Origin: a virus
Taxonomy: Duplodnaviria; Caudoviricetes
Strand: one strand, 5' to 3'
DNA: 33,596 bases
Virus record (IMG/VR): IMGVR_UViG_3300027890_000003
Location: 1-33,596 of that record
The notes under the pieces are model-generated. The model ran no database searches and had not been told where the DNA came from. It saw nothing but the letters and a program-made list of their open reading frames with translations. Position numbers and translations under genes: made by a program. Position 1 is the stretch's first letter. Each line of letters opens with the position of its first letter. Positions 1 through 33,596 of this stretch are shown one piece after another.

Positions 1-2
1 TG

Positions 3-431
3 CGGCCCTACGTTGTCGAGCGCGACGACGAGACCATCAACGCCATGCGCGAGAAGGCCGCCGAGTTCTGGACGCGCTACGTCCTGGCCAAGCTGCGTCC
101 GCCGCTCGACTACGCGGACAGCAAGACGCTCGACACGCTGCGCCGGCTGTACCCGGGCACCGACGGTTCGGTCATCGAGGCCACGGCTGCGCATGAGCAC
201 TGGCGTGCCGTGCTGACAACCGCTCACGACATGGCCGCCAAGTACGAAGGCGTCATTGAAGGCGCCAAGGCGCATCTGCTCGCCGAGATGGGCGCCGCCG
301 CCGTCCTCAAGTTCCCCGACGGCAAGGCCTTCCGTCGCAAGGAGATCAAGACCAAGGCCGTGACCATCGAAAAACCTGCCTGCCGGCACATCGACTTCCG
401 GCTCGTCAACTTCAAGGAAGAACAAGCATGA
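3..431 (+). CDS. YqaJ/lambda-exonuclease-family recombination exonuclease, C-terminal part (5' truncated by window)
   Basis: Frame is open from base 3 (RPYVVERDDETINAMREKAAEFW...), resembling the YqaJ C-terminal 'ERDE..I..M.....FW' segment. Its stop overlaps the RecT start (ATGA). Catalytic motifs lie outside the window. Confidence 0.7.
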   Translation, partial: RPYVVERDDETINAMREKAAEFWTRYVLAKLRPPLDYADSKTLDTLRRLYPGTDGSVIEATAAHEHWRAVLTTAHDMAAKYEGVIEGAKAHLLAEMGAAAVLKFPDGKAFRRKEIKTKAVTIEKPACRHIDFRLVNFKEEQA

Positions 432-1336
432 CCACCGACCGCCTGCGCGCCGTCGCCACCGGCAACAAGGCTGAGACGCCCATCGCCAAGTTCTCCGGTT
501 TCATGGACAAGCTCAAGCCCCAGTTGGCGCTGGCTCTGCCCAAGCACATGAACGCCGACCGCATGTCGCGCCTTGCGCTCACCGCCTTCAGCACGAACGC
601 GGACCTGCAGCAGTGCTCGCCGCAGAGCATCGCCGGCTCGATCATGACGGCCGCCCAGCTCGGCCTGGAGCCCGGCATCAACGGCCAGGGCTATCTGATC
701 CCGTACAAGGGAACCTGCACCTTCGTGCCGGGCTGGAAGGGTCTCGTCGACCTGGTGGCGCGCAGCGGCCGGGCTACGGTCTGGACGGGCGTGGTCTATC
801 CGGGCGACCGCTTCGAGTACCAGCTCGGCGACGCGCCGTTCTGCCGCCACGTTCCGGGCGACGGCACCGAGGGCGACGAGTTCACACACGTCTACGGCAT
901 CGGCCGCGTTCGCGACGCCACCATGCCTGTCATCGAGGTCTGGACGCGCGCAAAGGTGCAGAAGCACTTGAAGCAGTACAACAAGGTCGGCGGCCGTCAC
1001 TACGCGCACTCGAACGAGAACAACTTCGAGATGTACGCCCGCAAGGTCGCGCTGCTGCAGGTGCTTAAGTACATGCCGGCCAGCATCGAACTGGCGAACG
1101 CCATCGAGGTCTCGCACGCTTCGGAGAGTGGCCAGCACGTTGTTCTTGACGGCGATCTCGTGCGTGTCACCGAGACACCGGAAGGCTCTGCCAAGAGCCT
1201 CGCCGATTACCGCCTGATGGTGGAGAGCGCCAGCGACCGCGAGACCGCGCAGCTGGTCATGGATGAAGCGCGCGATGTGCTGACGCCCAGCGAGATCGAA
1301 GAGCTGACGCAGGCGCTGGAGCAGGCATGGACCTGA
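428..1336 (+). CDS. recT: RecT-family single-strand annealing recombinase
   Basis: 302 aa with RecT hallmarks: LALALPKHMNADRM, L.QCSPQSI.GSIMTAAQLGLEP, YLIPY, GWKGLVDLVARSG, EMYARKVAL. RBS AAGGAAG upstream. Confidence 0.92.
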   Translation: MTTDRLRAVATGNKAETPIAKFSGFMDKLKPQLALALPKHMNADRMSRLALTAFSTNADLQQCSPQSIAGSIMTAAQLGLEPGINGQGYLIPYKGTCTFVPGWKGLVDLVARSGRATVWTGVVYPGDRFEYQLGDAPFCRHVPGDGTEGDEFTHVYGIGRVRDATMPVIEVWTRAKVQKHLKQYNKVGGRHYAHSNENNFEMYARKVALLQVLKYMPASIELANAIEVSHASESGQHVVLDGDLVRVTETPEGSAKSLADYRLMVESASDRETAQLVMDEARDVLTPSEIEELTQALEQAWT

Positions 1337-1503
1337 ACGTGCGCCGCAAAACCCTGCCCGACTTCCGGCTGGACCTGCGGGCCTGCACGGACGCAGCAGC
1401 AGCGCGAGAAGTCGTGGCCGCCGCTCGCACCGTTCTGAGCCGCGACGACTACCGCGAGCTGCAAGACGACTACCGCAACACCTTTGAGGCCCAAACCCAA
1501 TGA
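1327..1503 (+). CDS. 58-aa protein paralogous to the RecT C-terminal helical domain (not in ORF track)
   Basis: Hand translation MDLNVRRKTLPDFRLDLRACTDAAAAREVVAAARTVLSRDDYRELQDDYRNTFEAQTQ*. It fills the recT-1500 gap and its stop overlaps the next ATG (ATGA). Alternative GTG start at 1339. Confidence 0.7.
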   Translation: MDLNVRRKTLPDFRLDLRACTDAAAAREVVAAARTVLSRDDYRELQDDYRNTFEAQTQ

Positions 1504-1712
1504 CCCAACGCCGCTACTACCTCGTCACCGACAAGGTCACCGATAAGCACCGCCTCGTCCGCGCGACCCACCCGTCCACCGCACTGCGCCACGTGGCTGC
1601 CGACGCCTTCACGGTGCGCGTGGCGAGCCAGGACGACCTGCTGACGGCCATCGCGGCCGGCGTGAAGGTCGAGACCATCGCGGCCGAGCAGACCGAGCTG
1701 CCGACGACATGA
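1500..1712 (+). CDS. small phage hypothetical protein (70 aa)
   Basis: Coupled ATGA start, GC3-rich codons, 'RLVRA..P..ALRHVA...FTVRVASQDDL' pattern typical of small phage early proteins. Confidence 0.75.
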   Translation: MTQRRYYLVTDKVTDKHRLVRATHPSTALRHVAADAFTVRVASQDDLLTAIAAGVKVETIAAEQTELPTT

Positions 1713-1783
1713 CCCCTTGTCTCCCGCGCCCATCGGTGCCGGCCTACCCGGCGCCTGCTTTCTCCCTGACAGGCGGGCGCGTT

Positions 1784-1815
1784 TCCCCGGGGCCTTGTGC
1801 CTCGGGGGTTTTCTT
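1784..1815 (+). terminator. Rho-independent terminator
   Basis: CCCCGGGGC-CTTGT-GCCTCGGGG stem-loop (one G-U pair) followed by GTTTTCTT. Confidence 0.7.
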
Positions 1816-1838
1816 CTCAACTCGCTGAAAGGCGCCTG

Positions 1839-2456
1839 ATGTTCCAACTTGTTACCCCCACCACGGCCAAGCTCAAGAGCCTGACGCCCCGCATCGAGAA
1901 GCACGGCGACGAGAATGTGCCGGCCGTGTCGCTTGGCCTGTCGATCACCGGCCCGAACACCCTGCTGGATCTGTTCAGCGAGACGCTGCGCCAAGCGCTC
2001 TACAAGGCCGCCGAGGACGCGGGCGACAACTTGCCAGGCATTGACGCACCGACGCCGCTGCTGCGCACGCGTGGTCTGGAGAAGATCAAGCTCAAGACCG
2101 GCGACATGGTCGGATATCGCCTCGTCGTGGACCACGGCATTGGCGACGACAGCGCCATCGACCTGCACGACTGCAAGGTTGATAAGTGGGCACTGGAGCC
2201 GTTCGAAGGGGGCAGCATTGAGCTGAGCTTTCGTGTGGGCACGTCTGACATTGACGAGACCTGGGCGGGCCGGCTGGCGATGAAGCTTGGCCAGGAGGTC
2301 GAGATCACGCTGCACGCGCCCGAGCCCAAGCCCGATGCCATTGACGGCACCAAGGCCGCATTCGATGCGGACCATCCCGAGGCGGGCGACCTGTTCGCGG
2401 CTGAGCACGGCGGCCAGCAGCAGGACGACGACGAGACCGAAGGCGCCGAGGGCTGA
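1839..2456 (+). CDS. phage hypothetical protein with acidic C-terminus
   Basis: ATG at 1839 preceded by GAAAGG; 205 aa MFQLVTPT...RIEKHGDENVPAV...DDDETEGAEG. Confidence 0.8.
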   Translation: MFQLVTPTTAKLKSLTPRIEKHGDENVPAVSLGLSITGPNTLLDLFSETLRQALYKAAEDAGDNLPGIDAPTPLLRTRGLEKIKLKTGDMVGYRLVVDHGIGDDSAIDLHDCKVDKWALEPFEGGSIELSFRVGTSDIDETWAGRLAMKLGQEVEITLHAPEPKPDAIDGTKAAFDADHPEAGDLFAAEHGGQQQDDDETEGAEG

Positions 2457-2458
2457 TC

Positions 2459-2728
2459 ATGCCCATCCGCTACAAGCCCTATGCCGGCAGCACCGAAAGC
2501 AGAGTCGTAGAGCTGCTGCGGTTCCTTCCCGCCGGCACTGCGCTACACGGCGGCGACCTGGATACGCGGCTAGGGATTGGCGAGCGGCGAGGGCTGCACA
2601 CCAAACTTTATCGCTGCGTCAGCCACGGCTTGCTGCGCGCCGAGAAGCGCGAGGACAGTGCTGGCCGCCTGCGCATGCACTGGATGGCTGGCAACGGTGC
2701 GCCACACCACGGCACTTCGAATACTTGA
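2459..2728 (+). CDS. hypothetical protein, possibly winged-helix-like
   Basis: 89-aa ORF packed 2 nt after the previous stop; helix-rich then beta-hairpin pattern (fold is inference). Confidence 0.6.
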   Translation: MPIRYKPYAGSTESRVVELLRFLPAGTALHGGDLDTRLGIGERRGLHTKLYRCVSHGLLRAEKREDSAGRLRMHWMAGNGAPHHGTSNT

Positions 2729-2737
2729 GCGACACCC

Positions 2738-2974
2738 ATGGGCTACGAAAACCCTCTCCTGAAGCTGCCGGCCGCACAGAAGCTGCTGGCGCTGCCGCCC
2801 GATCAGCGCCAGGTCATCGAAGCGCTGATGCGCGAGCTGCGCGCGGACGCCGATCACCAGGCGGAGGCGTCGTGGCGCAAGCGCAAGGGGCCGATGGCGG
2901 CCTATTGGCGCGCCGTGTCCACCTACGCCCGCCACGTCGCCCATGCGCTGAGCAAGGGCCGGGCGAAGCCCTGA
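2738..2974 (+). CDS. phage hypothetical protein (78 aa)
   Basis: NPLLKLPAA...SWRKRKGPMAAYWRAVSTYARH; ends ...KP* inside repeat copy 1. Confidence 0.8.
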   Translation: MGYENPLLKLPAAQKLLALPPDQRQVIEALMRELRADADHQAEASWRKRKGPMAAYWRAVSTYARHVAHALSKGRAKP

Positions 2975-2995
2975 AACCCAAGCCCCTGGAACTGA
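2966..2995 (+). repeat. intergenic cassette-boundary repeat, copy 1
   Basis: AAGCCC TGA AACCCAAGCCCCTGGAACTGA; TGA 2972-2974 is the upstream stop, next ATG at 2998. Confidence 0.85.
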
Positions 2996-2997
2996 AC

Positions 2998-3426
2998 ATG
3001 AGCGACCTACTCCGCAAGATCGAAGCCGCCCGCGTCCGCGCTGCCGAGGACGCAGTGGTGGCGAGCCTCCCGCCCGAGCTGCTCGAAAGCGTGCGGACAC
3101 CCACCATGGCCGACTGGCTGCACCTGAAGGCCTATGGCTACGCGCCCGGCGACTACATGAGCCGCTGCCGTAAGTGTGGCGACACGCCCATCAACATGGA
3201 CAAGCGCGCCACCACTTGCCGGCCATGCGCTGAGGCACTGCACGCCGCCCGCTCACTCGCCGTCTCGGCCGCTGATGGCGTCGCGCTACCGCACCCTGCT
3301 GGGCGCATCTATCGGGACGATCCGCGTGATGCGAACTACGCCAATGTCGTTCCGGTCTACACCGGGGAGCAAATGCGCGAATACGCCATCGCCGTGCTCA
3401 CGCAGTCGTTGCTTCGTCAACCCTGA
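2998..3426 (+). CDS. hypothetical protein with CxxC...CxxC putative zinc ribbon
   Basis: Start MSDLLRKIE at 2998 (3' part of track ORF 2287..3426); GYAPGDYMSRCRKC...KRATTCRPCA. Confidence 0.75.
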   Translation: MSDLLRKIEAARVRAAEDAVVASLPPELLESVRTPTMADWLHLKAYGYAPGDYMSRCRKCGDTPINMDKRATTCRPCAEALHAARSLAVSAADGVALPHPAGRIYRDDPRDANYANVVPVYTGEQMREYAIAVLTQSLLRQP

Positions 3427-3446
3427 AACCCAAGCCCCGGAACTGA
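3419..3446 (+). repeat. intergenic repeat, copy 2
   Basis: AACCC TGA AACCCAAGCCCCGGAACTGA, near-identical to copy 1; next ATG at 3455. Confidence 0.85.
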
Positions 3447-3454
3447 GGTATCCC

Positions 3455-3997
3455 ATGAAACGCGAACGAGATGACCTGCCGGCAGAACGCTTGCGCGAGT
3501 TGCTGAACTACGACCCGGGAACCGGCGTCTTCACTTGGCGCATCGACCGGCGCGCAATGGCGCGGCCCGGCAGCTTGGCTGGAACCATCACGCCCAGCGG
3601 CTACCGGAACATCTGGACCGATGGCTACAACTATCGGGCGCACCGCCTGGCATGGCTGTACGTCTACGGCAAATGGCCGGCTGGCCAGATCGACCACATC
3701 AACCGTGTGCGCGATGACAACCGCATCGCCAATCTGCGGATCGTCACGCACGCCCAGAACATGGAGAACCGCAAGGTTCAGCGCAACAACACCAGCGGCT
3801 ACACGGGCGTCTACCCGGATCGCGGAGGCCGGCGCTGGCAAGCGCGGATCAGCTCCAACGGCAAGTGGCTTTACCTGGGGTACTTCAAGACCCCCGAGCT
3901 GGCCTACGCCGCCTATTGCAAGGCCGCCGCTGAACTGCACACCCACAACCCTGCTGCCCGGAATTCCCATCCTGCGGCGGCCGCGTCCGCTAATTAA
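3455..3997 (+). CDS. HNH homing endonuclease with C-terminal AP2-like DNA-binding domain
   Basis: ERLRELLNYDPGTGVFTW, YRAHRLAWLYVYGKWP, IDHINRVRDDNRIANLR, NTSGYTGVY, WQARI, YLGYF; RBS GAGGT. Confidence 0.92.
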   Translation: MKRERDDLPAERLRELLNYDPGTGVFTWRIDRRAMARPGSLAGTITPSGYRNIWTDGYNYRAHRLAWLYVYGKWPAGQIDHINRVRDDNRIANLRIVTHAQNMENRKVQRNNTSGYTGVYPDRGGRRWQARISSNGKWLYLGYFKTPELAYAAYCKAAAELHTHNPAARNSHPAAAASAN

Positions 3998-4012
3998 GCC
4001 TCGGACATAGCC

Positions 4013-4234
4013 ATGTTCTGTACCACCTGCTTCGGCCATCCAAAGGACTGTGACTGTGGAGCCCTCCAACCAAAATCGACTGGCGTTTCTGTGGTGGAAG
4101 TTCGTTCACAACGCGCTGATCCACCCGCTGCTTGCCCTGCCATGGGAGCCCCGCTGGGCTCAGCGGGCGCACGACTGGACTGCAAAGCGCTGTCCGGGAG
4201 CTGGGTGAGGCGGATCGCCGAGCGCAAGCCCTGA
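4013..4234 (+). CDS. hypothetical Cys-rich ORF (alternative to the nested 4056..4208 frame)
   Basis: MFCTTCFGHPKDCDCG...; stop falls in repeat copy 3 (...RKP*). Confidence 0.35.
   Translation: MFCTTCFGHPKDCDCGALQPKSTGVSVVEVRSQRADPPAACPAMGAPLGSAGARLDCKALSGSWVRRIAERKP
4056..4208 (+). CDS. 50-aa hypothetical protein (not in ORF track)
   Basis: GTG start 8 nt after AAAGGA; MEPSNQNRLAFLWWKFVHNALIHPLLALPWEPRWAQRAHDWTAKRCPGAG*. The HN..HPL...HDWT pattern resembles a small phage protein family (from memory). Confidence 0.6.
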   Translation: MEPSNQNRLAFLWWKFVHNALIHPLLALPWEPRWAQRAHDWTAKRCPGAG

Positions 4235-4249
4235 AACCCAATCCCCCGA
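4226..4249 (+). repeat. intergenic repeat, copy 3
   Basis: AAGCCC TGA AACCCAATCCCCCGA; next ATG at 4261. Confidence 0.85.
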
Positions 4250-4260
4250 CTGTGCACACC

Positions 4261-4539
4261 ATGAGCAACGACCAAACCGCTTGGCTGATTGAAGTCGCGC
4301 AAAGCCCCACGCTGTACTGGGACGGGTCGCTCCACTCCGACCGGGATCGCTACCGGGACGAGGTCTACGTGATCCCCAACATGCAGCCAGACGCGAGCAA
4401 GGCCGTGCGCTTTCCAAGCAAGCAGGCCGCAGAGAAGGCCTTCAACAGCTTCTACCCCAAGAACGTCTGGCCGATTCCGATCCGCATCTTGGGCCGCGAC
4501 TGCTACCGGATCGCCGAGCACATGTGGCCCGGCGCCTGA
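4261..4539 (+). CDS. hypothetical protein (92 aa)
   Basis: [11 protein letters not shown]...A.RF.SK..AE...IAEHMW; bounded by repeat copies 3 and 4. Confidence 0.75.
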
Positions 4540-4556
4540 CCCCCATCCCCCGAACT
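4534..4556 (+). repeat. intergenic repeat, copy 4 (diverged)
   Basis: GCC TGA CCCCCATCCCCCGAACT; next ATG at 4562. Confidence 0.7.
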
Positions 4557-4561
4557 CGCAC

Positions 4562-5695
4562 ATGGCGGCCTACTACAACGAGATCGACCCCTATGCAGCA
4601 GCCTGGCTCCGAAACCTCATCGACGCTGGACACATCGCGCCCGGGTTCGTCGATGAGCGCAGCATCGAAGACGTCCACCCGTCCGACATCCGTGGCTTCA
4701 CCCAGTGCCATTTCTTCGCCGGCATTGGGGTATGGAGCCTCGCCCTTCGGCGCGCCGGTTGGCCAGATGATCGACCTGTTTGGACCGGTTCCTGTCCGTG
4801 CCAACCTTTCAGCTCGGCAGGCAAAGGAGCTGGGTTTGCTGACGAGCGGCACCTCTGGCCGGCTTTCTTCCACCTCATTGGCGAGTGCCGCCCTCCAGTC
4901 GTCTACGGAGAGCAGGTTGCGAGCTCTGATGTCGGGCCGTGGCTCGACCTTGTACAAGCTGACGTGGAAGACCTGGGCTACGCCTTCGGGTGTGTCGCGT
5001 TCCCGTCTGCGGGCGTCGGCGCTCCGCACATCCGCGACCGGCTCTTCTGGCTGGCCAACGCCAACAGCGGCGCTCGCCGAGAAGGGCGTGCGGACCTTCG
5101 AGGGCGGGCTGATCGAGGCAATGCGGAACCACGGCCCGGACTTGGCGGCGGCGGCGTGTCTGGCCGGCTGGGGAACGCCGAACGCATCGGCCCCGGGCGG
5201 GACGCCGGAGCAGGCCCTGGCCAGGAAGGCGGGGCTGGCGTGCGGGCAGTCGGTGACGACGCTGGACCATCAGGTGCAGCTTGCAGGATGGGCAACGACC
5301 AGCGCGCGGGATTGGCACTCTGCGAGCGGCTCGCCAGAATTCCTAGCGGAGCGAGCGGAGCAGACGCGGGGCAAGCCACTGAGCGAACAGGCATTCACGC
5401 TGCTGTCGGGATGGGGGACACCCAGGGCAGCGGATGGCGGGGGCGACCGGGGCAGCTCGGCGGGCTTCGGCCTGAGGAACGACTGCAAGCTGGCCAGGAT
5501 GGAGCAGCCGGCCCGGTTAACGGCCTCTGGCGAGCTGCTGACTGGCTCGCATGCACAGACGGCAAGTGGCGGCCAGTTGAACCCGGCTCATTCCCGCTGG
5601 CTCATGGGGCTCCCGCCCGAGTGGGACGCCTGCGCGCCTATGGCAATGCGATCAACGCCGAAGCGGCGCGCGTCTTCATCGAAGCAACCCTCTGA
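4562..5695 (+). CDS. C5-cytosine DNA methyltransferase, catalytic (alpha) polypeptide
   Basis: Motifs NEIDP (II), SIEDV (III), FFAGIG (I), GSCPCQPFS (IV, catalytic PC), EQV (VI), PHIRDRLFW (VIII), RLRAYGNAI (X). No motif IX; the middle is low-complexity G/R/A. Confidence 0.9.
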
Positions 5696-5708
5696 ACCCA
5701 ATACCTGA
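4653..5708 (+). CDS. alternative-frame methyltransferase beta polypeptide (target-recognition repeats plus motif IX-like segment)
   Basis: Frame open 4524..5708 over the whole alpha gene, with four GW[PGA]T[PT] repeats and [18 protein letters not shown]. Start uncertain (ATGs at 4593, 4653, 4767). Confidence 0.75.
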
Positions 5709-5710
5709 AG
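5693..5710 (+). repeat. intergenic repeat, copy 5 (diverged)
   Basis: TGA ACCCAATACCTGAAG at the methyltransferase alpha stop; next ATG at 5721. Confidence 0.6.
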
Positions 5711-5720
5711 CCTACCCATC

Positions 5721-6098
5721 ATGAACACACGACACACCCCTGGCCCGTGGGCATGGCGCGACGACGGCACGGCCCTGGTGGGCAATCCGCCGGAGTATTC
5801 GGGCCCCTATTGCGGCTATGTCTGGTGGCCGAGAAACATCGGCGGCGAGGTGGATTGCCGAGTAGACGGCTGGTCCGCTGCAATGGGCGATTCGGTCGGC
5901 GATGACGCGCAAGCAGAAGCCAACGCCCGCTTGATCGCCGCCGCTCCGGAGCTGCTGGAGGCGCTGCAGGAATCGCTGCGGTTGCTGGAGGCGGCGCTGA
6001 CGGTGGGCTGCGAGTTCCAGCCCGGCAGCGTTGGCTGGAAAGCCCACGCCGCCATCGCCAAAGCTACCGGCCAATCCCCATTTAAGGAAACACCATGA
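5721..6098 (+). CDS. phage hypothetical protein (HTPGPW...ANARLIAAAPELLEAL family)
   Basis: Characteristic N-terminal HTPGPW and EANARLIAAAPELLEALQ segments. Confidence 0.85.
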   Translation: MNTRHTPGPWAWRDDGTALVGNPPEYSGPYCGYVWWPRNIGGEVDCRVDGWSAAMGDSVGDDAQAEANARLIAAAPELLEALQESLRLLEAALTVGCEFQPGSVGWKAHAAIAKATGQSPFKETP

Positions 6099-6367
6099 GC
6101 ATCCGCAGAGAGTTTCGCGCCTGGATCAAGACGCGCCCGGCCGGCGTAAGGGCAGCAGCGCGCACAGTCAAACCGTGGCACGCCTACCGCCTCAAGACAA
6201 CGGGGCAACACGTCGTTCTCCAGGCGTACGCCGAGAACGGCACCGTGCGCGTCGGCGTGATTGGCCACGACGATCCCATTCTCGCGCTGATGAACTACGT
6301 GGGCCTGAGCGTGTTCGGCATCAGCCCGGCAGACCTTGAGCGCCTGCCCGTCCCATGTGCCGCTTGA
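6095..6367 (+). CDS. hypothetical protein (90 aa)
   Basis: ATGA-coupled, RBS TAAGGA; preceded by partial repeat CCAATCCCC (6071-6079). Confidence 0.75.
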   Translation: MSIRREFRAWIKTRPAGVRAAARTVKPWHAYRLKTTGQHVVLQAYAENGTVRVGVIGHDDPILALMNYVGLSVFGISPADLERLPVPCAA

Positions 6368-6377
6368 AGGTCTGACC

Positions 6378-6731
6378 ATGAACACCACCGAACTGGACCC
6401 CAACGGGCTTGACGCCCATGCCCCGGGCGCCAAGTTGGACGCCGGCAAGCTGATGCCGTGGCTGTGCATCGCCGGCTTCTCCCGCGCGCTGGCCGCCGTC
6501 GCCGACGTGACCACCAAGGGGGCCGTCAAGTACACGCCGAACGGCTGGATGCACGTCCCCGAGGGCGAGGCCCGCTACATGGAAGCCTTTGGCCGCCACA
6601 TGCTGGCCCTGGCGCGCGGCGAGACGGTCGATGCCGACACGGGTGCGCTGCACAAGGCGCAAATGGTGTGGAACCTGCTGGCCAGCTTGGAACTGGAACT
6701 CCGCCGTGAGTCCGGCTGGAACAAGCCCTAA
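6378..6731 (+). CDS. dATP/dGTP diphosphohydrolase N-terminal-domain (DUF5664-like) protein
   Basis: PGAKLDAGK, ALAAVADVTTKGAVKY.PNGW, RY.EA..RH, D.DTG.LH.AQ..WN.LA.LELE; ATG at 6378 after GAAGGT. Confidence 0.82.
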   Translation: MNTTELDPNGLDAHAPGAKLDAGKLMPWLCIAGFSRALAAVADVTTKGAVKYTPNGWMHVPEGEARYMEAFGRHMLALARGETVDADTGALHKAQMVWNLLASLELELRRESGWNKP

Positions 6732-6748
6732 AACCAATCCCCAGGAAG
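6723..6748 (+). repeat. intergenic repeat, copy 6
   Basis: AAGCCC TAA AACCAATCCCCAGGAAG; next ATG at 6751. Confidence 0.8.
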
Positions 6749-6750
6749 AG

Positions 6751-8085
6751 ATGACCGACCTGCTGCAAGACGGACCCGGCTGCGCTGAAGGCAGGCGCTA
6801 CGCCCGCTGGTTTGCTGACCGCCTGGACGCCATGTGGCTGCTGCGCAAAGCCCACAACGAACGAGGACTGACCACCATGACCACACCTGACCTGACCCAG
6901 CGCCTGCGCGACTTTGCCGACACGTACCGTGGCATCGATGAGCTGGGATACACCGGACTCATGACCCAAGCTGTTGACGAGTTGGAGCGGCTGCGCCAAG
7001 CCGCTGCACAGCAGGACGAGGCCATCAACTGGGTTACCAAGGGCGTGCAGGAGATCATCGCCGAGCGTGACGTGCTGCGCGCCAAGGCGGCGCTAGGCAT
7101 GGCGATGGCCGATGCCGCAGCGCAACTCGCCGAGCTGGAGCGCCTGCGCGCCCAGGTTGCGCCGGCCGATGTCACGCCCGAGATGCTGCGCGCCGGCCAG
7201 ATGACGGAAGCGGGCGGCTATGTCTGCTCAAGCCTCTCTGGCGCGTACGAACTGCTCACAAAGTTGTTCAAGGCCATGCTCGCCGCCGCCCCGGCACAGC
7301 AGGCCGAGCCTGTCTTCCACCTCCGCAGCTATGGAGATGTGACGCGGGCGCAGCTGGACGAACTGACCCAGCAGCAGGCCGCCCCATCCCTGACGCTTGC
7401 TGCGGCACTGCGCGCCCGCCACAACCTCCCGATTACAGCTCCCCGGCGCTACCCGCTGGTTGGTGAAATCGTCGAGGTGGACGGCAAGGTCGGCGTGTGC
7501 ACCGAGTACCACAAGGGCTGGTGCTACGTCCGCGACATGGACGACGAGTGGCTCGACTTCATCAGCGATGAGGCGCGGCACGGCCCCTGCGGTAAGACGT
7601 GGCGCATCCTTGACGACGCCCCATCCCTGACGGTTGAGGATGACCCAGAGAACGACCCGCCCGCGCGCGAAGCCTCCGACTGGGCGCCCGGCCCCGACTA
7701 CGACGGCGACGGCTCTGTCGCGGCGATGGCGAGGCGTGCGGCTGCGCAGCCTGCCGCGCAGGCAGAGCCGGTGGCCGACCTGACGCCCGAGCAGCTCGCC
7801 GACAAATGCGAATCCTGGCTCCAGACGGGGACGCTCACGACGAACGTTGTGGACGCCTACGAAGCCGGCTACCGCGACTGCGAGGCTGCACATGCGGCCG
7901 CCGCTTCCAAGCGGCCCGCGCAGGGGGTGGAACTGACATTCGAGCAGCGCCGCGCGGTCCACGAGGCCGAGCGCAATGCCGCCGCAGATCGCTGGTTTGC
8001 TGCGCGGGCCGACTGGGTGCTCGACTGCCCGGACGCGCGCCGCAAGTTTGAAGCTGGCTTTGACGCCGCGAAGGAGCAGCCGTGA
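6751..8085 (+). CDS. mosaic multi-module early protein (Ead/Eaa-like architecture)
   Basis: In-frame starts at 6751 and 6877 (GAGGA RBS); repeated linkers ELERLR x2, QAEPV x2, APSLT x2. Confidence 0.7.
   Translation: MTDLLQDGPGCAEGRRYARWFADRLDAMWLLRKAHNERGLTTMTTPDLTQRLRDFADTYRGIDELGYTGLMTQAVDELERLRQAAAQQDEAINWVTKGVQEIIAERDVLRAKAALGMAMADAAAQLAELERLRAQVAPADVTPEMLRAGQMTEAGGYVCSSLSGAYELLTKLFKAMLAAAPAQQAEPVFHLRSYGDVTRAQLDELTQQQAAPSLTLAAALRARHNLPITAPRRYPLVGEIVEVDGKVGVCTEYHKGWCYVRDMDDEWLDFISDEARHGPCGKTWRILDDAPSLTVEDDPENDPPAREASDWAPGPDYDGDGSVAAMARRAAAQPAAQAEPVADLTPEQLADKCESWLQTGTLTTNVVDAYEAGYRDCEAAHAAAASKRPAQGVELTFEQRRAVHEAERNAAADRWFAARADWVLDCPDARRKFEAGFDAAKEQP
7380..7632 (+). repeat. 16-bp in-frame direct repeat CGCCCCATCCCTGACG (7380-7395 and 7617-7632)
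   Basis: Exact copies 237 bp (79 codons) apart within the CDS. Confidence 0.85.
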
Positions 8086-8330
8086 CCTGCATCAACTTCG
8101 GTGGCGGCATCGTCTGCGTCAACGACAACTGGGGCCGTCTCAAGGTCGGCAACCGCTACATCTGGGTGGACATGCACCCATGGTGCGGCCCGAGCTTCTT
8201 CACCGACTCCGACATGTCCAAGGTCTACGACCCGGTGGATGAGACGGACCCGGTGTGGCCTGTGTTCGGCGAATGGCTGGAGCGCAAGAAGGCAGAGAAG
8301 GCGAAGGCCGAAGCCCGCCGCAAACCATGA
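8082..8330 (+). CDS. hypothetical protein (82 aa)
   Basis: GTGA-coupled start; MTCINFGGGIVC...HPWCGPSFF; ends RKP* in repeat copy 7. Confidence 0.75.
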   Translation: MTCINFGGGIVCVNDNWGRLKVGNRYIWVDMHPWCGPSFFTDSDMSKVYDPVDETDPVWPVFGEWLERKKAEKAKAEARRKP

Positions 8331-8347
8331 AACCCAATCCCCGGAAG
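8322..8347 (+). repeat. intergenic repeat, copy 7
   Basis: AAACCA TGA AACCCAATCCCCGGAAG; next ATGs at 8348/8354. Confidence 0.85.
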
Positions 8348-8353
8348 ATGCCC

Positions 8354-8827
8354 ATGAAAGCAACCATCGAGCTGACCGTGCGCTCCGGCTGGTACGGCGA
8401 GAAGGCGCAGACCTTCGTCGTGCCGCTGGACGAGCGCGCCTGGCGCGACATCGCAAACCCCGTGGAGTTGAGCGACGAGCCGCTGTCGCTGCTGCTGGCC
8501 TCGCCCGGCATGATGGGCGGCCGAGGTGATGCCGTCACCATCCGCGAAAGCACGTTCAAGCTGCGCCGCAGCTACGCGCAGTCGATTGCGGACGCGCTGA
8601 CGCGGCAACTGCTGGAGGCCTTCGGCGTCAATGACGAGTTGGACGGCCACAAGGTCTCCGGCATGTCGGATGAGGAACGCGCCTGGCACCAGCAGCGCGG
8701 CCGGCTGGCGCCGCAGCGCCATGAGCCTCTGCCGCCATCGCCTCTGCAGTCGATGTCCGAGGTAATCGAGCGGCACGTCAGCGAGTCGCTGCACGCCCCG
8801 CGCAAATCCAGCAAGAGGAAGGCCTGA
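8354..8827 (+). CDS. hypothetical protein
   Basis: MKATIELTVR... 157 aa, bounded by repeat copies 7 and 8; start could be 8348. Confidence 0.72.
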   Translation: MKATIELTVRSGWYGEKAQTFVVPLDERAWRDIANPVELSDEPLSLLLASPGMMGGRGDAVTIRESTFKLRRSYAQSIADALTRQLLEAFGVNDELDGHKVSGMSDEERAWHQQRGRLAPQRHEPLPPSPLQSMSEVIERHVSESLHAPRKSSKRKA

Positions 8828-8850
8828 CCTTCCAACCCCCGAGAACTGAG
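8819..8850 (+). repeat. intergenic repeat, copy 8 (diverged)
   Basis: AAGGCC TGA CCTTCCAACCCCCGAGAACTGAG; shares the GAACTGA tail with copies 1 and 2; GTG at 8859. Confidence 0.65.
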
Positions 8851-8858
8851 GACCGACC

Positions 8859-9149
8859 GTGATCCGATTCATCATCAAGCGCCACATGGACAACGGGCGC
8901 ACCGTTGGCACGAGCACCTTCGAGACGTTTGACGTGGACGTGCCCGAGCTGGAAGCCGCGCTGACCGGTGGCGGCCATGACCACGCCGGCAGCTACGACG
9001 TGCGCGAACTGGTCGGCGTCGAGGTACTGCCTGCGGAGTCCGACCTGTGCCAGAACTGCGGCGACCTGGCCCACCCCGGCTGCAACTCCGAATTCAGCGC
9101 CGAGCCAGCCTGCCGCTTCTGGGGCCCAGGCGCTGCGTCCCGTACTTGA
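8859..9149 (+). CDS. hypothetical protein with Cys-rich C-terminus
   Basis: GTG start after GAGGA; CQNC...C...C tail; its TGA stop lies in the tRNA-like fragment. Confidence 0.72.
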   Translation: MIRFIIKRHMDNGRTVGTSTFETFDVDVPELEAALTGGGHDHAGSYDVRELVGVEVLPAESDLCQNCGDLAHPGCNSEFSAEPACRFWGPGAASRT

Positions 9150-9197
9150 AATCCCCCGCCGCAAGGTGTGCCGGTTCGAGTCCGGCCCCGGGCACCA
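9144..9197 (+). other. 3' half of a tRNA-Leu; putative attP core
   Basis: A-CTTGAAA-TCCCC, variable arm GCC-GCAA-GGT, T-arm GCCGG-TTCGAGT-CCGGC, acceptor strand CCCGGGC, discriminator A, CCA. No D-arm or matching 5' anticodon stem upstream. Confidence 0.8.
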
Positions 9198-9238
9198 GAA
9201 GAAACTGAAGCGGGCGGGTGTGTGGGAAGTTCTTGGAC

Positions 9239-9487
9239 CTAGCGGGTGGGCGCACCGTTGCGCCACCTCGGGGCATCCAGCCACAGGTACAGCAGTACAG
9301 AGGCCCCGAGCATTGAGGGGCCAGCGCGCTCAAGCCCGTACGCCGGCAGAGATAGGACCGCGCCCGCAAGCAGGACGCCGTACTGAATTTTGACGCGGGT
9401 TCGGGTGAAGTCGTCCATGACCCTGGCGCGGCAGATGACCGCCCAGAAAATCCCGGCAACAATGAGGTAATGCACGGCTTCGATCAT
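9239..9487 (-). CDS. small membrane protein (about 3 TM), holin-module associated
   Basis: MIEAVHYLIVAGIFWAVICRARVM...; 82 aa, ATGA-coupled to the upstream holin-like gene. Confidence 0.7.
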   Translation of the reverse strand: MIEAVHYLIVAGIFWAVICRARVMDDFTRTRVKIQYGVLLAGAVLSLPAYGLERAGPSMLGASVLLYLWLDAPRWRNGAPTR

Positions 9488-9879
9488 TTCGTCTTCCCGT
9501 CCTGATGAATCGCGGCCTCGACCCAGCGTTTGGCAAGCTGCCCCGCCCACCGAAGCACCGCGGGCCATCGATGCCCAATCCAGCCGATCGTCAGAGCGAT
9601 GGGCGCCAGACCCCGCCTGTCGCCAATGAGCGGCGATAGCAGCCCGACGAGCTCGGCAAATGTGCCGGTCACGAGCCACGCCGCACAGCCCATTGACGCA
9701 ACGTAGGCCATGCCTTCCCATGCGGTGCAGGGGCGCCAGGACATGAGCCCAAACACACCGCCAGCCATGCCAGCGATCAGCACCACCAAGTGAGGCGCCA
9801 GGGCTGTAGCGGTAGCTGCCCCGACGAACACACTCAGAACCTGCGCAATCCCCGCGACGGGGTCAGCTCCGTTTGCCAT
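9484..9879 (-). CDS. putative holin-like membrane protein
   Basis: ATG at 9879 with GGAGGTGGAG RBS; 131 aa with about 3 hydrophobic segments and a basic C-terminus; located after the tailspike. Confidence 0.6.
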   Translation of the reverse strand: MANGADPVAGIAQVLSVFVGAATATALAPHLVVLIAGMAGGVFGLMSWRPCTAWEGMAYVASMGCAAWLVTGTFAELVGLLSPLIGDRRGLAPIALTIGWIGHRWPAVLRWAGQLAKRWVEAAIHQDGKTK

Positions 9880-10228
9880 AGCTCCACCTCCAAAACACTG
9901 CCACCGCGACCGAAGCGGAGACCAGCAGCATCGGGACACCCCACTGCTTGCTGCACTGCTCTTCGCCGGGCTGGAGAACAAACCGCGTCGCGAGCCAGTA
10001 CGCAGAGCACCCTGCCGTGGTGCTCGACATGACCGCCACGGCGGCGCACACGGCGGTCAGGAATCGATCCCGAAAACACAGGTGCAGGCCCAGCAGTGCG
10101 GCGCACAGCAGCGGCCACTGCGTGACGTAGCGCACGGCTCCCTGCAGGCCCGGCGGCACAAGCTGCCAGGAAAACTCGTTCACCGATGCCGCAGCGAGCA
10201 GGATCAGCGCGTAGGTGCTGACTCTCAT
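9863..10228 (-). CDS. multi-pass membrane protein (about 4 TM)
   Basis: MRVSTYALILLAAAS...; 121 aa, hydrophobic; starts 1 nt after the stop of the upstream peptide gene. Confidence 0.7.
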   Translation of the reverse strand: MRVSTYALILLAAASVNEFSWQLVPPGLQGAVRYVTQWPLLCAALLGLHLCFRDRFLTAVCAAVAVMSSTTAGCSAYWLATRFVLQPGEEQCSKQWGVPMLLVSASVAVAVFWRWSYGKRS

Positions 10229-10229
10229 C

Positions 10230-10367
10230 TCAGTGCGGGGGATCCGTTGGCGGAGGGCCGGCATTAGTGCTGGGCGGCGGTGGGGTCGGCAATGGGTCGA
10301 GACGGTCAGCAAGGCCGAAGCACCGGGCGCCCAGCTTGCGGAGGATCGAGGCAATGGGTTTAAGCAT
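10230..10367 (-). CDS. 45-aa peptide with amphipathic N-terminus and Pro-rich C-terminus (not in ORF track)
   Basis: GAGGA RBS; MLKPIASILRKLGARCFGLADRLDPLPTPPPPSTNAGPPPTDPPH*; fills the gap exactly. Confidence 0.65.
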   Translation of the reverse strand: MLKPIASILRKLGARCFGLADRLDPLPTPPPPSTNAGPPPTDPPH

Positions 10368-10374
10368 GATGTCC

Positions 10375-12936
10375 TCAGAAATTCACTAGCGCCGCGCTAA
10401 CGAGCTGCTTCTGTGCCGTCGTGCCAGTGAGAGTGCTGCTCGCTTCCTTGTAGCAAACCGAGGCCTCGCCAATCGAGTAGCCGTAGGTCGACGCGGTGCC
10501 GGTATCGCCCGTGCTCCAGATTTGCGACTGGGCCAGCGCCTTGATGCCCACCGTTGTGCCGGTGAAATTGTTGCTGACTGACGTGACCCGGCTACCAAGT
10601 GCATTGATTCCATTGCCAGCGCCGGCAAGCGTCAGGCTCTCAAGATGCGCATTGGAGTTGCGCAGCGACACGCCACCCGCGCAATTCAAACCGTTGCGCA
10701 CGTCGACCATGGAGCAGTTGGTGATGGTCATGCTGGGGACGGTGGCGCCCAGCGGGGACCGCAGGTTGATCGGGTTAGATACGCCGCTCAGCGCAAATGC
10801 TGCATATGTGGCATTGACAGCTAGGCTGATCGTGACTGCCGTCTGCCCGCCAGTCAGCTTTGAAACGCGCTCAAGTGCTTCCGTCAGCGTAGCAACAGGA
10901 CTTGCGGCCGAGCCGATGGCGTCATCGCTGCCAGAGGCATTTACGGTGATCGTCGCGGCTGTGAGCGACTCACCATTCAAAATCACGGGGGCCATGTCAG
11001 TCGGGGTATTGACGACAGTGCCCAGCGTTGAATTAGTGAACTCAACGCGCACCAACCGACCGCCCGAAAGATCGATCTTGTCGGGCATCACAAACCGGTC
11101 AAACGACCCATCTCGAACGCGGTTAAGCGTGATGTATGGCGTCAAGTCGGTTGTGCTGGTGCGGACGTTGACCATCGACAACCCATTTATCCAGCCACCC
11201 GCGCCGGTCAAGATTGGTGCGCAGGCGTTGCCGTCAACTTGGACGTTCGAATACTGGTGCTGGTTGAAAGCCGTGTTCTCGGTCGTTGTGTTGGAACTGT
11301 GGCGGTACAGGATGCCCGTCGCGCCGCTCGCAGTTGTGCCGCATGTGATCTGGAGATTGCCTATCTTGACGTTGTTGATACCGATTGGCGACGACGTGTC
11401 GTGCGCGAACTCAAGCAGACCGCCGCCGTAGACATTGGAGTTGTCAGCAGTGATCGTCACGTTCAGGATGTTGACGTTGCGGATCCGCCCCGCAGCGACG
11501 TTGAGCTCCAGGCCGCCGCAGTAGCAGCCAATGAACTCCAGGTCCGACATGTTCACGCCGTCGCAGTTGTAGTCCGGCAGCGTTGAGCCCCCGCCCTTGG
11601 TGTACTCGCGCAAGAAGATTGGATAACCTCCGACTCCCGGCTGGCCATTGCCAAAGCTCCTCACGCCGTTGATGCTGGCGTTCGAAAGGTTCAGGAGGTA
11701 CATGCCCCGGAAATTGATGTTGTTGCCGCTGCCGGCGCCCTGCATTGAAATGTCGTCAGCGAACAGGCCGTCGATGTGCAGCAGTTCCATCGCGTGGTGA
11801 TAGCCGTACGTCTTGATACCACGCAAAGTGACGTTCTTGTACTTGACGCCGCCCATAGGTATCAGGTCGTCAGTTTGGAATTCAATCAAGCTGTAGCCAT
11901 ATTGGCCACTGAGGTCGCGCAGAACAATGTTCGAGGCAGCAGTGTCGAAATACACCGGTACGCCGCTGCTCGATGCGCCGCCGCTACCGGTCTGGGCGCC
12001 AATGAACTTGATGCCGGCCACCGTGACGTTCGTGCAGTTGCGGAAGCGAAACCAGACTTGGCCGAGCTTGTTGGTGCAAGTGAACGTCGCGCCATAGCCC
12101 TGGATCGTGACGTTGCTAAGCCCGAAGAAGTCAATGCTGCTGCCCTCGGCCGCGTTGTAGGCGCCAAGCTGCGTACCGTCGAGCGTGTAGTTGCCGGGCG
12201 GCACCGTGAAATTGATGTTGCCGCCGAGCGTCTTCGCATAGTCCGCGAGCTTCTTCAGGGCTGCGACGTTCGCTGCGCCCGTGGCAGCCGTCGATAGGCC
12301 GGCGTCAGCCGCGGTGAGGTTCTCGATGTTCTTGTCGTGCTGGGTGCGGTCGACGGCGCCGGTAAAGGGCTGCTTGACGCCGATGCCTGCGTCTCCTTTG
12401 GCGACATCGGAGGTGTTGGCGATGTTGGCGGCCAAGTCGGCAGCACTGCCACTCACTGGCGCAACAAGCGACACGCGGCCGTCAGAGTCAAACCCTAGCA
12501 GCAAGTTGGCGCGAGAGGCGGCAGCCGGGAGAGTTGAGCCAGAAGTGTCAGATGGCGAGAAAACCAACGCGCGGCCGGCAATCTCCAGGAGCTGCTGCGA
12601 CAGCATCATCAGCCGATCGAAGTCGCGCCCCACAGTCTCGGCGGGGAAGTCCTCGCCGTCCACATAGTCGCTCGACTGCAGGGGCTCCACGTCGCGCAGG
12701 ATGGTGACGTATCCGCCAGAGGCGTAGGCTGTCGTCGTTGTGACGGTGCCGGTTGATCCGCCACCGCCGGTCACCGTGTAGCCGACGTTCAACGTCAGCT
12801 CGGACTCGTTGCCGTCAGAATCGGTGTAGATGACCTGAAGGTCTTCGTCCCGAAGAAAGGGGAATAGCACAGACCAAGGGCCCGTGGTCCCGTTGGTTCC
12901 GTACTGTGCTCGGGAGACGGTGGTTTCGACGGTCAT
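10375..12936 (-). CDS. tail fibre/tailspike: T7 gp17-like N-terminal anchor plus right-handed beta-helix (depolymerase-like)
   Basis: N-terminal TNGTT..W...FPF....DL.V...DFPAE....FDRL.ML.QQL anchor, RTQHDKN linker, VPPGNY beta-helix cap, N/G/T/I-rich coils; last structural gene. Confidence 0.88.
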   Translation of the reverse strand: MTVETTVSRAQYGTNGTTGPWSVLFPFLRDEDLQVIYTDSDGNESELTLNVGYTVTGGGGSTGTVTTTTAYASGGYVTILRDVEPLQSSDYVDGEDFPAETVGRDFDRLMMLSQQLLEIAGRALVFSPSDTSGSTLPAAASRANLLLGFDSDGRVSLVAPVSGSAADLAANIANTSDVAKGDAGIGVKQPFTGAVDRTQHDKNIENLTAADAGLSTAATGAANVAALKKLADYAKTLGGNINFTVPPGNYTLDGTQLGAYNAAEGSSIDFFGLSNVTIQGYGATFTCTNKLGQVWFRFRNCTNVTVAGIKFIGAQTGSGGASSSGVPVYFDTAASNIVLRDLSGQYGYSLIEFQTDDLIPMGGVKYKNVTLRGIKTYGYHHAMELLHIDGLFADDISMQGAGSGNNINFRGMYLLNLSNASINGVRSFGNGQPGVGGYPIFLREYTKGGGSTLPDYNCDGVNMSDLEFIGCYCGGLELNVAAGRIRNVNILNVTITADNSNVYGGGLLEFAHDTSSPIGINNVKIGNLQITCGTTASGATGILYRHSSNTTTENTAFNQHQYSNVQVDGNACAPILTGAGGWINGLSMVNVRTSTTDLTPYITLNRVRDGSFDRFVMPDKIDLSGGRLVRVEFTNSTLGTVVNTPTDMAPVILNGESLTAATITVNASGSDDAIGSAASPVATLTEALERVSKLTGGQTAVTISLAVNATYAAFALSGVSNPINLRSPLGATVPSMTITNCSMVDVRNGLNCAGGVSLRNSNAHLESLTLAGAGNGINALGSRVTSVSNNFTGTTVGIKALAQSQIWSTGDTGTASTYGYSIGEASVCYKEASSTLTGTTAQKQLVSAALVNF

Positions 12937-12958
12937 GCGCGCGGCCCTTTAAGACGGC

Positions 12959-12992
12959 GGCATGGTCTAGGTTGGAACAGCGAACGTTTTTC
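12959..12992 (-). promoter_or_regulatory. late bipartite motif copy C (upstream of tailspike)
   Basis: GAAAAACGTTCGC-TGTTCCAACCTA-GACCATGCC on the minus strand. Confidence 0.75.
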
Positions 12993-12993
12993 C

Positions 12994-15507
12994 CTATGAG
13001 CCCGCTGCGCTGGGTGCAATCAGCCACTGCTGACCGTTCTTCTCGGCGTCGCGCTGCATGCGGCGCAGATAACCCGGGCTGAGCAAGTCCTGGATTTGGT
13101 ACAGCACCATGTAGTTCAGCACCGGCCGGACATAAAAAAGGTTCATGAACGGGGTGTTGTTCAACACCTCGCCGAACGCGCGGGCCGACACGTCGTCGCC
13201 GGCCAAAGCCTTGTGGTACAGATCGACGATGCGTCCGGCGCTGCTGATGACCGGGCCGGCCAGGCTCTCGACGGTGCCGGATCCCATGCGATTGGCCGCG
13301 CCGAACAGGAAGTCTCCGTAGACACCGGCACCGCCGCCCTGCACCATGGCCGCCAGCATGACCTTGAGCGCTTGGCCGTCCTCGGTCGGGTCGCGTGGCG
13401 TCTTGCCCTTCGCCACATCCTTCAGCGACATGGAGGCGTAGCCCAGCAGCGTCGACATGGCGATGATGCGGGCTAGGCCCTGGAACTCGCCATTCCCGTT
13501 GCGCAGCGCGCCGATGAGGCTGTCGCCCTCGTACCCGCGCCCGTAGACCTCGCGGCCGAGGATGCGCTGGGTGTAGGCCCCGGTGAAGCTCTTGAACTGC
13601 ATGGCGAAGCGCATGAACTCGCCGGTCCAGGTGCCGGGCCGCGTGCCCTGCAGCACGATGGCGCGCGTCTTCTGGTCAGGCTCAAGGGCCAAAGTCGACG
13701 TCTGGTCGACGTAGTAGGTGCGCAGTTTGTCCTCGATCTCGCGGCGAGCCCTGGCGATCTCGCCCTCGGTGGCGCTGGCGCCAGCAAACTCGCGCAACGC
13801 CTTCTCGTCGACCGTGCGCAGCGCCTCGGGCACGATGTAGGCCTTTCCGTCGACGTGCTGTTCGGCCGTTTGGCGGATGACGTTCCACTCGGCCTCGCCA
13901 ATGCCGTAGAGGCTGAGCACACGTTGGTACTCGCCGCCGATCTCGCCGAAGGTCTTGCCGGCCTGCAGCGCCATGTGATGCGACATGCCGAAGGCGGCCG
14001 ACGTGCGCATGCGGCTTGTCCACCACTGCGATCCGTTCCACTTCATGAAGGTGGACATGACGCGGGACATTGAGCCGGCCTCGTTGAACGACCCGACCCG
14101 GCCAAGCTCGCCGGCCATGTTGTCCAGCACCACGCCCAGCGATGCGGCCAGCTCGCGGCGCTCCGGTGCGCTGAGGTCGCGGCCCAGTCCGCCGACGGCT
14201 TCGGCCATGCCGGAGAAGAAGCCGCGGCCCTGGTAGCGCGCGCCGGAGCCGTAAACCGCCACGTCGTTGAGCTGTGACAGCAGCATGCCGCCCAGCTTGG
14301 ACAGCGATTCCCAGCTGCGCACGTTGGCCGAGCGCCGTGCCCACATGGCATTCCCGGCGATGTTCATCGAACCGTCGACCGCCGACAGGTAGCGGTCCAG
14401 CTTCCCTCCGGCCTCCGACAGCTTGGTCGCGGCCTCGACGTTGCCGGCGTCCTTGGCCGACAGCATCAGGTCGTCCTTGATGGCGTTGACCATCGCGGCC
14501 GGGTTCGTGCCCAGCATCTGCATGATGCCGGTGGACTGCGCGCTGCGCTCCAGCCCCTGTAGCACGCTTTCGCGCAGGTTGCCGCTACCGAACTGCTGGT
14601 TGTAGTCAAACCAGTCGTCGGCGCTCTTGAAGATGACCGAGCGCGACTGCGACAGCTTCTTCGCGATGTTGGCAGGGCCCTTGAAGCCGCTGGCCACGTC
14701 GTCCGGCGCAGCCTTGAGGTGGTTGCCGCTGGCCAGGTTCGTCCACAGCCCGCGCAGCATGTCGTCGGGGTCGGCGGCGCCGCTGAGCGCCTGCATCTGC
14801 GGGAGGTCAAAAGTCTGGCGCGCAACATCGGCCCAGGCCTTGAAGTCGGCCTCAGTGCCGCCGCCTCGCACTTTCTCGGGTACATGGCTCTGACGGGTGA
14901 TGTAGTCGTCTCGCTGGCCGATCCATGCGCCAGCCCGGTTGGCATCAAGGCGCGTGACCTCTTGCCACTTGCCCACGATGCGCGCGATCTCGACCGCCTC
15001 GGCAGGCACGCCGGACAGGTCGGCGCCGTCGCGGCGGATCAGGTACAGCGCCTTGGCGACATCGCGATCCATGGCGCCCGAGGCAAACAGCGCGCCGTGG
15101 CCGCTGGCCTCCAGGTCGTGCGTGAAGCCGGCGAAGTACTGCGCCTTCAGCGACTCCTGCACCGAGGCGACCGACAGCCGGGCGCCCTGCTTCGCGCGCT
15201 GCGTGCCCACCAGCATCGACTCGATGCCCAGTGCGACGTTGTTGCCGAAGTGCTGCTGCACCCAGCCCACGCGCTCCAGGCGCTTGGCCGCGTTCATGGC
15301 GGCGTTGCGCTTCTCGACGAAGGCGGCCATCTCGATCTGTTCGGCCACCTCCTGCCCGGCCTTGAGGCGGGCGTCTGGCTCGCTCAGACCGTCGCGGATC
15401 ATGACGTAGCGGGTCCGCGCCGTGATCGCGTCCTCCAGCGCGTCCAGCTCAGTCGCCGACAGCGGCGAGCCCTCGGCCTCGTTGACCTTCTCGAAACAGC
15501 TGCTCAT
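12994..15507 (-). CDS. internal virion (ejection) protein, large
   Basis: 837 aa, helical; GT..GEFMRFAMQFKSF and A.VQGGGAGVYGDFLFG motifs typical of epsilon15/BPP-1-like internal proteins; syntenic position. Confidence 0.8.
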   Translation of the reverse strand: MSSCFEKVNEAEGSPLSATELDALEDAITARTRYVMIRDGLSEPDARLKAGQEVAEQIEMAAFVEKRNAAMNAAKRLERVGWVQQHFGNNVALGIESMLVGTQRAKQGARLSVASVQESLKAQYFAGFTHDLEASGHGALFASGAMDRDVAKALYLIRRDGADLSGVPAEAVEIARIVGKWQEVTRLDANRAGAWIGQRDDYITRQSHVPEKVRGGGTEADFKAWADVARQTFDLPQMQALSGAADPDDMLRGLWTNLASGNHLKAAPDDVASGFKGPANIAKKLSQSRSVIFKSADDWFDYNQQFGSGNLRESVLQGLERSAQSTGIMQMLGTNPAAMVNAIKDDLMLSAKDAGNVEAATKLSEAGGKLDRYLSAVDGSMNIAGNAMWARRSANVRSWESLSKLGGMLLSQLNDVAVYGSGARYQGRGFFSGMAEAVGGLGRDLSAPERRELAASLGVVLDNMAGELGRVGSFNEAGSMSRVMSTFMKWNGSQWWTSRMRTSAAFGMSHHMALQAGKTFGEIGGEYQRVLSLYGIGEAEWNVIRQTAEQHVDGKAYIVPEALRTVDEKALREFAGASATEGEIARARREIEDKLRTYYVDQTSTLALEPDQKTRAIVLQGTRPGTWTGEFMRFAMQFKSFTGAYTQRILGREVYGRGYEGDSLIGALRNGNGEFQGLARIIAMSTLLGYASMSLKDVAKGKTPRDPTEDGQALKVMLAAMVQGGGAGVYGDFLFGAANRMGSGTVESLAGPVISSAGRIVDLYHKALAGDDVSARAFGEVLNNTPFMNLFYVRPVLNYMVLYQIQDLLSPGYLRRMQRDAEKNGQQWLIAPSAAGS

Positions 15508-17318
15508 GTCCTGATCCCACAGATGGCGGCAATGCGCGACACCTCGCCGATGGCTGCCGCGCGCTTTACCTCGTCGTCGAAGGCCGACAGGTTGGCGATG
15601 CGGTCCAGCGCCTCGCGCGGGATGCCGTTGGCTTCCAGATTGCGCACCAGGTCGTCCAGGCGCTGCACGTCGGCGGCCAGTTCCTTCTCGATCTCGGCGG
15701 CGCCCTCGCGCTGCTTGACCGTCGCGGCCTCGGAGGCCTCGCGGCTGCCCAGCGCGGCGGCGTCGGGCTCGCGCTGCGCGCGCGCGGCCTGCGCAACCTG
15801 CTGCGGCGTGGTGCGGTTGCCGATCAGGCCCGGGTCGCTGCGCACAAGCGCCTCGACGGCAGGCATGCGTCCTGCGGCGAAGTCGGCCAGCGCGACGCGC
15901 ATCGCAGCCTCGCGGGTCTCGGGCTGGGCCATGCCGATGACGAAGGCGGCGGGCGGCTCGGTGGTGCCGTTGATGGCGCGCGCGATGTCGGCGGCGCCGG
16001 TGATGCTCTCGGCCTCGGTCTTGACGCGGTCGGAAAAGCGTTCGGGCACCTCGCCTCGGTCCAGCGCGGCCAGCTGCTGCTCGGCCTGCGCCGCCTTGGC
16101 GTTGCTGTCGACGCTGGCTTGCAGTCGTTGCTGCGTGGCGTTGGCGTCGGTGAGCTCGTCGCCGATCTGCTTGCGAGCAGCGGCTTCGGCCTCCTTGCGC
16201 GACAGGCCCTGGCCCTGAAACTCCTTGGCGCGGCGCTTGAACTCGGGTTCGCTCTGGAGCGTCTTCAGCTGCTGCTGCAGGTCGACAAGCTGCGCCTTCG
16301 TCTCGGCGATGACGCGGGGCTCGGCGCGCTGCCCGGCCTCGGCCAGCAACTCGGCGCGGAAGGTATCGCGCAGCTTCTCGCCGGCCGTGGCCGCAGCGCG
16401 CTCCGGCGTCATCTCGTACAGGCGCGCAAACGGAGCGTCTGCGATGGCTGCCAGGGGCTGGCGCTCGGCCGGTTGCAGGACGCGCTGCTCGACGGCTGCT
16501 ACCGGCACCGTGTCGGATGGCTCCGTCAGGCCGGCAGCACGACGCTGCGCCGGTGTGAAGCCCGAGGCATCGAGCCGGCCGGCCTCGAAGTCCAGCACCT
16601 GGCGCACTTCCTTTGTGCCCAGCCCGGCGAAGCGCGCGTAAGGGTTGCCGCCGCCCAGGTGGTCGCCGATGGCGCCGCCAACCGCGTGCATGCCCCCGCC
16701 CAGCGCGGTGCCGAACGCCATGTTCACGAGGCTGTCGGTCAGGCTGTAGTCGTCCTGCATGGCCGTGCGCAGGCCGTAGGTCGGGGCCTCCAGGGCGGCC
16801 GCGCCGACGAAGCCCTCGGCGGCACCGATGGCGCCACGGGTCGCCGCCTTGGCCAGGCCTGCCTCTCCGGCGCGAGCCAGCATGCTCGCCACACGCGCCT
16901 CGCGCACGACCGGCACGAAGGCGGACGCCACGTTCAGAGGGTCAGCCAGACCGGCCAGCAGCATCGCACCGCCGCGCACCGTCGTGCCAACCCATGAGTA
17001 CGGAGTGGCGGCGTCGATCTCACGCAGCAGCGCCTGGTTGCGCTGGCGCTTGATGAGGATGTCGACCGCCGACTGCGTGTAGCCGCCGGCCGGCGCGGTG
17101 TGCTTGATGCCGGCGCCTTGAAACGCAAGGTTCGCCGCCTCCTGCGTCAGGCGCGGGCCCTGGTTGGCCTGCTGGAGCTCGGCGTAGTCGGCGATGACGG
17201 ACGAAGCGTTGCCGGTGATGGCTGACCCGACCGCGCCGGCAAAGGACAAGCGCGCGCTCGGCTGGATCTCGCCACGGCCGGCGAGGACGCCCGGGTCAGT
17301 GTTGACGAAGTACGGCAT
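15504..17318 (-). CDS. internal virion (ejection) protein
   Basis: Start MPYFVNTDPG at 17318 (TGATG coupling); LADPLNVASAFVPVV and Ala/Gly-rich membrane-like segment; 604 aa. Confidence 0.78.
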   Translation of the reverse strand: MPYFVNTDPGVLAGRGEIQPSARLSFAGAVGSAITGNASSVIADYAELQQANQGPRLTQEAANLAFQGAGIKHTAPAGGYTQSAVDILIKRQRNQALLREIDAATPYSWVGTTVRGGAMLLAGLADPLNVASAFVPVVREARVASMLARAGEAGLAKAATRGAIGAAEGFVGAAALEAPTYGLRTAMQDDYSLTDSLVNMAFGTALGGGMHAVGGAIGDHLGGGNPYARFAGLGTKEVRQVLDFEAGRLDASGFTPAQRRAAGLTEPSDTVPVAAVEQRVLQPAERQPLAAIADAPFARLYEMTPERAAATAGEKLRDTFRAELLAEAGQRAEPRVIAETKAQLVDLQQQLKTLQSEPEFKRRAKEFQGQGLSRKEAEAAARKQIGDELTDANATQQRLQASVDSNAKAAQAEQQLAALDRGEVPERFSDRVKTEAESITGAADIARAINGTTEPPAAFVIGMAQPETREAAMRVALADFAAGRMPAVEALVRSDPGLIGNRTTPQQVAQAARAQREPDAAALGSREASEAATVKQREGAAEIEKELAADVQRLDDLVRNLEANGIPREALDRIANLSAFDDEVKRAAAIGEVSRIAAICGIRT

Positions 17319-19489
17319 CAGCGGCGCGGGTTGAGCTCTTGTTGCCGACGGCGCATCCACTCGGTGGTGCCCTCGCCGGTGTTGTCGACGACCGTGGCCG
17401 ACTTGGCGCGCGTTGTGAGGTCGGCCCAGGTCAAGGTGACCGGCGCGCCGTTCTTGCCGTGCACGGCATAGACGCCACCATCTGCGCCGCGCATCCGCAG
17501 CTCCAGCCCGCTCTCGTCGCTGTTGGTGATCCACATCGACCGGGCGCGCAGCACGTCGTCGGTGAGCTTCTGCGGTGCCTGGCCGGCGAACACGACAGCC
17601 TCGCCACCCTTCACCAGCGTCTCAATTGCGGCCTCGGCCCCGAGCCGGACCTGCTTCAGGTCGTATTGCGTCGGCACGCGGTAGGTGTCGCCCCACTGGT
17701 AGCGGTGGCCCATGGTCTCGGTGTAGGCCTGGCGCGCGGCTTCCTTAGCCGAGCGGCCCTGCGACATGTAAAGCGTCGCCAGCTTCTCGGCTCCCTCCAT
17801 GACCCTCACCAGCGTGGTGTTGCCAGAGGCGCCTTGCGCCGTGAACGTGCGCTGCGCCTCGTCGAAGCTGGAGCGCAGCTGCTCGTTTAGGTCTTTCAGG
17901 TCGCCGGGCGGGACAAGGCCCTTCAGCTCGTCCGGCTTCATCGCCGAGACCTGCGCCATTCGCGAGCGGCTGGCGTCGTTGGGCATGTTGGGGATGATCA
18001 ACGCCGCCGTGGGCAGCTTGTTGTCGGCGGCGAGCTGTCCATAGACCTTGGGCCAGTACTTGCCCCACTGCTGCTCCAGCTGTGTGACCAGCGTGGCCGC
18101 GTTGGCGCCGCCGATCTGCTGGTCGTGGAACATGTCGCTGATGGCGTTGGCCTGGGCGTTGGTCAGCAGCTTGGCGCCGCGCATCTTGTTGCCGGTCTGG
18201 TCGTCGCGGATGACGTCGACCCCGAGGCGCAGCTGCTCGGCCTCGGAAGTGCGGGCGAAGAAGTCGACCACGGCCACCTTGTCGGCGGCTGGCTGCTTGG
18301 GGTCGTTCAGCACCTGCTGCATGACCTGCGCGGCCTGCTGCACGCGCGGCGAGGTGGCGAGCACATAGGCGGCCGGGTCGCTGGCGATCTGCTTCTCCAC
18401 CAGCGCCTTGGCCTGCTTCACCGCGTCGAACATCTGCGCGTTGCCGGCGAAGCCAGCGCCGGCGGTCGGCTGCTGCGAGGCAAGGATCTGCTCGCGCTCG
18501 GCCGCGCTGCTGGTGCGCATCTGCTGGATGGCGCCGCCGATCTGCAGATAGTTGCCTACCTCCTGCTGCCACATGGCCGGGCCGCTGGCGCCGTGCAAGC
18601 GCGTGTATTCCTCAACCGTGGGCGCCACACCGGCAGGCGGGGCAACGCCGGACATGACCATGGCCTGCACGTCCTTCGTGCGGCTGACCACGTCAAAGCG
18701 CCCTTCGGCAGCGCGCCGGCTCAATTCGGTGCGGGCCAGGTGCAGCGTCGAGCGCAGGGCCTCAGGCGACAGGTTGGAGAGGATGGGGTCATTCTTGACC
18801 GCTGCTGCAGCCTTCTCCGGGTCGCCGCCGCCGGCACGGTCCAGCAGTTGCTGCGGCGCAGACTCTGCCAGTGAGGTTGCAGCGCCAGCGGCCAGCGACT
18901 CGCGTGACTTCATAGCCAGATCTTGGCGCGCCGCTTCAGGGATGGTCAACGTGTTCGCCAGCGCCAGCCGGCGGGCCAGCGCTGCATTGAACTGGCTCGG
19001 GTCGGCGTAGACCAGCCGGCGGTCGTCGTCCAGGCCGCTACTGAAGTCGGTGGCTACCTGCTGCTGGCGGGCTACCGTCTCGGCCTGATAGACCTTCGCG
19101 TGTAGCCCTGCGCGCAGTTGAGCGGCCTGCCGGGCCAGCAGCGGCTTAGCGGTCTCGGAAGCCTGTGCGTCTTCCTCCTTGGCCCAGCCGTCGAACTCCT
19201 TGAGCAACGTATCAGTGGCACCGGCTAAGCCGGGCCCGTCCTGGAGCTGTTTCAGCCGCTCCTGCGCGCGCATCGAAAGGCGGCTCTCAGCATTGATGGT
19301 CTGCACCGCTGCCTCGTCGTGCGCTAGGCGCTGAGCCTGCTGCTCGTTGTACTGGCGCAGGCGCTCCATCGAGTTGGCGGCCGAGTCGATTCCTCGGGAC
19401 AGCCATGACACGTCGACACCCGACGGCATTGCCGGCCGCACTGTGCCGGTCGCAGCTTGGGACGCAAAGAATTGCCTAAAATTTGGCAT
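17318..19489 (-). CDS. internal virion (ejection) protein
   Basis: 723 aa, Ala/Gln-rich helical; synteny between the gp14-like gene and the larger ejection proteins. Confidence 0.75.
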   Translation of the reverse strand: MPNFRQFFASQAATGTVRPAMPSGVDVSWLSRGIDSAANSMERLRQYNEQQAQRLAHDEAAVQTINAESRLSMRAQERLKQLQDGPGLAGATDTLLKEFDGWAKEEDAQASETAKPLLARQAAQLRAGLHAKVYQAETVARQQQVATDFSSGLDDDRRLVYADPSQFNAALARRLALANTLTIPEAARQDLAMKSRESLAAGAATSLAESAPQQLLDRAGGGDPEKAAAAVKNDPILSNLSPEALRSTLHLARTELSRRAAEGRFDVVSRTKDVQAMVMSGVAPPAGVAPTVEEYTRLHGASGPAMWQQEVGNYLQIGGAIQQMRTSSAAEREQILASQQPTAGAGFAGNAQMFDAVKQAKALVEKQIASDPAAYVLATSPRVQQAAQVMQQVLNDPKQPAADKVAVVDFFARTSEAEQLRLGVDVIRDDQTGNKMRGAKLLTNAQANAISDMFHDQQIGGANAATLVTQLEQQWGKYWPKVYGQLAADNKLPTAALIIPNMPNDASRSRMAQVSAMKPDELKGLVPPGDLKDLNEQLRSSFDEAQRTFTAQGASGNTTLVRVMEGAEKLATLYMSQGRSAKEAARQAYTETMGHRYQWGDTYRVPTQYDLKQVRLGAEAAIETLVKGGEAVVFAGQAPQKLTDDVLRARSMWITNSDESGLELRMRGADGGVYAVHGKNGAPVTLTWADLTTRAKSATVVDNTGEGTTEWMRRRQQELNPRR

Positions 19490-19968
19490 CAGATATTCCT
19501 GGTCTCAACAGGTGCCGGCGGGCCTATGCGCGGCGCTCCAAAGTAGGTGCCGGCAGCTTCTGATAGCGACCCGAAGGCGCTCATCCAGCCAGTACGTCGC
19601 GAACTTTTTGCGCGCGACAGAAGACTCGTTTGCTCGTTGTCAAAACTCAACGCGCGAAGGTCGTTCTCGTAGCGCTGCGTCAGTACATCAAGCTCAAGCT
19701 GCCCGGCGCTTTTGCCCTGAAGTTCAAGCAGCGATCCGCTTGAAGGGTCAAAACCTGATTGCGCCGCTGCTGCGCGCTGCTGGCCAAGCCTGACAGCTTT
19801 CAGCCGTCGCTGCGTGTCCTCGTTGGCGGCAGACTGTTGCCGGGTTGCGCGCGCGTTTGCAGCGGCGCCGTTGGCTGCAGCGTCTGCCTCAGCGCCCGCT
19901 ATCTGGCCCTGGGCGATGCTTCCGACAAACTTGGTCGCCGCCGACGCGACCATAATTGCTGATGCCAT
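19489..19968 (-). CDS. small internal virion protein (T7 gp14-like position)
   Basis: 159 aa, G.QRAAAAQSG.D..SGS.L motif, Ala/Ser/Gln-rich. Confidence 0.75.
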   Translation of the reverse strand: MASAIMVASAATKFVGSIAQGQIAGAEADAAANGAAANARATRQQSAANEDTQRRLKAVRLGQQRAAAAQSGFDPSSGSLLELQGKSAGQLELDVLTQRYENDLRALSFDNEQTSLLSRAKSSRRTGWMSAFGSLSEAAGTYFGAPRIGPPAPVETRNI

Positions 19969-20383
19969 CTCTCACCCTTGCGTATAGCCAGGCGGCGCGA
20001 CCGTCTGGCAGGTAACCCCGCATCGGCTGTGGCGTCTCGCATTGAAAGCCCAGCAGTTGCGCCCAACGGCAGCCGGCGTCAAAACCTTCCGCCACCGCCA
20101 TCTCAATGCGGCGGCATGGTGTGGCGGCAAGCCGCGAACGGATTTCCCTTGTCACTGCCAAGAGGTGAGGGCCGGCGTCGGCCGAAAGCAGCGCCCATGC
20201 ATAGGCACGGCCCTCCCAGACATCCACCAGGCCAGCGCACGCAATAGGGCGTCCACCCACCAGCGCGGTCCAGCTATTGCCAAAGTCACTTTGCAGTGCA
20301 TCCGCGTTGATCTCGTCCAACTGCGCCGCCTGGGGTTGAAAGCCGACCAGATCGCCGGGCATGAATGGCCTGACGTCGATCAC
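19889..20383 (-). CDS. GNAT-fold virion assembly protein (T7 gp13-like position)
   Basis: PIACAGL...WEGRAYAW, GCRWAQLLGF.CE...MRGY.PDG; syntenic position. Confidence 0.72.
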   Translation of the reverse strand: MIDVRPFMPGDLVGFQPQAAQLDEINADALQSDFGNSWTALVGGRPIACAGLVDVWEGRAYAWALLSADAGPHLLAVTREIRSRLAATPCRRIEMAVAEGFDAGCRWAQLLGFQCETPQPMRGYLPDGRAAWLYARVRDGISNYGRVGGDQVCRKHRPGPDSGR

Positions 20384-20604
20384 AACTCGTTCTGAAACGG
20401 GTTTCCGCCGCGGCCTCCACCGCCACTAGGCGGGCGCGCAATCGGCGCCGTGGCTGAGATGGCTGGTCGCATCCGGTCGCGGGTGATTTTGAGCGCGCCA
20501 CCAGCGCCGCGAAACGGGCTGGCCTGCGGGCCGATGGCAGGCCGACCCTGGCCGCCCAGCACCAGCCGGCCGGCGCTCTCGTTGTCGCCCAGCAGCCGGC
20601 TCAT
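20380..20604 (-). CDS. small Gly/Arg/Pro-rich hypothetical protein (74 aa)
   Basis: ATG at 20604 overlaps the tail tubular B stop (ATGA); its stop overlaps the next start. Confidence 0.6.
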   Translation of the reverse strand: MSRLLGDNESAGRLVLGGQGRPAIGPQASPFRGAGGALKITRDRMRPAISATAPIARPPSGGGGRGGNPFQNEL

Positions 20605-22805
20605 CGGCCCTCCGACACCAAAGCCTGCGGCATGATGGCCACGACGGTAAGCGGCATCGGCCGGTCCTTCTTGATGACGACGTCCAGCGTCTTCTCGTAG
20701 TCGCCGTCCCACTCCATCTCGATGTCACCGGTAAATGGCGGCGGCGGGCTGCCCATCGGCACACTGGTGTTGCGGTACTTCATCTCGCGCAGATTGGTCA
20801 CGCTGTCGCCGGCCACGCCGCCGAGCGAATGGTCGACGCGGATGGTCATGACGTTGACACGCTTGGTCTTGCCCTGGGAGGTGCCGGAGCCGCTGCCGCC
20901 TTCCATGCTCATGGGCTGCAGGATGCCTTCGCAAGGCAGGCCGACCTGCACTTTGGAGTAGGCCCGCTGCAGCTCGATCTGGCCGCCGGTGACGACGCGG
21001 TCAGGGTGGCGGGCACCTTCTACCAGCACCCACACGGTTTGACCTTCGAGGTAGCCCAGGCCGGTGATGGTGGTGACAGGTGCGCCGTCGTAGGTCGCGA
21101 GCATGTCCGAGTAGCACCAGTCAGCCTGATCCATCAGGTCGGTTTCATCCTGCTCCTCGCCCAGGTAGGCGATGTAGCGGCGGGTAGTGCCGTTGATCGT
21201 GTAGCGCGCAATCAGCCACAGGTCATCACGCGAGCCGTCAGGCGCCGGGATGGTCTCGACGCACTCAACAGAGGCGCCGGTCATCGGGTGGCGGTGCCAT
21301 GCAACGACGTCGTGCTCACGGTCGAAGGTGCAGCCGACAAGCTTGCCGTCCGAGCGCACCGCCCACACGATCGACCACGGCTCCTGTTGAAAGGCCATGT
21401 CGACGATGCCGGGCTTTGGGATGTGGTGTGCGTACTTCGTGATGTCCGGGCTCTCGAAGCCGTCCTCTTCGAAACGGAAGGCCATGGCGCGCACCTTGCG
21501 GTTTGCCTTCTGCACGAACAGCGTGTCGGAGCCCACGCGCTGCGGCTGCACGCGGTTGCTGCCGTACTTGCTCTGACGCTGGGCTTTGCAGTTCTCTGGG
21601 CCGAACGGGTCGGAGGTTGTGGCCTCGACGATGGCCCACTCGTCGCCCGCGGTGCCAACCAGCAGCACGTCACCCGGCGACATCCAGCGGATCGCGTTGA
21701 CGCCATCGCTGGACAGCGTGCGTTCAAATCCAGAGTCGGCCGTCGTCACGCCGTTGATCTCGGTCACGAAGTTCTCGAAGTCGGCGGAGACGCTGAACCA
21801 GACAGTGGCGTCGCGAGAGAACACCAAGCGCTCCCGGAAGAACGTCACCGTGGTTGGGTAGCCGTCCGTGCTGTTCCAGGCCTGCAGCGCCCAGCGCGTG
21901 GTCGGGTTGCCGGAACCGACCGCGCCGGCCGGGATCTGCGAGATGACGGTGGCCGTGACGTGCGTTGTGTCCGTGAAGGCCGTGATCTTGGCCCAGCCGT
22001 AGCCGGCATCCTGGAAGGCCCACTGCACCGCGCCGTCGCCGTCGTAGGCCGCGCCGACCGTGTGCGTCGGCTTGACGCTGCCCGTCGTGGCCGTGTTCAG
22101 CGCCAGGTAGTTCTTGCCATCGCTGCGCCGCAGATCGCCAGCGGTCACGCTCTTGGCCGCCTCCCACTGCTCAGCGTCGCGCACGTCCTTCTCGTCAAGG
22201 CGGATGTACTGGCCCACCATGGCCGCCGTGAAGGTGGCGGCGCTGGCGATCAACGTCACGCTGCCGGTCGTCGCGCTCGCGTAGATCGTCGTTGCGGTGA
22301 TGTTCTGCGCCTTGAAAGGCGGAGGCGCGAAGTCCACCTCGGCCAGCGTCCAGTTCGTGGGCGCCAGGCGCGATAGCTTGTAGGGCGGGTGGCTGGCGTG
22401 CACCAGGTAGACCACATCACCGGTCTGCACGTAGCGCAGCGCGCAGGAGCCGTCGGCATTGGTCAGTTCGGCGGCCGTGTAGGGCGAGGCGATCTCGTAG
22501 GGGATGCCAGCCGACAATACCTGGCCACGGTTGAAGAGGAACCGCACGTAGCCGTCGCCGAACTCCAGCATGTAGCTCTCTTCGACGCTGAACTCGAAGC
22601 GCACCAGCCACGTCCTATCGGCGCTGTCTTTGACCTCGACGACAAAGGGAGTACCCGGCCGCGTGATGGCCGGCCCCTGCACCAGAGGCAGGAAGTTCTC
22701 CATGCGCTTGCAACCGTTGGTGTACTTGGCCACGTCAACCCGGCCCGCGATGTACGGGGACAGCTCGCCGCCGTTGAAGGCAGTGACGATCGGATTGAAC
22801 TTCAC
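20601..22805 (-). CDS. tail tubular protein B / nozzle (T7 gp12, P22 gp10-like)
   Basis: FNGGELSP...RVD..KY, NFLPLVQG...RPGT, YP..V.FF.ERL, AWHRH, GL.YLEG.TV; 734 aa. Confidence 0.9.
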   Translation of the reverse strand: MKFNPIVTAFNGGELSPYIAGRVDVAKYTNGCKRMENFLPLVQGPAITRPGTPFVVEVKDSADRTWLVRFEFSVEESYMLEFGDGYVRFLFNRGQVLSAGIPYEIASPYTAAELTNADGSCALRYVQTGDVVYLVHASHPPYKLSRLAPTNWTLAEVDFAPPPFKAQNITATTIYASATTGSVTLIASAATFTAAMVGQYIRLDEKDVRDAEQWEAAKSVTAGDLRRSDGKNYLALNTATTGSVKPTHTVGAAYDGDGAVQWAFQDAGYGWAKITAFTDTTHVTATVISQIPAGAVGSGNPTTRWALQAWNSTDGYPTTVTFFRERLVFSRDATVWFSVSADFENFVTEINGVTTADSGFERTLSSDGVNAIRWMSPGDVLLVGTAGDEWAIVEATTSDPFGPENCKAQRQSKYGSNRVQPQRVGSDTLFVQKANRKVRAMAFRFEEDGFESPDITKYAHHIPKPGIVDMAFQQEPWSIVWAVRSDGKLVGCTFDREHDVVAWHRHPMTGASVECVETIPAPDGSRDDLWLIARYTINGTTRRYIAYLGEEQDETDLMDQADWCYSDMLATYDGAPVTTITGLGYLEGQTVWVLVEGARHPDRVVTGGQIELQRAYSKVQVGLPCEGILQPMSMEGGSGSGTSQGKTKRVNVMTIRVDHSLGGVAGDSVTNLREMKYRNTSVPMGSPPPPFTGDIEMEWDGDYEKTLDVVIKKDRPMPLTVVAIMPQALVSEGR

Positions 22806-23407
22806 AGGTTCTCCAGCAGCGCGCGAGTCCAGCTGCTGGGCGGGACTTGGCGCGGCGGCTGTTCAATGGCGTTGACGCGGCGAGCGTCGCGCAGAGCCTG
22901 CTTACGTTCGTCCCAGGCCTGCTGGCGTTTGGACAGGTTCTGCGTGATGCGCTCGCAGATCTCAGCGGCCAGGCGGCACGCAAAGGCCTCGACAAACAGT
23001 GCGGGATAGAGGCCGGGCGTGGTCACGCGGCGGATGTAGCGGATGTTCAACGGCGAACCTTGGTCGGTCGCGATGACCGTGCCCGCATCGCTGCCCTCGA
23101 TCTGAAACAGCGCGCCGTTGTCGGAGTCGTAGAACGTGTAGTTCTCACCCACCTCCACCATGGCGAGGTAGTCTGCTGGCAGCGGGTACTGATAGCTCCA
23201 GCCGAACACCGGCGCCGTGCTGCTGGCAGGGAGCTGGACGCGCTTGATCGCAAACGTCCAGGGCTGGGCGGCCAGTTCGGCCTCCAGCTTGACGTTGTAG
23301 ATCGCGCTCAGCACCCGCGCGGACTCAGCGTCGTCCAGCAGGCTGACGATGCGCGCCGCGCCGGCCTTGGTCAGCGCCTGGTTGCAGATTTCGACTTGAG
23401 AGGCCAT
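22802..23407 (-). CDS. tail tubular protein A / adaptor (T7 gp11-like)
   Basis: MASQVEICN.AL...G...I.SL, PWTFA.KR..L, Y.YPLP.DYL, F.EA.ACRLA.E. Confidence 0.9.
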   Translation of the reverse strand: MASQVEICNQALTKAGAARIVSLLDDAESARVLSAIYNVKLEAELAAQPWTFAIKRVQLPASSTAPVFGWSYQYPLPADYLAMVEVGENYTFYDSDNGALFQIEGSDAGTVIATDQGSPLNIRYIRRVTTPGLYPALFVEAFACRLAAEICERITQNLSKRQQAWDERKQALRDARRVNAIEQPPRQVPPSSWTRALLENL

Positions 23408-23434
23408 TGGTGGTGCACCGGCAAAGTACGGGAA

Positions 23435-25654
23435 TCAGGCGAACGCTGCCCAGGTTCCGGGAGTGGTGGTCGTGCCGGCCACGGTGCACATCTTTGGCTT
23501 GCCGTCCGCCGCGTCCGTGCACACGTCACCCACAACAGCATTGGTAATGCTGTGCGTGGTGCCGTCCATCAGGTTGTAAAGCGTCGGGCCGATCAAGCGG
23601 ATCGTGTTCCAGGTGCCGCCGTTCTTCTTGATGATTCCGGACGCAGGCTGCGACGCAAGACTGCCTCTGACGATCAGCGAACCCGCAGCAGCAGACAGGA
23701 GCTGAATGCCGCCGCTGCCGCCGATTACGCCAAAGTCAAACTCATCGAGCCACAAGTTTGCGCTGTCACGCAGGTTCAGGCCGGACGTGTAGCCAGTCCA
23801 TTTGCTTTTCCGCAGGTAGATGTTCGGCACCGGGGCGCCGGCGGCGTTCTGCTCCCACACCGTCGATCCGCCCTGCACGTCGTATTTTTCGCAGATCAGG
23901 GTCAGCGTCGTGTTCACGCCGAACATCTGGATGTTCTTGGCGTTGGTGTTGAGGCCATCGGCCACGCTCACGCCAGACAGCTCCAAGCGGACGATGCCAG
24001 TGACAATGCTCATCGGCGTGTTGTCAGCCAGCGCCTTCTTCAGCGGCGTGCGCAGAGTGAGCGAGCCGGCCGACAACGCCGTCGCCACCGTGTACGTGTT
24101 GGGGTCGCCCTGGAAGCGGATCAGTTCGCCGGCCAGCACGGTGCCAGTGCCGGTGTCCAGCGCAATGGTGGTGGCGCCGATGGCATAGCCAGCCCCGTTG
24201 TTGACGAGATAGCCGGCCCCGGTGCCTTTTGCTCCTGCGCTGATGTACCAGGGGACGGCCGAAGTGCTGTTGCCAGGGGTGATGTCGACGCCGTTGACGC
24301 GAACCCACTTCTCGACCGTCATGACGCCGCTCAGGTTCAGCCCCTTACGGGCTGCGGTGTTGCGGCTGATCAGCGTGCCCACCTCAAACGCCCCGAAAAC
24401 AGCATCCGCTAGGGTCATCAGGTCTGCCGTGTCGGTAGTCGTCCTGTCAATGATCGTGCCGATCTTGATCTGCTTGTAGGCGGCATCTCCAGAGACCGCA
24501 CCGCGAATCTGGATGAGCGGGTAGGTGTTCGCGACCTCTTGGCCGTGCAGTACATCGATCAGGCCGATGTCAACCACGTCCGCATTGGTGCTCGTCAGGT
24601 TTGTGTCGTTGGTGTAGTAGAGAGCCTGGCGGCGCGTCATGCCGGTGATGGCGCCAACCTGCACGCGGTGCACCTTGGTGCCGCTCAAGCCTGCGATCTT
24701 CATGGCGGTGAGGGCATAGCGCGGCTTCAGCGCCGCGACCGTGACGTTTCGGATGTCGCCCAGGCACGGCGCATAGGTCACATAGTCACCGCACGTCAGT
24801 GCGAAAAGATCGTCGCCAGTCTTGCCTTCGATCGTGCCGATGCTCGCCGTGCCAATTGGGCCCGACAGGTGGCAACCGTCGCTGGCCGTGTCAAAGATGG
24901 CATAGGGGATGTTGATCTCCGTTCCGTTGGCCACAAGCAAGCCGTATTTCTTGGCGTTGAGCGTTTTCACCCTGTCGTGGGTGAAGCCCAGAACATTCAT
25001 GAACCTTGCGGCCATGGTTTCAACGCTGCCTGTGACCGTCTGGTTGGCCTCGTTCATGTCGATGGTGCCATTGACGACAACGAGGTTTTTGTTTGCCCGA
25101 CCAGCCGTGATCGTCCCTGTGGCGGTAGCGGCGGATGGAAGATCGCTCATCTGATAGGTCAGCGAGTTGGCATTCACAACCGTGGCGACCCGCCATGTGC
25201 CGTTGTAAGCCTGCTCATTCGCGCCAAGGATGCCAATTGCGTCATCGGGGCTCTTTCCGTGGTTCGGCCACGCCACCGTCGCGACGAGCCCAACGCTGGT
25301 GATCGTCACCGTCGTCGGCAGCACACCCCAGCACGAATTCGTCACAAGGCTCTTGTTCACCCCGTTTGCCAAAAACAGCCTGTAGCCGTTCAGGTCCAGC
25401 GTCGTGTTGTCCTCCATGACCGCCGTTGCGGTCGTGAGGGTGATGTCCGCCGCCAGCGTCACCGTCTTGCCGCCCAGCGCCAGAGCGGCGATGAGTTCAG
25501 CCTCGGTCGAGACAATCCTCTCCCCTGACACCAAGGCGCTGACAGCCGGCCAAATCGACGCCCCGTTCTGGTCAACGATGTCCACCAATGCGCCACTGTC
25601 GGCGTCGATCCTCTTGCGCAGGCCGGCAACGGGGCTATGGGTGTACTGCGTCAT
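23435..25654 (-). CDS. mosaic beta-helix protein (second tailspike or head fibre, depolymerase-like)
   Basis: 739 aa; LDLNG, G.IDMN..NQ, SDGCH, TGDDLFA (polygalacturonase/pectin-lyase-like coils); two inserted beta-domains; no gp17-type anchor. Confidence 0.7.
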   Translation of the reverse strand: MTQYTHSPVAGLRKRIDADSGALVDIVDQNGASIWPAVSALVSGERIVSTEAELIAALALGGKTVTLAADITLTTATAVMEDNTTLDLNGYRLFLANGVNKSLVTNSCWGVLPTTVTITSVGLVATVAWPNHGKSPDDAIGILGANEQAYNGTWRVATVVNANSLTYQMSDLPSAATATGTITAGRANKNLVVVNGTIDMNEANQTVTGSVETMAARFMNVLGFTHDRVKTLNAKKYGLLVANGTEINIPYAIFDTASDGCHLSGPIGTASIGTIEGKTGDDLFALTCGDYVTYAPCLGDIRNVTVAALKPRYALTAMKIAGLSGTKVHRVQVGAITGMTRRQALYYTNDTNLTSTNADVVDIGLIDVLHGQEVANTYPLIQIRGAVSGDAAYKQIKIGTIIDRTTTDTADLMTLADAVFGAFEVGTLISRNTAARKGLNLSGVMTVEKWVRVNGVDITPGNSTSAVPWYISAGAKGTGAGYLVNNGAGYAIGATTIALDTGTGTVLAGELIRFQGDPNTYTVATALSAGSLTLRTPLKKALADNTPMSIVTGIVRLELSGVSVADGLNTNAKNIQMFGVNTTLTLICEKYDVQGGSTVWEQNAAGAPVPNIYLRKSKWTGYTSGLNLRDSANLWLDEFDFGVIGGSGGIQLLSAAAGSLIVRGSLASQPASGIIKKNGGTWNTIRLIGPTLYNLMDGTTHSITNAVVGDVCTDAADGKPKMCTVAGTTTTPGTWAAFA

Positions 25655-25657
25655 TCC

Positions 25658-25924
25658 TTACCCCTTGGTCTGGTTCGCGTCGGCGTAGACCGCCGTCGCA
25701 GTGGCGACCGTTGCCCGGATCAGGCCCGGCGGCAGCTCGAAGGTGGCGAGGCCGTTGGCGGTCAGCGCGGCGCCCACGTTCAACCATGTCGACCCATCCG
25801 GCCCCATGTACTGCAGCTGGACACTGCCGCCGCCCCAAGTGGCGACTGCCGAGAACATGCCCCGGCCGCCACCCCATTGGAAATTGCCGCTGGTGGCGCT
25901 GGCGTTGCTGAGAAGTTGAGCCAT
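25658..25924 (-). CDS. small virion structural protein (beta-sandwich-like)
   Basis: 88 aa; W.GG, V.LQY.GPDGSTW pattern; within the head gene cluster. Confidence 0.7.
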   Translation of the reverse strand: MAQLLSNASATSGNFQWGGGRGMFSAVATWGGGSVQLQYMGPDGSTWLNVGAALTANGLATFELPPGLIRATVATATAVYADANQTKG

Positions 25925-25934
25925 GCTCTGCTCC

Positions 25935-26129
25935 TCAGACCGGCGGCCAGTTGTCGGCCAGGATGCGCGCTGTCAGGTGCTCCAGCGCCAGCAGCGCGGC
26001 CGTCTTGCCGTTGTTGGTGGCGTCGTAGGTGATGCGCACCTCGACGTGAGCGGCGGCTGTGGACGAACCGGTCTCGGCGACCTGCGTCTTGTCCTGGCCG
26101 AAGTTGACGCTGAAATAGCGATCTGCCAT
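25935..26129 (-). CDS. small structural protein (64 aa)
   Basis: GGAGAACGAC RBS region identical to that of the upstream gene; ends WPPV. Confidence 0.72.
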   Translation of the reverse strand: MADRYFSVNFGQDKTQVAETGSSTAAAHVEVRITYDATNNGKTAALLALEHLTARILADNWPPV

Positions 26130-26140
26130 GTCGTTCTCCG

Positions 26141-26168
26141 AAAGGAAGACCGGGGCCGAAGCCCCGGG
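26141..26168 (-). terminator. putative intrinsic terminator after capsid/decoration genes
   Basis: CCGGGGC-TTCG-GCCCCGG (UUCG tetraloop) followed by TCTTCCTTT on the minus strand. Confidence 0.7.
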
Positions 26169-26177
26169 TGCTGTGGA

Positions 26178-26693
26178 TCAGCGGACGACGTAGAGCTGCA
26201 AGCGGACCGTGCCCGCAGCGTCAGCGGCGGCGGTGAGCGTCAGCGCGACGTCGTACTCCTTGCCGGGGTCAGCCGACAGGCCCAAGGCCTCCCACACGCG
26301 CTTGTTGCCGTTCGTGTAGATGCCGCCGGCCGCGCCCGCTTCGAACGTCACGTCCGAGTCGATGGCGCCGCCGCTGAGCGACACCGCCGTGGCAAAGTAG
26401 TCGGCGTCCACCACCGTGCCGCCCGTGGTATCGGTCAGCAGGTTGTATAGGCCCAGGTCGCCCGCCGTCGTGGTGCCGATGTCAGCGGAGATCAGCTTGA
26501 TGCGGTCGGTGTAGTCGCTAGAACGGATCTTGCCGAAGCGATACACGCTGGCGATGCTGTCACCGCTGGTGACGGACACCTGGTCATTGATGGCGCGCAC
26601 AACCTCGCCATCAGCCAGACCTCGCGGGTTCTGGACGCGCGGGAGCGCGTTGTAGTTGGCGACGGTGGTGCTGGAAACTGCAACGACAGCCAT
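26178..26693 (-). CDS. capsid decoration/cement protein (putative)
   Basis: 171 aa, beta-rich, immediately after the major capsid gene; AAGGAG RBS. Confidence 0.7.
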   Translation of the reverse strand: MAVVAVSSTTVANYNALPRVQNPRGLADGEVVRAINDQVSVTSGDSIASVYRFGKIRSSDYTDRIKLISADIGTTTAGDLGLYNLLTDTTGGTVVDADYFATAVSLSGGAIDSDVTFEAGAAGGIYTNGNKRVWEALGLSADPGKEYDVALTLTAAADAAGTVRLQLYVVR

Positions 26694-26731
26694 GTCGTTC
26701 TCCTTAAAGTTTGGGGTGCGTTAGAAGCCGA

Positions 26732-27634
26732 TCAGGCTTCGCTGCACTTGATTTCGATCACGCGCAGGGCATCACGGCGCACGGAGCCGTAGTGACCGTC
26801 GCCGTAGGCTTGCCAGGGCTCGCCACGCAGGTCGTTGCGCTGCGAAACGCGCGTCTTGGGACCGCCGTTCCAGGTGCAGGACGACATGCCGCGCTTTGTG
26901 TAGAAGGGGATGCGGCGATAGCTGGAGCCGTCGACCAGCAGGCGGTTTGAGAGGATCCAGTTGATCCCCATGTAGTTGGAACCAATCATGGTGCCGCTGT
27001 CGATGATCCGCTTGCTGGTGAAGTCGGTCGAGGTGACCTCGATCTCGTTCATCAGGTTGCGCTCCTGCTTCGGGGAGATGACGCAGTTGATCTGCTCGTC
27101 GTCCTCGATGCCGACCTCTTGGCTGCGCAAGATCTCCAGTCCTGCCTGGATCTTCTCGACGTTAAGGCCCGAGGTTGCGCCGCCGACGCTGACGCCGACC
27201 TGGAAGCCCGCGGAGAAGTTGTCGGTCGCGATACCGCCGCCGTTGGTCTCCAGGCTGCGGGCAGCGAAGAACGCGCGGATGGCCTCGTCGTCCTGCTTGC
27301 GATTCAGCGCGGACACGATGCCCATCACGTATTCGCTGGTGGGGTTGGCGTTCATCTGCATCTGCTCGATGGTGTCGAACAGCAGCGCCTTGTCGAAGTG
27401 GCGCGGGTAGACCCACGGCCGCTTGTGGCCTGGGTCGCCAGCGACCATCGGCTCGTAAAGGCCGGTGCGTTCGTCGGCCTCGAAGGCGTCGATCAGGTTG
27501 ATCACCGTGGCGGCCTTGCCGACTGCGGTGTCTTGCATGAAGGTGCTCGCGATGCGGGGGCGCATTTGCTGCGAGACGAGTTCAACAGCCGAGGCGTACT
27601 GCTGGCTGTAGAAGGCGATGGAATTGCCGGGCAT
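26732..27634 (-). CDS. major capsid protein
   Basis: 300 aa; QY...VEL..QQ..., NPTSEYV.....ALNRK.D, YMGINWI.SNRL, G.VRRD...VIEI.C.E; follows the scaffold; AGGAG RBS. Confidence 0.88.
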   Translation of the reverse strand: MPGNSIAFYSQQYASAVELVSQQMRPRIASTFMQDTAVGKAATVINLIDAFEADERTGLYEPMVAGDPGHKRPWVYPRHFDKALLFDTIEQMQMNANPTSEYVMGIVSALNRKQDDEAIRAFFAARSLETNGGGIATDNFSAGFQVGVSVGGATSGLNVEKIQAGLEILRSQEVGIEDDEQINCVISPKQERNLMNEIEVTSTDFTSKRIIDSGTMIGSNYMGINWILSNRLLVDGSSYRRIPFYTKRGMSSCTWNGGPKTRVSQRNDLRGEPWQAYGDGHYGSVRRDALRVIEIKCSEA

Positions 27635-27793
27635 GGTGGGCTCCTATGGCGTTGATCTGGGTTGGATCGCCTGGCCTGCCCCTTTCGGGAGCCTCGCTTG
27701 CGCTCTATCGGGCGCCACTCGCCATGTCTTCCCAGGTGCCATCGGAGGCCCGCCGGCCCTGCCCGATCCGACCGGTTGCCCGGCTGTCTGCGG

Positions 27794-27827
27794 GGCAATG
27801 TCGGCGGGCAGGGAGCGAACGTTTTTC
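27794..27827 (-). promoter_or_regulatory. late bipartite motif copy B (upstream of major capsid)
   Basis: GAAAAACGTTCGC-TCCCTGCCCGCC-GACATTGCC directly after the scaffold TAG. Confidence 0.78.
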
Positions 27828-28718
27828 CTACTGCTGGCCAGCGATCAGCCTGTCGAGCTTCTGCAGCTCTGCCCACTCGGCGCTGTTGTTGACCATGGCC
27901 TTGGTGCGCCAGTCCTTGTCGGCCATCAGCTGCGTGCGCTTGGCCTTGGCGCCCTCGGGCGTCATGCCGAAGCTGCCCATCTCGCCCAGACCCTCGGCGC
28001 CGTGTTCGCGCATGAGGTCGCCCATCTTGGCCAGGGCCTTCATGGTCTTGCTGTAGCCGCCGACCTTCTCCAGCGCGTCGATGGCGGCTTCGTCGAGACC
28101 GAGCTGTTGCGCGGCGCGGCGGGCCAGTTCGCGACGCATGGGCGCCTCGTTGCCCCAGTCTTTGGCCAGGGCGGCGTGCTCCTGGCCCAGCGCGTCCTGC
28201 TCGGCTTGAGCGGCGGCCTGCGCCATGGTGGCCATGTGCTCGTTCCACTTTGTGGCCAGCGCCTGGGCTTGCTTGGCCGGGATGCCGGCTTCGTGCATCC
28301 AGGTCGCCGCAGCCTTCGAGAACGCAGGATCAGCGCCCTCAGGCACCGGCAGTTTGTAGTCGTCCGGCGTGCCGGGGCGGCCCAGCTTGGTATAGAAGTC
28401 CGACCACTCGGCCGGCGTGGCGTCGTCCTTGGGAAGCACGACGGTGCGGCCGGCACGGTCGGCGCCCAGCAGCTTCTCCAGGTTGCGGTGCCCGGCGACG
28501 GCATCGGCCGGCGACTTCCAGCCGGCGTTCTGGACGTGGCCCAGCAGCTCGGCATCGGGGTTGTCGCCGAGCCAGGGATGCGATGACGCCGGAGCGGGCG
28601 CGGGTGCCGCCGGCGCAGCGGCTGGGCCGGGCGGCGTCGGAGCGGCACCACCGCCGCCGCCGCCGCCGGGGTCGGCCTGGTTCATGAAGGGATAGCGAGT
28701 GCGGAATCGGATGTTCAT
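27828..28718 (-). CDS. capsid scaffolding/assembly protein
   Basis: Start at 28718 (ATGA coupling); Pro/Ala/Gly N-terminus, NLEKLLG, FYTKLGRP..PDDY, L.KDWG; between portal and capsid. Confidence 0.85.
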   Translation of the reverse strand: MNIRFRTRYPFMNQADPGGGGGGGAAPTPPGPAAAPAAPAPAPASSHPWLGDNPDAELLGHVQNAGWKSPADAVAGHRNLEKLLGADRAGRTVVLPKDDATPAEWSDFYTKLGRPGTPDDYKLPVPEGADPAFSKAAATWMHEAGIPAKQAQALATKWNEHMATMAQAAAQAEQDALGQEHAALAKDWGNEAPMRRELARRAAQQLGLDEAAIDALEKVGGYSKTMKALAKMGDLMREHGAEGLGEMGSFGMTPEGAKAKRTQLMADKDWRTKAMVNNSAEWAELQKLDRLIAGQQ

Positions 28719-29026
28719 TCGTCGTTCGTCCTGTGTTGCGCGATGCGTTCGATCTGGTCGGCGCTGAGGTTGCACATTGCCGTGATGCGGTTGAAGACAT
28801 CGCGGCGGCCTTCCGCAAAGGCCATTGCCAGCGCATCGCTCTGCTGGGTGACCTGGGAAACTTTGAGGGTGGGCCTGCTGGCGTAGCAGTAGTTCGCAAG
28901 ATCGCGCAGCACGTACTCGGCTGCGTGGTTCAGCTCGCCACCTGGGGAGCGGAACAGCGCCCGGTACATGGCGCTGCGACGGAAGAGGCGCGCACGCACG
29001 CGCTCGAATGCTTCGTTCCAGGCCAT
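28715..29026 (-). CDS. conserved protein after portal (BPP-1 Bbp19-like)
   Basis: Y..LF......VL.DLA..C....D...MAFAEGRRDV..RI. Confidence 0.8.
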   Translation of the reverse strand: MAWNEAFERVRARLFRRSAMYRALFRSPGGELNHAAEYVLRDLANYCYASRPTLKVSQVTQQSDALAMAFAEGRRDVFNRITAMCNLSADQIERIAQHRTNDE

Positions 29027-29041
29027 TCGGCCTCCTGTGGA

Positions 29042-30688
29042 TCAGAGCTGCGGGCGCCCGCCGGCCGCCTGCATCTTGGTGAGGTTGACTGCGGCGGCAG
29101 AGACGGCCGGAGCGGCCTCGACGAGGGACTGCATCTCCTGCTGCTGGGCCCGCTCGTCCTGCCGCGCCTTGACGGCCTCGATGTCGCGCAGGATCTTGGC
29201 CGGCACGCCGTTGATCTCGGCGAGCTCGCGCGCAGCCATCGGCAGGTCGAAGGCGTCCAGCACCGAGGGATCGGCCTCGGCCATCGGCAGCACCGCCTCA
29301 AGCGTGCGCGTGATGGCAATGGCCTCGCTCGCGCGCATGGCCTGGCGCATCGGGCTCGTGTACTCGATCTTGTACTCGCCCTCGGCCTCCAGCAGCTCGG
29401 GCGGCATGGGCGGCAGCTGGCCGGCGCGCATCATCAGGTCGAGCTCGCGCTCGGTGATCGGGCCGAAGCACTCGTTCTCGATGCGGCCGCCGATTGGCGA
29501 GATCAGCGTGGCGCGCTCCTGCAGCAGCTCCAGCGTCTGCGTGGCCGTCATGTTCGGGTGCTCGATCAGCACACGAAACACGTCCAGCAGGAACGCGCTG
29601 GCGATGATCTCGCGCTCCTTGTCCATCATGTCCATGCCAATCTCGACCTTGGCATTGGTGATGAGCGGCTTCACCAGCTGGTTGCCCTGCGAGTCGAGCC
29701 CGCCGTAGTTGAGCGCGCCCGGTGCCATGCTGAAGGCGCCGAGGATGCCGTCCTCGCTCAGCAGCAGCGGCGGGTCGACGACCTTCTGGCCGGCCTGCAG
29801 CACCGTCTTCTTTTGGACGTTCAGCACCTTGATGTTGCTGAGCGCCATCCAGGCCGGCGAGCGGCCGTATACCTCGCCCGGGCTGGTCATGCAGCGCATG
29901 ACGCCGAAGGGCCAGGTGTTGAAGCCGCCCTCCTCCAGCTTGTACTTCTGGCCCGGCAGCGCGTAGCACGACGCCCAGGGCATGCCGAGGTAGCCGACAC
30001 GCTCGGGGTCGTAGTCCTCGCGCGGCATGACCATGTGCACGACCTCGACCTGTTCCTCCGGGTTCTTGCGCAGCTTCTCGGCCAGCTGCTGCGGCATGTC
30101 AGCGGTGCGGTAGCCGGCGGCCTGGCGCTCCTTGATCCAACCGTCGAGCTGACGCAGTGTCCATTTCCAGCTGCGGAACACCGTGTCCACGATGCCGGCG
30201 GCGTTCTCCAACACGTAAGTCTGCGCCAAGTGCATCGACTTGTAGCGCAGTGCCCGCTGCTTGATGTTGTCGTCGACAAAGATCAGCCCGGTGCCAAACA
30301 CGAAGTGCTGCAGCGCCGTCTCGCCCATCTGGGACTCGAAGGCGGCCCGCGGTGAGTACCGCGTGGCAAACAGCGCCTTGGTGGCCGCGTCCATCCACTC
30401 TGACACGCGCTTGACCTTGTTCAGCGCGTCGTTGCTGCTGGTGAGCTTCTGGTAGCGCTGATTCGGCGGCCAGATGAAAGTGCTGATGGCAGCCACGCCC
30501 TTCTGCGCGGCCAGGGCGGCCGTGCTGTCGAACATGTATTCGGTGCGCTTGGCGCCGTCGCTGCGCTGAGTGGTGAAGTCCGCCATCTGCGGCAACACGC
30601 GGTCAGCGATCTCCTGAAAGATCGTGTCCCAGTTGCCGCGATTGCCCTTGGCCGTCTCGAAGCGACGCAGCGCGGTATCCAGGTCCAT
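29042..30688 (-). CDS. portal protein (head-to-tail connector, T7 gp8-like)
   Basis: FDSTA, FGTG, GEVYGRSPA..AL, DPPL, MTAT, IEYTSP; about 548 aa. Confidence 0.93.
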   Translation of the reverse strand: MDLDTALRRFETAKGNRGNWDTIFQEIADRVLPQMADFTTQRSDGAKRTEYMFDSTAALAAQKGVAAISTFIWPPNQRYQKLTSSNDALNKVKRVSEWMDAATKALFATRYSPRAAFESQMGETALQHFVFGTGLIFVDDNIKQRALRYKSMHLAQTYVLENAAGIVDTVFRSWKWTLRQLDGWIKERQAAGYRTADMPQQLAEKLRKNPEEQVEVVHMVMPREDYDPERVGYLGMPWASCYALPGQKYKLEEGGFNTWPFGVMRCMTSPGEVYGRSPAWMALSNIKVLNVQKKTVLQAGQKVVDPPLLLSEDGILGAFSMAPGALNYGGLDSQGNQLVKPLITNAKVEIGMDMMDKEREIIASAFLLDVFRVLIEHPNMTATQTLELLQERATLISPIGGRIENECFGPITERELDLMMRAGQLPPMPPELLEAEGEYKIEYTSPMRQAMRASEAIAITRTLEAVLPMAEADPSVLDAFDLPMAARELAEINGVPAKILRDIEAVKARQDERAQQQEMQSLVEAAPAVSAAAVNLTKMQAAGGRPQL

Positions 30689-30876
30689 CACTGGCCCAGC
30701 AGCTGCTTGGACGCGGTCTGCGGCGCGGCCTGGTTGCGGTCAGACAGGATGGACGACGCGCGGCCACGGCGGCGGCGCAGTTGGTCCTGGTAGTCCTGCT
30801 GCGTGCCGGCCACGTCCTCCACAACGGGAGGCGGCGGTGGGGCGGCCTGCGTGACCTTGGGGCGCATGAAGGACAT
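30688..30876 (-). CDS. small virion protein upstream of portal (T7 gp7.3-like position)
   Basis: MSFMRPK...PPPPP...RRRRGRASSIL...KQLLGQ. Confidence 0.8.
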   Translation of the reverse strand: MSFMRPKVTQAAPPPPPVVEDVAGTQQDYQDQLRRRRGRASSILSDRNQAAPQTASKQLLGQ

Positions 30877-30899
30877 CGGCGGCACCTTTCGAAAGTGCC

Positions 30900-30933
30900 G
30901 GCAATGTCTCGCCCGAGGGCGCGAACGTTTTTC
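30900..30933 (-). promoter_or_regulatory. late bipartite motif copy A (after terL, upstream of portal operon)
   Basis: GAAAAACGTTCGC-GCCCTCGGGCGA-GACATTGCC directly after the terL TAG. Confidence 0.78.
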
Positions 30934-32412
30934 CTAGCCCAGGACGGTGTAGTCGGTCACTGCGGTCTGGCGGCGCCCCATCGGGTTCTTCGCCGTGCGC
31001 ATGTCCTTGCGCTGCACCGGCTCGGCAAAGGTCAGGGCCAGTGCGTCGGCGTCGTCGGGGCTGGCCAGGCCGCGCTTCTTCATGTCTTCCTTCTTCTCCA
31101 GCACGATGCGGCTGTCCTTGTCAAAGCCGTACTCACGCCCGGTCAGGTCGTCCTTGAGCTTCTCGTCGTTGTCGATGGTGCCCGTGTCCAGCCACGTCTT
31201 GACGTCGTCCAGCATCTCGGCCGACTTGTTGGCGTACTTCTTCGGGTTGCGCGCGGCCGCTCCGAAGTTGACCTCAATGACTCGATAGTTCTGGCTCTTG
31301 AGGATGTCCACCACGCCACCGCCAACACCGCCGCCGTCAATGAAGACGGCCTCGGGCTTGTAGAGATTGATAGCCTCGGCCACCTTGCCGGCGCTGAACA
31401 CCGTATCCATGCCGCGCCACTTGATCGGTCTGATCACGCGGCCGTCGCGCCCCTGGCGCCCGCGGATCACGCTTTCATCGTCGCCGAAGCGGGCAATGTC
31501 CACGCCGAGCACCAATGGCGCCCCCTCGTCTCGGAACTCCAGCCGCCGCTTCTGCGCGGCCTCGACCAGCTCTGTGCCGATGAACTGGGACACCGACTGC
31601 GATGGGAACTCCCCGCGCACCCGGACCTTCACGATGTCGCTGTCTTCGCCGTAGGTGTTCACCATTTCCTCCAGGTAAGCCTTGTTGGTTCCCTCGACAG
31701 TGCGACTGTCGATCTTGCGGGTGTGCCACAGGTGGCGGTACTTGCCAAAGCACTCTCGGAACCGGCCCGAGTTCTGCGTTGGGTTGCCGAACGCCAACCA
31801 GATGATCTCGGTGTTTTCGTCGGTAAGGGCGCCTTCAGCCACTTCCCACACCTTGGGCGCGATCTTGGACGCTTCGTCGAACACCAGGATGATGCGTTTG
31901 CCCTCGTTGTGCATGCCAGCAAAGGCCTCGGTGTTGTTCTCGCTCCAAGGACTTGCGTCAATGCGCCACGACTTCTCGGCGCCGTCCTCGGCCGCGTAGA
32001 GCGACATCGCCGGCACCTTCCACCAGTGCGCGTTGATGGCCAGGCCGGCCCACTTGCTGACCTCGGGCCAGGTCTTCGTGCGCAGCTGGGCCTCGGTGTT
32101 GGCCGTGACGACACCGCGAGCATGCGCGCAGGTCGAGACGCCCCAGTTCAGCAGCATCGAGATGAACGCCGACTTGCCGATGCCGTGACCGGACGCGACG
32201 GCAATGCGGCAGGGCTGGAATCTAGTCGCCGAGTTCGATAGGTGCTCGCCGATGATGTCGAACGTCTCGGCCTGCCAAGCGCGCGGACCAGGATGACGCT
32301 GCAGTTGGCCCTGACCCCAGTCGAACGCATAGTTTGTCCAGCCTCGCGGGTCGTGCTTGAAGCGCACTGCCGCCGCGGCGATGAGATCTTCTGCAGCGTC
32401 CTCAGCCGCCAT
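30934..32412 (-). CDS. terL: terminase large subunit
   Basis: Walker A SGHGIGKS, Walker B LVFDEAS, GNPT coupling motif, nuclease LGVDIARFGDD and SPDDADALALTFA. Confidence 0.95.
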   Translation of the reverse strand: MAAEDAAEDLIAAAAVRFKHDPRGWTNYAFDWGQGQLQRHPGPRAWQAETFDIIGEHLSNSATRFQPCRIAVASGHGIGKSAFISMLLNWGVSTCAHARGVVTANTEAQLRTKTWPEVSKWAGLAINAHWWKVPAMSLYAAEDGAEKSWRIDASPWSENNTEAFAGMHNEGKRIILVFDEASKIAPKVWEVAEGALTDENTEIIWLAFGNPTQNSGRFRECFGKYRHLWHTRKIDSRTVEGTNKAYLEEMVNTYGEDSDIVKVRVRGEFPSQSVSQFIGTELVEAAQKRRLEFRDEGAPLVLGVDIARFGDDESVIRGRQGRDGRVIRPIKWRGMDTVFSAGKVAEAINLYKPEAVFIDGGGVGGGVVDILKSQNYRVIEVNFGAAARNPKKYANKSAEMLDDVKTWLDTGTIDNDEKLKDDLTGREYGFDKDSRIVLEKKEDMKKRGLASPDDADALALTFAEPVQRKDMRTAKNPMGRRQTAVTDYTVLG

Positions 32413-32698
32413 TCTTCGCGCGCTCCTCCGCGCGTTTCAGCCGCTCACTGATGGTCGTGAGCTGCAGTGAGCCCTGAATGGTCGTCGGCAGCACCTTGCC
32501 GATCAGCGTCATGAACGCCTGCGGGTTCTTCTTGGCCTGGGCCAGCAGATAGGCCTCGCCGCCGGCCTGATCAAGCGCAGACAGGATCATGTCCTTGAGC
32601 GCCTTGGTGGCTTTGTTCGTGCTGCCCTTGGGACGCCCCGGTCCTGGCGTGCCGTCGCCGACCTTGCGTTTTCCCTGAGTTTGTTTAACTTCGGCCAT
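32402..32698 (-). CDS. terS: terminase small subunit (putative)
   Basis: GRPKGSTNKAT..LK.MI..AL...GG..YL...A..NP.AF..L.GKVLP; overlaps the terL start. Confidence 0.8.
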   Translation of the reverse strand: MAEVKQTQGKRKVGDGTPGPGRPKGSTNKATKALKDMILSALDQAGGEAYLLAQAKKNPQAFMTLIGKVLPTTIQGSLQLTTISERLKRAEERAKNGG

Positions 32699-33057
32699 CA
32701 CGCCGGCTCCTTCACCTTCTTCGCCCGCTTCACCGCCGGCTTAGCCGCTGCCGGCCACTGCGGCAGGCTCTGCACACGCGGACCAGATGACTCTGCCCGG
32801 TTGTTCGGCACGCGGTGGCCGCGCACGACCTCGACCATGTAGACCGTCTCCAGCTTGCGCTTGGTGACCTTGCACCACAGTGCAAGCAGCGCGGCGCCAC
32901 GCCAGTAGGTCGGCTGCACGCCGGCGCGGTAGTGACTGAGCATGCGGTCGGTGAGGTCCACGTTCATGGCCTTGCCAATGTCGGCCTGGCTGTGCCCAGC
33001 GGCCACCATGTCTTCGATGATGCGCCCCCAGTCTGGCGCGAGCTGGGGGTTCTTCAT
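32698..33057 (-). CDS. HTH-like DNA-binding protein
   Basis: PDW.RII.D....G.SQADIG.......LS.Y..G.QP....G..LL.LW, resembling a Cro/XRE-like HTH. Confidence 0.65.
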   Translation of the reverse strand: MKNPQLAPDWGRIIEDMVAAGHSQADIGKAMNVDLTDRMLSHYRAGVQPTYWRGAALLALWCKVTKRKLETVYMVEVVRGHRVPNNRAESSGPRVQSLPQWPAAAKPAVKRAKKVKEPA

Positions 33058-33070
33058 CGCGCGGCCCCAA

Positions 33071-33250
33071 CTACAAACCGCCGATGAGCTTCTTCAAAGC
33101 CCAGTAGGTCTGGAACGGGTTGGCGATCACCAGAGCGCAGACCAGCAGCGCGCGCGTCTCGCTCTGGCCGTGCGGGAATGCCACCATGACCAGCTGCACC
33201 AGGGCCATGGTGATGGCGGTGGAGACGATGAAGATGAGGATCTTGGCCAT
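33071..33250 (-). CDS. 59-aa two-TM membrane protein (not in ORF track)
   Basis: MAKILIFIVSTAITMALVQLVMVAFPHGQSETRALLVCALVIANPFQTYWALKKLIGGL*; GC3-rich codons; CATAAT 8 nt upstream. Confidence 0.65.
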   Translation of the reverse strand: MAKILIFIVSTAITMALVQLVMVAFPHGQSETRALLVCALVIANPFQTYWALKKLIGGL

Positions 33251-33283
33251 GGGCCGCGATTATGCGTGTTGTCGGTGTCGTGG

Positions 33284-33556
33284 TCACGGCTTTCTCCATT
33301 CCTCGGGCGGCACGCGGCGAAGTGACCCATCGGGCGACACCTCGGAGATGGCCGTGCCGTAGGTGATCAGGTCGGGCAGCATCTCCGCGTGGACCTGCTT
33401 CACGCGCTCCTCGCTAACGCCCAGCTGCTCGCACGCGCGCCGGAATCGCAGCCCGCGCTCACCCTTGGCCAGGAACAGATTGGCCAGCGCCTGTGCGCGG
33501 CAGCCGGTGCAGCCTTGGGAGGGCTCGGCGGAGATGGCGCAGTCGGGGCAGGTCAA
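33284..33556 (-). CDS. hypothetical protein with CxxC/CxxC N-terminus
   Basis: TTG start overlapping the upstream TGA; MTCPDC...CTGCRA. Confidence 0.65.
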   Translation of the reverse strand: MTCPDCAISAEPSQGCTGCRAQALANLFLAKGERGLRFRRACEQLGVSEERVKQVHAEMLPDLITYGTAISEVSPDGSLRRVPPEEWRKP

Positions 33557-33596
33557 GCTGCGGCCTCCAGCAGATCGCCCTGCACCACCGGCATCG
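33553..33596 (-). CDS. C-terminal end of a gene truncated by the window
   Basis: ...MPVVQGDLLEAAA*; TTGA overlap with the next gene, GGAGG serving as its RBS. Confidence 0.5.
   Translation of the reverse strand, partial: MPVVQGDLLEAAA

Follow-up and report, generated by a model that had tools for sequence, protein, structure and literature searches.

Ordered linkers between accessory genes of a temperate-type podophage as candidate crossover points for gene replacement

The accessory genes of phage A are separated by short linkers whose order is the same around unrelated genes in related phages, and these linkers are therefore likely to be fixed crossover points. As read from the sequences, the linkers are ordered junctions at which genes are likely replaced by homologous recombination, probably through a phage annealing protein, and we place the probability of this reading at roughly 0.65. 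Each linker likely has a second function as a translation junction. Phage A is a temperate-type podophage, and the window is the whole 33,596-nt stretch of its DNA that was analysed, from a record that is 82% complete. The accessory-gene array is the exo-xis-like region of A, with RecE/RecT on one side and a tRNA-Leu att site on the other.

Genome setting and phages compared

Only four independent phages bearing the array were found: the window phage A and phages B (L137), C (L188), and D (L204). All window features given below lie on the + strand. The window edge truncates a RecE-like (YqaJ-type) exonuclease to its C-terminal part (1..431; phrog_434, E 6e-14), which is followed by a RecT single-strand annealing protein (428..1336; PF03837, E 3e-33), the candidate enzyme for the exchanges. 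The conserved early gene immediately 5' of the array (1839..2456) is 92% identical to B over residues 1-186 and was the probe that led to this relative. The late arms of A, B, and C are ~79% identical and alignable over 17.5-18.8 kb. Phage D has another backbone, with ~1 kb alignable to the window, and despite this it carries the same linker family. RecT adjoins the array in A and B. Phage D lacks RecT and encodes a Gp2.5-like annealing protein in its place, along with an exonuclease.

The 3' half of a tRNA-Leu(CAA) gene serves as the att site of A (9149..9198). It is 98% identical to the att of phage C and 86-95% identical to chromosomal places in 5/5 Burkholderiales genomes searched, and these places are tRNA-Leu in both of the genomes whose sequence was inspected (n=2). 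The last cargo stop in A is fused directly to the att site with neither xis nor int in between, and integrase family PF00589 has no match anywhere in the window, from a record that is 82% complete. Ordinary phage integrases adjoin the array in B, C, and D. No crossover, circle, or recombinant was seen, nor any close relative with a change in just one slot. A search of sequencing runs listed no RNA run and turned up no raw reads of A; the single DNA run listed (0.07 share of words, kept as contigs) contained scattered pieces only.

A stop-anchored linker family

A first-pass annotation of the window had described a C-rich motif anchored on eight stop codons (2972, 3424, 4232, 4537, 5693, 6729, 8328, and 8825) and a partial copy at 6071. 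Each of the eight stops precedes a C-rich core, the partial copy is confirmed, and the next starts are found 19-31 nt past the stop, in agreement with the ~20-30 nt described. All copies are on the + strand, and neither the core pattern nor a position weight matrix (PWM) finds anything comparable in the late arm, as had also been claimed. The 9-nt core pattern, which includes the 6071 copy and skips the 5693 copy, has 8 matches in the 33.6-kb window, all +, from 2978 to 8832. With up to 2 mismatches, the stop-plus-core pattern has 4 matches where 0.15 are expected, and 0/100 shuffles reach 4. The PWM scan that had been proposed as a check bears the motif out: a matrix built from the 8 copies gives 8 matches of at least 12 bits, all + and with a stop directly upstream of each, and no match of at least 10 bits on the - strand of the window. 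One further + match at 26156 (11.2 bits) lacks a stop. Leave-one-out ranks of the copies are 1-32 among all positions on both strands.

Two parts of the description need narrowing. Unrelated proteins were said to end alike, which holds for the 5 upstream ORFs closed by a K/Q-P dipeptide, while the other three differ. At the stop at 4232, upstream ORF 4013-4234 competes with ORF 4050-4208, and no family match was obtained for either. The near-uniform consensus reflects a real motif, but its uniformity comes from a homogenised 5' half that is specific to window A (identity among window copies 0.78 vs 0.52). Further junctions at 2726, 6365, 6864, and 8082, and weakly at 3995, are linkers common to the relatives, so most cassettes consist of a single gene.

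Linkers are 25-30 nt long and consist of a common stop-plus-core followed by a slot-specific tail that ends at the next start codon. In all, 25 junctions from the four phages can be aligned. Tail identity is 0.76 for the same slot and 0.44 for different slots (0/10000), with slot labels that were partly picked by likeness.

Linker 0 (2714..2740), which lies outside the range first described, extends from the stop at 2726 to the start at 2738 and has counterparts in B, C, and D. Linker 1 (2966..3000) contains the core motif and a tail that it shares with C and D, and linker 2 (3418..3457) contains the core motif with a weak slot match to C. A possible linker 3 (3995..4015) has no C-rich core and weakly resembles junctions of B and C (score 10 to B). 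The tail of linker 4 (4226..4263) matches the B junction at 12186. Linker 5 (4531..4564) matches B at 30/35 nt and C at 20/23 nt, and linker 6 (5687..5723) matches B at 21/23 nt and has counterparts in C and D. Linkers 9 (6723..6753) and 12 (8819..8861) are placed by the core motif and the junction alignment. Linker 9b (6864..6891) surrounds an in-frame start at 6877 and matches B at 27/28 nt, linker 10 (8068..8085) has an overlapping stop and start and matches B at 16/17 nt, and linker 11 (8322..8356) matches B at 16/16 nt and D at 19/20 nt.

Linker 8 (6349..6380) is the best conserved and is present in all four phages. Its core lies within the final codons of ORF 6095-6367, and the linker sits in the last codons of the upstream gene in 4/4 phages; thus, four unrelated proteins share the same ending.

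The first-pass annotation had named a site-specific recombinase as one possible shuffler. Linkers as tyrosine recombinase targets would each contain a short imperfect inverted pair with an 8-base spacer, and the slot variants would resemble incompatible exchange sites. Many copies in B, C, and D do have three-base inverted arms ~8 nt apart. Several cores are similar to the tRNA-Leu att just past the anticodon, and in A the att is joined to a linker-like stretch at the place of xis-int; the integrases beside the array in B, C, and D point the same way. However, the spacer, which needs to match in such exchange, is not slot-conserved (0.58 within vs 0.58 between slots), the conserved part falls outside it, and most window copies lack the left arm. 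The linkers are also common to these phages even though the B prophage borders mutS, C lies at tRNA-Leu, and D has a different integrase. The window, from a record that is 82% complete, has no PF00589 match. The analysis found no support for a site-specific shuffler, and we consider it very unlikely.

Conserved order and cargo replacement

Linker order is conserved among A, B, and C. The observed order was matched by 1 (A-B), 0 (A-C), and 2 (B-C) of 5000 permutations, and at a stricter threshold by 19, 0, and 3 of 5000, in a test where 4/49 start coordinates were off by at least one base, which shifted those 40-nt windows slightly, and where gene starts were picked by hand, some after the linkers had been seen. 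Phage D has one linker out of order, and pairs that include D are not significant (139-1047 of 5000, threshold 8). Slot-specific tails and an order kept in three phages indicate replacement in fixed slots rather than free reordering or excision. The proposal that the motif bounds exchangeable cassettes therefore stands in that the junctions persist among relatives whose intervening genes differ, while free reordering or excision of 1-3 genes is not favoured.

Kept order in A, B, and C also argues against linkers as regulatory cassettes like the PeSLs of T4-type phages, in which swappable promoter/terminator repeats would let genes be excised or inserted as small circles. Stop-to-start intergenic repeats in a hypervariable early region fit that idea (PMC2839356), as do slot numbers that vary between phages and the perfect runs of up to 18 nt that window copies share, which make some deletion between copies possible. 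The linkers themselves contain neither hairpins nor promoter-like sites (in 8.2 kb, 1 was found, intragenic, with 0.6 expected), and the array has no terminator-like sites, which occur only at 1735-1808. This explanation is extremely improbable.

The cargo is functionally unrelated, and Pfam matches back the HNH, methyltransferase, and dNTP hydrolase assignments made in the first-pass annotation. The first slot contains a 78-aa widespread mobile accessory gene (2738..2974) with homologues at 103 loci among varied neighbours, and the same slot holds other genes in B, C, and D. It is followed in the array by an HNH-AP2 endonuclease (3455..3997; PF13392, PF00847), a C5-cytosine DNA methyltransferase (4562..5695; PF00145) whose homologues elsewhere have flanks without linkers, a dATP/dGTP diphosphohydrolase-domain protein (6378..6731; PF18909), and a long modular protein with no family match (6751..8085). 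Cargo homologues in other phages likewise lack linkers, and PADLOC matched 0/12 ORFs. In a blastp comparison of ORFs from the three arrays of A, B, and C, the sole cross-phage match at E<=0.05 is that between window ORF 6751 and B ORF 14579. Slot 0 is an exception to unrelated cargo, with related PAPS-reductase-family genes in B and D.

The long modular gene repeats the pattern within a single reading frame. Near-identical DNA islands (7128-7166, 7273-7309, 7747-7771, and 7906-7937) bound segments that are unalignable with the B counterpart. In these four islands, the same codon is used at 36/38 shared residues, against 123/171 and 177/245 in two conserved genes, a comparison that is inflated by the choice of islands for DNA likeness and that leaves out island 6879-6891 and ORF 1500. 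The near-identical codons point to exchange at the DNA level, and a translation-start signal cannot account for them.

The linkers could instead be mere translation junctions: spacers rich in C and poor in G that do not fold and that end in a weak ribosome-binding tail. They would be inherited vertically while genes are replaced illegitimately and selection keeps intact junctions. This is the standard alternative in discussions of mosaicism (PMC3233612), and it agrees with the fixed place of the linkers between stop and start on the sense strand only, the lack of a stable fold (z -1.2 to +1.6 in 15/15 copies), the purine-rich tails 7-15 nt ahead of several starts, and the shortness of the perfect shared runs. 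It offers no reason why, in three genomes, almost every slot is still flanked at both ends by the resident junction rather than by the start region of the donor. The position of linker 8 inside coding tails, the in-frame islands with near-identical codons, and the homogenised 5' halves of the window copies are also left unexplained. Translation alone is an unlikely account.

Proposed mechanism

Slot-by-slot homologous replacement would take place when two phages, or a phage and a prophage, share one cell. RecT or a Gp2.5-like protein would pair linkers n and n+1 with their counterparts, and the intervening DNA would be swapped. A stop, suitable spacing, and a start context would already be in place for the incoming gene, and most recombinants would thus be viable. 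Selection probably maintains the linker for its role as an unstructured translation junction, and its use as a recombination point would follow from this. Differing tails would limit deletion between copies in one genome, and new genes likely enter first through a rare chance crossover at the shared core.

RecT had been suggested as the agent, and this is plausible given that it adjoins the array, but D carries the same linker family without it. Rad52-like phage recombinases act on short, diverged homology, according to PMC3945230. When counterpart junctions of A, B, and C are compared, the longest stretch of perfect identity is in most cases 12-18 nt and never exceeds 22 nt, which falls short of the 23-27 bp quoted as the minimal pairing segment of Red-beta. 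A more elaborate and quite improbable form of the mechanism is addressed cassette exchange, in which a dedicated protein would read the common core and the slot-specific tails would act as addresses. Whole genes and single domains would then be traded among unrelated backbones of one host group into ordered slots without collapse of the array.

Distribution beyond the four phages

The exact window consensus has 0 matches in viral contigs. Loci with homologues of ORF 2738-2974 (n=103) are mostly without the motif, with stop-bearing PWM matches near background (28 + vs 19 -), and 33 loci with RecT relatives have no array. The linker-8 pattern finds B and one unrelated match (L139) in viral contigs, and none of its 21 matches in genomes has a convincing second linker; the linker-9b pattern has 0 matches in genomes. 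The linker-0 pattern finds 7 viral loci, namely B and C, 2 of phage D, and 3 without an array. More distant phages (L164, L165, and capsid relatives G008-G011) have no linkers in the stretches read, and G012-G016 give short matches only. In GTDB samples, a distant homologue of ORF 1839 occurs in 4/401 genomes and a piece of the B array, without linkers, in 1/401. Named phages have only single cargo genes in common with the array. A resemblance between the core and the tRNA T-loop consensus was considered and dropped because the closing stem is missing.

Significance

It is an old question, still open, whether phage mosaicism arises through boundary-aimed recombination or through random joining that selection then filters. 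If the replacement reading is true, the array is an exceptionally clear case of a route to mosaicism that has long been debated, with a boundary at almost every junction, kept order, unrelated genes between, and the same pattern inside one gene. It is a compact test case in which exchange and translation could be separated linker by linker, and it suggests that accessory-gene slots could be found in phages through their junctions rather than their genes.

Comparison with known systems

Integron cassettes are single genes without promoters that are arranged in tandem, with a related site after each one (attC/attI, IntI). Unlike these, the linkers contain no long imperfect palindrome or hairpin, their order is kept, and the window, from a record that is 82% complete, has no integrase match. 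Folding as RNA on the sense strand only gave no hairpin, in line with the earlier remark that the motif is not palindromic like attC, and a search of Rfam gave nothing above chance.

The PeSLs of T4-type phages RB49 and phi1 are similar in that stop-to-start repeats serve as recombination points in a hypervariable early region (PMC2839356). However, PeSLs as described there contain a sigma-70 promoter and a stem-loop terminator, whereas the linkers (~25-30 nt) have neither. In lytic phages, PeSLs give rise to mini-circles as well as to insertions and deletions (PMC2839356), whereas the linkers are ordered and occur in temperate-type phages.

The exo-xis region of lambda and Stx phages resembles the array in its position between recombination genes and xis/int/att and in its variable downstream genes. 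Both also include a multidomain protein in which domains are swapped and one part is coiled-coil-like, this being Ea22 in lambda and Stx phages (PMC8614690). Family searches found no Ea22 sequence match in the window ORFs, and the likeness is positional and architectural. The portions of the exo-xis/Ea22 description drawn on here (PMC8614690) mention no linker family, whereas the array has one.

In the boundary (linker) sequence model of lambdoid mosaicism (Susskind and Botstein 1978; Clark et al. 2001, HK620; via PMC3233612, PMC3029335), short conserved intergenic sequences flank unrelated modules in equivalent places, and homologous recombination was proposed, as here. According to passages of the same two sources, boundary sequences are absent at most mosaic joints. 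In contrast to the lambdoid boundaries, linkers are found here at nearly every junction of a 6.4-kb region, and they form one family with a common core and a slot-specific tail; the pattern extends to intragenic domain borders. The array is consistent with the proposed boundary-sequence model and distinct from PeSLs.

Genome setting of the array

The record of the window phage (phage A) is 82% complete. Its minus-strand arm codes for terminase, head-tail adaptor, capsid, tail tubular, and internal virion proteins, while its plus-strand arm carries a RecE-like exonuclease and RecT, followed by an array of accessory genes that ends at the 3′ half of a tRNA-Leu(CAA) (9149-9198). The same layout is described for the exo-xis region of lambdoid phages in an excerpt of PMC8614690. 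The named cargo, which fills the slots between consecutive junction sequences (linkers), comprises an HNH-AP2 endonuclease, a C5 methyltransferase, and a dATP/dGTP diphosphohydrolase domain. ORFs 4524-5708 and 4562-5695 overlap fully in different frames, each with matches to PHROG families labelled as methyltransferases (phrog_363; phrog_1008 and 31772). The arrangement is reminiscent of two-chain methyltransferases in which one chain is read in an alternative frame. In the slot before linker 4, the overlapping short ORFs 4013-4234 and 4050-4208 compete, with a family match for neither. Two hairpin/terminator-like sites upstream of ORF 1839 (1735-1808) are the sole ones within 1300-9500.

The tRNA-Leu 3′ half matches chromosomal places in all five Burkholderiales genomes searched, and in both genomes fetched the matching place is a tRNA-Leu. 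Together with an 84%-identical Roseateles-labelled protein, these matches point to Burkholderiales as the probable host group. The att match starts in the anticodon loop, exactly at the cargo stop and behind a linker-like stretch, and the stretch from the last cargo gene to this att (9135-9198) contains neither xis nor int. In phage C, a relative, xis and int both precede the same tRNA-Leu att. Phage A is possibly a non-integrating derivative produced by a xis-int deletion; alternatively, its integrase could be located in the missing 18% of the record.

The stop-anchored linkers

The stop-anchored motif array is a real feature. The first-pass annotation listed eight stop codons within a shared motif (starting at 2972, 3424, 4232, 4537, 5693, 6729, 8328, and 8825) and a partial copy at 6071, all of which can be read directly in the sequence. 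A 9-nt core pattern has eight matches in the window, exclusively on the plus strand (2978-8832), and the stop-plus-core pattern has four against 0.15 expected, a count reached in 0 of 100 shuffles. That annotation also suggested a PWM scan; a matrix built from the eight window copies and run on both strands returns eight hits of at least 12 bits, each closely preceded by a stop; the minus strand has no hit of at least 10 bits. One weaker plus-strand hit, at 26156, is without a stop. Searches for Rfam families and whole tRNAs gave no match.

Linkers of the same family occupy the integrase-adjacent region of three relatives: phage B (L137, G001), found through ORF 1839-2456; phage C (L167/L188, G007), found through its capsid protein; and phage D (L201 and L204, G417), found through a linker pattern and counted once, as its two records are 99.99% identical. 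The alignment with the window spans 18.8 kb in phage B and 17.5 kb in phage C, at about 79% in both; in phage D it covers only about 1 kb, and D carries a polymerase, helicase, and primase of its own. In phage B (L137 18275-18541), the integrase is oriented opposite to the array, and the prophage adjoins mutS (PF01624) at its 5′ end, a site different from the tRNA-Leu of the window. The phage C array is interrupted directly after linker 5 by a short insert (L188 about 4170-4520, minus strand) that contains a small ORF in the opposite orientation and a spacer richer in AT. Reading of the phage D sequence revealed a tRNA-like stretch just past the array (L204 8222-8295).

Twenty-five junctions from these four independent phages were placed in one alignment, with hand-chosen gene starts. 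A stop codon is present in 23 of 25 copies, and the core follows within a few bases: a C (24/25), an invariant A two places on, and a pyrimidine run, then G (20/25) and purines. The window copies are homogenised in their 5′ half (identity 0.78 versus 0.52 to other phages), but the copies of B, C, or D are not (0.57 versus 0.60); this homogenised half is the tight consensus noted earlier. The 3′ tail is slot-specific (0.76 versus 0.44), with slot labels partly set by likeness and the order permutation serving as the independent test; the spacer is not (0.58 versus 0.58). None of the 15 copies examined folds better than its shuffles, and no promoter- or terminator-like site occurs at the linkers.

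Conserved order and changing cargo

In phages A, B, and C, junction order is kept while the genes between change. For every hand-chosen start the preceding 40 nt were taken, and the best collinear chain of these stretches was set against 5000 shuffled orders, of which 1 (A-B), 0 (A-C), and 2 (B-C) reached it; a stricter threshold gave 19, 0, and 3, and a separate run 0, 2, and 4. Pairs with phage D are not significant (1047, 505, and 139 of 5000) and one of its linkers is out of order; D thus has the linker family in common with the other phages, but a common order is not clear. When array ORFs from A, B, and C are compared all against all by blastp, leaving out four ORFs with starts off by one base, there is a single between-phage hit, a long modular protein. 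Slot 0 holds related PAPS-reductase-family genes in B and D. Cargo homologues in other phages have no linkers beside them, so the cargo comes from a general pool. The earlier view of the motif as a gene boundary is partly supported: relatives share the junctions around unrelated genes, but in A, B, and C their order is kept rather than shuffled.

Proposed mechanism of exchange

Genes are probably exchanged by homologous recombination, with crossover inside the linker junctions. RecT adjoins the array in A and B, phage D has a Gp2.5-like annealing protein and no RecT, and the phage C record is incomplete. According to an excerpt of PMC3945230, Rad52-like phage recombinases use short diverged homology, with the minimal segment for Red-beta quoted as 23-27 bp. 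Corresponding junctions in A, B, and C have longest perfect matches of mostly 12-18 nt, with a maximum of 22. This speaks against efficient exchange among these particular genomes, although their divergence is about 20%. From one window copy to another, perfect matches do not exceed 18 nt, which would limit self-deletion.

The first-pass annotation also offered a site-specific recombinase acting on the linkers. This is unlikely, as the spacer is unmatched between partner sites and the phages differ in integrases and integration sites.

The linkers probably also act in translation, which would explain their persistence, but on its own this role leaves two observations unaccounted for. Linker 8 falls within the final codons of the preceding gene in each of the four phages, and islands of common DNA (25-39 nt, 91-100% identical) recur in the same order within one gene, ORF 6751-8085, and its phage B counterpart, separated by segments that do not align. 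Where the islands share a residue, its codon is identical in 36 of 38 cases, whereas the figure for two conserved genes is 72% (binomial p 0.0016 at 0.75), an effect overstated by selecting islands on DNA likeness. Core-like sequence occurs in frame twice, at 7382 and 7619.

Comparison with known systems

No description of this linker family was found among the open-access papers searched. A possible separate boundary-sequence family lies downstream of the ORF 2738-2974 homologue in other prophages (L005, L006, L013, L014, L015, L020, L029, and L101, about 8232-8290; L027, 8232-8290), of which L101 is titled Pseudomonas sp. This junction consists of a C-rich tract, a hairpin, and a start region, and the sequences downstream of it differ. 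The linkers have neither the promoter nor the stem-loop that characterises PeSLs, as outlined in an excerpt of PMC2839356. Their behaviour is that of the boundary sequences put forward for lambdoid phages, and they show three features of that model, as it is represented in papers citing it (PMC3233612, PMC3029335, PMC3974807).
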